The notes under the pieces were generated by a model. That model ran no database searches. It was not told the origin of the DNA and was given only the letters and a program-made list of their open reading frames with translations. Below, in pieces: positions 1-50,419 of a stretch of 50,419 nucleotides of DNA (positions are counted from its first letter, which is position 1; each line of letters opens with the position of its first letter). Position numbers and translations under genes: made by a program. The stretch is from a virus: IMG/VR virus record IMGVR_UViG_3300045199_000074, one strand, 5' to 3'.

Positions 1-146
1 TTTTTCTGAGGTCCGTGTTCGACCAGTTGAATGCGACCGACCGACGCTTCGAATACAGGGGAGCTTGCCACGAAATCGTTCTCGCGCTCTTCCCACGTTT
101 TCTTCCACTTAAGCTTGAGTTCTATCTTTTCCGGTTCGTCTGTCAT
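1..146 (-). CDS. Partial hypothetical protein running off the left edge, probably SOS-regulated
   Basis: Not in the ORF track. ATG at 146 with an AGGAG RBS. Reads MTDEPEKIELKLKWKKTWEERENDFVASSPVFEASVGRIQLVEHGPQK, open to the window edge. Confidence 0.7.
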   Translation of the reverse strand, partial: MTDEPEKIELKLKWKKTWEERENDFVASSPVFEASVGRIQLVEHGPQK

Positions 147-195
147 CAGATTTGCTCTCCTGTCCATTTTGACAGGAGTCATACGCCGTTCATTA

Positions 196-210
196 GAACA
201 TATCAAGAAC
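196..210 (-). promoter_or_regulatory. Alphaproteobacterial LexA (SOS) box
   Basis: GAACatatcaaGAAC on +, which is GTTC-N7-GTTC on -, about 50 bp upstream of the ATG at 146. Confidence 0.65.
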
Positions 211-308
211 GCTTGTTATCAGGTTTAATTTGAGACAATCCGTTCATTTCGCTTATTTTCAAAGCAGTCAATTTTATGATCGTTTTTTATGCCAGTCATT
301 CAAATTTG

Positions 309-323
309 ACATGGCATCTATGC
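309..323 (+). promoter_or_regulatory. Candidate LysR-type (LsrB/VtlR-like) site upstream of DUF1127 gene 1
   Basis: ACATGGCATCTATGC, 71 nt before the ATG at 395. It is 12/15 identical to the site upstream of DUF1127 gene 2. Confidence 0.5.
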
Positions 324-394
324 ACTTTATTCCGTAGATAAAAGTGGCAACTAAGCCCAATTATTAACAAACAAATTCTTTTGGGAGAAATTAA

Positions 395-532
395 ATGAAT
401 TTACGTAAAAAAATACATCAATATATAAATCGACGTCGCGCAATGCGTCAATTGACCCAGCTGGATGATCATCTCCTTGCTGATATTGGTATATCTCGAT
501 CTCAAATTGAAAGCGTCATTGACGGCAGATAA
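395..532 (+). CDS. DUF1127 (YjiS-like) small protein, 45 aa
   Basis: Not in the ORF track. MNLRKKIHQYINRRRAMRQLTQLDDHLLADIGISRSQIESVIDGR has the RRxxxxLxxLxDxxLxDIGxxR signature. GGGAG RBS. Confidence 0.9.
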   Translation: MNLRKKIHQYINRRRAMRQLTQLDDHLLADIGISRSQIESVIDGR

Positions 533-549
533 ATCCAACGTATCTAATT

Positions 550-587
550 ATAATAACGCCATGATTACTCAGTCATGGCGTTATTAT
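550..587. terminator. Bidirectional terminator between the convergent DUF1127 genes
   Basis: ATAATAACGCCATGA-ttactcag-TCATGGCGTTATTAT, a perfect 15-bp inverted repeat. Confidence 0.8.
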
Positions 588-598
588 TGATAGCTTAT

Positions 599-745
599 TC
601 ATCTGATTTTCGTTTGCTTTGCGACATTTGGAATGTCAAATCTTGAGATTCCCAGATCGCTAAGCTCTCTGTTGGAAAGAGATTCCAATTCATTTACCGT
701 ATCCCGGTAACGTCGCCAGTTATGGTAAGCTTTCATAAATTTCAT
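599..745 (-). CDS. DUF1127 small protein, 48 aa
   Basis: Not in the ORF track. MKFMKAYHNWRRYRDTVNELESLSNRELSDLGISRFDIPNVAKQTKIR is a classic rhizobial DUF1127 pattern. AAGGA RBS. Confidence 0.9.
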   Translation of the reverse strand: MKFMKAYHNWRRYRDTVNELESLSNRELSDLGISRFDIPNVAKQTKIR

Positions 746-814
746 TTCACGATTCCTTCTTTTTCTACAATATATAAATAATGGAACCTTAGCCGTAATT
801 GAATAAACGATTAC

Positions 815-829
815 GCATAACTGCCTTGT
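815..829 (-). promoter_or_regulatory. Candidate LysR-type (LsrB/VtlR-like) site upstream of DUF1127 gene 2
   Basis: Gene-sense ACAAGGCAGTTATGC, 69 nt before the ATG at 745. Confidence 0.5.
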
Positions 830-880
830 GATAATTCCATGGGTGCTCAGAAATAATCAATTTCAAGACTATATTTATAG

Positions 881-940
881 GAATACAAACACCCTTTACA
901 TGACAAGACGGTTTTTGTCATGTAAAGGGTGTTTGTATTC
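881..940. repeat. Perfect 26-bp inverted repeat, candidate AbiEi operator
   Basis: GAATACAAACACCCTTTACATGACAA-gacggttt-TTGTCATGTAAAGGGTGTTTGTATTC. The core CATGACA..TGTCATG recurs at 1100-1124 and 1153-1177. Confidence 0.85.
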
Positions 941-1099
941 ATTTAGATATTGGAGAGCTTCATAATTGGTTTTGAATATGAAATCAACATCGCAAATTAC
1001 GAATTTTATTTTTTCTGATTTTATCGCATTTTATTTTTGAGGGGGTCACTTGCAAGCGCTGCCGCTACCTTCATTATTGAACTGGTATCCGCTCTTTTG

Positions 1100-1177
1100 T
1101 ATGACAGACATCAACAGTGTCATGTAAAGGGGGCAAATGTCTTGTCAAAAACCATGACAGATGCTAAAATTGTCATG
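1100..1177. promoter_or_regulatory. Two palindromic operators (C/T)ATGACA-N11-TGTCATG immediately upstream of abiEi
   Basis: TATGACA-gacatcaacag-TGTCATG (1100-1124) and CATGACA-gatgctaaaat-TGTCATG (1153-1177). AbiEi antitoxins are known to autorepress through inverted repeats. Confidence 0.65.
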
Positions 1178-1190
1178 GAAAGGGAGCGTA

Positions 1191-1871
1191 ATGACTACTC
1201 GATCAATTGCGTTAGAATTGTTGAAAGCTGCTGATGGCCCCATGACAATGGCTGATCTTAAGGCACATGGCGTCACAAAAACTATTATGCGATCTCTTAT
1301 TCGGTCAAATGAAGTTGAGAACCCTGCATGGGGCGTCTATAGGCTAACTTCTTTTGAGACCAATGTTCATTCCGATTGGGCGCTGGTTGCTAAAAAATAC
1401 CCAAAATCCGTAATTTGCCTGCTTTCAGCAGCTTCATTTCACAATATGACACAGGAGCTTCCGGGGAAATTATCTGTCGCTGTCCCAAGGGAGATGGGTG
1501 GTAGTCCTTCTATGGGTGTAAACCACTGGATGCTTGAGATCGATACGTTGATGTGGCGAAATCCTGAAATGCTCGAACTCGGTGTTGAAGATCATTTGAT
1601 TGACGGAGTTAAAGTCAGAATCACTTCTCCCGAAAGAACGCTCGTTGATTTATTTCGTTACAGTACGTTTAATCCAAGCATGCGGACTGATCAGGTTAGA
1701 ATTACTGATGAAATGTTCTTGGAATCTCTTGATCGAACGAACTCCGAAAACATGGAACATTTCTCTTTCGATACCGTTGCTGCAATAGCTCGTACATTTA
1801 AATGTTATGATGCATTGCGGCCATACACGAAGACTGTTCGCTACGTTAGATCTGAAATTCCATCATTCTAA
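1191..1871 (+). CDS. abiEi: Type IV TA system antitoxin, AbiEi family
   Basis: N-terminal wHTH ending WGVYRL, plus VICLLSAASFH and VRITSPERTLVDLFR motifs. Start placed at ATG 1191 after AGGGAG. Confidence 0.88.
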   Translation: MTTRSIALELLKAADGPMTMADLKAHGVTKTIMRSLIRSNEVENPAWGVYRLTSFETNVHSDWALVAKKYPKSVICLLSAASFHNMTQELPGKLSVAVPREMGGSPSMGVNHWMLEIDTLMWRNPEMLELGVEDHLIDGVKVRITSPERTLVDLFRYSTFNPSMRTDQVRITDEMFLESLDRTNSENMEHFSFDTVAAIARTFKCYDALRPYTKTVRYVRSEIPSF

Positions 1872-1937
1872 AAACTTGTTTTTACAAACTTGTTTATTTC
1901 ATCGCCGTCTCTCACCATGGTTTTCAGGAGTGAAGAT

Positions 1938-2867
1938 ATGGCCGAAACGAAAAATATTGGAGCAAGCGTATATGATAAACTGAAAGCCCAGGCGAAAGCG
2001 TCTGGACTTGATATGCAGTCGCTTGTTCGGTTGTATGCACAGCAACGCCTGCTTTATAGAATTTCAATTTGTGACGCAGCCTCTAGTTTCTGTCTTAAGG
2101 GCGGGCTTATGTTAGCTGCTTACAATAATGGCGATGTATTGCGCCCCACTGAGGATATAGACTTCAATGGATTTGGTGAAGGCGGAATAGAAGAGATCGA
2201 GAAGACCATAAGACTGGCAATATCTACACCAGTTCCAGATGATGGCGTCACTTTTGACATCGATACGATGAAGACGCTGAAAGATCGTGAGGGGATTATT
2301 CCAGGCGGTAAAGTCGTGCTGACAGGCAAGGTTCATACTGCTCGCATTCAGATACGTGTAGATGTTGGTTTTAGAAACGTCATTACACCTGATGCAATGC
2401 CTATGGAGATACCGACATTATTGCCTGATGTTGTGCCTTGTCCTGTTATTGCTGGCTATCCGCTCGAAACAATCATTTCAGAAAAATTGCATGCTATAGC
2501 GCAATTCGGAAATGATAACACGCGGCATAAGGACTATTATGATATCTGGCGCATACAATCTTTGTATGAGATCGAAGGACGTATTCTTTCTCGGGCGATA
2601 ACAAATACGTTTGAAAACCAAGGGCGATCTATCGATCCTGGTATGCCTGGCTTATCGGATGATTTTGGTGTTGAAAACGAACGTGCATGGCGTGCATTCC
2701 TGCGAAAGACTAATCTTAAAGATGACGTGTCTCTCGTCAACGTTATCGCAGAAATGCGTGAGTTTTTAGTCCCAGCAATGTCCGAAGACATCGCTGTAGA
2801 CGCAAAATGGGTGCCAAACGAAGGTTGGGATGGCTTAGGCCCCAACCACCATTTTACTTTTAGGTAG
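1938..2867 (+). CDS. abiEii: Type IV TA toxin, AbiEii/AbiGii nucleotidyltransferase
   Basis: FCLKGG, RPTEDIDF, ETIISEKLHA and NTRHKDYYD motifs. Start at ATG 1938 after AGGAG. Confidence 0.9.
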   Translation: MAETKNIGASVYDKLKAQAKASGLDMQSLVRLYAQQRLLYRISICDAASSFCLKGGLMLAAYNNGDVLRPTEDIDFNGFGEGGIEEIEKTIRLAISTPVPDDGVTFDIDTMKTLKDREGIIPGGKVVLTGKVHTARIQIRVDVGFRNVITPDAMPMEIPTLLPDVVPCPVIAGYPLETIISEKLHAIAQFGNDNTRHKDYYDIWRIQSLYEIEGRILSRAITNTFENQGRSIDPGMPGLSDDFGVENERAWRAFLRKTNLKDDVSLVNVIAEMREFLVPAMSEDIAVDAKWVPNEGWDGLGPNHHFTFR

Positions 2868-4022
2868 CATTACAACATTATCTTTGAAGGACTTGTTAAG
2901 GTCATCAGCTTCGTCTGTGGTAAGAGGATGGAATTTTGCGATTTGATTATCGTCAATGCGCCTCTTTACTTCGCTTTCGACAAAAGTCCTTCGTCCTTTT
3001 GCATTAAAGCGGTCATCCATGAATTTTGACGACAGCTTTATCGTGAAGACAATGTCTTCCTTCTTCTTTCCAGAATAGATTTCTTTCTTTTCGATGCTGT
3101 CGATGATGCTATCAATCTCGCTTAGCTCACAACCTATTTTCTGCAACGAATCCAAGGCTTTTTCAACCTCTGTCAAAGAGGCTCTCCAGCGTTTGCGAAT
3201 GTGTCCGAAGGATCTAGCGATTTCACCAGCGGAAAGTTCGATTGTGTGGCTCTCGTCCGTTGTGTCGGCTAGCATCAAAGAAATGTATTTGAATATCCAA
3301 CGAGCGAGTGAACCTTTTACCTGCATCATCCAGTCGTAGTTAATCTGCTCGAATGCCAGCGACTTGATTGCTTGTACGAGAAGCGGATTAAGTTGTACCG
3401 ATGCGGTGCTTTCTGGGTCCGTGACATCAGAAAACTTCAAAACTGGATAAGCCGCTGCCGCAAGTATGGGCTTGGGCTTCCGACTGCCTTCTTCAACGAT
3501 TTTTGTGATCTCGATGTTGCTCTTATTCAGGATAATGAGCGCTTCCTTGATCTCTTGTTTGTTAAATGTATGGCCGTGTCGCTTAAGCTCACGATGAATG
3601 GCATAGATCGAAAACGGAATTTCAATCTGGTCCTGATGGACTTTCATGCAATCTGCGGCCATTCTCCGGATAACGTCTTCAACGAGCTGTTCGCGCTCAC
3701 CAGGTAGCTCGTCACGTTCACTGCCATCGGCTTGGATTACACGCGCAGGGCTAACTGTTACGCGATAAGGTTCACCATTGAATGTGAAGTCCTTCTTAAT
3801 GGCAACTAAGTACGCGGTATCATCTGGACGCTCGACACGGCTTACAAAGCGCGGAGCCAGATCATAAAGTGCGGTGCAATTGGTTTGGTTCTGTTCGAGC
3901 AGAGAGAACAGTGACGTCTGGAGATATTCATTCATTTCGCGTTTATCTCTCTTTGCTTTAGAAGCAGAAAGAATTTTGACGTTACTTTTGAGCGCCAACT
4001 CATTCGCAAATTGATTTCCCAT
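2835..4022 (-). CDS. repA: Plasmid replication initiator RepA, IncA/C-RepA-like family
   Basis: Motifs match the IncA/C RepA pattern as I recall it: NCTALYDLAPRF, GEREQLVEDVIRRMA, FSIYAIHRELKRHGHTFNKQEIKEAL, VQLNPLL..I..LAFEQINY, SLARWIFK. An iteron array is adjacent. Confidence 0.8.
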   Translation of the reverse strand: MGNQFANELALKSNVKILSASKAKRDKREMNEYLQTSLFSLLEQNQTNCTALYDLAPRFVSRVERPDDTAYLVAIKKDFTFNGEPYRVTVSPARVIQADGSERDELPGEREQLVEDVIRRMAADCMKVHQDQIEIPFSIYAIHRELKRHGHTFNKQEIKEALIILNKSNIEITKIVEEGSRKPKPILAAAAYPVLKFSDVTDPESTASVQLNPLLVQAIKSLAFEQINYDWMMQVKGSLARWIFKYISLMLADTTDESHTIELSAGEIARSFGHIRKRWRASLTEVEKALDSLQKIGCELSEIDSIIDSIEKKEIYSGKKKEDIVFTIKLSSKFMDDRFNAKGRRTFVESEVKRRIDDNQIAKFHPLTTDEADDLNKSFKDNVVMLPKSKMVVGA

Positions 4023-4088
4023 TGATTACTCTCCGTATGAGCAGCGTTCATAAATAGATCCGTCACGACTTGCAAGTAGAATCTACAA

Positions 4089-4931
4089 GCGCTCTTTATA
4101 CCTACCTATGCGCCTCTTAAACCTACCTACTAGGACATACGAAATACGTTCATATACATCGAAGCGCCTCTTAAACCTACCTCGTTTACAGAAACTTCGA
4201 TTTGAAATTGTTAACCCGATTCTTCTCGAATCCGAAATCTAGAAAGGGCTTGTTGGTCGTATTGCACAGGTAATCGGCCTTCTGCCCCTTATACCTACCT
4301 ATAATCGACCCTAAGAAGTGCCAAGTGCTCCTTAAACCTCCCTATCTGGAATGCTTTTAGTGACACTCCAGATCGTAATCCGAATCATCTGCCTCTTACA
4401 CCTTCCCATTTTTGCTGGATTTCACTCTCTTTTCGCTAAGTGCTCCTTAAACCTACCTATTTGGTCCCCGATCACCGTGTTTCATTATGTCATTCGATAT
4501 GGTTGAGTTGTTTTATAATCCGAGTTGATGGTGATTTTGGCTTCTGAACTGGTTCCCGCCTCTAATACCTCCCCACTCCGCTTTGCATCTTATGGGGATC
4601 GACATTAAGTGCCTGCAATCCCTGCCCATCAAATGGACCGTTATACTCTCAATGAGGCGAAGTGCCTCTTATTCCACCTGGATATGTCCTGACATGCTTC
4701 TAAAACCTACCCTCCCAGGTCCTTTTCAGGCAGCAGTCGAGGTTACCTGCTTCTTTGACCGTCCTAACATGCGGGCAACATGTTCGTTAGCCTATGCGCT
4801 TCTTAAACCTACCTAAGTAATTGGATTCATGAGGCATCGAAAAAGCTTTGTGCCTCTTAAACCTACCTGCGACCCATCAAAAAAATGCATCCTGCACGTT
4901 AAACCTACCCGTGTGCTCGCAATTCCACCCG
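4089..4931 (+). repeat. Iteron array / replication origin: about 15 direct 19-bp repeats, consensus GYGCCTCTTAAACCTACCT
   Basis: Copies start at 4089, 4110, 4164, 4282, 4325, 4389, 4440, 4556, 4609 (degenerate), 4662, 4694, 4796, 4850, 4892 and 4913 (degenerate). All have the same orientation and lie upstream of repA. Confidence 0.88.
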
Positions 4932-5014
4932 ATGACTCTTGCGATAAGAATCGGGTAACCATCTTGGCCAATTCTGTAACGACTCATAAGGAATAGCTGA
5001 GATGCAAATTCGCT

Positions 5015-5087
5015 AAAAAAAGAAGCCCGATGTGTTGGAGCACATCAGGCTTCTTCTAATCGGGTTGGGTTTTGACCACCACTTGCA
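5015..5087 (-). ncRNA. Candidate counter-transcribed RNA (ctRNA) antisense to the leader of the 5218 gene
   Basis: Minus-strand promoter TTGCTC(5122-5117)-N17-TAAATT(5099-5094). A 14-bp terminator stem at 5021-5054 is followed by a U-run on the minus strand, and its single C-A mismatch becomes G-U only on that strand. Confidence 0.55.
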
Positions 5088-5217
5088 GGTCGAAATTTAT
5101 CCCACTGATCATTGTAGAGCAAGCACTTTCGGTCTTTCCGAGAGCATATTTTTTTGTGCCTTGAGGCCTGTTGCTTGTAATGAACGGAGCGCTTTTGCGT
5201 CTCTGGAAGGTGGAGCT

Positions 5218-6357
5218 ATGTCTGTAACCTTACCATTGGAAGTAGAGCCTTACATCATTAAAGGTTCGCCTGCAGATAGTTTGCGTGCGGTTACCGCAGC
5301 CGCAGAACGTGGCGAGTTCGGATTTGAGATCGTTGCAAAACTGGCATCCGTAATCGCTCGTGGCGTTGAACCTCGTTTCGCTAAAACGAAGCCTATTCCT
5401 CTCTATGTCCTCGAATATCTTCGTCAACATCAAGATAAAATGCCTCCGACGCAAACAATCTGGGTTGGTGTACGTGATGGTTTGTGGTCAGAAGATGTTG
5501 CAATTGCTTTTTGTGAAAACCAGGCAGTTTTGAGCGAAACTAAAAGGAAGCCTGTTCCGCGTGGCGTGTATCTTACGAGAAACCGTCGCAAGAACCGCAT
5601 ATTACCAAAAGTTGATGGACGATTTGTTCCAAAAATGTCTCTTGAAGCTCTTTTGGAAGGGCGTGTACGCGATGGCGCAAAAACTTGTCTCGCGTTACTG
5701 CTTTCATTAGCTGGCAAGTCCAACGTTTTGATTACGTGGACTTCAGCGATAGCCACACAGCTTGGCAGATGTGCACGGACAATACGAAATTATTTCATAG
5801 AACTTGAAGATTCTGGATTGATCCAACGCAAGCCTGGGAAAGAACCTAATACGGTAGAGATCACATTCTCTCCTGCATGTCGGCCGGAACCTTATCAAGA
5901 ACCCTTAGACATTAAAGCCTTCAAACTCGCGAGAAGGACGTCGAACACTGTTCTTCGGCATTTGGCTGATACATTGACTTTAATGTCTTGGAAGGAACAT
6001 GAGGAAGAACTATGCCCATATGGGGGGCGGAAAGAAATTTCCGCCTTTAACTCAGAATCTTATCTGAATCGGAAAACTGACACAGCTTCAGTTACTCGTA
6101 GTGGCGTAACAACCCATTCTACTAATAGCACTACACGTCCAAAATCCTTCTTCAGGAAACTTAGGCAAACTGTAATTAGGCCTAAGTCGCAAAAAAAGAA
6201 TGAAGGATCTATGGTTGTGGCAACGAACCATATCAGTTCGCATTCTGAAGTATGCGAGCAGTTTGAAGACAATTTTGGACCACTTAGGGAAGCGGTACCG
6301 ATTAGGCTTTTGAATGACACGGTCTCAAATCAGGAACCATCACGACAAGCTTATTGA
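5218..6357 (+). CDS. Winged helix-turn-helix protein, possible second replication initiator or regulator
   Basis: GAKTCLALLLSLA...TSAIATQLGRCARTIRNYFIELEDSGLI is an HTH_36/replication-protein-like wHTH. Start at ATG 5218 after GGTGGAG. The C-terminus is low-complexity. Confidence 0.6.
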   Translation: MSVTLPLEVEPYIIKGSPADSLRAVTAAAERGEFGFEIVAKLASVIARGVEPRFAKTKPIPLYVLEYLRQHQDKMPPTQTIWVGVRDGLWSEDVAIAFCENQAVLSETKRKPVPRGVYLTRNRRKNRILPKVDGRFVPKMSLEALLEGRVRDGAKTCLALLLSLAGKSNVLITWTSAIATQLGRCARTIRNYFIELEDSGLIQRKPGKEPNTVEITFSPACRPEPYQEPLDIKAFKLARRTSNTVLRHLADTLTLMSWKEHEEELCPYGGRKEISAFNSESYLNRKTDTASVTRSGVTTHSTNSTTRPKSFFRKLRQTVIRPKSQKKNEGSMVVATNHISSHSEVCEQFEDNFGPLREAVPIRLLNDTVSNQEPSRQAY

Positions 6358-6418
6358 ATAGCTGGAACCATGTTTTTTTTGAAAACCACAAGTAACGGTG
6401 CTCTATCATTGAAAAGGT

Positions 6419-7273
6419 TTACATTCTTGGTGTCGCTAAAGCCTCCGGCCTTTCCTTGACTACGGGGCCCTTACCTTCTGTCCAAGAGATCAGATCTTCG
6501 ACGGTAAACCATCCGTAATTAGCCGTGTCCGATCTCGGATTGAGAAAAAAGACAACTTCATGATTTGTAGACTTCTTCTCCTCAACAGAGGCACGTCGTG
6601 GTGCAAGGGCAAAATATGCAAATTCTGGGCGATCACTGACTGTGGCGAGGATTTCGTGTATGCCAGTAGCTTCAGCCGCTGAAGCCAAGCTATGTGCTTC
6701 CAGATGCGCATTAAGAACGTCATCCTTAACCGATTGAGGAACCAATGATGGAATAGACAAGTTAAGACCGCCGCCGCCGAACGGGTTATTTCTTCCCCCC
6801 ATATGCGCAGCAAAATCTCCAGAAAGAATGGCCTTATGTAGTTGCTTGATGAACGACCGGGTTTCGTCTGAAAATCCAATTACTTCGAAACCTCCACTGT
6901 TGAAAGCCCCACTCATTTTAGTTTCTGATCTGGTGTCACTTCGACCTTGAGACTTTTCATCAGGATATCCAAACCGAAGTCTTGTGACTTTCCCCTTTTG
7001 TTTGGTAGATCTACGATCAGCAGAGTTCCACTCGAAGTATGTTTCCGTTTTTGAAGTTAATACGGACAACCTTTCGGCTCGCTGTTTGGTGATGTCTTGT
7101 TGAGACATCGTGTATCGATCAAGACCGTCTTTCTCTTCAACTGGTGCATCAAGGAACATATAAATACGATTGATCCCATGTTCGTGTTCGGCGCAATGAT
7201 CCGCCGCTAGATGGATAGCATAAGGTTTTTCATTATCGTCTTTTATCAAATAGACATTTTGAGCTCGTCTCAT
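6419..7273 (-). CDS. Hypothetical protein
   Basis: Long ORF. Start placed at ATG 7273 after GGAGAG. C-terminal motif FFLNP..NYGWFTVEDL..W.EGKGP looks conserved. Confidence 0.7.
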   Translation of the reverse strand: MRRAQNVYLIKDDNEKPYAIHLAADHCAEHEHGINRIYMFLDAPVEEKDGLDRYTMSQQDITKQRAERLSVLTSKTETYFEWNSADRRSTKQKGKVTRLRFGYPDEKSQGRSDTRSETKMSGAFNSGGFEVIGFSDETRSFIKQLHKAILSGDFAAHMGGRNNPFGGGGLNLSIPSLVPQSVKDDVLNAHLEAHSLASAAEATGIHEILATVSDRPEFAYFALAPRRASVEEKKSTNHEVVFFLNPRSDTANYGWFTVEDLISWTEGKGPVVKERPEALATPRM

Positions 7274-7469
7274 ATTTCTCTCCACTTTCATATAAGGTAA
7301 TAATAATGGCTTTAATCGCAATTTTCTAGGCGAATGTCTTATTGCTAGCCAACATCCTATTTTGATACAGGTTGCTATTTCAGAGAACCGAAACTACAAG
7401 ATACCAGATAGCCATATTTTTTTATGTTAAGCCCTTGCCAACTTAGTTTCAAATAGACACCATTGAAGA

Positions 7470-7557
7470 TGTAGTGCTGGACAATGGACGTTGTTAGTGC
7501 TTCACCGATGGCATGGCCTTGGCAACTTCATTGTTGTCAGGGCCTCTTCTTTTATTT
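7470..7557 (+). ncRNA. Candidate small RNA or terminated leader
   Basis: Promoter TTGCCA(7435)-N17-CACCAT(7458), a 5' G-U-rich hairpin, and terminator GGCCTTGGCAAC-ttcatt-GTTGTCAGGGCC followed by a U-rich tail (7515-7557). Confidence 0.45.
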
Positions 7558-7608
7558 GTGGCTTACAACGCTGCTCCTTAAAATCGTAGTATTGATAGGA
7601 GACGGGCC

Positions 7609-8940
7609 GTGGAAATCGTATTTGAAATACCGGAGAATAAGATTGTTGGCGTACAATCTCGGGTAAATAAAGCGGCTCAAAGAGCTAGGAAAAGTGGTTT
7701 ACCTGTTCCATCGATGAGTATCGTTGAAAAAATAGAACGGGAACATTATGTTCATGATGCGTTAGCACGATTGAACGGTAATCCTTCTTCAACCAGACGC
7801 GTCGTGTCACGTATTGCTGTCCTACAAATAGCAAATTTCTCACCAAGTATTGGAGACTTTTCATTTGTAGGTTCGAGATACTATAAACAAAAGAAAGATG
7901 GGCAATCAGTAACTTCAAATTTCGGATGTGTTCCTGCCGAAATAGAATGCAGAGACAAGCTTTGCTGTGATCATTGTGGATATAGTCGTAATCGTTCTAT
8001 ATCCTGGGTTCTGAAAAACAACAAAGATGAGAAATTTTCTGAAGTCGGGTCTAGCTGCCTAGAAGCCTTTACTGGATACAGATTGGGCAACGCATTTCAT
8101 GAAGGGTTTCAGGAAGTTGGAAAAATCCTTCATGCGATCAAGCAACTTGCTGATGAAAATCCTGAAAATGATCCAATGGCCTTCGATGAAGATATACGTC
8201 TTGTTCTGGCTGTAGCTATCCGTCATGTCAGCGATCATGGCTTTATCAGCTCACACCAGGCTAAATCTGAAATGGTAGATGCATCGTGGCGCGATGTTAT
8301 GAGTGATTTGTTAAAGTATCGTCGAAACGATCTTGCTGATGATGAGATATTGGTCACTGAAGCAGATTTTCTAGCCGCTGATGATTTGGTGAATTATTTC
8401 TCAAACAATGCTTTTAATGATTTTAGTCGCAACGTTGCGGAAACCACTATGAAAAAATATGCAGCAATGCACGACGTTGCGCTGTTAACGGCTGCTGCTA
8501 ATTCATATGTTGAGAAACTTGCGCGTGATCAAGCTGCATCAAATGTTCGTTCGCTCGTTGATCGCTCTGTTCCAGTGGGGAATATTGGCGACCGATTTGA
8601 ATTTGTGGGCAAGGTTTTCAGTGTAAAAGAGTTCGTCGGAAATTATGGGCCTGTGAGTTACATTACCTTGATAGACACAAACAACAACCTTATGAGTTGG
8701 AAGGCAAGCGGTGGCTCAAAGCTTGATGAAGGTGATGCTTATATCCTTCGAGGCACCGTTAAACAGCATCGGCTGTGTGAACGTGGATATTTTAAAGGAA
8801 TTGCTGAAACTGTCGTCACACGCGTTGCTGTGGAAAAAAAGCTCGGGCCAGCTTCATTTGTTCCATCAAACGATGTGTCAACTTTATCGGCAGATGACGA
8901 AGAGGCATTATCAAGCCTGCTTGGGACAATGAATTTTTGA
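7609..8940 (+). CDS. Hypothetical protein with a Cys-rich (Zn-binding) motif and a C-terminal OB-fold-like domain
   Basis: CDHC...RNR...VGSSC motif. C-terminal VGNIGDRFEF...YGP...LRGTVKQH beta-barrel pattern. GTG start with AGGAG RBS. Confidence 0.65.
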   Translation: MEIVFEIPENKIVGVQSRVNKAAQRARKSGLPVPSMSIVEKIEREHYVHDALARLNGNPSSTRRVVSRIAVLQIANFSPSIGDFSFVGSRYYKQKKDGQSVTSNFGCVPAEIECRDKLCCDHCGYSRNRSISWVLKNNKDEKFSEVGSSCLEAFTGYRLGNAFHEGFQEVGKILHAIKQLADENPENDPMAFDEDIRLVLAVAIRHVSDHGFISSHQAKSEMVDASWRDVMSDLLKYRRNDLADDEILVTEADFLAADDLVNYFSNNAFNDFSRNVAETTMKKYAAMHDVALLTAAANSYVEKLARDQAASNVRSLVDRSVPVGNIGDRFEFVGKVFSVKEFVGNYGPVSYITLIDTNNNLMSWKASGGSKLDEGDAYILRGTVKQHRLCERGYFKGIAETVVTRVAVEKKLGPASFVPSNDVSTLSADDEEALSSLLGTMNF

Positions 8941-8977
8941 AAATGCATTTGATCCTTGCAAGTTAAGGAATGATTTT

Positions 8978-9604
8978 ATGATTAGACCCGCCTCTTGGTG
9001 GAAGGCAAAATTGGAGACAACGATGGCAGTAGTTAGTGCGAAAGCATTTTTTGCATATCAGAGGGATATTAACTCCCTTATGCAACAGCGTTATGGTGTT
9101 ACATATTCCGAGGTAAGAGCTGACCTGCATGATGACAATCAGCATATCAAGTCGTCCTTTGATAATGGTGTTTCTGCGGTCGATATTGCTCAGGACATCG
9201 GATATCAATCCGGCTTCAAGTCTGTAGATGAAAAAGGGGTGGAATACGCAGCCGAATACAACCGCAGGAAAGCCGCGCTTCTCCAGTTTGCGTCTGAAGA
9301 GAACGATTTTCTAAGAGGTAATGAAGGCACTCTATTCATGCCATATGAGGGCGGAGTTGTTACTTTAACACCTGTTCACAAAAGTGACAGCAATCTATGG
9401 GCTTTCCGCGCAGAAATAAGGGATGGTGCTGTTTTAAATCCATCAATGCTTGAAATATCTAACGAAGGTATAGTCCGTGATAGTTTTGAAGGATGGGATA
9501 TCGAAGTTGTAAACGATTGGGTTCAAAGCCATGTTGTCCCATTAACATATTCATCGTCCCTAAACGAAGATAAGAATGAGATTTCTTCACCAGGGTTCTA
9601 TTGA
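8978..9604 (+). CDS. Hypothetical protein
   Basis: 208-aa ORF downstream of the 7609 gene. The start could be ATG 8978 or a later ATG after GGAG. Confidence 0.65.
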   Translation: MIRPASWWKAKLETTMAVVSAKAFFAYQRDINSLMQQRYGVTYSEVRADLHDDNQHIKSSFDNGVSAVDIAQDIGYQSGFKSVDEKGVEYAAEYNRRKAALLQFASEENDFLRGNEGTLFMPYEGGVVTLTPVHKSDSNLWAFRAEIRDGAVLNPSMLEISNEGIVRDSFEGWDIEVVNDWVQSHVVPLTYSSSLNEDKNEISSPGFY

Positions 9605-10347
9605 TAACTAATACCTGCTGATCGTAATACTGTCTCAATGTCACGGCCGTCTGTAATTCTTACTATTACGGATGGCCTATTTGTATCTGAGTTACCAACG
9701 ATTTCCACACCAGGAATACTTTGCAATTTTAAGATGGACTCTGGACTAAAGTATTCAAGTCTGTACTCTGTCCATCCTGCATTCTGCCTTTGTCCTGTTA
9801 TAGCAATTGTATCCTCTTGGACTGTTCCCTCAGATGGGTCGGAATAGCCATTGAAAATATCATCAATCATGCCAAGGGCAGCTTCTCTGTTTGCTTCATG
9901 AGAATTGATTGATCTCCAAGCAGCTCCCTCGCCTGATACCCATCCAGCGACAGCGAGTTGTTCGGATTTATCTTTTATCGCAATCGCAATCGCTGCGGCG
10001 CGGTACTTAGCAGCAAGTTTATTCAGGACATTTACATCCATATTTTCAAGATGATAACCTTGGACCAACCTCCTGTCATCAGCATCACCAGTTATGGCTA
10101 CCGTCTTCATTCCAGAGTTTGTTTGACGAGGGACAATCCATTGCTGAAGCCATTCATCCTCCTTATTCCATAGAACAATCTCTCCGTTTTCAGATCGCCT
10201 TGCAGGAATAACCAGAACCCAGTTTTTTTTGGAGAGAGAAATGTAAGAAGCTTCTTCTGGCCATGATCCTTCAGGAGATGCACAGGCCATAGTTGTGAAA
10301 ATGAAAAATTCAAACAATGCGATTAAACTACGCATTTTCTGCTCCAA
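9598..10347 (-). CDS. Secreted hypothetical protein, weakly DUF2066-like
   Basis: N-terminal hydrophobic signal and a WVLVIP...LW..ED.W...W...GDADD pattern. Confidence 0.55.
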   Translation of the reverse strand: MEQKMRSLIALFEFFIFTTMACASPEGSWPEEASYISLSKKNWVLVIPARRSENGEIVLWNKEDEWLQQWIVPRQTNSGMKTVAITGDADDRRLVQGYHLENMDVNVLNKLAAKYRAAAIAIAIKDKSEQLAVAGWVSGEGAAWRSINSHEANREAALGMIDDIFNGYSDPSEGTVQEDTIAITGQRQNAGWTEYRLEYFSPESILKLQSIPGVEIVGNSDTNRPSVIVRITDGRDIETVLRSAGISYQ

Positions 10348-10423
10348 TTAAAATAATATGCTTCTCAAAAGGTGGTCCTTGTTAAATAATGAACGATATT
10401 ATTTAATTCGCAAAGGCTTGAAT

Positions 10424-10999
10424 ATGGGTATTAGTAGACATTTCCCCCTTATTTCGAGAAGAGGACTTATCGTAGGTTTGGGTGCGTCTTTATTGGCTAA
10501 GCAGGCTTATGCCAGAATTGGTTGGTCTGCGTCTCCTGAATTGATTAAAGCATTTCGGTCAATGCCTCATATTAAAGATGGAACCTCCAGTAAGTTGGTA
10601 TATGTCTTAACAACTCCTTGGTGTCCGAGATCTCCAGAACTTTATGAGAGTAGCAGGCGTATTATTAACAGCGGGCAAATATCGTTTGCATGGATACCCT
10701 ATTCAGGAGGCCAGCCAGAAGGTAGTAATGCTGTAGAAAGATTATTTTCAGGAAACGACGTCAATCATATAAATAGTATTTTCGAACCAATTAAACGAGG
10801 GACGGTTAAACAGGAAACACCCATGTCTGACAGACAGGATTATCTTGTTTCTACAACATTGGAATCGTTGATTATTAGAGATACCGGTATGGGGATTAAA
10901 ACGCCCACTTTGGTATATGCAATTGGTTCACAGGTAAGAATTATTCCTGGATCTATTGATGAAAAAGAATTACAGGTTGTGGCTGATTTCGCAACGTAA
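10424..10999 (+). CDS. Tat-exported thioredoxin-fold (DsbG/TrbB-like) protein with a CxxS site
   Basis: Twin-arginine signal ISRRGLIVGLGASLLAKQAYA, active-site region VYVLTTPWCPRS, and cis-Pro motif KTPTL. Confidence 0.65.
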   Translation: MGISRHFPLISRRGLIVGLGASLLAKQAYARIGWSASPELIKAFRSMPHIKDGTSSKLVYVLTTPWCPRSPELYESSRRIINSGQISFAWIPYSGGQPEGSNAVERLFSGNDVNHINSIFEPIKRGTVKQETPMSDRQDYLVSTTLESLIIRDTGMGIKTPTLVYAIGSQVRIIPGSIDEKELQVVADFAT

Positions 11000-11001
11000 T
11001 A

Positions 11002-11055
11002 ATTGCGAGCGTCACTTTAAATAAAAATATATTAAATATAACCGACACTCGCAAT
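11002..11055. terminator. Inverted repeat between convergent genes
   Basis: ATTGCGAGCGTC ... GACACTCGCAAT (11/12 match) around an AT-rich loop. Confidence 0.45.
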
Positions 11056-11068
11056 AAAACTAAAAATA

Positions 11069-11278
11069 TCAGTCTAGACCAAAACACTGTGCCTGCATTG
11101 ATCCAATTGCTCGCCCCGGAGGACATTGGGTAACTTTACCTTCGTTCGCTAGATAGCTTGCAATCAATTCTGCATCGGTTGGTTGCCCTGGTTTCGGTTT
11201 ATGCTTCTTTCTACGTCTACGAATAAGCATCATTCCATTTGGATTCGAAAATCGAGAATTAAGTCCGTGCATGCGCAC
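11069..11278 (-). CDS. Small basic hypothetical protein
   Basis: RRRRKKHKPK tract and a LIASYLANEGKVTQCPPG motif of the kind seen in small phage/plasmid proteins. GGAG RBS. Confidence 0.55.
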   Translation of the reverse strand: MRMHGLNSRFSNPNGMMLIRRRRKKHKPKPGQPTDAELIASYLANEGKVTQCPPGRAIGSMQAQCFGLD

Positions 11279-11537
11279 TCCAGTACGGTTAGATGTTGAT
11301 CTTAGTGGTTTAGGCGCGAATTAAGCGCATGTAGGCTTTAATATCTCTTTTAATTATGTAAATCAAGGATAATTCCTTTTAATGTCGTAATAATTATAAA
11401 TAAATAAAATCCAATTTTTTCCTTAAATAAATGCTTGAATGATTCCAATTGATTAGTCAGAATCCATGGAAAGGCTATCGCCGGTGGGCAGGATCGATTT
11501 ATTATTGTTTCCACAGGCTATTTTAAAAGGGGATTTC

Positions 11538-14162
11538 ATGTCCCAAAAACAAATGCGAGGCCCTCAGGGTAACCAAGAGATAAGAGCTGTCGATCTTGCT
11601 AAAGATTCTCGCCCTCTTAGTAAAAAAATCCATGATTGGCTAAAAGGGCCGCAAAATTTAGCTACCTTTTTGCTATTTTTTGCAGCACTCGCCTTTGTAA
11701 TTCCTGCTGTGGCTGATTTTTGTCTTTTATTTTCATGCTTATTTACATGGTTTGGATTAAAGCAAAGAGAAGTTTCTCCATTAAAATTGCCGATCCAATC
11801 CAAAATGATGGACGTAAATGAACGTCATCCAGCGACGTCGTTGCCTTCAATCGCTCAGGGTATTTTCTTCCTGGGCAATGAGTTGAAGACAGCAAAAGAG
11901 GTGTGGCTAACTAACTCTGATTGCCGTCAGCATTTTCTGGTTCTTGGCACGACTGGTGCGGGTAAGACGGAAGCTTTGCTGGGGTTTGCGGCCAATGCGG
12001 TTGCATGGGGTTCTGGCTTCTTGTTTTGCGATGGTAAGGGTGACGTCGCCCTTTTCTCGAAAGTTTACGCCCTGTGCCGCCGATTTGGCCGAGAAGACGA
12101 CCTTCTGGTGTTAAACTACATGACAGGTAACCAGGATATTGGCGGCGGCGGCGGTAAGCTGATGTCGAATACTCTTAATCCATTTTCGACAGGTTCATCT
12201 GACACTTTGACACAGATGGTTGTTGGTCTCATGGATGATGCCGGTGGTGACGGTGCTATGTGGAAAGGCCGTGCAGCTGCTATGTTTACGGGTGTTATGC
12301 GCGCTCTGACTTGGCTTCGTGACAATAACTACATAGACCTCAACGTTTCTGAAATTCGTGATCATTTGCAGCTTAAAAGGATCATCGATCTGGCGGATGA
12401 GAAAAAATATGAGGAAATGCCACAGTCGATACGAAAAAGTATTCGCTCTTACATGACATCACTTCCAGGCTTTCAGGAAGATAAAGGGTACAAGCAATCA
12501 CAAACCACCCTTGATCAGCACGGTTACCTGGAAATGCAGTTTACTAAGATTCTTGGTTCTCTAGCTGACGTTTATGGCCATATCTTTCACACGCCATACG
12601 GTGAAATCGATATGGCTGATGTCGTATTGAACCGTAGAATTCTTGTTATCATGCTTCCTGCTCTTGAAAAGTCGCGAGATGAAATTGCTAACCTCGGGAA
12701 GATTGTTGTCGCCACCCTTAAGGGCATGATGGGTGGTACTCTTGGTTCAGAAATTGAAGGCACTTGGGATTCTGTTGTTATTAATCGACCAACCAATTCT
12801 CCAAGCCCATTTATCGTGGTTCTTGATGAGGTCGGTTATTACATGGTTGACGGCATGGATCTTATGGCTGCTCAGGCTCGTTCTCTTGGCTTCTCGCTTA
12901 TTTTTGCGGGGCAGGACATCAACGCGATGAAAAGCCTGAACGAAAAGGTTTTCGGTTCTGTTCGAGGTAATACGAATACTAAAATCATTATGAGAACGGA
13001 AGATGAAGAAACGGCGGAGCTTGGTGTAAAGGCTGCAGGTAAAATGTGGCTAACCGTAGCCAAGAATTTTGATGGAAAAGTTAGTGAGGCTGGCGGTCGA
13101 TCATATCGAGACGATATGAAAGCTGTTGCAGAAGAAAGGGATCGAATTAACCCTCTTGACCTGAAAGATCAGGATGAGGGTGAAATGCACATCATTCATA
13201 AAGGTTGGCTCGTTCGTGCTAAATCTTTTTATGCCAATCCAGAAGGAGCGGTCAATAAAAACAACCTTAAATTAAGAGCGAATTATTTCATCACTGTGGC
13301 TAAGCCTGATCGTGAAGAAATTGAAAAGCAGCAGAAAATGCCTGAGATCATCGCAAAATTGGTCGACCCAGAATTTGCTAAACAGATTAAAGTCTTAGCT
13401 GCGAATGCAATGCAGAATGTTTCTTCAGATACAGATATCGGAGTTATTGCTCAAACTCTTAAAGAGATTGACGCTTCTAAGCGCCCTCCTTCTAGTAGAA
13501 CTGAGACTACATGTATTGCTTATGCCAAGCTTAATTATGAAAATGTAAGAACATCTCAAGCCTACGCAAGAGAAATCGGCGTAGCAACTGGCGGGCGCAA
13601 ACCAGTCGGAATGACGACACCTCAGGATTTGGAAAATATCCCATTCGAAGATAATTCTAAAGCTAATGGTTCAGCTGTTTCAGGTGCCTCGCGTCGACCG
13701 AGACAAGAGATATCTTCTGAATCATTTATGCCTGATACGGAAGAACAGGGCAGACCTTCGTTTGCTTCTAAGCCCCGTCCAATCAGCAGTAGTATGAAAA
13801 AGGATGTTCCGCACGGCACCGAGGTTGGTGGTGATATTCAGAGAATGACAGACAGGATGTCATCAAATCAGAATGTGTTGAGAACACTTGCGGCTCTAAA
13901 TTTTGATGAGAAAGTTGAAACAAGAGAGAGTGTAGATAGCTATATTGAAGAAGCCTTATCTTCAGATGATGGCGATGACATTGATGACGATTTTGATTTC
14001 ACAAAGAGCGATATAGCAGCATCAGCAGTTGCATCCGCAACCGCAACCGCAGTACATGCGTTTGACGATGAAGATCAAGGCGATAGCGAAGGTTCATGGG
14101 ACCCTAAAGAAGGCCCCGTGGAAGATTTTCTAACTTCACTTTTACAGGACGAGGACGATTGA
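11538..14162 (+). CDS. icmO: Type IVB secretion coupling protein, DotL/IcmO/TrbC family
   Basis: N-terminal TM helices, FFLGNE, HFLVLGTTGAGKTE (Walker A), DGKGD, SNTLNPF, MWKGRA, VVLDEVGYY, AAQARSLGF and GNTNTKI. Start at ATG 11538 after AAGGGG. Confidence 0.9.
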   Translation: MSQKQMRGPQGNQEIRAVDLAKDSRPLSKKIHDWLKGPQNLATFLLFFAALAFVIPAVADFCLLFSCLFTWFGLKQREVSPLKLPIQSKMMDVNERHPATSLPSIAQGIFFLGNELKTAKEVWLTNSDCRQHFLVLGTTGAGKTEALLGFAANAVAWGSGFLFCDGKGDVALFSKVYALCRRFGREDDLLVLNYMTGNQDIGGGGGKLMSNTLNPFSTGSSDTLTQMVVGLMDDAGGDGAMWKGRAAAMFTGVMRALTWLRDNNYIDLNVSEIRDHLQLKRIIDLADEKKYEEMPQSIRKSIRSYMTSLPGFQEDKGYKQSQTTLDQHGYLEMQFTKILGSLADVYGHIFHTPYGEIDMADVVLNRRILVIMLPALEKSRDEIANLGKIVVATLKGMMGGTLGSEIEGTWDSVVINRPTNSPSPFIVVLDEVGYYMVDGMDLMAAQARSLGFSLIFAGQDINAMKSLNEKVFGSVRGNTNTKIIMRTEDEETAELGVKAAGKMWLTVAKNFDGKVSEAGGRSYRDDMKAVAEERDRINPLDLKDQDEGEMHIIHKGWLVRAKSFYANPEGAVNKNNLKLRANYFITVAKPDREEIEKQQKMPEIIAKLVDPEFAKQIKVLAANAMQNVSSDTDIGVIAQTLKEIDASKRPPSSRTETTCIAYAKLNYENVRTSQAYAREIGVATGGRKPVGMTTPQDLENIPFEDNSKANGSAVSGASRRPRQEISSESFMPDTEEQGRPSFASKPRPISSSMKKDVPHGTEVGGDIQRMTDRMSSNQNVLRTLAALNFDEKVETRESVDSYIEEALSSDDGDDIDDDFDFTKSDIAASAVASATATAVHAFDDEDQGDSEGSWDPKEGPVEDFLTSLLQDEDD

Positions 14163-14164
14163 TA

Positions 14165-14755
14165 ATGGCAACCGGAATTGGTGCAGCTATGGCTGGAGGC
14201 AAGCGTGGATCTGGGGCAGATCGCCCCAGACAACATGCGGATTGGTATCCTACACCTGATGAAGTTACTGAGGTGCTTATTCCTCATCTAAATCGCATTC
14301 AAGGACCTATTAGCGAACCTTGTTGTGGTGATGGAGCTTTAGCTAAAGTTTTGGAGCGTCATGGACACGAGGTTATAGGCACAGATTTACACAATCGTGG
14401 CTATGGATCAGGACACGGCCCAGAATACGATATTATGAAAATGGAAAAGCTTCCTGCGCCTAACATTGTCACCAATCCTCCATTTAATATTGCAGGACCA
14501 ATTATTAAGCATGTTCTTTCATTGAAACCAGATTATATGGCAATGTTGCTTAAGGCATCATTCTGGCACGCAAAATCAAGACACGCTTTATTTGAAGAAA
14601 ATCCGCCATCGAAGATAATAGCACTGACATGGCGTCCTGACTTTATGAATTTAAAAAGACCAACAATGGAAGTTATCTGGTGTGTATGGGAACGCGGTCA
14701 TAATGGATACACTGAATACGTGTTAGCCAAAAAGCCTTCAAAAAAAGTGTCGTAA
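14165..14755 (+). CDS. Small orphan amino (N6-adenine-type) DNA methyltransferase, phage-like
   Basis: DWYPTP, EPCCGDG (SAM-binding motif I) and IVTNPPF (motif IV). Abuts the icmO stop codon. Confidence 0.8.
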   Translation: MATGIGAAMAGGKRGSGADRPRQHADWYPTPDEVTEVLIPHLNRIQGPISEPCCGDGALAKVLERHGHEVIGTDLHNRGYGSGHGPEYDIMKMEKLPAPNIVTNPPFNIAGPIIKHVLSLKPDYMAMLLKASFWHAKSRHALFEENPPSKIIALTWRPDFMNLKRPTMEVIWCVWERGHNGYTEYVLAKKPSKKVS

Positions 14756-14858
14756 CATCCATATTTATATTATTCATATCGCTTTCTTGTTGACAGATTG
14801 GTCGATAAAAAACAGCATAAAGATAAGACTTAAATTCGATTATTAATAAGGTTTTGAT

Positions 14859-15461
14859 ATGTCTCATGAGAATGGAAAAATAGCTATTTTGTTTAATGGG
14901 CCACCAAGGGCTGGTAAAGACACAGCTGTTAACGCTCTTGTTGAAGGCATTGTTGATAATTATGAAATCATTAAATTTACGGGGCCAGTAAAAGATTTAA
15001 CGCATCTAAATTACGGGCTTTCATGCGCACAAGACGCTTATGAGACAAATAAAGATACGCCATTGGCTGATTTCAATGGAAAGACACCAAGACAGGCTTA
15101 TATCGAGACTTCCAGCAATCTGAAAAAGATGAACGGATCTGATGCAGTTGCCAAGCTCTTTGTCGAAGCTATTCATGCCTCAGACGCAGAAATCATCCTT
15201 AATCCAGATGTTGGGGATGATATGGAGGCGTTGGCAGTAGCCAATTCTCTTGGTCTAGAGAATGTACTTGTTCTTCGGATCCACAAGGATGGACACGACT
15301 TTTCTAAAGACTGCCGGACTTGGGTTCAGTCTCACGAACTCACGATTATTGATATCGTGAACGAAAATGGTAAGCGACGTGAGTTCGAGACTGAAGTTGC
15401 CGCGCGCGTTCGTTCGTTCTTGGAACGTGTTTCAGATATTCGTTCCAGTTATGCCGCTTGA
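14859..15461 (+). CDS. Deoxynucleoside monophosphate kinase-like P-loop protein
   Basis: NGPPRAGKDT, KFTGPVK and TPRQAYI motifs, typical of phage dNMP kinases. Confidence 0.7.
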   Translation: MSHENGKIAILFNGPPRAGKDTAVNALVEGIVDNYEIIKFTGPVKDLTHLNYGLSCAQDAYETNKDTPLADFNGKTPRQAYIETSSNLKKMNGSDAVAKLFVEAIHASDAEIILNPDVGDDMEALAVANSLGLENVLVLRIHKDGHDFSKDCRTWVQSHELTIIDIVNENGKRREFETEVAARVRSFLERVSDIRSSYAA

Positions 15462-16048
15462 TGTGTCCTATCTTCATGACGATACATGAGTCTTATGTCA
15501 CCGACAGAACTTCCAGATCTCTTGAAAGTTGCATAAGCAGCAGTTTCACAAGCCAGCTGTAGTTCTCCCTCAAGTCTGTCCGCGTATCTGTGTGGTATGC
15601 GGATTTCTTTTTTCTGACCGTCATACATTTCCTTCACAAGCCATTTGTAGAGTGGGCTAGTCGCTTTAGGCCATGTAATCCAAGCTTTACCTATTTCACC
15701 GTATACGCCAATTTTGGTCGATGTTTCTGTGTCGTTGATGACAAACTGAATATCCTGATGGGCTTCTACCCATTTCTCACCTGCTTCGTTGGCTGCGGCA
15801 GTTGCTTGCTTAAAGATCGACGATAAAAGCTTGTCAGCCAGATCGGTGAGACCTTCACGCTTAAGCTCTCTTTCCTCCAACGCTTTGTCAATTAAGACTT
15901 CTGCCTGATCTCGTGTGAGACCGCGATTGCGATGGCTTATTCCTGTGAATTTCTGAAGCAAGAACTGTTGGCGTTCTGTAGCTGCCAACATTCCAAAGTT
16001 ACTTAGGCCGAGATTCCAGTATTTCCCGCCTGATCCATATCTTGCCAT
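15449..16048 (-). CDS. Hypothetical protein
   Basis: 199-aa ORF. Its GGAG RBS lies within the upstream hairpin. Confidence 0.7.
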   Translation of the reverse strand: MARYGSGGKYWNLGLSNFGMLAATERQQFLLQKFTGISHRNRGLTRDQAEVLIDKALEERELKREGLTDLADKLLSSIFKQATAAANEAGEKWVEAHQDIQFVINDTETSTKIGVYGEIGKAWITWPKATSPLYKWLVKEMYDGQKKEIRIPHRYADRLEGELQLACETAAYATFKRSGSSVGDIRLMYRHEDRTHQAA

Positions 16049-16054
16049 AAAGCA

Positions 16055-16084
16055 AAAACTCCGCAGTTTAAGATGCGGAGTTTT
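16055..16084 (-). terminator. Terminator-like hairpin after the macrodomain gene, overlapping the next RBS
   Basis: AAAACTCCGCA-N8-TGCGGAGTTTT, a perfect 11-bp stem. Confidence 0.65.
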
Positions 16085-16110
16085 AAACCAGATTTACCGA
16101 TAATTGTCAA

Positions 16111-16620
16111 TTAAGCGAATGTGGGGAGATTTGCTGCGTTATATTTCCTACTCCGGAAAACGAAAACGGTTGGCTGTACGTCAGTAAGCTGTTCGGATAT
16201 AATTTTTCCAAGCTTATTCCAGTCGCCACCACCAAGATCTGCTCCTATCATAGGCATGAAAACTTCGTTAAATCCGCCTTCGAAGCTACCTCCTGGTATG
16301 CCATTCACGGCTACGTGGTTCACATTTCGCATACATGCTTCGAAAGCTTCATAACTAACATGTCTGCTGCCGTCTCGCCCGTATGTTGGCTGTGTTAGAC
16401 AGTTACCTATCAGAACACCACGAACCTCAATCCATATAACAGTGCCGAGATAAAGGCTATTATTTTTATGAGCCGCATAATATGCGTTTGCTACCTCAGG
16501 ATATAATCCTTTTAAAGCTTCTGCAAAACCGCTTCCAAATCCGCCCTGCGTGTTACAGCCATGCAAAACAACTTTTGGCTTCGATTTAAATAGATCGCCT
16601 TCAATATATTTTATAGCCAT
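16111..16620 (-). CDS. Macrodomain (ADP-ribose binding/hydrolase) protein
   Basis: IEGDLF, LHGCNTQGGFGSGFA, and MPMIGADLGGGDW. Confidence 0.88.
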   Translation of the reverse strand: MAIKYIEGDLFKSKPKVVLHGCNTQGGFGSGFAEALKGLYPEVANAYYAAHKNNSLYLGTVIWIEVRGVLIGNCLTQPTYGRDGSRHVSYEAFEACMRNVNHVAVNGIPGGSFEGGFNEVFMPMIGADLGGGDWNKLGKIISEQLTDVQPTVFVFRSRKYNAANLPTFA

Positions 16621-16623
16621 TTA

Positions 16624-17301
16624 TTAATCCATAACTAAGATGATACGATCCTGATCGGTACATCCTGAAATCTTATTAGCGGTATCTGCCAGATCAGACT
16701 GTGTAACGCTTTTTCCATTTAACTTAAAAAAACGAGGGCCTAGAACCTTTACATCTTGGCCCTTTTCTACCAGTAAGTCTATTATTTCCTTTAGATTCAT
16801 CGGGCGAACTTTTTTACCCGAACGACTAGCTTCTGTAACAATAGCAGCTGCAGAACCATGTATTTTATGCTGTATAAATATAGGGGTGTATTCACGTTTT
16901 ATCTGAGGTGGCACTGGCTTACTTGTCTTTTTTCTAGGTTTTCGCTTTTTCGGATTATCGCCTGCCAGGAACTCGACAGGCACTTTCACCAGAATAGTTC
17001 CTTCGATAATTTCCGTCACAACAGCTTGTTGAGATAGTCTTACTTCTTTCAAACCAAGTGTTGTCGTAGCTGCCTCAAAAGCGTGTTTCTTTTCGTTTTT
17101 GCCTTTTGCCTCTGGTATTTTTATTCGACCGTGTTCATCTGGATAAATAATAATGCCTTCGTCAGTAAAGCGTGCTGACACTCGGTCGCCTTCATTTATT
17201 GATATCTGTTGGGCAATTTCTAATGAAATAGATATCCTGCCATACCAGCGACTTCCGTCACCACGAGCCGTAATAGCAATTGTACCATGCGATGTTGGCA
17301 T
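16624..17301 (-). CDS. Hypothetical protein, possible AbrB-like beta-hairpin DNA-binding N-terminus
   Basis: RISISLEIAQQISINEGDRV resembles the AbrB/MazE pattern, with a basic linker. Lies 3 nt upstream of the macrodomain gene. Confidence 0.55.
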   Translation of the reverse strand: MPTSHGTIAITARGDGSRWYGRISISLEIAQQISINEGDRVSARFTDEGIIIYPDEHGRIKIPEAKGKNEKKHAFEAATTTLGLKEVRLSQQAVVTEIIEGTILVKVPVEFLAGDNPKKRKPRKKTSKPVPPQIKREYTPIFIQHKIHGSAAAIVTEASRSGKKVRPMNLKEIIDLLVEKGQDVKVLGPRFFKLNGKSVTQSDLADTANKISGCTDQDRIILVMD

Positions 17302-17455
17302 TAATTAACCGCCAATTCAGAGTTATTACCATTAAGCTAGCCTTTTAAAATTGGGTTCCGCAAGTGGGCAATGAAAATAAATCTGTATTTAAGCAAAAAT
17401 TTGACCTCTTATTAATTAACCGTCATGCTTTAATTTAGAAACTGGGGTCAAAACA

Positions 17456-18031
17456 ATGAATAAAGAAGTTCATGATTTGATTGAAAGCGTCAGATCCCTT
17501 GGGATTGAGCTTACTGGCAAGCCTGCGCCTAAGTGTATTCGTATTTCTGGTGATACAGGTGATTTTGCGGATAAACTGAAGCAGGTGCAGTTAGCGCTTG
17601 AAGCGGTTGATGCAAAAGGGGCAGCCTCTGATGGTAAGGACATTGATACCCCTGATGGTTTCAGTGATCCAGTTAAATTGCGTGCAGCTATTGATGGCTT
17701 GCTTCGTTTTGTTCAGGTGAAAGGCGATTTCCTTTCCGAGGCCGATGCTATCGTGCGTGATGCATTGAGTCTTGAACAACCAGAAAATTCAAAATCAAAT
17801 GGTGGGCTTCCATCGTTTACTCCTTCTCGTATGAAGAAGCGTCGAGGTACCTATAAGCCTCGACTTAATGTTTTTCCAGAACGGCCTGGTGAAGCTAGCT
17901 TGAACGACCTTAAAAAAATTGTTCACGAATTAGCTGTTACTGAAAGCTTGTTGGGGAAAACAATTGCTAAACCAGTCCAATCAGCGCACAGGTCTCAGGT
18001 AAAGGCATTCGGCAGGCCCCATGGTATGTGA
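17456..18031 (+). CDS. Hypothetical protein
   Basis: 191-aa ORF with upstream TTGACC-N17-CATGCT (from 17401) and a GGGG RBS. Confidence 0.7.
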   Translation: MNKEVHDLIESVRSLGIELTGKPAPKCIRISGDTGDFADKLKQVQLALEAVDAKGAASDGKDIDTPDGFSDPVKLRAAIDGLLRFVQVKGDFLSEADAIVRDALSLEQPENSKSNGGLPSFTPSRMKKRRGTYKPRLNVFPERPGEASLNDLKKIVHELAVTESLLGKTIAKPVQSAHRSQVKAFGRPHGM

Positions 18032-18032
18032 T

Positions 18033-18581
18033 TTAGCGCCGCCTTTTGTAAAATTCGATATCCATCATGGGAAGCATGGTTAAAAACGTAAATAAGGCTG
18101 AATATCCAATTCCTGTGATTGATGTCCAAATTGTTATGATTCCGCCAATAATTACGTATGGGAATTTCCAGGAAATATTAAATTTTGGATTGTTTGAATG
18201 GTCGGTTTCATTCAGGTCGCTTGTGCTGGTGTAATCTCTTTTTAGAAATTCGGGAATTTCTTGAACGACTTCGTTTTGCGCTACACTATGCGTAACTTCG
18301 ATTGGTGTGTTAATTGCTGCTTTGCTATTTATAGCGGTGTCGTTTAATAGCTGATCAAGAAGTCCTTTTACATCCATCATGTTTTCATCGACCAGCGATG
18401 TTTCGGATTCACGATGAATGGTATTGGGTTTTTGATTGATTGTTCTTGTTGGAAGCGACAGGGAATCAATTGATGTTGATTGAGCCTTCATTTCCAAAGC
18501 TTCTCTAACACCTTGTTCAGCTATTTCGAAATCTTCGTCGTCAAAGAGAGGCGAATTAAGGCTTCTGGACATGTACTTCAC
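18033..18581 (-). CDS. Hypothetical protein with a C-terminal membrane anchor
   Basis: Acidic, probably disordered N-terminus and hydrophobic C-terminal helices. Follows the ParA-like gene on the same strand. Confidence 0.65.
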   Translation of the reverse strand: MKYMSRSLNSPLFDDEDFEIAEQGVREALEMKAQSTSIDSLSLPTRTINQKPNTIHRESETSLVDENMMDVKGLLDQLLNDTAINSKAAINTPIEVTHSVAQNEVVQEIPEFLKRDYTSTSDLNETDHSNNPKFNISWKFPYVIIGGIITIWTSITGIGYSALFTFLTMLPMMDIEFYKRRR

Positions 18582-18597
18582 CTCTCTACTCTTGGTT

Positions 18598-19392
18598 TTA
18601 AACGGCGTCTGGGGACTGCAACAGTGGTTCCATGTTCTTCTGTGTCTGTTTGAGCCATTCCATCATTTTTCGCTTATGGACGCGTGTTGTAACCATGTCA
18701 AAACCAGCAGTCTTTGCGATCTTGTCTGATTCATGGACGATCTGAACCATATCGAGGTTCATTGCCTTTCCGTGTTCAAAAAGTCGGCTGTCGCAATAAG
18801 GGATTTCGATTACGGTTAGCTCGCCATGCTGCGCCATTCTCTGAATTTCCTTATAGCTTTCGCTATTGGTATATGGTTCAAAGCCACTATACCCAACCAT
18901 CTCATTGAGAACGATGTAATAATCTGCGCAAACACCAAGTGTATTGCGTGCATCGATAACTGCGGACAAGGCAGAACGAAGTGCTTGTTCATCGGGTGAA
19001 GCACATGCCACAAACTGGATGTGAATACCATCTTCGACAGCAAGTTGCGTGATGTCGCAATGCCGAATCCATGCCAGCAACGACGAGGTTACGTTCGCTC
19101 CGAGATCCGTCAATGACGCGCCCTTCGTCCATTCAATGTAAGCTGGATTAAAAAACGCTTCAGCTTGATGAGGGCGACGGCTGATGTCTTCTAGATCAGG
19201 CGTTGCTGACAGTGATACGTTAATACGATTTTTGCCTAGAACAGAAGACAATTTGCGCTGATTATCGACCTCGATAACTTGTAAAGGAAAACCTCCCTTA
19301 TCATAAATAAGAGTCATGATCTGAGCAATCATTGACTTCCCAACTCCGCCCTTGTCCGAGCCGATAATTGTGCTGATTTTTCTCTTGGTCAT
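18598..19392 (-). CDS. ParA/MinD-superfamily ATPase (StbB/TraL/MobD-like)
   Basis: Deviant Walker A SDKGGVGKS, IEVDNQ, LTDLGAN and IVLNE. Confidence 0.75.
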   Translation of the reverse strand: MTKRKISTIIGSDKGGVGKSMIAQIMTLIYDKGGFPLQVIEVDNQRKLSSVLGKNRINVSLSATPDLEDISRRPHQAEAFFNPAYIEWTKGASLTDLGANVTSSLLAWIRHCDITQLAVEDGIHIQFVACASPDEQALRSALSAVIDARNTLGVCADYYIVLNEMVGYSGFEPYTNSESYKEIQRMAQHGELTVIEIPYCDSRLFEHGKAMNLDMVQIVHESDKIAKTAGFDMVTTRVHKRKMMEWLKQTQKNMEPLLQSPDAV

Positions 19393-19555
19393 TATTTAAG
19401 TCCTCGGAATTTAATATTTCCTCAAAATTGTGCCTTACTGATTTTTCTTGTCAATGAAAAAATGTTGACGAATTTCATATAAACCAAGAAAAAAAGGATT
19501 ATTGCGGGAAATCGATATCACTCATACAATTTATTTAGATAATTAAGGAGTTTTT

Positions 19556-20410
19556 ATGCCTACAGTCGATTTTGGATCTGTTACATTGTCGGTAGATGTT
19601 GACCGGATTGAGGTATTCTTCCCATTTGAACATGGGGAGTTAAGGGGAATTTGCAAAAAATTTAAAGCGCATTTCAATGGTGAACGAAAATCTTGGGTTA
19701 TTATTCCGAGCTTAACAAAAAATTCCGAGGATAACATCGTTGATGCAATAGATAGAGAATTATGGTCTCACGCTCCTAAAGGTTGGCGGGATGCCGTTTC
19801 GAAATTTTCTGCTTTTGCATGTGTCTCAAAAAAATATGCTATTAAATTTGGCGCAGGCGGCCTTAGAATTAGCCTTCCAGCTGGGCACGTTGCAAACTGG
19901 ACGCTCCATGAAATGATGAAGCGTAAGGGGCGGCAGCCACGTGAGACGGTTTGGAATATTCCGGCCCGTGATGCTAATTCTAAGATTGTTATGCCTCTAA
20001 TTAAGCGCATGGCTGACGAAGATAAAGCTGAATATCATAAAGCTACTGACCCTTATGCTGGTAGAACAACTAAGGGAACATTGCATATTTTGCCTGAAGA
20101 AGCCGACAAACTCGGACTGATTGTTGGCGATACAGTTTTTGCCGAGTTCTCGTTTGTAAAAGCGGCTGATCCCACAATTGTTCCGATGCCGATACATTGT
20201 TGGCCTTTTCTGGTCACTTCCCGCAATGATAAGCCTGGTCAAGGTTATGAGGATTTAGAGTATGGGGTAGAAGTTACGTTGACATACCCTGAATCAGGCA
20301 AAGGTCATTCAGCTGTTCGAAAGATGATGGCTGTAGACGGCGAAGGATATCCACGGAGATTGGATGCTCCAGATGTTCTCGGCAAATGGCATTCGAGAAA
20401 TAAACGCTAG
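19556..20410 (+). CDS. Hypothetical protein with a HARP/DUF5710-like N-terminal motif
   Basis: IEVFFPF...ICKKFKAHFNGERKSWVI. Strong AAGGAG RBS. Confidence 0.6.
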   Translation: MPTVDFGSVTLSVDVDRIEVFFPFEHGELRGICKKFKAHFNGERKSWVIIPSLTKNSEDNIVDAIDRELWSHAPKGWRDAVSKFSAFACVSKKYAIKFGAGGLRISLPAGHVANWTLHEMMKRKGRQPRETVWNIPARDANSKIVMPLIKRMADEDKAEYHKATDPYAGRTTKGTLHILPEEADKLGLIVGDTVFAEFSFVKAADPTIVPMPIHCWPFLVTSRNDKPGQGYEDLEYGVEVTLTYPESGKGHSAVRKMMAVDGEGYPRRLDAPDVLGKWHSRNKR

Positions 20411-20415
20411 TAACA

Positions 20416-20461
20416 TTAAGGCATCAAATCTCCGGAATTCAGGTTGTATTTGATGCCTTAA
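20416..20461. terminator. Bidirectional terminator
   Basis: TTAAGGCATCAAAT-N18-ATTTGATGCCTTAA between convergent genes. Confidence 0.7.
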
Positions 20462-20469
20462 ACGTTCGT

Positions 20470-23400
20470 CTAGAATGGTATCATTTCATCTTCTGTATCA
20501 AATGCCATTATTTGGAATTCTCTTAGACCGTCATCGGTTGCCGCTGCGGCGTTTTCATAGCTCTCATTGGTGTTTACGCCTGTCTCTGCATGAACAATAG
20601 CTGCCTCCGCTCCCAGGTCATTTTTCTCAGGCTTATCCTTGCCGAGAGAAGTCCATAACTTTGATATTGCCAATCGAGTTTCAGCTTCGATCAGGCTGAT
20701 AATTCCTTCCTGAGGCCCTTTCTTGCTATTCTCATATGTTATGCCGCTTGGAACCGACACAGGAACCTGTCGATTACGAAGATTATTGGCGCGCAGGTGC
20801 GCTATGGCTTCTGCAGGCGTGGTCATCAGGATTGCGATGGCGCTTTCAATGGCGTTGCTTTGCTCAATTTTACGACGGTTATCCAGGGTACCGAGTGCGT
20901 CTTCGATTTTATCAACTTTACGACCCATAGCGAGCGTTTGTGGCAATGGCGTCGACAATTGTTCTAGAGAAACAAGGGAACTCTCCATGTGCTTCTCCAA
21001 AGCGTTACGTAACGCTTCCTCTCGTTCCTTTAGGTCAGCCCTAACGAATGAATGTCCGCTCTCACCAGACTTTGTTTTCCAGCGATATGCAACGATACCC
21101 CAAGCAATGCGTTGATCGATATCTCCTGTTTTGTCATTCATTCCCATCTTCTTCATGAATTCGCAGACACGCTCACGTGTAGCGAACAGATCATCACAAA
21201 TGTCTGTGGCGATGCGGGAATCCAATATGCCGTGTGATCGTCTCATGGCTTCCCATACAGAACCCGTATTCGCTTTTATTAGGTCATCCATATTGATCAA
21301 ATCATCAACGATGACTTCTTCAGGGATTACTGACGATAGGCTGAACCATATTGGAGCCATTCCTTCACGATACACTGGGCGAAGGCGACCAAGAAACTGA
21401 AGAAGTTCTTCTTCTCGATACTGACGCTGGATCATCCGGCCCCATTTTCCAGGGAACATTGGTACAGGCATGTTGATATCGTGTCCTGAACGCATTTTAA
21501 CCCGCTGTGTTCCTGTAGGTATGCGAAGAGGTTGATTATCGCGTCCTAGTCCAGTTCCAAGACTGTCGAATGGCTTTTCTGGTTCGTCATCATCATAGGT
21601 CAACGATGCAACCAGACCATCAAGAGTACGAACTGGAAGCTCCATTCTGCCAATTGAGATTGCTGCTGAATGGTATTTTGCAAAGTCTAGCCCGCGCATA
21701 GCGCCAAAATGGCACCAATCAACATTATGTGGTCCTTCCCAAGCCGTATTAACCGCTTTTCGAACGAGTATTGATCCGCCAGCGACCGTTCTGCTCCAGC
21801 CGTATAGCGCTGATATTGAACTAATTGCTCTACGAATGTTGGTTAGAATTCTAGCGGATGACTGTTTCTCTTGAGCAGACGCACTGGGTGCAGCAATTAC
21901 GGAAGAATTCGAATAAGTGCGATCAGCGATTGCAACTGTTCTCACATTAAGTGCGGCTGGAATGTCGTGAACCTGAACATCCTTTCCAGACCAGATTTTA
22001 CTGATCATTGCAGGAGCTGCAGAAGCATCAAGGAGCAACATCGGGCGGTTTACCCAATTTGGAGTGTCACGCCATGAAATGCGAATTTTTGGATGTGGTT
22101 CACCGTTGGAACGTACATCTTCCACATATTGAATCCGGTAATCTTTTTCGCCCTTGGTTTTTCGTTTGAAATTTGGGCTAAGACGCTCATTCTGATATTC
22201 TTCGAGGCGCATGAGATAGCGTTCCTCGACGATTTTCCAAAATCTATGTTCTTCACGAACCTGCACGCCTGTTGGCTGGGAGCAAAGCTCTCTCAACTGC
22301 TCCATGTCAATTTCTGGAGTGATATCTCCATCGCGCTGAAGGGAAGCACCGCATGTCCGCAGTGCAGCTTTGATCCACGTGTAGACCCGCTCTGTCTCAA
22401 TTCGTCTTGCTTCTGGCTTCATCTTTTCAGGGAGATTTTTGATAATCTCCAGTTGCACCTTCAATAGTTCCTCTGCGGGGTCCTTGTTGGTCAGTAATGC
22501 ACGGTTTACGACGCCTGCGGCCTTTAAACGTAATGGGTTGAACGTTGTTGGGTCTTCCCCTGCTTCTTTCTCTTTCTTCGTCAATTTTGGAGGCTTACGA
22601 GGAGACGTGAAGATGTCGAGATCAAACTCGGTGGTATGTAGAAATAGATGATGGATACGTTCGTCGGCAACAACGGCTCGAACGTGTTTCAATTCATCTG
22701 GAATGTTTAGAGCTAGAAAAGCGTGCGGCAGGAAGACGACATGCGAATTTTGAATTTGCTCTTTCTGCGTGATAGCTGGACACCCCTCGTAGTATGGGCA
22801 AAATTTGGTGTCCATGATTGTTTTGCCGTTTTCATCCTTATCCTTGGTTGGAATTTCTGCCTTGCATAGACGTGACGTCCCCATGCCAGCGGCCATCGCG
22901 ATTTCCATTTTCTCCTTCATCTCGCAACCAGCACGAAGCTTGCCTTGGTAAAGCATGGTCGTGAGTCCGGCATTCTTTGCATCGCGCCGAAGTTCTTTAA
23001 GTTTGCCTTCGAGAGCATCAATGTGAATGAGACCTAGTGCTTCTGCCTGAGCACGAAGGTCTTCATCATTCAGGTCTGGATCAAGGTTAAGAACTTCAGA
23101 TCTGCTCTTCAATTCTTCAATATTGTCATATGTAGGCAAAAGAAATAGAACAGGGCATCGACCTTGATGCTCAATTTCTCCGTCTGATCCGTAGATTGTA
23201 TAATCATCCTTGGTGCGCTTATCTTCTGCTACGAATGATATACCGCGAGAAGTTTTACCTGCTCCCGTAGGAGCCTTCAGGATATGGATACGCGTATCAC
23301 GTCGATCCATATCGTAAACTTCATCCCAGAAGCTGTTGAATGCTTTTAAAAGGCCGTCTTGAACGGTTTTTGCAATACGAGTTCGGTCTTCTTCGATTTT

Positions 23401-24777
23401 GCGACTTTCGAAGGCTTCCTCATTATATTCGAGGACTTCGATTTTCATTGGACGTCTTTGGTTAGGAGTGTTCGGATTGAAATTGAACGCAGTAGGATCC
23501 ACGAATGGTGGAAGGAAATCCAATGAATCGCCGTCAGGATTTCTTGGTTGTGCTGGAACGTAATCGCGAGCGGTGGCTGCGATGATATAATCGCCCTGGC
23601 TGTCACGAACTGGTACGAATGGCTGAATCTGGCCTGCCTTCATTTTATCTGCAGTACGATTAACCTTGGATTTGGCTTCACGGATAAGGTTGTTGCCTTT
23701 CCATCGACCGGAACATTCCGCAGTTTCAATGAACTGTTGGACGACAATCTTGACGAGTGTCTCCCTGCCCTGTGGTGTCGTGGACGTTCCGGGGTTAGCC
23801 GTAACAATGCGGAAGGCTAGACGAGTTAGATAGGCTTCACGACCATCAACGACTTTGCCTTCTTTGTCTTCTGTCCAGTCCTTTGCGCCAGCGGAAGAAC
23901 GGATTTTAGGGACGTTGATCTGTGCGTTTTCATCCCATTCCCATGTCGCTATTGTTCCATCAAATGAGGCTGACTTGGAAAACTGCCGAAGGCTATCAAC
24001 AGCGTCAAAAAAGTCGTTGATCTGTTGAGATGTGACCAAAGGAGCGTCTTCAGGACCAAAGAATTGTGGGTTAGCGTCAAGCCATTGGAAATAGCGACCT
24101 GTCTTGTGGTGCTTACCGAAGAAGGTCATTGGCTTGCCGTGAGAGATAACTTCGAGACCTTGATCGACGCTGTCTGGATTCTCCGGCGTTTCGAAAGGTA
24201 CAAACTTCGGCGATCTATTTGGAACTTCGTCTTCCGGTGCATGACGATAAACGAGTGCAATCTTTGGCCAATTACCAATACGTCGGAATGGTGTGTAGCC
24301 GAACATTTTATCGGCTAGTTCCTGAACCATTCGGCTTAGCTCTGGCTCTACGATATCGACGTCGAGTACCAGTGTATCGCCACTGCCTGAACCAAGGACA
24401 ACAGCAACGTTCAGGGCAGCGCACTGTGCCGTCCATTTATCAAGCGCTGCATCTGTTGGTAACTGCGTAGCAAGCTTATGGTCTTCTGACCATTTAATCA
24501 TTCGACCGTCAACTGTTCCAGGTCTACGATTGCCGTCAATTTCCTGCGGGAACACGGACCAGCCAGTTTTGACCATGTCTCGTGCAACCGCACCAAAGAT
24601 TGATTCATTCGGGCGATACATATGTTCGACCGCTTTTTCAAATTCTTTGTCAGCATCGGTGGCAATGGTTGCGATTAGTTCTTCTGGAAACTCAGTGTCA
24701 TCAAACATGGGTATAATCTCGTCGAGATTATTATCATCGAACGCATCATCAAAACCCATGTTGAAATTATCGGCCAT
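20470..24777 (-). CDS. Bifunctional DNA primase/polymerase (Prim-Pol) fused to an SF2-like helicase
   Basis: AEP Prim-Pol motifs GWSVFP, NVAVVLG..SG.TLVLDVD. Helicase motifs KAPTGAGKT, VVADER, LLDASA and QFLGRLR. Four Cys between Walker A and Walker B. Confidence 0.8.
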   Translation of the reverse strand: MADNFNMGFDDAFDDNNLDEIIPMFDDTEFPEELIATIATDADKEFEKAVEHMYRPNESIFGAVARDMVKTGWSVFPQEIDGNRRPGTVDGRMIKWSEDHKLATQLPTDAALDKWTAQCAALNVAVVLGSGSGDTLVLDVDIVEPELSRMVQELADKMFGYTPFRRIGNWPKIALVYRHAPEDEVPNRSPKFVPFETPENPDSVDQGLEVISHGKPMTFFGKHHKTGRYFQWLDANPQFFGPEDAPLVTSQQINDFFDAVDSLRQFSKSASFDGTIATWEWDENAQINVPKIRSSAGAKDWTEDKEGKVVDGREAYLTRLAFRIVTANPGTSTTPQGRETLVKIVVQQFIETAECSGRWKGNNLIREAKSKVNRTADKMKAGQIQPFVPVRDSQGDYIIAATARDYVPAQPRNPDGDSLDFLPPFVDPTAFNFNPNTPNQRRPMKIEVLEYNEEAFESRKIEEDRTRIAKTVQDGLLKAFNSFWDEVYDMDRRDTRIHILKAPTGAGKTSRGISFVAEDKRTKDDYTIYGSDGEIEHQGRCPVLFLLPTYDNIEELKSRSEVLNLDPDLNDEDLRAQAEALGLIHIDALEGKLKELRRDAKNAGLTTMLYQGKLRAGCEMKEKMEIAMAAGMGTSRLCKAEIPTKDKDENGKTIMDTKFCPYYEGCPAITQKEQIQNSHVVFLPHAFLALNIPDELKHVRAVVADERIHHLFLHTTEFDLDIFTSPRKPPKLTKKEKEAGEDPTTFNPLRLKAAGVVNRALLTNKDPAEELLKVQLEIIKNLPEKMKPEARRIETERVYTWIKAALRTCGASLQRDGDITPEIDMEQLRELCSQPTGVQVREEHRFWKIVEERYLMRLEEYQNERLSPNFKRKTKGEKDYRIQYVEDVRSNGEPHPKIRISWRDTPNWVNRPMLLLDASAAPAMISKIWSGKDVQVHDIPAALNVRTVAIADRTYSNSSVIAAPSASAQEKQSSARILTNIRRAISSISALYGWSRTVAGGSILVRKAVNTAWEGPHNVDWCHFGAMRGLDFAKYHSAAISIGRMELPVRTLDGLVASLTYDDDEPEKPFDSLGTGLGRDNQPLRIPTGTQRVKMRSGHDINMPVPMFPGKWGRMIQRQYREEELLQFLGRLRPVYREGMAPIWFSLSSVIPEEVIVDDLINMDDLIKANTGSVWEAMRRSHGILDSRIATDICDDLFATRERVCEFMKKMGMNDKTGDIDQRIAWGIVAYRWKTKSGESGHSFVRADLKEREEALRNALEKHMESSLVSLEQLSTPLPQTLAMGRKVDKIEDALGTLDNRRKIEQSNAIESAIAILMTTPAEAIAHLRANNLRNRQVPVSVPSGITYENSKKGPQEGIISLIEAETRLAISKLWTSLGKDKPEKNDLGAEAAIVHAETGVNTNESYENAAAATDDGLREFQIMAFDTEDEMIPF

Positions 24778-24913
24778 TAAAAATAACTCTCCATATTTAC
24801 GCTTAATAAATGTCCAATTAAAGCTTGATTGTCAACATTTTCCCTTTAATAATTATTGAGTTTTTCGGGGATTAATTAATAATGCCTTAGAGTGAAGCCT
24901 AGTGGAAGTTGGA

Positions 24914-25495
24914 ATGTCAGGAACAGGTGATTCAATTTGGGATGATGATACGTGGGATGTTGACTGCCCACCGTCTGTGCCTATGGAATTATGGGAAATG
25001 GTTCCTGAAAATTATCGCCGTGAATTTATTATTGAAGCGGCATTCGCTCTTCGGCGTGGGATTCATCCTGTCGATACTTTTGAAGAAATGCTTGAGGAAA
25101 AAGGCGTTATAATTCAAAGAGATATAAAGAATGCAATACCTGATTTTGAACTTGATGAGCCAGCTCGACCATCAGGACGAATGAGTTTTGGTGCCTCGAA
25201 AAAATCCGCCGATAAAGAAATCACGCGGCCAGTAGCTCCAGTTCCAATGAAACGACAAGAGGTGACGGCTGATAAAAACAGTGCGGCTGCTAAATTGTGG
25301 CCATCTAAAGTGGATAATAAACCTGCCTTGTCTCGCCCCATAATTCCGCTTGGTATAAATAAGCCTCAAAATAAATCTGGTTTTAATCATCAATCAATAA
25401 ATAAAAACAATAATTCTTTACGGCCTTCCCGTATTGGTTTGAGTTCCAATTTAAACAAGCAGATAATTGTTGACGATATCGGTGACACGTTCTGA
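24914..25495 (+). CDS. Hypothetical protein
   Basis: Divergent from the Prim-Pol gene, with an acidic N-terminus and a low-complexity C-terminus. Start uncertain (24902 or 24914). Confidence 0.6.
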   Translation: MSGTGDSIWDDDTWDVDCPPSVPMELWEMVPENYRREFIIEAAFALRRGIHPVDTFEEMLEEKGVIIQRDIKNAIPDFELDEPARPSGRMSFGASKKSADKEITRPVAPVPMKRQEVTADKNSAAAKLWPSKVDNKPALSRPIIPLGINKPQNKSGFNHQSINKNNNSLRPSRIGLSSNLNKQIIVDDIGDTF

Positions 25496-25506
25496 AGGAT
25501 GTTCCA

Positions 25507-26079
25507 ATGAAAATAAAAAAGCTTGGATTTGGTTTTCTTATAATTTTCATTGCAGGCTGTTCACTTGGAATGGAACACCCGTCGCCTTCTGTAAATGTCG
25601 GCCCCTCGGCGCAGAGCCTCGATGCTGACTGGAAGCCATATCAGGCAGCTGACAGACCTAAGAATAATTTGGTGTCAGATAAGGGGCAATGGAATGGAGA
25701 TTCTGCTTGGAAATATCCGCCAGCCGCATCCTCCGAGCGCAATGATCTTATGGTCAAGCCTGTTGCTGATATGGAAAGTAAGCCTCTTCCGGAAGTCTCA
25801 AATCAGACAGTGTCTGGCGGTTTTCCTAATGTGGCGTCTTCGACCTCTCTTTGGGTCGATCAGTATGTCCCTGCTGTCATGAGAGAAGATTTTGATCGAG
25901 CGGCCAAGGAAGCTTCTTATCGTGGTTCTTCGGTCCTTGTAGATGAAGAAACAGGCAATCATTTTGTCATGAGCAGAGTTTGGCAAGCTGGCAAGTGTTC
26001 CGGTATTGATATCAATCTTATGTCACCAGGTGGAAAACTTCCCGTGATTTCAAGGGGTAGTACTGAAATCTGCTCATAG
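25507..26079 (+). CDS. Putative lipoprotein
   Basis: MKIKKLGFGFLIIFIAGC lipobox. Confidence 0.75.
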   Translation: MKIKKLGFGFLIIFIAGCSLGMEHPSPSVNVGPSAQSLDADWKPYQAADRPKNNLVSDKGQWNGDSAWKYPPAASSERNDLMVKPVADMESKPLPEVSNQTVSGGFPNVASSTSLWVDQYVPAVMREDFDRAAKEASYRGSSVLVDEETGNHFVMSRVWQAGKCSGIDINLMSPGGKLPVISRGSTEICS

Positions 26080-26157
26080 CTAACAATTTAACATCTTGTT
26101 TGTTTCGCAAAGCGATGAGTTGATAATATCAGAAAATGATAGTTTGCGAGGAGCTGC

Positions 26158-26538
26158 ATGATACGAACTGATGGTCCATATGTGATCGAGCACGGCGATG
26201 TCTGGTTTCGAGAAGGTTCGAGAACGATCCTGAGTACGGGTCTGCGCCATGTATGTGATGGCAGCGGCGAACTGGCTATCGCTTACGCAGGCGACGTCAT
26301 GTTGCACATGGGCAGCGCCCAATCTGTCGACGCTTGGTTCAATAAGAAGGGCGCGCAGTATATGCTGATTGAGGTTAGCGACCCCGTGGAAATCGTTCGC
26401 TTCCCTGTCTGCGATGAAACTGTCGCTGAGATGAACCGGATGTCGGCAAACCCCAATCGAGTTTCTATTCTGTTCGACACATTGACAAAAATCGGAGAGG
26501 CGCGGCCGGACTTGCTCGATAGGCCTCCTTCGTTTTAA
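26158..26538 (+). CDS. Hypothetical protein
   Basis: 126 aa with a strong GAGGAG RBS. Confidence 0.7.
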   Translation: MIRTDGPYVIEHGDVWFREGSRTILSTGLRHVCDGSGELAIAYAGDVMLHMGSAQSVDAWFNKKGAQYMLIEVSDPVEIVRFPVCDETVAEMNRMSANPNRVSILFDTLTKIGEARPDLLDRPPSF

Positions 26539-26567
26539 TGAAGTGAGGTTTCCTCGCGAGGTTCTTT

Positions 26568-26915
26568 ATGCGTCTCCGTAAATTTCAGGATTTTGTCGAT
26601 AGTGATTTTTTCAATCGCTCAGAGTGGGTTAAAGAATTTGGCGTCCGGATTTATGTACGCAAACCAGTCAGCGCTCTTCATTCAGCAGATTTTGAAATTG
26701 CGAATATAGAGGCTGACAATCCAGGTAGGGGTAATCTCACCAAATTCTTGAATGAGTATGAGCCAAAATATAGCTTCTTGTATGAGAACGTTATGAATGA
26801 ACGTTTGTTGGCGTATCTTGTCCGACGCGGGTATCGTCAAATTGAAAAGGCCGATGGCCTTGGTTTTCCTACATTAATCCATGCTAGTTGTTGGCATTAT
26901 AAGGACAACGGCTAA
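26568..26915 (+). CDS. Hypothetical protein with a GNAT-like motif
   Basis: FEIANIEA..PGRGNLT resembles acetyl-CoA motif A. Also ENVMNERL..YLVRRGY. Confidence 0.5.
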   Translation: MRLRKFQDFVDSDFFNRSEWVKEFGVRIYVRKPVSALHSADFEIANIEADNPGRGNLTKFLNEYEPKYSFLYENVMNERLLAYLVRRGYRQIEKADGLGFPTLIHASCWHYKDNG

Positions 26916-26942
26916 GAATTTTTGTGATAAATCTAAAATGAT

Positions 26943-26974
26943 AAAGACCCGTAAAGGTAGCCTTTCGGGTCTTT
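26943..26974. terminator. Bidirectional intrinsic terminator
   Basis: AAAGACCCG-taaagg-tag-ccttt-CGGGTCTTT with A/T flanks, between convergent genes. Confidence 0.75.
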
Positions 26975-26986
26975 TATTTGCAATTG

Positions 26987-28738
26987 TCAGGCAGCGTCGC
27001 GATCAACTTCCTCCAAGGAAGAACCGATAATTGCATCTTCGATGATTACGGTGGCGCGTCTCTTGCCACCAAAGCTGTCGATACGTGCCGTGCCGTAGAT
27101 GTCGACATAATGGCCTTCACATGTTGCCAAAGCATCCCCGAGCGGAGTTCCAATCGCATTCCACATCATAGCTTCCGTATCATTTCCACCTTCTGAGATG
27201 AAAAGCTTCACATGGAGCTCTTTCATAATACGAACTGATTTCACAAGGCCATTGAGAACTGCCACGCGTGGTTTTGGATTTTTCATTCCAAATGGTTCAA
27301 GCGTTTCGAGGGCTTCGACCAGAGCAGGATTGAGCGCTCCTGCTTTGAAGGCGAGGTCAATTTCAGTTGCAGGATGCTGGAAACCAACAGCGCGTTCGCA
27401 CAGGAACTTACGCAGGTCATCAATTCTCTCAGGGAGAACAGTCAGTCCTGCTGCCGCTGCGTGGCCGCCACCTTTGAGCAGAATTTTGGCTTCTCTTGCT
27501 GCAATCACTGCTCCACCAATGTCGAAACCGTCTACAGCCCGACATGATGCGGAACCACCTGCTCCAATGATAACGGTCGGCTTGTCGAGAGCATCCTTTA
27601 CCTTAGATGCGACCAAGCCAACTACACCAGGATGCCAGTCAGGATTATAAAGAACGATTACGCCGTCCTGACCTCGTTCTTTGCCCATATCGATAGCAGT
27701 CTGCATTGCCGCTTTTTGAATTTCTTGACGTTCCTTATTGGTTTCGACCAAGGTCTGAGCAATTTGCTCAACTTCATTTTCGTCATTCGACCATAGGAGA
27801 TATGTACCTTGACGTGTGTCGCCAATACGGCCTGCCGCATTGATGCATGGCCCAAAAACGAAACCGCATGTTGTTGCAGTATATCCTGCGTCACCATTGG
27901 CGATATTGAGTGCGCGAATACCAGGAATGCGTTCCATCAATGGTAGGCCAACAGCTACGTAAGCTCGGTTCAATCCAACGAGAGGAACAAGGTCAGCAAC
28001 CGTGCCGAGGGCTACGATACCTAGCCATTGCATGAGATTGATTTCTGGATGTTCAGGTGTGAAGAACCCACGATTTCTCATTTCGCGCTGGACACCAACC
28101 AGAAACAAGAATGCTAGCCCAGCCGTGCATAAATAATCGAATTTACGATCTTCGTCACGTCGTTTCGGATTAACAAGAATGCCTGGAGGGTCTAAGTCAT
28201 CGGGTTCATGGTGATCAATAATTACGATTTCCATGCCAAGGTCTGCTGCAACACCGAGTGGACCATGAGCTGTGGTCCCGCTATCAAGGCACAGAAGATA
28301 CTCAATACCTTCCTCTCCATGTACCCGTCGAATAGCATCTGCATTGGGGCCATATCCTTCTGCAAGACGATCTGGGATATAATAAAGAACTTTCGAATAT
28401 CCCATGCTGGTTAGCCAGCGGAGTACGAGTGACGTTGATGTTGCTCCGTCGACGTCATAGTCCCCATAAATCATAATTTTCTTATTCGCCTGAACGGCGT
28501 TACAAAAACTCTCTACAGCCTCTTTCATGGACTTTAGATGATAGGGATCAGGCATTTCAGTCCTGATTGCAGGAGAAAAAAATCGCTCTGGATTAAAACC
28601 GCGCGCACTGGCAACGCTTGTGGCGAGAGGATGAATTCCATCGATAGGAGTGCTATCAACGAGTTTCTTAATAGACCAAGATCGGCCCTTTACTGATTTT
28701 TCGCCACAAAAATTGGCGTCATCTCTATCAATAAGCAT
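26987..28738 (-). CDS. recJ: Single-stranded-DNA-specific exonuclease RecJ
   Basis: YGDYDVDG, YIPDR..EGYG, IIDHH, LGTVAD, INAAGR, WHPGVVG and GGGHAAAAG. Confidence 0.95.
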   Translation of the reverse strand: MLIDRDDANFCGEKSVKGRSWSIKKLVDSTPIDGIHPLATSVASARGFNPERFFSPAIRTEMPDPYHLKSMKEAVESFCNAVQANKKIMIYGDYDVDGATSTSLVLRWLTSMGYSKVLYYIPDRLAEGYGPNADAIRRVHGEEGIEYLLCLDSGTTAHGPLGVAADLGMEIVIIDHHEPDDLDPPGILVNPKRRDEDRKFDYLCTAGLAFLFLVGVQREMRNRGFFTPEHPEINLMQWLGIVALGTVADLVPLVGLNRAYVAVGLPLMERIPGIRALNIANGDAGYTATTCGFVFGPCINAAGRIGDTRQGTYLLWSNDENEVEQIAQTLVETNKERQEIQKAAMQTAIDMGKERGQDGVIVLYNPDWHPGVVGLVASKVKDALDKPTVIIGAGGSASCRAVDGFDIGGAVIAAREAKILLKGGGHAAAAGLTVLPERIDDLRKFLCERAVGFQHPATEIDLAFKAGALNPALVEALETLEPFGMKNPKPRVAVLNGLVKSVRIMKELHVKLFISEGGNDTEAMMWNAIGTPLGDALATCEGHYVDIYGTARIDSFGGKRRATVIIEDAIIGSSLEEVDRDAA

Positions 28739-28776
28739 TTAATACTCCATTTCAAATTGTTGGCACATTTAATTTA

Positions 28777-29136
28777 TTAATTATTCAAAGTCAAACGATC
28801 ACGCTTTTTATTTTTCCTCATTATTATTGTCTTTTCGGCGTCCTTCGCATGGTTTGAACATATTTCTGCGTGAAATTGTCCGCTTAAATTAATTCTAGGT
28901 CTTTTTTTTGCAACGCTTTGTAAATAAGCAGTTGATCGTGTCCATATTGATAAAAATATTCTAATATTATTGGCAGTTGTCTCTTGAGACGCCTCCGCCA
29001 ATATATCCTTCATAATGCCGACTTTAAGCGGCGATCTTTTTCCTTCTGCAGGAAATGCCTGCGGATATTTTTTGATCATTTCACGGCGCATTTCCTTATA
29101 AATTCGGAAGCGCTTTGATGTTTTAATTTTTTTCAT
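28777..29136 (-). CDS. ProQ/FinO-family RNA chaperone
   Basis: YPQAF...PLKVGI..DI...IR.FLS.WTRSTAYL.....PRINLSG. Start ATG 29136, 1 nt after the uvrD stop. Confidence 0.85.
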   Translation of the reverse strand: MKKIKTSKRFRIYKEMRREMIKKYPQAFPAEGKRSPLKVGIMKDILAEASQETTANNIRIFLSIWTRSTAYLQSVAKKRPRINLSGQFHAEICSNHAKDAEKTIIMRKNKKRDRLTLNN

Positions 29137-29137
29137 A

Positions 29138-30982
29138 TTAACGCTCTTCAGGTGGAATGAGGCTTTTACCACCACGTCTTCTGTAGACTTTTGGCATTGC
29201 ATTCAATTGTGCGGGTTGTTCTATTTTTTGTGGTGTGTCTTTTGATGGCGGTTGAGACTTTTCCGAATAATTTTCGCCTCCTGTCCAGATTACTGCGCCT
29301 GTTGGTGCTTTGGATATTTCCGCAAGGTATGGAGAAGGTGTTTGGCTTTTCCCAAAACGGAATTTAGAGAATGTGATATCGACAGCACCTTTGGAGCGGG
29401 TTATTGCGACATAGAATAGCCTGCGTTCTTCCTCTTGATCTTCTGATCGATGATGAGGCATTAATGTTGCTTCGGCACCTGCAAGGAAGATGTGTCTCCA
29501 CTCAAGGCCTTTTGATGAATGAATTGTCGATATCGAAATTCCATCACTTTCTGAGGTGGAGCTTTTAGCACTCATTTCGTTTATGTGGCCAATGAATGCC
29601 GTGGCGCTATGAAATGTGGCGGCGATACCAGCAGCTGCTTCACAAGCATCAGACCATAGTGCGGCTCTTTCTCCCGTCACTCCTTGAGGAGGCTGATCTC
29701 CAATGAGGCGACCTACTGAACTGGCGGTTTCCTTCGGAGAAGAACCTTTCATGGTGTTTACAAGGTCCAAAGCGCCTTTAAAGCGGGAAACATTTCGTCC
29801 AGCTTGTCCTTGTTCAATCGCATTTAACATGTCCGAAATAGCAGTAATTTCTGGAAGTTCCCAGAAGCTCTGACTGCCGGACAAGGAAAAAGGAATGTCT
29901 TTGGCCTCAAAAGCTTGCTGTATGGCTGGCGTGACTGACGAAGTGCGGATTAGCACAGCAATATCTTTTGGTTTCGCCCCTTGTTTTAGATAGCGTTCAA
30001 TAGATGATGCTATCCATTCCGCTTCGTCTTTTTCCGTGCGGAATGGGCGAATGCGAACAGCATAGTTTTTGTTATGTGGTCGAGATGGTTTCAGCACCTT
30101 TCGAACGCGATTAACGTTGTTGGATATATTGACGTTGGCAGCGGCAATGATTGCAGGATCGCACCGATAATTGACAACGAGGGTGTAGGTTTTTGCATTT
30201 TTGAAAAATTGCTCGAAGTGAACCGTGTAGCGGACATTCCCGCCTCTCCATCCGTATAAAGCCTGATCATCATCAGCCACAGCCCAAATCGTCGTACCTG
30301 CTGCTGCAAGAGCTTGAAGAAATTCGACTTGCGACCTGTTCACGTCCTGGAATTCGTCGACCAATGCGTGAAGAATCCGGGTTTTGATGAAATCAATGAC
30401 TTCTTGTGACGTCTGCATGATTTGAAGAGATTTCGTCACAAGGTCTGAGAAGTCCAAATCACCTTTTTTGGCTAAGGCGTCTTCATAGGTTCGATAATGC
30501 TCGGCAGCGAGGCTCAACACTGAATTTCCTTTGCGGGAAGCTTCTGCCATAGCTTCGTCAGGTGAAATAAGTGAATCCTTCCATCGTCCTATGATGTCTG
30601 TAATATCGCCATCGTCGGCATCCCAAATTATTCCAGCTTTTATAATTAGCTCTTTCTGAGCAGATGGGTCCAGAACCTTAAAGTTTTTCTTAAGATTGGC
30701 TGCTTCATTGAAACGACGCAGAAGACGGAGGCATAATCCGTGAAAGGTACCAATCCAAGCCGAAGAAGGAGCGTTTTTACCAAGTCTTGCTTTAAGTTCT
30801 TCCGCAGCCTTTGTAGTGAACGTTGAAACAAGAATATGTTCGCTTGCTATACCCCGTGAGCGGAGAAATGAATGGCGAGCAACAAGCGTGCTTGTTTTAC
30901 CAGTACCTGGCCCTGCCAGAACGACGGCATGACCAGATATATGGGATGCTGCTGCTCGCTGTTCCTGATTAAGACCCGACAT
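29138..30982 (-). CDS. uvrD: UvrD/PcrA/Rep-family SF1A DNA helicase
   Basis: LNQEQ, LAGPGTGKT, TFTTKAA, GTFH, LVDEFQD, DDDQALYGWRG, NYR, STIHSSKGLEW and EEERRLFYVAITR. Confidence 0.93.
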   Translation of the reverse strand: MSGLNQEQRAAASHISGHAVVLAGPGTGKTSTLVARHSFLRSRGIASEHILVSTFTTKAAEELKARLGKNAPSSAWIGTFHGLCLRLLRRFNEAANLKKNFKVLDPSAQKELIIKAGIIWDADDGDITDIIGRWKDSLISPDEAMAEASRKGNSVLSLAAEHYRTYEDALAKKGDLDFSDLVTKSLQIMQTSQEVIDFIKTRILHALVDEFQDVNRSQVEFLQALAAAGTTIWAVADDDQALYGWRGGNVRYTVHFEQFFKNAKTYTLVVNYRCDPAIIAAANVNISNNVNRVRKVLKPSRPHNKNYAVRIRPFRTEKDEAEWIASSIERYLKQGAKPKDIAVLIRTSSVTPAIQQAFEAKDIPFSLSGSQSFWELPEITAISDMLNAIEQGQAGRNVSRFKGALDLVNTMKGSSPKETASSVGRLIGDQPPQGVTGERAALWSDACEAAAGIAATFHSATAFIGHINEMSAKSSTSESDGISISTIHSSKGLEWRHIFLAGAEATLMPHHRSEDQEEERRLFYVAITRSKGAVDITFSKFRFGKSQTPSPYLAEISKAPTGAVIWTGGENYSEKSQPPSKDTPQKIEQPAQLNAMPKVYRRRGGKSLIPPEER

Positions 30983-31148
30983 AATATCTCCGGTTGGATT
31001 CCAATTATTAATATGCTCTTTGCATAACAGGAAAGTGTCAACTGATTTTGCTTGATAATTATTGCTTATTAAAATTATTAATTAAAATAGCGGTTGCAAT
31101 TTAATTGAATATTTGGCATCGATAGCATCTATTTAAGGAGATAAATTA

Positions 31149-31955
31149 ATGTTAGGTGCAATCTGTGGCGATGTAATTGGGCGTCCATATGAATTTGAAT
31201 ATCCGATCCGCTCGAAGGAATTCGAGCTTTTTCGTGATAATTCTCGTTTCTCGGATGACACCGTTCTTACTGCTGCGATTGCGTATGCCGCTATGTCTGG
31301 AACGAGTTATGAAGATGCGCTGGTCGAATTCGGATTGAGGCACATTGAAGATGGCTTTGGAAAAGGCTTCAAGGCTTGGCTTCTTAATTCTGAAAGAGGT
31401 CAAGGCGATTCATATGGAAACGGATCTGCAATGCGTGTGAGCGCCATTGGTTGGCTCGCTGATAGTGTTGACGATGCAATCATCATGGCGACCGAAAGCG
31501 CCATGCCTTCTCATTCTCATCCGGAAGGCATCAAGGGTGCTGTTGCGGTAGCTGTAGCAGTCCGGCTCGCCGTAGAGGGGAGGTTTAACGAGATTAAAGA
31601 CGTTGTTACCGACCTGACAGGATACGATCTTGATCGGAGAGTGGACGACATCCGTTGGAATTACCCGCGTTTCAAAACCACCTGTCCTGATAGTGTTCCG
31701 GAAGCCATCATCTGTGCGCTAGAAGCGACATCGTTTGAAGACGCTGTACGAAACGCTGTTTCCCTTGGTAATGATGCTGATACGCAAGCGGCAATTGCTG
31801 GTGCAATCGTTGAGCCGAAGTTTGGTATTCCTGACGACATCCTGCAGCGTTGTGTAGAGAAGCTTACGCCTGACATCGATGCAGTTCTCTCAACATTTCT
31901 TGTTCGCACATTCCCTCTCAGGGAATGTATCAGATCGAGAATTATTGGAAATTAA
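31149..31955 (+). CDS. ADP-ribosylglycohydrolase (ARH/DraG family)
   Basis: GAICGDVIG.PYEF, FSDDT, SYGNGSAMRVS, SHSHPEG and SLGNDADT. Confidence 0.92.
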   Translation: MLGAICGDVIGRPYEFEYPIRSKEFELFRDNSRFSDDTVLTAAIAYAAMSGTSYEDALVEFGLRHIEDGFGKGFKAWLLNSERGQGDSYGNGSAMRVSAIGWLADSVDDAIIMATESAMPSHSHPEGIKGAVAVAVAVRLAVEGRFNEIKDVVTDLTGYDLDRRVDDIRWNYPRFKTTCPDSVPEAIICALEATSFEDAVRNAVSLGNDADTQAAIAGAIVEPKFGIPDDILQRCVEKLTPDIDAVLSTFLVRTFPLRECIRSRIIGN

Positions 31956-32070
31956 AATGCGTAAAATAAAAATGGTCTGAGTATTATGTTCGTCCACTTT
32001 TTTCTTGATCAGGACCAATTCTGGTGCCACTCTCTATAAGAATATGGTTTTGATTTATGAAGGGCAGAAA

Positions 32071-32805
32071 ATGTTCTCGAAAATAGATGAATCACTTAAG
32101 TCTTTGGAAGAATCTTTTTATAATTTTGCTTCTGTAATTACGGCTCAAAGTGAGCGCATGAATTCACGAATTATGGAACTACGGGTTGAGAAGTCGGTTC
32201 TAAACGCTGATAGCGTTACAGCTGAAATTAATGATCTCAATTTTAAAGACGAGTACTTGGAATATTTTGCGCATGAGTCTCATCGTATAAAGAACAAGTT
32301 GCATGAAGATCTCCTGGTATATGAAAAATCCAGAGACGCTACTAAAGCGGCTATTACGACTGCGAACACTGGTCAGGACAGCAATGGTTGGCTTGGACGT
32401 CTGCTTGGACGACAAAAGGATGTCATTCAGAATGATCCTGAGTTGAACGATAATCAGATAGAAGAATATAAAAATAATTACAAAGTTAGGCTAAATAAAG
32501 TTTCTTCATTAGTAGAAGAATTGGAAAAAATCATAACTGGCTTGACTTCATCTCTCTTAAAATGGAGTTTCCACTTTAAGGAACGTGTCGTCGATCTCAG
32601 TTTTGAAGGATATGAAAAGAATCTGATTGAGATATCTCTGTGTGAGAGCCTTGTTTCTATATTCTCTCATCATGCAGCAAAATATCCAAACCAGCCTTTC
32701 AAAATTTCTCATATAGTAGCTTCTAATATTGATTCAGACCAGCTTCTGGACGACGAGATTGGCGATGCGCTCTCAGAATCGTTGCAGGAAATGTTCCTGG
32801 ATTAG
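32071..32805 (+). CDS. Hypothetical coiled-coil protein
   Basis: Helical ORF containing GWLGRLLG. Start placed at ATG 32071. Confidence 0.6.
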   Translation: MFSKIDESLKSLEESFYNFASVITAQSERMNSRIMELRVEKSVLNADSVTAEINDLNFKDEYLEYFAHESHRIKNKLHEDLLVYEKSRDATKAAITTANTGQDSNGWLGRLLGRQKDVIQNDPELNDNQIEEYKNNYKVRLNKVSSLVEELEKIITGLTSSLLKWSFHFKERVVDLSFEGYEKNLIEISLCESLVSIFSHHAAKYPNQPFKISHIVASNIDSDQLLDDEIGDALSESLQEMFLD

Positions 32806-33227
32806 TCGGTTTCAGGGGCTATATTCTTCAAAAACTCTTTTGCCCACGCTTCAAAAGTTGATCCGTGGGCAACGCTATTCATTCCCTGTTGAACAAATTC
32901 ATGAAATTCAGGTTTTTCTTTTTTGTAAAGATTTGCAATTGCCCCAGTAATTGCCTGCCATATATAAGCTCTCGCAGGGTGTTCCTGTTCTGATGCCCAT
33001 TCATTGATCATGATTGCTACTTCTTCATGTCGCAGCCGTCGCCCATGAATTCTTAATCTTGTTTTGTAATACTCATGGTGTAAAGAAAACGGGAATCTGG
33101 CATGCCTTGTCCTTAACCCAAGATCGGGCAGCGAGGACATAGTTCGAAGAATTGTATCTTCTATATATTCCATATTCTCTTTATCTATTCGTAGTGAATT
33201 ATTGTTCATAATCAGCGACCTTTTCAT
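32802..33227 (-). CDS. Hypothetical protein
   Basis: 141-aa ORF. The start may be the downstream MNNN ATG. Confidence 0.6.
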   Translation of the reverse strand: MKRSLIMNNNSLRIDKENMEYIEDTILRTMSSLPDLGLRTRHARFPFSLHHEYYKTRLRIHGRRLRHEEVAIMINEWASEQEHPARAYIWQAITGAIANLYKKEKPEFHEFVQQGMNSVAHGSTFEAWAKEFLKNIAPETD

Positions 33228-33319
33228 CCATATTGGCTATGTCTCCTTTGGGTTTCAATACATTTTTGTGGTTTTCTAACATTCATATTAAATATATTTT
33301 ACGGTTTGGAGAAAAATTT

Positions 33320-34030
33320 ATGTCTCTTAGCGATTGGGAAAATGGGGAATTCACTATTCCGCAGGATGATTGGATTTCTATTTCAAACAAAATTCGTAAC
33401 GAGATGAACGAACTTCACGCTCGTCAATTTGAATTAGCGAAATTGCTTTATGAACGTCTCGTTACATTGGCTAAAATTGATAACGATATGGATATTAATG
33501 ATACGGCTTTTGATGAAATTGAGAAACTTCGCTTACCTGAGAATCCATGGGCTGTTAAACCGAATAAAAATCTATCAGAACAGGACGAGGCAACTGTCGT
33601 TTGGTCTTTATCTAAATATTGTCTACAATCTAATCGCACAATACTTGTTAGGCCGACACAGAAGCTGTTTCCAAGACTAGGTGCTAATGTTAATGAGTTT
33701 TCCAATGTCTATTGTTCTTTGTCATTGGACAATAATGAGCGAAAAATATATTGGTCAGTACCGAAGTCTAAGAATGCCTGCAAGGATGCAAGAAATACGG
33801 CATTGGGTAATATTCTGTTCAAATCACTGGATGAGGTTAAATGGACGAGTGGGTTTGGTGGCCGTATTTGGGGAAGCGACGAATACCGTGATGATGCCAA
33901 TCATGAAGATGGGTTTGGTTCGGATTCTTTTGATAAATGCACGTGGGGTACAAAAGAAACAAGATCACCATTGGTAGAGGACTATGGAATTACAGATGAG
34001 TTTAGTACAGACAACAGCTATAGAAGGTAA
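33320..34030 (+). CDS. Hypothetical protein
   Basis: Start ATG 33320 after GGAG. Motifs WSVP.SKNAC and VKWT..GG..WGSDEY look conserved. Confidence 0.7.
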   Translation: MSLSDWENGEFTIPQDDWISISNKIRNEMNELHARQFELAKLLYERLVTLAKIDNDMDINDTAFDEIEKLRLPENPWAVKPNKNLSEQDEATVVWSLSKYCLQSNRTILVRPTQKLFPRLGANVNEFSNVYCSLSLDNNERKIYWSVPKSKNACKDARNTALGNILFKSLDEVKWTSGFGGRIWGSDEYRDDANHEDGFGSDSFDKCTWGTKETRSPLVEDYGITDEFSTDNSYRR

Positions 34031-34035
34031 TTGAT

Positions 34036-34608
34036 ATGGATGATTTGATAATAGCAAAGCAATATACCGAGTCATTTGCTCGACGAGACAAGTTGGAGAG
34101 CCAGCAAAGGGATTATGTGCTTCGGAATATTGACGATTATAATCGATTTTACGATCTTGCAACCAAACTTTCAGCAGAAAAAGCCAGGGAGCTTTTGCCT
34201 AAGGAAGCTGCAATCGTTGATGAGATTGAATTTGGAACAGAAGCTGTTCTTAATGCTCGCAATACCGCTTATGAGAGCTTGGGATTATGCATGATAGATA
34301 AGATGAAACAGGTTAGTATGCAACCTGTTGACCGTTCACGTGGAATCGCGCAGTTGCTTATTGATGCACTCCAGGAAGTCAATCAGTTTCGATTGGAGCA
34401 CTTGGACCACAAAGATAGTAAGTTCGATATGGTGATTGAACATGGAGCTGGCTTTCAAGCATCTGAGAAGGATCGTTTGCTCAATCGCTTGATCGCAACA
34501 TGGGCTAAAGCATCGCGCGTTCCATTGAAAACCTTAAAAGCCGACGTTCAAAACTGGATCAAGTTTAATTCCAACCTACCGGAGATAACCAATCTCACAA
34601 ATCGCTGA
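34036..34608 (+). CDS. Hypothetical protein
   Basis: 190-aa ORF starting 5 nt after the previous stop. Confidence 0.65.
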   Translation: MDDLIIAKQYTESFARRDKLESQQRDYVLRNIDDYNRFYDLATKLSAEKARELLPKEAAIVDEIEFGTEAVLNARNTAYESLGLCMIDKMKQVSMQPVDRSRGIAQLLIDALQEVNQFRLEHLDHKDSKFDMVIEHGAGFQASEKDRLLNRLIATWAKASRVPLKTLKADVQNWIKFNSNLPEITNLTNR

Positions 34609-35176
34609 CGTCAATCTCCGCACCTGGTAACGTAACGCCGATGTCTTTGTCGGCATTTAGAATTCCTGCGTCTCTAAGTTCTTTTATATCTGGCAAATCA
34701 TCAAAGCTTTTTAAATCGAACTGTTGCAGGAATTTGTTGGTCGCGACAAACGTCAATGGGTTTCCCGGCGTTTGTCTTCGCGGACCTGGCCTGATCCATT
34801 CCGACCAAAGAAGCAAATCCAGTATAGCCCTAGCAACAGTCACTCCTCGGATACGTTCAATCTCCGGTCGTGTTACTGGTTGAAAATATGCAATGGTGAC
34901 CAGTGTCTCTAAGGATGCGTTGGTTAGTTTGATGGGTTTTCGCAAAAATTTGCGGCACAAATCTGAGCATTCCGGTTTTGATCTGATTGTCCAGCCACCT
35001 GCGACCTCCACGATCTGCAAAGAGCGGGTTTCGTATTCGTCTGCCAGCTTTATTAAGCATTCCTCGATATTAAGTCCGAGTGGAAGCCGTTGACGAAGCT
35101 CGTCCTTGGAAACAGGGGTTCTTGATGAGAATAAGATGGTTTCGATCAGATGATGATCCTGAATGCTTTCACTCAT
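34595..35176 (-). CDS. scpB: Segregation and condensation protein B
   Basis: IETILF, EVAGGW, LETLVTIAYFQPVTRPEIERIRGV, PGNP..F..T..FL..F.L....DLP. Confidence 0.93.
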   Translation of the reverse strand: MSESIQDHHLIETILFSSRTPVSKDELRQRLPLGLNIEECLIKLADEYETRSLQIVEVAGGWTIRSKPECSDLCRKFLRKPIKLTNASLETLVTIAYFQPVTRPEIERIRGVTVARAILDLLLWSEWIRPGPRRQTPGNPLTFVATNKFLQQFDLKSFDDLPDIKELRDAGILNADKDIGVTLPGAEIDVSDL

Positions 35177-35918
35177 GCCCTTTCCTCTTCACATAGATTG
35201 GTTCCATTAAGTCCGACTGTTTGATTTCTGCTAATCCATTTCGTGCCAGTTCAAGCGTGCCAATCAAACTTGTTGCGATATTGGATCGGAGACGAAGTCC
35301 AGTGGATTTCGGTATCAAATTGACCAGATTTGTCCATTCCATAGGCATATCAGATTTAAGTCTGGATATTGCTTCGTCTACTGATGCGAGATCGAAAGGT
35401 TTCAGAATACGCGGTTCCGGCGTAAAATACGGTTCTTTCGGTTTGGGATAGGCAGCAAGAAAATCGTGGAATGATATATTTATTCGATTGCTTTGAACAC
35501 TTGCACCACCAGCACCGCCAGGTCCAAACCAATCTTTGTTAAGGATTACCTGCTTTTGTATTTTTTCTGCCGCTGTTTTTACAGCATCTAATCTCTTTAA
35601 ATGAAAAGCGAGTGCGTCTTCAGAAAGTTCTTCCTTGCCGTCTGACTTTGGTTGTTTTAATAAAATACGAGATTTCAGATATGTCATCCATGCGGCCATC
35701 ACGAGCCAGTCTGCAGCAAGCTCCATTCTAAGAGCCATAGCTCTGCCAATAACCGCTTCAAACTGCGAAACAAGATCGAGGATATCAATCTGAATGAGGT
35801 CTATTTTCTGCGAACGTGCGAGTTCTAACATTGCTTCAATTGGTCCTTCCCATGCAGAGAATTTGACAATGAAGCGTTGATCTTCCTCATCCGAGTATTT
35901 GTCTTCGAGAAATTCCAA
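35169..35918 (-). CDS. scpA: Segregation and condensation protein A (kleisin)
   Basis: WEGPIEAMLELARSQKIDL, AADWLVMAAWMTYLKSRILL, and C-terminal LELARNG...KQ....PIYV. Overlaps the scpB start. Confidence 0.9.
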   Translation of the reverse strand: MEFLEDKYSDEEDQRFIVKFSAWEGPIEAMLELARSQKIDLIQIDILDLVSQFEAVIGRAMALRMELAADWLVMAAWMTYLKSRILLKQPKSDGKEELSEDALAFHLKRLDAVKTAAEKIQKQVILNKDWFGPGGAGGASVQSNRINISFHDFLAAYPKPKEPYFTPEPRILKPFDLASVDEAISRLKSDMPMEWTNLVNLIPKSTGLRLRSNIATSLIGTLELARNGLAEIKQSDLMEPIYVKRKGHE

Positions 35919-35943
35919 CTTTAAGACCTCGTACTAAGTCTAA

Positions 35944-35961
35944 AGGGAGCAAACGCTCCCT
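35944..35961 (-). terminator. Terminator hairpin downstream of the outer-membrane protein gene
   Basis: AGGGAGC-aaac-GCTCCCT. Confidence 0.5.
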
Positions 35962-35990
35962 CACTTAATTTTGTGTCAGCCTATTATGTT

Positions 35991-36524
35991 TTAAAAGCGG
36001 ATTGCTAGACCTACTGTTGTTTTCAGGTCTTTGATCTTCACGGCATCTTTCTTGAGACGCGCCTGGCTGATTTCTGTACGAACTGAGATGTTCTTCTGAA
36101 CCTTTGTTTCAACGCCTGCGCCATAGCGGAAACCGTCGAAGTCTTCCTTGTCGTTGCCGATCTCTACGAGAGCTCTTTCATAACCAACCAGACCATATCC
36201 CAGATACTGAGGCGAGAATTCATAACCAACTCGACCTGTAACGCCGTACCCAATTTCCTTTTTAACCTTTTCGTTATCGATCTTCAGGTCAAAACCACTG
36301 AAATCTAGATTTGCTTCACCACCGAGGTAGACCTTATTAAAGGTTTTGCCATAGCCCGCGTTTAAACGGCCTGCAAACGCATTATCCTTTTCTCCATCGA
36401 TTTTGGTACGGTTGTACATCCCGTCAACGCCTGCATAGAAACCATCAAATGCGCCGTCAGCATGTGCGGTAGCCCCCATAAGAAGCAAAGTAGCAGATGC
36501 AATAATGAGTTTATTCATATACAT
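35991..36524 (-). CDS. Outer-membrane 8-stranded beta-barrel protein (Omp25/RopB-like)
   Basis: Signal peptide ending TAHA, FDGFYAG, GYG, YGAGVE, and a terminal Phe (LAIRF). Confidence 0.85.
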   Translation of the reverse strand: MYMNKLIIASATLLLMGATAHADGAFDGFYAGVDGMYNRTKIDGEKDNAFAGRLNAGYGKTFNKVYLGGEANLDFSGFDLKIDNEKVKKEIGYGVTGRVGYEFSPQYLGYGLVGYERALVEIGNDKEDFDGFRYGAGVETKVQKNISVRTEISQARLKKDAVKIKDLKTTVGLAIRF

Positions 36525-36785
36525 ATTCCTTTTTTCACATTATGCCCTGCACATTCTTTGCATGGCTATTATTTATGGTTGATGACTATATAAATACTGT
36601 CAACTTAATTCGAATTCGTTTTAAGGGTGGCCTACATTTTAATAGGTCATATGTTGCATATTAAGGCAAATTACGGACGATAAAAGGTCATATATGGCCT
36701 GTTAAAATGTAAGATGATGCTTAACATTTCTTTCTTTCATCTCCGGTATGTATTGTAAATTTGATACTTCATTCGGGGATAACAT

Positions 36786-38255
36786 ATGAATATTGATGTC
36801 AATTTCGATTACATTATCTCGTATGTGCCATATAGGCATAAAAATGCGAATATTGCGTATGGCCGCGCGAATGTGCAGGTTGCAGTTCGAGAGCTGTCGC
36901 CAACCGAAGCGCCATTGGTCGCTAAAATCGGGCAGAAAACTAATTCCATTCAAGATGATGCTAAGAAATTCTCTTTTAAAAATGGCGATGAGCCTCGTGA
37001 AATTCGGTTCATAGATGGGCAATATTTTATAGAAAAATACTCGGTGGAAGAATTCAATAAGTGTCTTGAGAAAGACTACAAGGGGACGCTTTTTGATGAA
37101 GCTAGTCCTAAGGCGTCGAGCCATAATCGACGTGAAATCACGTACACAACGGGCGAGGAAATTCTGGCATCTCAACCATTTCACGCACCTCATCGCACCA
37201 TCAGTGACGACAAGGGTGCTGGAAAGGCAAGCGAACTCACAAAATTGGCTGAACAGCTTTTGATCGTCGATGGTGTTGTTTATGAGGAAATCCCAGAACC
37301 CGTGTTCACGATTTCCAAATATACCGAGAAGCCTTCGGTCACATGCCGTGGGAGAGGTTCTTTCTCTCGATTTGATTATGAAGAACACTCAATTTACGGA
37401 CTGCTCTCGGACAGAGGTGAGACTACTTGCAATATCAACCTAGCACAGAAGTATTCTGAGGGATTCCGCAGAGAACTGCCTCACATAGAAATCTTTGATT
37501 CCACGGTGTTTACATACGATGGCGACAATAGAGACACTATGTCTTTGGCATCTAATCTCAAGAATTGTTTGGAAAAAGACGCCGCAAGGTTACCTTTGCC
37601 TTACCTGCAGAAATGGTTCGATTTCCGTGATGCATACGAAGATGCGGGAAATCGAGTGACCGACAGATTGATTGCGGCAGTTAAGGAATTTTCCGAGATC
37701 GAACTAAGTGCAGATCTGATCGAAGACATTCGCATTGGGGCAATACGTGAAGGTATTCATCGCATGTACCAAGTGAAGAGTGAGGACAATCTTTCCTCCG
37801 CTAGACAAGGAGTTTTTGGCGAAGATCTTGATGCTATTAAAGGTGCTGCTGAAAAGACCCTCAGACGATGGGGAAAAAGGGACGAACATGAAACCTGGCC
37901 AATCCTGTCAGGCCCTGTCTCTGCAATTAGTATCGGACAAAACCGTGTGATGGAACTCGGTTCAAAGGGTCATGTAGTTGATTGCTGCAAACTCTCAGGA
38001 ATGAATCTCCATGCAGCGACCAAAGTGGTCGAAAGCGGCAAGCGGATAATTGCATCCATACATGCACACGCAACAGGTGGGCATGCGGTTGCAACGCTCG
38101 ACGAGAATGATTTCATCGAGATTATTTCTCCGCTTGATGAAAATATGCGTCAGGAAATCGAGGGCCATTTTTCTGAATTCGTTCGTGTCACAAATGAGGC
38201 CAGGCTCAAGGAAGAAGATATGCTGGCATTCGCAACTATCAGCCTCGGGAGCTAA
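36786..38255 (+). CDS. Hypothetical protein, paralogue of the next gene
   Basis: Shares V.VRE....EAPLV, IR.IDG and L.IVDG.VYE...EP motifs with 38260-39762. Confidence 0.75.
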   Translation: MNIDVNFDYIISYVPYRHKNANIAYGRANVQVAVRELSPTEAPLVAKIGQKTNSIQDDAKKFSFKNGDEPREIRFIDGQYFIEKYSVEEFNKCLEKDYKGTLFDEASPKASSHNRREITYTTGEEILASQPFHAPHRTISDDKGAGKASELTKLAEQLLIVDGVVYEEIPEPVFTISKYTEKPSVTCRGRGSFSRFDYEEHSIYGLLSDRGETTCNINLAQKYSEGFRRELPHIEIFDSTVFTYDGDNRDTMSLASNLKNCLEKDAARLPLPYLQKWFDFRDAYEDAGNRVTDRLIAAVKEFSEIELSADLIEDIRIGAIREGIHRMYQVKSEDNLSSARQGVFGEDLDAIKGAAEKTLRRWGKRDEHETWPILSGPVSAISIGQNRVMELGSKGHVVDCCKLSGMNLHAATKVVESGKRIIASIHAHATGGHAVATLDENDFIEIISPLDENMRQEIEGHFSEFVRVTNEARLKEEDMLAFATISLGS

Positions 38256-38259
38256 TTAA

Positions 38260-39762
38260 ATGCGCTTTGAAGTCCCAACTCATTATGAAACAAATTACCT
38301 TCTTCCGAAAAAGAGGAATGATGAAACGGCTGTATTCTCGACAGTGGTCTCCGTTGACATTCGTGAGGTCCCTGCTGACGAAGCGCCTATCGTTCACGTT
38401 CTTGGTGAGAGGAAGCCAGAAAGAGACCCAGACAGTTCTGTTCAGTATCGTGCTCGATACCAAATGATCAACGGTAAGCCTGTCGAAGTACGATCTATTG
38501 ACGGTGAGCTTTACGTTCAGATCGCTACTGTAGACATGCTGATGGAACAACTGAAAAGTTATGAGAATGACGAGAACAATGTGTTCTCAGGCGGAAGTTA
38601 TGGTGGTAGATCAGCTGGTTTGTTTGGTGACAAGCGGTACCAGAAAGATACATTGGATTACTCAAACTTCCATGACTATGAAACCGCGAATAAAATAATT
38701 GGCGTTAGAAAAGTGGTCTCGTTTTTGGATGATACAGCGCGATCATTGCAAAAATATGCCGATGAATTGGCAATTATTGAAGGCTTCGTCTACGAGAAAA
38801 CTGTCGAGCCTGCGCTTTTGCTGACATACACATTCGAGGGCAAGTTGCAGCTCTGTTTGTCTGAATCCCGTAAAAACCACCTCTCTAAAGCCAGATATCA
38901 TCTGCAAAGGAACGAGGATGCTGCGGGCATGCGGTTCGGCTTGGATGAATTGGATCGCGCTCTGGAAGAAGGTAAGCGGATTGCAGATTATACTGGGATG
39001 GAATTCGTCAACCGGGTAACTATCGACCGGATATCCCCATGGGAAGTTGAGTTCCGTGGGGATATGGAGATGGTCTATAATACGGCGAAGAGCTTCGTAC
39101 ATCATGTTGCGAAAAACGTTCGTGCCCTTGATAAGTATCTGGCGACCGCTTGGTATGATATGAGCATGGCGGTATCGAAGCATCATCAGCCGACAGCTGA
39201 AATGATTGACGCCATGAGGCGTGTGGAAGCCGCTGATTTGGATTTATTCGTTAACGAGAGAGAAAATTCAGAATTCTCGACATTCAAGCATGACGTAAAT
39301 TATGCTTCTCCAGATAACTTCGTGAGGTCTATCAAAGATGTCAAGGAAGGGCTGCGTTTATGGGACAGCAGAACTCCTGGCACTCTTGAATGGCTCGATA
39401 CGAGCTTGAATATTCCGCCGACCTATAGCGAGAGTGAGCGCGCTTGGGAGGTTGTCGACTGTCATACGTTGCGAGACCTCGCACTGGAATATGACATCGA
39501 TCTCTCAGAGTACATGACTTTTGCCTTGGAAGGCCGAGGCAACATTATTGTTATTAGTCCGATCAAAGGTGGCACCGAAGGTTCGAAGGCGATAGTGCTT
39601 GTCGATACAAATGAGAATGAGCCAAGGGTTGCCACTTATGTAACGCGCCACGGCACCAAGCTATCCGATGAGCATCTGATGATAGCGCTTCGTTATGTCA
39701 GCAAGGGCTTGCAATTGGCTGAGGAGCAGAGCCTTATTCCAACGTTCGGCCTGGAATGTTAA
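38260..39762 (+). CDS. Hypothetical protein, paralogue of the previous gene
   Basis: VDIREVPADEAPIV, VRSIDG and LAIIEGFVYEKTVEP. Starts 4 nt after the previous stop. Confidence 0.75.
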   Translation: MRFEVPTHYETNYLLPKKRNDETAVFSTVVSVDIREVPADEAPIVHVLGERKPERDPDSSVQYRARYQMINGKPVEVRSIDGELYVQIATVDMLMEQLKSYENDENNVFSGGSYGGRSAGLFGDKRYQKDTLDYSNFHDYETANKIIGVRKVVSFLDDTARSLQKYADELAIIEGFVYEKTVEPALLLTYTFEGKLQLCLSESRKNHLSKARYHLQRNEDAAGMRFGLDELDRALEEGKRIADYTGMEFVNRVTIDRISPWEVEFRGDMEMVYNTAKSFVHHVAKNVRALDKYLATAWYDMSMAVSKHHQPTAEMIDAMRRVEAADLDLFVNERENSEFSTFKHDVNYASPDNFVRSIKDVKEGLRLWDSRTPGTLEWLDTSLNIPPTYSESERAWEVVDCHTLRDLALEYDIDLSEYMTFALEGRGNIIVISPIKGGTEGSKAIVLVDTNENEPRVATYVTRHGTKLSDEHLMIALRYVSKGLQLAEEQSLIPTFGLEC

Positions 39763-39797
39763 CAGCCTGCCAAGCTGTTAGCTTGATAGGCTGTTAA
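39759..39797. terminator. Bidirectional terminator
   Basis: TTAACAGCCT..CAAGC-tgtta-GCTTG..AGGCTGTTAA between convergent genes. Confidence 0.65.
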
Positions 39798-39826
39798 ACT
39801 ATCAGACAAACTAAATGTTGGTTGTT

Positions 39827-41077
39827 TTACGCGGCCTTTTCGTTTTCGTGCTCTATTGCAATTTGATTGATAACGGTCGGTGCCATTGCCTTCGCTATCT
39901 CAGTGAACATTGGAATGATGACTGAATTTCCGAACTGCTTATAGGCCTGAGTATCGGATACGGGGATAATCATTTCAGATTCACCAGGATACTCAAATCC
40001 CATGAGGCGAGCACATTCACGCGGTGTGAGGCGTCTAGGATTTTTCCCTTCCTGATGTATCAGGATTTCAGCACCATCCTTGTAATATCGCGCAGTGAGT
40101 GTTCTGGCGATATCGTTTGGCCCATGCATCCCATAGCCAAATCCATTGCCCTTTTCCTTATGCAATGCTGCATGTGCTTGGAGATACGACCATAAACCAT
40201 CCGTCAGCGTGTATTTTTCGTGAACGACCCCATCAGTTGCAAATCTGTCATCGTTCTCACTAGCCTCACCAGGCGAATGCAGGATATCACCCAGAACAGG
40301 TTGCCGATTGGTTCTTGTATTGACTGTGTCGAAGTCAAACTGAAACCCATCCCTGAAGCCGACGATAGCTATACGAGGCCGTCGTTGAGGAACCCACGGT
40401 GTTCCTTCCATGACCTTCCATGCGATTGTGTAACCTAGATCATTCTGCAGAACGTTTTTAATTACTTCAAAAGTTCTCCCCTTATCATGCGCGGCCAGAT
40501 TTCGGACGTTTTCAAGTAGGAATGCTTTCGGTCTCTTTGCTTTGATAATGCGGGCAACGTCGAAAAATAGTGTGCCTTGCGTTTTGTCTTCGAAGCCATG
40601 TGGAGTGCCAGTGGAATTTTTCTTAGATACACCTGCAAGAGAAAATGGCTGGCATGGAAAACCCCCGACTAGAATATCATGATCAGGAATTGTTGCTGCA
40701 TCGACCAGAGTTATGTCGCCTGCCACTTTGTGACCAACGCCATAATTTGCAATGTATGTTTCAACTGCTGTTTTATTCCATTCACTGGTAAAAACGCATT
40801 CACCTCCAGCATTTTCAAACGCTTTTCGAAGGCCGCCAATCCCAGCAAATAAATCAATAAATTTGAATCTATTATTATGCTTATGCCTAGGTTCTGGCTG
40901 TAAATTACGTAATTTATTAATTATCTCATGAGGGGTCGATTCAGTTCCGATCTCCCATTTCTTTAATTGGGCGGATTTAACGCCCAATAATTTGGCAATA
41001 GCTGCCGTATTTTGACCTGTGGCAGCGCGAAGCAGAAATGTGTCTGCAAAATAAGGAGAAGCTTTTTCTATCATCAT
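39827..41077 (-). CDS. dcm: C5-cytosine DNA methyltransferase (Dcm/EcoRII/SsoII-like) with an N-terminal HTH
   Basis: IDLFAGIGG, GGFPCQPFS, LLENV, VPQRR.R, TLTARYYKDG, RRLTPRECARLMGF and YKQFGNSV. N-terminal IAKLLGV....LKKWE.G. Confidence 0.9.
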   Translation of the reverse strand: MMIEKASPYFADTFLLRAATGQNTAAIAKLLGVKSAQLKKWEIGTESTPHEIINKLRNLQPEPRHKHNNRFKFIDLFAGIGGLRKAFENAGGECVFTSEWNKTAVETYIANYGVGHKVAGDITLVDAATIPDHDILVGGFPCQPFSLAGVSKKNSTGTPHGFEDKTQGTLFFDVARIIKAKRPKAFLLENVRNLAAHDKGRTFEVIKNVLQNDLGYTIAWKVMEGTPWVPQRRPRIAIVGFRDGFQFDFDTVNTRTNRQPVLGDILHSPGEASENDDRFATDGVVHEKYTLTDGLWSYLQAHAALHKEKGNGFGYGMHGPNDIARTLTARYYKDGAEILIHQEGKNPRRLTPRECARLMGFEYPGESEMIIPVSDTQAYKQFGNSVIIPMFTEIAKAMAPTVINQIAIEHENEKAA

Positions 41078-41138
41078 ACATAAATGCTTCCCCTTATTTT
41101 TAATTCTGGCAACAGGGAATTAATAAAAATTGCAAAAA

Positions 41139-41987
41139 TTACGCGCTACCTGCAGGTACCATGTGCTCCAGTCCAGCTTCCGCTCCATAATTATCGATTA
41201 CAAAGTCATCTTCATAAAGAGAAGGAATAATTAGTCCAAGAGGGATCTCCATTAACTCGACTTCATCAATATTTATGTAGCGATCATCGCCTTCGTCTTC
41301 CATCTTGAAAAATGGCCCGATTGGCCTTCCTTCCGTGGCATTATCAACCAGGGTTCTAAACGGACAAGTTTCTGGTCCACCACTTGGGTAGTCTGGTTCT
41401 ACCCGTATTGGTTCTGGTCTAGGAGATGCCGATGAAACGATGGTAATGTTATTTGCATCTTCTATTGACGAAAAGCGAGCGCAGCTTGCTTCGTTTCGAA
41501 ACTGAATCTCTTTCATACCAGATTTCTTGAGTAAGATTGTCCGGCAATCCGCAATGAAAACGAAATAACCTTCAGAATTTGTAGAGGTTTCAATGTCGTT
41601 AGTCATTTTCAGCATCTCGATAGATGAGATTCGATAGCGTCTTTCATTGCCTGATTTGAGCTTTAGAATCATGAACCAAAGGTCAGGATCGGGATCAATG
41701 CCAGCCTTGAAAAGAGCATTCCAATTGTTTGTCGAAAGCATTCGCGTACGCAATTCTTCATGTGAAATTCCTTCCTCATTGAATTCGTCTACGTACCCAT
41801 CCAGGCTAGGATAAATTTCTTCAATATCACATTCCATCGCGTCAGCAATTGCGCACACAGTGTCAAAATGTATGGCCCCCAAACCGCGTTTAGCCAATGA
41901 AATCTCCAGGACATCTACACCTACGTCATTCGCAAGTTCGTGAATCGACGTTTCGGCTTCCTCAATGAGCTGAGATAATTTATTCAC
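41139..41987 (-). CDS. XRE-type HTH protein, strongly acidic
   Basis: SIHELANDVGV....IS...RG......TVCAIADAMECDIEEI. GTG start with GGAG RBS. Confidence 0.65.
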   Translation of the reverse strand: MNKLSQLIEEAETSIHELANDVGVDVLEISLAKRGLGAIHFDTVCAIADAMECDIEEIYPSLDGYVDEFNEEGISHEELRTRMLSTNNWNALFKAGIDPDPDLWFMILKLKSGNERRYRISSIEMLKMTNDIETSTNSEGYFVFIADCRTILLKKSGMKEIQFRNEASCARFSSIEDANNITIVSSASPRPEPIRVEPDYPSGGPETCPFRTLVDNATEGRPIGPFFKMEDEGDDRYINIDEVELMEIPLGLIIPSLYEDDFVIDNYGAEAGLEHMVPAGSA

Positions 41988-42080
41988 TTTATGTCTCCAA
42001 ATTAATTTCCATATTTATGGTCAACGTGTCAGATGATTGGGTCAATCAAAAACATGAAAACTGGGAAAAATAAAAACCAT

Positions 42081-43562
42081 TTACATTCTGCGTCCCGCGA
42101 TTAAACTTTCAATACTGATTTCTGGATATCTTGGAGCTAGATCACTAAATACTTCTTTAGATGACCTGTTTGACATAACCACGCCGTTTTCTAACGAAAA
42201 CTTTAATCCAGATATATTTTCTGGTGAAAAATTCAACGGATTGTCAGATTTAAACACTGGGGAAATTTGTCTGATGTAATCTTGCTGAGAAAGATGTGAT
42301 AAGTCTAAAATCCAACACTGCACGTTATTCATGTTGTCCGCAATTTTTCTGAGTTGATACATGTCCTTCGCAATAGTGTTCATGTCGATACGTGTCATAA
42401 ATGACCTGTGTTGAAAGAGGTCCGTCATAAATTTCTTCTTATCTTCGTTTGATTTTATTCGTCTTCTCGCAAAATCATCGTGGAATGCCATATGGCATTT
42501 GAAGCAAACCGTCATTAGTCCTTTTAATTTCTGAATGCCGATTGAGACATTTTCACTTGGCCGTATCCATTCCCACATTTCGTGACAATCAACTGTATCT
42601 CGTCTTTGCGCATCGTTTTTGATGTCCATTCGATCCAATAGATCACCGCTGCGCTTGCCACATACAACACACCTATAATCGGTCTTAGAGGCGTTTGTGG
42701 TTCGTATATGTACCCATGTTTGTTCGTCAAATAAGGTGTGTAAGTTCATTCTCTCAGCGGTTTTGGGTTCCTTTGGCCAGAATTTGAAATCGGATGGGTT
42801 TTCCCTGAACGCGAGCGGCAAGAAACGTTCAAAAGGTTTTAGATCAGTGTTTTCAGGAATGTAATAGTTACCTCCCTTTTTCATGTATGAATCATATTTT
42901 GCACCCATTGAATTTGCCTGATACCCAAAATTCCGTGGTATAGGTAGGTATATCCTTTCATGAAATGAACTTTCATATGGAAGTAGTTGTATTATCCTGC
43001 CTTCACTTTTCTTGATTGCCGCTGGCTTGCGTAACGTGATACTGCTGCACTCGCGAGCTATATCCTGAATAATTATTACGACTTGAAGGATATCGGATTC
43101 CTTTATTATTTTCTGATGTTTAATGTCCATAATGGCTTTATGCATTTTAGCAGCCAGTGGCTCTGGTATCAGATTTAGGTGTTCTTTTTTTGTGCTTATT
43201 GTTTGAATCGTTTTCAGCGTCGACTTCATACTTCGCAGTACACGCATTTCATTAGCCAGGTTCTCTTTGGCATTATTGATGGCTGTTGAATTTCTTTTGT
43301 ATTGTTTTTTAAGTTGAGGGATTTTTCTGTTCCACAGTTTCCCGCATCCGGCTTTCCATATATCTGCCATAATCGGCAACTGAGACCATGCAGGCCCTGC
43401 TTGCCTCGATAATATTCCTTTTTTTAGTTCCTCATTGATTTTGCTGGCATGTTCAATTTTTCGCTTGAGATCGCTAATTTTCCGATGTTTTTCGTGTTGG
43501 AATTTGCTAATAATTAAAGCGATTTGATCAGCACCATATTTTATATTGTTCTTTAATTTCAT
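42081..43562 (-). CDS. Coiled-coil / DUF5710-like / HNH-like Zn-binding nuclease domain protein
   Basis: RIYLPIP....ANSMGAKYD, W..IR......YRCVVCG, DCHEMWEW and QKLKGLMTVCFKCHMAFH. Confidence 0.6.
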   Translation of the reverse strand: MKLKNNIKYGADQIALIISKFQHEKHRKISDLKRKIEHASKINEELKKGILSRQAGPAWSQLPIMADIWKAGCGKLWNRKIPQLKKQYKRNSTAINNAKENLANEMRVLRSMKSTLKTIQTISTKKEHLNLIPEPLAAKMHKAIMDIKHQKIIKESDILQVVIIIQDIARECSSITLRKPAAIKKSEGRIIQLLPYESSFHERIYLPIPRNFGYQANSMGAKYDSYMKKGGNYYIPENTDLKPFERFLPLAFRENPSDFKFWPKEPKTAERMNLHTLFDEQTWVHIRTTNASKTDYRCVVCGKRSGDLLDRMDIKNDAQRRDTVDCHEMWEWIRPSENVSIGIQKLKGLMTVCFKCHMAFHDDFARRRIKSNEDKKKFMTDLFQHRSFMTRIDMNTIAKDMYQLRKIADNMNNVQCWILDLSHLSQQDYIRQISPVFKSDNPLNFSPENISGLKFSLENGVVMSNRSSKEVFSDLAPRYPEISIESLIAGRRM

Positions 43563-43657
43563 GCGCCGACGTCCTCGACTTAATTTTATCCTTTAATTAA
43601 ACTCCGAACATGGCTTAAAGAAAACAATTCTCTCTTCTTGACCAATGGCTAAAAATT

Positions 43658-44167
43658 ATGGCTTCATCTATGTGTGTTAAAAATAGCGGGATACCGATGT
43701 TGAATCCGAGAATGCTGGGAATTATTTCTGCTGCCACATTTATGGTTGGATTGTACGATGCTTGTGCTCAAGATCGTAGCAATCCTTTTATTGCTCCCCC
43801 TACAGAGGCAGAAGAACAGGCGCGTCAAGATGAGCGCATGCGTAAAATTGTCTGGGAGCTGCAACCTGAGTTGAAATCTCTCATCATGCTTGATGTCAAT
43901 TCATCCCAAGCGTCATTGGAAATTAAGATGCGTAGGCGTATTGATGCTGCAATAAAAGAAGTGTCGGCCGATATAGCTAAACAAGTGCCAGTATCTTCCG
44001 CCGGTGGTGAAAATAATGCTTCTGACGGTTCGTCGGTGCCCAGTAATATCCCTGAGAATTCAAAATTCATTTCTTGCGTAAACGGAAAGGCTCTCTATCG
44101 TGACAGCAATAATACACTCTTCCAGGTGGCGGAAAGCGGCAACGGCATCAAGCATTGCACTAATTAG
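43658..44167 (+). CDS. Secreted type IV pilus accessory protein (PilP-like position)
   Basis: Signal peptide, RSNPF.PP, and C-terminal FISCVNGKALYRD. First gene of the pilus operon. The start may be 43697. Confidence 0.55.
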   Translation: MASSMCVKNSGIPMLNPRMLGIISAATFMVGLYDACAQDRSNPFIAPPTEAEEQARQDERMRKIVWELQPELKSLIMLDVNSSQASLEIKMRRRIDAAIKEVSADIAKQVPVSSAGGENNASDGSSVPSNIPENSKFISCVNGKALYRDSNNTLFQVAESGNGIKHCTN

Positions 44168-45659
44168 CGCCATTCTGGCTGGCTGCACGACATCTCTGCC
44201 AAAGCCTAATTCGTTGCCCGATGCAAAGACGCAACAAGATAAGGTGACACAGAAGTTTATAAGTGATGCGCCAGTGGCAATCGAACGTATCAAAGTGCCA
44301 AAATCTTCGATGAAGGCTGTGTCTGTCGGTGCGCCGCTTCCATCGCATATTGCATCTATGCCTATTGATGTAAAATTCCCTGCAGACAATGAAGCTACGC
44401 TTGCATCTCTTGTACAGACTTTGAGCGCTGTGAATGTTCAGGTTGCTTTTCAGTGGAGTAATCCATCGCAAGGCGAGGATATTTTGCAACGTAAACTGCC
44501 ATTTCTCGCGTTTCAGGGGACCATTGGAGAAATGATGTCGGCTCTGCGTACAGGTCTTGGCATCGTTACATGGTATGAAAATGGTCTGATTTATATATCT
44601 AATCAAGAACGATATGCGATTACATTGCCGCAAAACAAAGATATTCTTGATTCCGTAAAAGATGAGATCAAGAGCCTGGGCGCAGACAATATTGTTGTTT
44701 CATTGCGTGGCGGTAAAATTATATATACAGCTTCACCGACGACTCAAGATCAGGTTATTGGTCCGTTCCTGGAGAGAATGGCCCGAAATTTGGCTGTCGT
44801 CAATTTACAGGTCGCCGTTGTCAGTCTTTCTTTGTCTGACAAATCTGATAGCGGCTTTGACTGGAATAAATTCCAAGTTGCGCTCAATAGCACACCAAAG
44901 GGCATCGACGATCTAACTCGCAGTAAAAATGAAAATACAGGTTCGTATTCTTCGGGTAGTGAAAACACTGAGGAACGGGGTGAGGCTGGTGACTTGGTTG
45001 GTCACGCTATTGATCTCACAAATGCTGGCCTCTCTCTCTCCAAGACTAATTTGGGCAATGTGTTTGGCACTTATGGTGCAGTTACTGTTGCGGGTGCAAT
45101 TAATTTCCTTTCCACTTTCGGGCAAACGACAGTTACACAAAACGTGCAGCTAAAGACGCTTTCCGGATCGGTTGTTAAATTGCAGTCAGGACAGGAAGTA
45201 CCTTACGTTAAGGGCGTTTCAAATACCAACAACGGTGACAATTCTATTGGTTCGACGGAAACCGAAACTGTTGAAACTGGCTTGACTGTTGAAATGAAGC
45301 CGCATTACGACGGTGACGCTGAAGTAGTGACTGTTGATGTCGATGTCAAACTTGATGCTATTCTTGAATTCGTTGAATTGAAGGCTGGCAATCAGATTGG
45401 CACATTGACCCAGCCGCTCGTTCAAAAACAGAACATGACAGATATCGTTCGAGTTCAAGCAGGGCGTACTGTGGTCATTGGTGGATTGCAGTTCGATACC
45501 GAAGACGAAAAAGGCACCGAGCCTGCGTTCTTGCGTAAAAAACTACAGGAAACGGGTCGCTCTGATAAAACATACGGTTCGCGTAGTAATAACATTTCTA
45601 GAAATGCACTCTTTATCATTCTGCGACCGACTCTAACTGTTTATGAAGCGGAGCGTTGA
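44100..45659 (+). CDS. Lipoprotein secretin (PilN/BfpB/GspD-like)
   Basis: Lipobox ILAGC and secretin-domain motifs SGFDW, GQEVPYV, VETGL, VRVQAGRTVVIGGL and LFIILRP. Confidence 0.88.
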   Translation: MTAIIHSSRWRKAATASSIALISAILAGCTTSLPKPNSLPDAKTQQDKVTQKFISDAPVAIERIKVPKSSMKAVSVGAPLPSHIASMPIDVKFPADNEATLASLVQTLSAVNVQVAFQWSNPSQGEDILQRKLPFLAFQGTIGEMMSALRTGLGIVTWYENGLIYISNQERYAITLPQNKDILDSVKDEIKSLGADNIVVSLRGGKIIYTASPTTQDQVIGPFLERMARNLAVVNLQVAVVSLSLSDKSDSGFDWNKFQVALNSTPKGIDDLTRSKNENTGSYSSGSENTEERGEAGDLVGHAIDLTNAGLSLSKTNLGNVFGTYGAVTVAGAINFLSTFGQTTVTQNVQLKTLSGSVVKLQSGQEVPYVKGVSNTNNGDNSIGSTETETVETGLTVEMKPHYDGDAEVVTVDVDVKLDAILEFVELKAGNQIGTLTQPLVQKQNMTDIVRVQAGRTVVIGGLQFDTEDEKGTEPAFLRKKLQETGRSDKTYGSRSNNISRNALFIILRPTLTVYEAER

Positions 45660-45660
45660 C

Positions 45661-46608
45661 ATGGCAAACTCCCAGGATAACTGGACACCACTCAATGCCA
45701 TGATCAGCTGGAATGAAGGCATTGGTTCTAAAAAAGATGCCGCTGACATTGCGAAAGGGTATATTGCGAAACGGTTTACTGCGAGTGCTGTTAGTTGGTA
45801 TGCTTTTGCACCATTTCTTGGTGGGTATCTTTGGGAAGCTCAGGAAGGTGGCCAAGGCAAGGGGTATATTGAAGCGGTTATTGCGGCGCTGACAAATGAC
45901 CCGACTAAGCAGTACTGGTTTCCAACAGGAGATCGCGCATTCAGAGTGATGATGCGCGATGGTAAGCCACTCGGCATTCTTCTTTCAAAGCGTGAGAGCC
46001 AGGATGTCTTTGAATCTGGTGTTCCGCCATTATTGCCAACATCGAAGATGCGGCCAGCACAACGGAAGGGTACGGCAACGATGATCGTTGGTATCTCAAT
46101 GTGTGGCTCTGGTGCGTTATATTTTCTATCATCCCTCACATTCTATGCTTTGTTTGCTAATCCTGGACCTTCAGTTCCAGCAGTCAATTTTGCTGAATTG
46201 CCTCACGCTCAATGGAACCGTGTGGTCAACACGAAAGTAACAGAAATAGTTTCCAAACTTGAATATAAGGACAAGGAATGGAACGCAGTTGTCCGGTATC
46301 ATGATGTTCCTGGATTGAAAGCATTAAAGGATAAAACTCAAGTGTCTCTTGATAAAGTAAAACAGAACATTGAGCCTATGCCTGTTGTTGAGCCTGATCG
46401 ATTTTCTGACCTTAATGGTGGGGCTGAAGTTTCGCCAGCAGCGTCTGAACCAAGTGAAACGATTGTCGCACCGACGAATACTTCTCCAAAACCAGGAGAT
46501 ATTGATGCATTAAAGGAGGAGATTAGACAGAAAAATGCCGCTAAAAATGCAACAAGTCCTGAAAATGGTGGAAATGAATTAGATCCTGCCAAAATTCTGA
46601 AGGAGTAA
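45661..46608 (+). CDS. Type IV pilus accessory inner-membrane protein (PilO-like position)
   Basis: Single central TM helix, downstream of the secretin. Start ATG 45661 after GGAG. Confidence 0.55.
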   Translation: MANSQDNWTPLNAMISWNEGIGSKKDAADIAKGYIAKRFTASAVSWYAFAPFLGGYLWEAQEGGQGKGYIEAVIAALTNDPTKQYWFPTGDRAFRVMMRDGKPLGILLSKRESQDVFESGVPPLLPTSKMRPAQRKGTATMIVGISMCGSGALYFLSSLTFYALFANPGPSVPAVNFAELPHAQWNRVVNTKVTEIVSKLEYKDKEWNAVVRYHDVPGLKALKDKTQVSLDKVKQNIEPMPVVEPDRFSDLNGGAEVSPAASEPSETIVAPTNTSPKPGDIDALKEEIRQKNAAKNATSPENGGNELDPAKILKE

Positions 46609-46612
46609 TAAA

Positions 46613-46981
46613 ATGAAGTTTAGGACATCGATTGGTGTAGGCCTTATTTTATCATCCTTTGCTTTTTTTGCTGGAGGAACCCTTATTCTGAGAGATGCAA
46701 CGGACGTTAAATTGAGATCAGAACGTCAGATTGTGGCCACTGAAAAACAGTGTATCAATCTATTAAAAACGTTGCCTAACGCCAATGTTGTGATGGCAAA
46801 TGATGATGTAACTGTTATTATAGGAAAGATCGTTGACCCTCGTAAGGCACTTACAGATGCCACTGTTGCATCTTTGATGTGTCCCAATAAAACGCTTTCG
46901 GACATTTGTCTTGGGGATAAGTGTGGGCCTGGAGAAAAGGCGGAGGTTGCTTTGCGGCTTAAATTTACAAAGGGAAAATAA
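46613..46981 (+). CDS. Membrane-anchored pilus operon protein
   Basis: N-terminal TM helix and four Cys. AGGAG RBS. Confidence 0.6.
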   Translation: MKFRTSIGVGLILSSFAFFAGGTLILRDATDVKLRSERQIVATEKQCINLLKTLPNANVVMANDDVTVIIGKIVDPRKALTDATVASLMCPNKTLSDICLGDKCGPGEKAEVALRLKFTKGK

Positions 46982-47196
46982 TGCATTCATTTTTCGTTTG
47001 GATTTGGAATTTTAATTTTGACAATCCATATATAAAGGCATTTGATTGGATAACGGCTCTCGCAACATTGATTTATGGAATTATTGCTAAGGACAGCTTA
47101 ATTTTATTCATTGGAGTGCTAGGATTGGTAATGGCGTGGTATCGACCAGTTAGTCGATATCATCGATGGTTAAAAAGCTTCGTTCGTAAGCATTAA
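46981..47196 (+). CDS. Small membrane protein (WYRP motif)
   Basis: Two hydrophobic helices, DW...IGVLGL..AWYRP. Overlaps the previous stop codon. Confidence 0.65.
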   Translation: MHSFFVWIWNFNFDNPYIKAFDWITALATLIYGIIAKDSLILFIGVLGLVMAWYRPVSRYHRWLKSFVRKH

Positions 47197-47207
47197 AAGG
47201 AAGAAAA

Positions 47208-47390
47208 ATGATTAATCTCAGCTCAAAGAATGTTCGAATTATGGATTGGGTTCTATCCACAATTATATTGCTAATTGCTATCTATTTCCGTTCGTGGATC
47301 GTTGGTGCTATTGGCATTCTTGGTCTATGGGCTGCATGGTATCGCCCTGCTTCCCGAATGGCTAATTTTGTTAAGCGCCAGAAAAACTAA
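47208..47390 (+). CDS. Small membrane protein (WYRP motif), paralogue of the previous gene
   Basis: DW...IGILGL..AWYRP. AAGGA RBS. Confidence 0.65.
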   Translation: MINLSSKNVRIMDWVLSTIILLIAIYFRSWIVGAIGILGLWAAWYRPASRMANFVKRQKN

Positions 47391-47412
47391 TTTGGTAGGT
47401 TGAGCATTATTT

Positions 47413-49533
47413 ATGGTTCTGGACTTGAAGTCGGCTTTCTATAAAAAAATGAATTCTATATTCCATCGCGTAACCGTGAATGGCGATAATACTGTTGATC
47501 CCAGAAAGTCTGATATTCCGAGCGAAGTTGATCTGGTTGAAGAGGAAAACATTTCTCTTGAACCTATCGATTTGAATGATTTCAAAAAAGACGCTGATAC
47601 TCGGCTTCGCGAGATCATGGAAGGTCCGGTTTCGATCCATTTTCATGATAATGAACAATTGGAAATTGAGGTGGCATCTGAAGATATAGTCATGGGTGAC
47701 AACGATTTCTCACGAGATGAAAATGTCCTAGTGTCGTCTCCTTCTTCAATTGCTGATGATGTTCAAGTAACTGATTTCGATGCTATTTTTGATGCTACTG
47801 ATTATGTTATAGGCAATATAGCTGATGACGGCATCATCGAGACGATTGATGCTCCAGAAACATTGACTTCGATATCTGATGTTCAAATTGTCGAGTTTTC
47901 CAAGGCTGATACTCTCGTTCCTGTAGAACCGACTTCTGTTTCTAAGAAAATTTTCCGTCCAGATGGAACTGAAATGCCTCAGCATCATTTCGGGCAGTAT
48001 CTTCTCGACAAGGGCTTGATTAACGTCACACAGCTGGATGCTGCTTCGCGGGAGCAAGCAGTTACTGGAGATCGTATCGGTCAGATTCTGGTATCCAATG
48101 GGCTCTTGTCAGATTCTGAACGCGTCAAAGCAATTCTTTCCACGTCTTCTGAACGCATTGCACAGGAAAATGTCACGCGTTCTAAAATTCCTGTCGATGT
48201 CCTCGAAGATATGCAGATCATTATTTCTGCAGAGACGGATGATACCCTTTATGTCGCTACAGCGACTGATGAAATTCGTGTTCTGGAGATCATTCGAGAA
48301 TACTACGGAAATATAGACGTCAAATTCGTTTCATATGACCCCACGCGTCTCGCAGGTTTCATTTCCCAGATGCAGAAAACAACCAATTTGGTTGATACTT
48401 CTAGCACTAAGGAAAATATGCTCAATAGAATTCTCTATCGGGCGCTAGGCGATGGTGCTTCTGATATTCACGTTATGCCGCGTCGTAAATCCTATTCAAT
48501 AATGTTTCGTATTCTTGGCGTCCGTCGCATCGTTCATGAAGGCCCTCTGGACGAATACAACACCATGCTGGCTCAGGTAAAAGATAAGGCATCGATGGAT
48601 TTGGCTGAAAAGCGAAAGCCCCAGGATGGCGGCTTTAACATCGAGTATGCAGGTAAAGGTATCGATTTCCGTGTAGCAACCAATCCGACTTCTGAAGGTG
48701 AAGTGGTCATTCTTCGTGTACTCGACCCAGACAGAGTTCAGCCGAAACTGGATCAGCTTGGAATCACGGACGTTGAAAAATGGAAGAAGGGATTTAATCA
48801 GCAGCATGGTCTATGCTTGATTTGTGGGCCAACAGGTTCGGGTAAGACAACCACACTTAACTCATCGATCAAGGAAATTCACCGATTTGAGAAGTCCATT
48901 TATACTATTGAAGACCCTGTTGAATATCGTATTCCGTATGTAACTCAGGTTTCTGTTAACCCTGCTGTTGGTCTAACTTTCGCGAATGCTATTCGTGCGT
49001 TCATGCGATCTGATCCCGATGTTATTGTTCTCGGTGAAGTGCGTGACGAGGAAACCGCTCGTAATATGATCAAGGCGGCCGATACTGGTCACTTGGTCCT
49101 TGCAACACTTCACACAGGTTCGATTGTTGGTGCTGTAAGCCGTCTTAGAGACCTTGGAGTTCCTCCGCGAGAACTCCGTTACCTTTTACGCTCTGTTCTC
49201 GTTCAGACATTGGTTAGAACAGTTTGTACGGAATGCGCCGGATCTGGTGAGGATCATGAGGGTGGACTGTGTTCAAAGTGTCATGGTGCGAAATATACAA
49301 GTCGTACAGTGGTCTCCGAATGTGAGTATTTTGAAGACCCCGCAGCAGTCGATAAAATTATCGTATCTACCGAGCAGGAAGTTCAAAGGACATGGCCGAC
49401 TATGGTTGAAGATGCCGTAAAGAAAATGCGTTCAGGTATCACTGATGAGTATGAACTGGTCCGCGTCTTTGGCGCTGCGGTTGAACCATATCTTCGCGGT
49501 GATGAGGAAGTTATGGAGATATCTCCGACATGA
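47413..49533 (+). CDS. Type IV pilus/T2SS assembly ATPase (PilB/GspE/PilQ family)
   Basis: GASDIH, PQDG, ICGPTGSGKTTT, TIEDPVE, RSDPDVIVLGEVRD, TGHLVLATLH, a CxxC..CxxC Zn motif, and an MshEN-like N-terminal domain. Confidence 0.92.
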   Translation: MVLDLKSAFYKKMNSIFHRVTVNGDNTVDPRKSDIPSEVDLVEEENISLEPIDLNDFKKDADTRLREIMEGPVSIHFHDNEQLEIEVASEDIVMGDNDFSRDENVLVSSPSSIADDVQVTDFDAIFDATDYVIGNIADDGIIETIDAPETLTSISDVQIVEFSKADTLVPVEPTSVSKKIFRPDGTEMPQHHFGQYLLDKGLINVTQLDAASREQAVTGDRIGQILVSNGLLSDSERVKAILSTSSERIAQENVTRSKIPVDVLEDMQIIISAETDDTLYVATATDEIRVLEIIREYYGNIDVKFVSYDPTRLAGFISQMQKTTNLVDTSSTKENMLNRILYRALGDGASDIHVMPRRKSYSIMFRILGVRRIVHEGPLDEYNTMLAQVKDKASMDLAEKRKPQDGGFNIEYAGKGIDFRVATNPTSEGEVVILRVLDPDRVQPKLDQLGITDVEKWKKGFNQQHGLCLICGPTGSGKTTTLNSSIKEIHRFEKSIYTIEDPVEYRIPYVTQVSVNPAVGLTFANAIRAFMRSDPDVIVLGEVRDEETARNMIKAADTGHLVLATLHTGSIVGAVSRLRDLGVPPRELRYLLRSVLVQTLVRTVCTECAGSGEDHEGGLCSKCHGAKYTSRTVVSECEYFEDPAAVDKIIVSTEQEVQRTWPTMVEDAVKKMRSGITDEYELVRVFGAAVEPYLRGDEEVMEISPT

Positions 49534-50039
49534 TGTCACTACTTATTGTTATTTTAGCCATTACTCTTTCTGCTCTAGTGGTTTTTGGAGGTGTAAGCTA
49601 TTTCAGTCATGATTTTGGTGTCCGCACGGAAACATCGACGGTTTTAAAAGCTAATTATGAAACAATTATTAGTGGCATTATGAACTACCGGACGGTTAAT
49701 AATGGAGTAATGCCACAAACGATTGATCTCATTGTTGGGTATCTTCCATATGGAAAGATTCCTCAATTTCCCCGATATAATGCATCCAGTCAGCCATATT
49801 TATGGAAAATTGAGGGAAATTATGTGTGTTTGTATCGGACAGCTACGAATCCCGTTGTGCTTGGTATAGATGCAGGACTTTCTAGCTTCATTACGTCTTT
49901 GGCAAAGTCTCGGTCAATCAAGATTGGCCCTACCTGCGTACGCGCTGTGAATGAAGAGGCAACGACCGAAAGTGTAGATTTTAAAATGAGCTACCTCGAC
50001 AAAAAATCAGAAATTGCTTTCGCATTTAAGGTGAATTGA
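49530..50039 (+). CDS. Pilin-like protein
   Basis: N-terminal hydrophobic helix followed by a ..YR..N.G..P pilin-like pattern. Sits between the ATPase and platform genes. Confidence 0.55.
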   Translation: MMSLLIVILAITLSALVVFGGVSYFSHDFGVRTETSTVLKANYETIISGIMNYRTVNNGVMPQTIDLIVGYLPYGKIPQFPRYNASSQPYLWKIEGNYVCLYRTATNPVVLGIDAGLSSFITSLAKSRSIKIGPTCVRAVNEEATTESVDFKMSYLDKKSEIAFAFKVN

Positions 50040-50419
50040 TGGCTATTTTTACTGCGCGCGTTGTTACGGACTCCGGCATTAAATCTGTTAAGGTAGATGC
50101 TCTTGATGCCCGTGAAGCTGAAAAGAAAGCTCACCAGCAAGGGTCACAAGTTTTATCGGTTAAGCGACGTTGGAATTTTGATCTTTCGACTGGAATGACG
50201 GCCGGAGAGCGGAACACGTTTATGTTGCGCTTATCCTCTATGGTTGGCTCTAAAATGCCTGTCACAAAGGCGCTGGACTTGCTTGCAACGACGTTTACGG
50301 GTCGGATTCGTAAGTGCGCGCAGGGTTTGATGGCGCAGCTAGAAAGCGGTAGTACTCTTGCCGATGCAATCGATAATGATCGGAAGAATTTTCCTGTTGC
50401 AACGTCTGCTCTTGTAAAG
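50039..50419 (+). CDS. Partial type II secretion system F / PilC / PilR platform protein
   Basis: Not in the ORF track. TGATG overlap with the previous gene. MAIFTARVV...ERNTFMLRLSSMVGSKMPVTKALDLL...LESGSTLADAI...FP matches the GspF pattern. Open to the window edge. Confidence 0.85.
   Translation, partial: MAIFTARVVTDSGIKSVKVDALDAREAEKKAHQQGSQVLSVKRRWNFDLSTGMTAGERNTFMLRLSSMVGSKMPVTKALDLLATTFTGRIRKCAQGLMAQLESGSTLADAIDNDRKNFPVATSALVK

Follow-up and report, generated by a model that had tools for sequence, protein, structure and literature searches.

The gene at 5218-6357 on the plus strand of IMG/VR virus record IMGVR_UViG_3300045199_000074, a stretch of 50,419 nucleotides referred to here as the window, likely encodes a plasmid replication initiator from an HTH_36 family that carries no name. 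Together with an internal dyad and a counter-transcribed RNA (ctRNA) of ~73 nt predicted to limit its translation, the gene probably makes up a second, repC-style replicon beside an iteron-RepA replicon. The preliminary description had proposed an undescribed ctRNA-regulated replication gene next to iteron-RepA, and this proposal is now supported by the anatomy of the leader, by synteny, by an intragenic origin-like element and by homologs that occupy the repC position. This reading is based on direct observations, namely conservation, covariation, synteny, freezing of synonymous sites and the placement of homologs. The window as a whole resembles a segment of some large conjugative element from the Alphaproteobacteria, and the sequencing runs containing it carry the label ant metagenome. 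RNA-run contigs X19-21 and X23, identical in sequence to the window, cover origin and gene alike in an even manner.

The predicted initiator is an HTH_36-like winged-helix (wHTH) protein of 379 aa. Its AlphaFold model (mean pLDDT 74.7, pTM 0.43) contains helical N-terminal domains, a winged helix at ~aa 152-217 and a tail disordered after ~aa 270. A protein search with the product returned 47 relatives, and in an alignment of 46 rows Met1 was found nearly invariant, with ATG 5218 as the start codon. GTG 5032, a start that the preliminary description had regarded as fatal to its proposal, was ruled out by this methionine common to 46 proteins, and is further disfavoured in that the reading frame upstream of 5218 is not preserved in relatives. 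Pfam gave weak HTH matches only: PF13730 (HTH_36) was matched by 37 of the 46 relatives at E <= 0.1, the best at 1.6e-6, and the window protein itself fell below the cut-off. RP-C (PF03428) did not match the window protein and was reached by 5/46 relatives at E 0.023 or worse only, and the match of the family profile to six RepC proteins spanned 63 HTH columns only (P 91%). With the PF03428 cut-off not reached and the profile match confined to the HTH, membership in the RepC family was rejected. The protein had no match in NCBIfam; the ESM Atlas returned generic HTH_36 clusters only, and a sequence search of the PDB generic HTH matches only. In PHROGs the best match was a DnaD-like helicase-loader family (E 1.2e-6), and a replication-initiation family was matched at E 2.1e-4; these matches to phage replication-initiator families are weak. 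HTH_36 domains also occur in regulators, which counts against the initiator reading.

At the DNA level, the window was compared with 13 close relatives, and the 14 loci or leaders mentioned below are the window plus these 13; L006 and L007, which proved to be HrcA-like false matches, were left out. The divergent neighbour of the wHTH gene, repA (2835-4022, minus strand), encodes an iteron-type plasmid initiator of 395 aa with tblastn matches in 1284 plasmid records, annotated as "plasmid replication protein" or "RepB family plasmid replication initiator". A divergent RepA was found ~0.7-1.35 kb upstream in 12/12 close relatives with enough DNA, the thirteenth contig ending too soon, and this synteny bears out the back-to-back arrangement of the gene with an iteron-RepA replicon. 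Between the two genes, an array of ~12 direct repeats with the core CTTAAACCTACC occupies 4090-4931 on the plus strand, with a 21-nt unit counted 11 times; a regular-expression search recovered iteron-like repeats in 13 of the 14 loci. The last, degenerate iteron (4914-4931, plus strand) abuts the predicted -35 of a sense promoter at 4932-4961, and a site found with the iteron matrix ends 15-16 nt 5' of GAATC in every one of the 14 loci and scores above every coding-region window.

The predicted sense promoter comprises a GANTC at 4948, a -10-like TAACCA at 4956-4961 and a +1 at ~4968. Its motif, GAATCGG-N1/2-TA, lies 258-324 nt 5' of the start codon in all 14 loci and stands reversed before repA in 8 of them; there are only two copies in the 50-kb window, one at 4942-4961 and its inverted counterpart, also with a GANTC site, at 4209-4228 on the minus strand (inverted repeat I1), where it is the predicted repA promoter motif. 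We infer that the GAATCGG site serves as the sense promoter, that RepA binds at its -35 and that its GANTC is a target of methylation. Counted from the promoter-like motif at 4948-4961, the leader, given as ~200 nt in the preliminary description, is probably ~250 nt long. As a separate observation, the 20-nt GANTC motif common to both divergent promoters suggests shared, possibly methylation-dependent control. Downstream of the promoter, a mini-ORF (5002-5016, plus strand; M-Q-I-R-stop) with an SD-like site stops just 5' of the first leader hairpin. An SD followed by an ORF of 2-8 codons was found in 13/14 loci as compared with 162/2800 background windows, and the peptide sequence is variable. 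The mini-ORF stops about where the upstream gene ends in repABC, and may put a ribosome at the position of the repB end.

The ctRNA very probably exists, judging from comparative sequence. It is predicted to run from ~5087 to 5015 on the minus strand and to end in a 16-17-bp hairpin and a U-run, close to the ~70-nt minus-strand RNA claimed earlier. Its predicted promoter (5094-5122, minus strand) consists of a -35 TTGCTC at 5122-5117 and a -10 TAAATT at 5099-5094 separated by a 17-nt spacer. Minus-strand TTGC-N17/18-TA is kept in 14/14 leaders as compared with 11/277 background TTG sites, a test that was anchored on the invariant TTGC word and hence concerns spacing only; the invariant words keep a fixed distance around a spacer of variable sequence, and the -10 has the form TAnnnT in 12/14 leaders. 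The list of a generic promoter scanner did not include the promoter at 5122-5094. The terminator claimed for the minus strand also held up: hairpin 1 with its U-run (5015-5057) reached -26.1 kcal/mol (z -7.9), its minus-strand form, which carries the U-rich tail, is the more stable one in 11 of the 14 leaders, and two-sided changes occur at 9/12 consensus pairs. The preliminary description had called for a covariance analysis of homologous leaders, and the 14 were all alignable, with compensatory changes in hairpin 1; over the leader structure as a whole, 94% of cells are paired and 0/500 shuffles match, a comparison in which related sequences can beat such shuffles.

A simpler account takes hairpin 1 for a two-way terminator insulating the origin, without any antisense RNA, and the gene product for an ordinary DNA-binding protein. 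It would agree with the T-runs that flank hairpin 1 on both sides in several relatives, and with an Rfam scan of the window (E up to 5) that gave no match, including RF00489 and RF00490, in a search whose positive controls passed gathering at 4/6 repABC loci. Such an account is very improbable, as it leaves unexplained the promoter spacing kept in all 14 leaders, the covariation of a sense helix A:B and the switch that depends on its segment B (both described below), the repABC-type leaders of homologs and the internal dyad.

On the sense strand, a helix is formed between segment A (5059-5080), which lies within the ctRNA target, and segment B (5089-5106), an anti-RBS that overlies the antisense -10. 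The core of this helix is the hairpin at 5070-5095 noted previously, which was found again together with that at 5126-5144. Cognate A:B duplexes averaged -17.3 kcal/mol vs -12.3 for non-cognate ones, with 0/20000 permutations as strong, and covariation persisted with three close duplicates left out (p 5e-5). The helix has no strand preference, the sense strand being more stable in only 5/14 leaders. As the ctRNA -10 lies inside segment B, conservation of B has two possible causes. A further candidate role for segment B, that of a RepA-binding iteron, was rejected upon scoring above background in 3/14 loci only, the window not among them.

The alternative partner of B is segment C (5202-5223), which contains the RBS AAGGTGG (5207-5213) and the start codon. 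B:C duplexes reached -11.1 kcal/mol vs -8.1 +/- 0.6 for shuffled partners, and cognate pairs are barely stronger than non-cognate ones (p 0.044 for 14 loci, 0.17 for 11). When the ctRNA target was held unpaired in transcripts that ended 12 nt inside the gene, the mean number of expected B:C pairs rose from 1.2 to 7.8, and the cost of opening positions -14 to +6 rose by at least 2 kcal/mol in 11/14 leaders vs 6/112 B-shuffled controls. The window's own shift is +0.5 or +2.8 kcal/mol, depending on the fold boundaries; the same calculation gave +4.0 to +6.3 in five of six repABC controls, and at least 2 in 13 of the 14 Aureimonas-type leaders scored (15 given; without a shuffled control). A coarse measure of SD accessibility that included 33 coding bases revealed no change on blocking (0.28 vs 0.26 unpaired). 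Alternative folding of the leader was thus supported as an idea, but with other partners than those proposed: the switch uses 5059-5080, 5089-5106 and the RBS, not 5024-5031 and 5059-5066. The latter two are indeed complementary (8 bp, one G-U), but their pairing has an ensemble probability of ~0 in the window and at most 0.04 expected pairs in relatives, and this helix was rejected.

Between B and the RBS lie two more hairpins. Hairpin 4 (5185-5205), directly 5' of the RBS, appears in the folds of the window and of most relatives, and hairpin 3 (5126-5155 with its U-run) holds the position of the repABC S element. The U-run announced in the preliminary description is present at 5149-5155, but not just before the RBS, being ~55 nt upstream of it with hairpin 4 between. 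Hairpin 3 is the ground for a rival in which the same parts operate and the ctRNA acts by transcription attenuation at 5126-5144 and its U-run, as published for the repABC leaders of p42d and pTi (according to excerpts of PMC3155836 and PMC6090056). Its stem is conserved at the S-element position, with 98.8% of cells paired and a two-sided change at 1/6 pairs only, and when the ctRNA target is blocked, the hairpin becomes much more probable in a truncated transcript in 5/14 leaders (L002, L004, L008, L010 and L011). In the window that probability drops from 0.51 to 0.16; the stems have little stability (-2.7 to -10.1 kcal/mol), most relatives have a T-rich tail that is displaced and interrupted, and a terminator scan gave one match vs 2.7 expected by chance. 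Attenuation at this hairpin, as the earlier proposal had it, is poorly supported and appears unlikely as the main mode of control. In view of this weak stem, the displaced T-tail and the drop in probability seen in the window, the computed switch is taken to favour blocked translation over attenuation, although both may act; pairing of B with the RBS is rather likely to be the main means.

Inside the gene, a predicted origin (6027-6080) was found in 14/14 loci, consisting of the dyad GCGGAAA-N4-TTTCCGC (6027-6044) followed by an AT-rich tract and GANTC sites at 6055 and 6066. The peptide RKEISAFN is encoded here as GCGGAAAG(A/G)A(A/G)TTTCC..TTTAAC in all 14 loci, and a single codon is used at 6 of 7 near-invariant residues at the dyad vs 1 of 71 outside it, counted over 12 loci after removal of two near-duplicates, a codon pattern that marks the conservation of RKEISAFN as a DNA constraint. 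The lowest-GC 50-mer of the gene starts at most 6 nt from the dyad element in 13/14 loci, the exception being the AT-richer window; GANTC stands at +27 from the element in 12/14, and the element occurs in one copy per genome in 3/3 genomes. Dyad, AT-rich tract and GANTC together form a repC-type origin signature at the sequence level, and the RepC origin is described as lying inside repC with a comparable pattern in excerpts of PMC6090056 and PMC3155836. There is thus good reason to regard the wHTH protein as an initiator with an internal origin.

The relation of this protein to RepA was evaluated from the occurrence of both. Three of the close relatives reside on replicons or contigs of 1.2-1.6 Mb, in R. 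leguminosarum (pRlX5), Mesorhizobium sp. SP-1A and Pararhizobium sp. BT-229. RepC was not found on pRlX5 (1.32 Mb, closed), and in the other genomes it sits on contigs different from the one with the wHTH gene. The close family is rare: it was present in one of 401 sampled genomes of the family, namely the centre genome itself, with distant matches in 16 others, and the viral contigs searched held no relative. In the megaplasmid family the RepA-wHTH pairing is fixed and the two promoters look co-wired. Neither protein is an obligate partner of the other, however, because RepA relatives occur on many plasmids without the gene and distant homologs of the wHTH protein occur without the window-type RepA. 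A third candidate initiator of the megaplasmids besides these two is a Rep3-like gene, found far off on the same megaplasmid or contig in 3/3 checked (W01:1285189-1285599, G001:C2:1123778-1124170 and G003:C3:1155706-1156110).

It could also be argued that the wHTH protein assists or regulates the iteron origin under ctRNA control, as a helicase loader, an anti-handcuffing factor or a repressor, and that the dyad is its operator. The adjoining RepA of all 12 informative close-family loci, the common motif of the two promoters with the last iteron abutting the sense one, and the DnaD-like best PHROG match are in line with such a role. This is nevertheless quite unlikely: tblastn matched RepA homologs in 1284 plasmid records and the wHTH protein in 1, so RepA relatives work without it; its distant homologs lack the window-type RepA and occupy the repC position; and the AT dip and GANTC beside the dyad look like an origin. 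Of the two roles, that of an initiator with an origin of its own has better support than that of a helper of RepA.

The distant homologs, found as 21 loci in 16 genomes, are shorter HTH_36 proteins (~230-320 aa). An HHalign profile built from eight of them matched 195 columns of the window family (P 97.6%, E 2.6e-12), including two dyad-coded peptides, and did not match RepC (P 2%). They have their own internal dyad, GTGACA-N4-TGTCA, at the aligned position. Their leaders contain TTGAC-17-TA promoters and RNAs of 55-59 nt, and matched RF00489 below gathering at 11/20 loci scanned. An nhmmer model built from 16 of these leaders reached repABC leaders (best E 8.7e-6), and nhmmer leader models reached the window family at E 7.8 only; a covariance model of the window family found the corresponding leader at rough E-values of 0.0018, 0.023, 0.22 and 0.31 in two distant homologs, one repABC locus and L005. 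The window leader is linked to repABC leaders by architecture, the sequence signal being weak.

Six closed plasmids encode the Aureimonas-type protein by tblastn, none of them from Paracoccus, and the genes on pAU20b, c, e and g are annotated as helix-turn-helix or hypothetical protein. On pAU20b (closed, 436 kb, Aureimonas) the order is repA, repB, leader, HTH gene, so that repA-repB lies directly upstream of this distant homolog, an arrangement that the window gene does not have. Such placement in the repC position is the strongest sign that the family may initiate replication. Searches for four families, RepC, RPA, Rep3 and window-type RepA, found none on pAU20b, c, g and a Jiella plasmid; a different rep gene is present on pAU20e, and pAU20g carries a gene for a primase/polymerase. 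No functional description of the Aureimonas/Jiella-type genes was found in the literature searched, whose scope did not extend to the original AU20 genome paper, in which these genes may already be flagged as candidate rep genes. Several side observations were made among these loci. On the Jiella plasmid NZ_CP114030.1 (L050, 3979-4146), a second copy of the ctRNA-type leader stands in front of a small gene that lies 5' of the HTH_36 gene, and the tandem leaders adjoin a divergent repA-repB pair. L030, L032, L035 and L036 form a third group of homologs, ~230 aa in length, whose leader and internal dyad are related to those of the others yet distinct; this group had no match among closed plasmids; a parA-like gene is divergent near the L036 homolog. 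At L040, Rfam int-alpA RNA was matched above gathering at 993-1058, downstream of the HTH_36 gene.

Compared with known systems, the window follows repABC and solo-repC in the order of its leader (A-run and hairpin, 5' part of the ctRNA, TTG..-17-TA-type antisense promoter, S-like hairpin, RBS), in a sense helix reaching from within the ctRNA target across the -10, in the computed closure of the RBS on ctRNA binding, and in a mid-gene dyad with AT tract and GANTC in the gene of a winged-helix protein. The ctRNA promoter and terminator architecture expected of an initiator leader is likewise found in the window, by comparative analysis. In contrast to repABC, the ctRNA of the window is ~70-75 nt rather than 54-59, the protein matches RepC (PF03428) over the HTH columns only, the leader does not match RF00489 (incA/inc-alpha/RepE) or RF00490 (S element), iterons and a divergent repA initiator rather than repA-repB partition genes lie upstream, and the gene has a predicted promoter and mini-ORF of its own and a fixed partnership with an iteron-RepA origin. 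The module is best described as one that would function as solo-repC replicons do, with an initiator from outside the RepC family. Aureimonas/Jiella-type loci share a homologous protein, a ctRNA-type leader and an intragenic dyad with the window, whereas their leader is much closer to repABC and they are linked to par genes, not to iteron-RepA.

Antisense RNAs also control the initiators of pSK41 (RNAI), pT181 and pIP501 via refolding of the leader; these systems involve other protein families and hosts, and the window has no Rfam match to them. For pSK41 RepA_N, the origin is placed inside the rep gene in excerpts of PMC3155836. HTH_36-domain proteins, as in the window family, are the initiators of the small Paracoccus plasmids pAES1, pAES7, pMARC3 and pMOS2 of the Alphaproteobacteria, and the parts of PMC3832669 consulted describe them with iteron-like repeats and without antisense control; plasmids of the pAES, pMARC and pMOS type had no tblastn match to the window protein or an Aureimonas-type relative. 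The divergent RepA of the window is 28-36% identical to that of Azospirillum and IncA/C-like iteron-RepA replicons, with iterons upstream in both, while a second antisense-controlled gene is neither described for them in the portion of bioRxiv 10.64898/2026.09.14.751567 consulted nor matched by tblastn. In the literature searched, which included parts of PMC10194956, PMC13133039, PMC10645730, PMC6209633 and bioRxiv 2024.09.03.610885, no description of the wHTH family, of a repAB-HTH_36 cassette or of the replication of these megaplasmids was found.

A working model of the second, repC-style replicon may be proposed as follows. Transcription would start near 4968, from the promoter that has the GANTC site and adjoins the last iteron with its -35. 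As long as the mRNA is free of ctRNA, A would pair with B and the RBS stay comparatively open. The ctRNA would cover 5015-5087 and remove A, upon which B, in the computed refolding, pairs with the RBS and start region, enclosing hairpins 3 and 4 in a multi-loop, and synthesis of the initiator would fall. Copy number would be reflected in the level of ctRNA, which would also determine incompatibility. The protein, in analogy to RepC, would bind the dyad at 6027-6044 and melt the adjoining AT-rich tract, probably in cis. A broader scenario is offered tentatively and with some doubt: a wHTH initiator family missed by replicon typing may have displaced RepC and kept the whole circuit of ctRNA switch, internal origin and GANTC, to be found as repAB-X operons in the Aureimonas type, and in the rhizobial megaplasmids of 1.2-1.6 Mb as a replicon wired to an iteron replicon, where RepA at the last iteron would set transcription of the second initiator and unite two copy-control systems in one hierarchy.

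The antisense switch between repB and repC and the internal origin have so far been treated as properties of RepC, and the module suggests that this circuit is portable to another protein family, including into the repC slot of a repAB operon. It is a candidate replicon and typing marker for large alphaproteobacterial plasmids without recognised replication genes; one replicon of 1.4 Mb without identifiable replication genes is mentioned in the available part of a survey of 256 Rhizobium replicons (PMC12691615). The module would furthermore offer a new incompatibility group for vectors, and the locus is a direct test case for the coexistence of iteron and antisense control.

Elsewhere in the window, an AbiEi/AbiEii type IV toxin-antitoxin pair (1161-2867) is convergent on repA, and was found in 10/11 relatives with enough DNA. 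A downstream block conserved in relatives (7609-14162) contains unknown genes for 443 and 208 aa, DUF2066, a gene whose 213-aa product has a CxxS-like motif, and one for a type IV coupling protein. The gene at 20470-24777 encodes 1435 aa with a weak DEAD-helicase match only (E 0.035); its N-terminus resembles a primase-polymerase by eye, and the product may be a plasmid replication enzyme. The gene pair at 34595-35918 we take, by eye, to resemble scpA/scpB, the partners of SMC.
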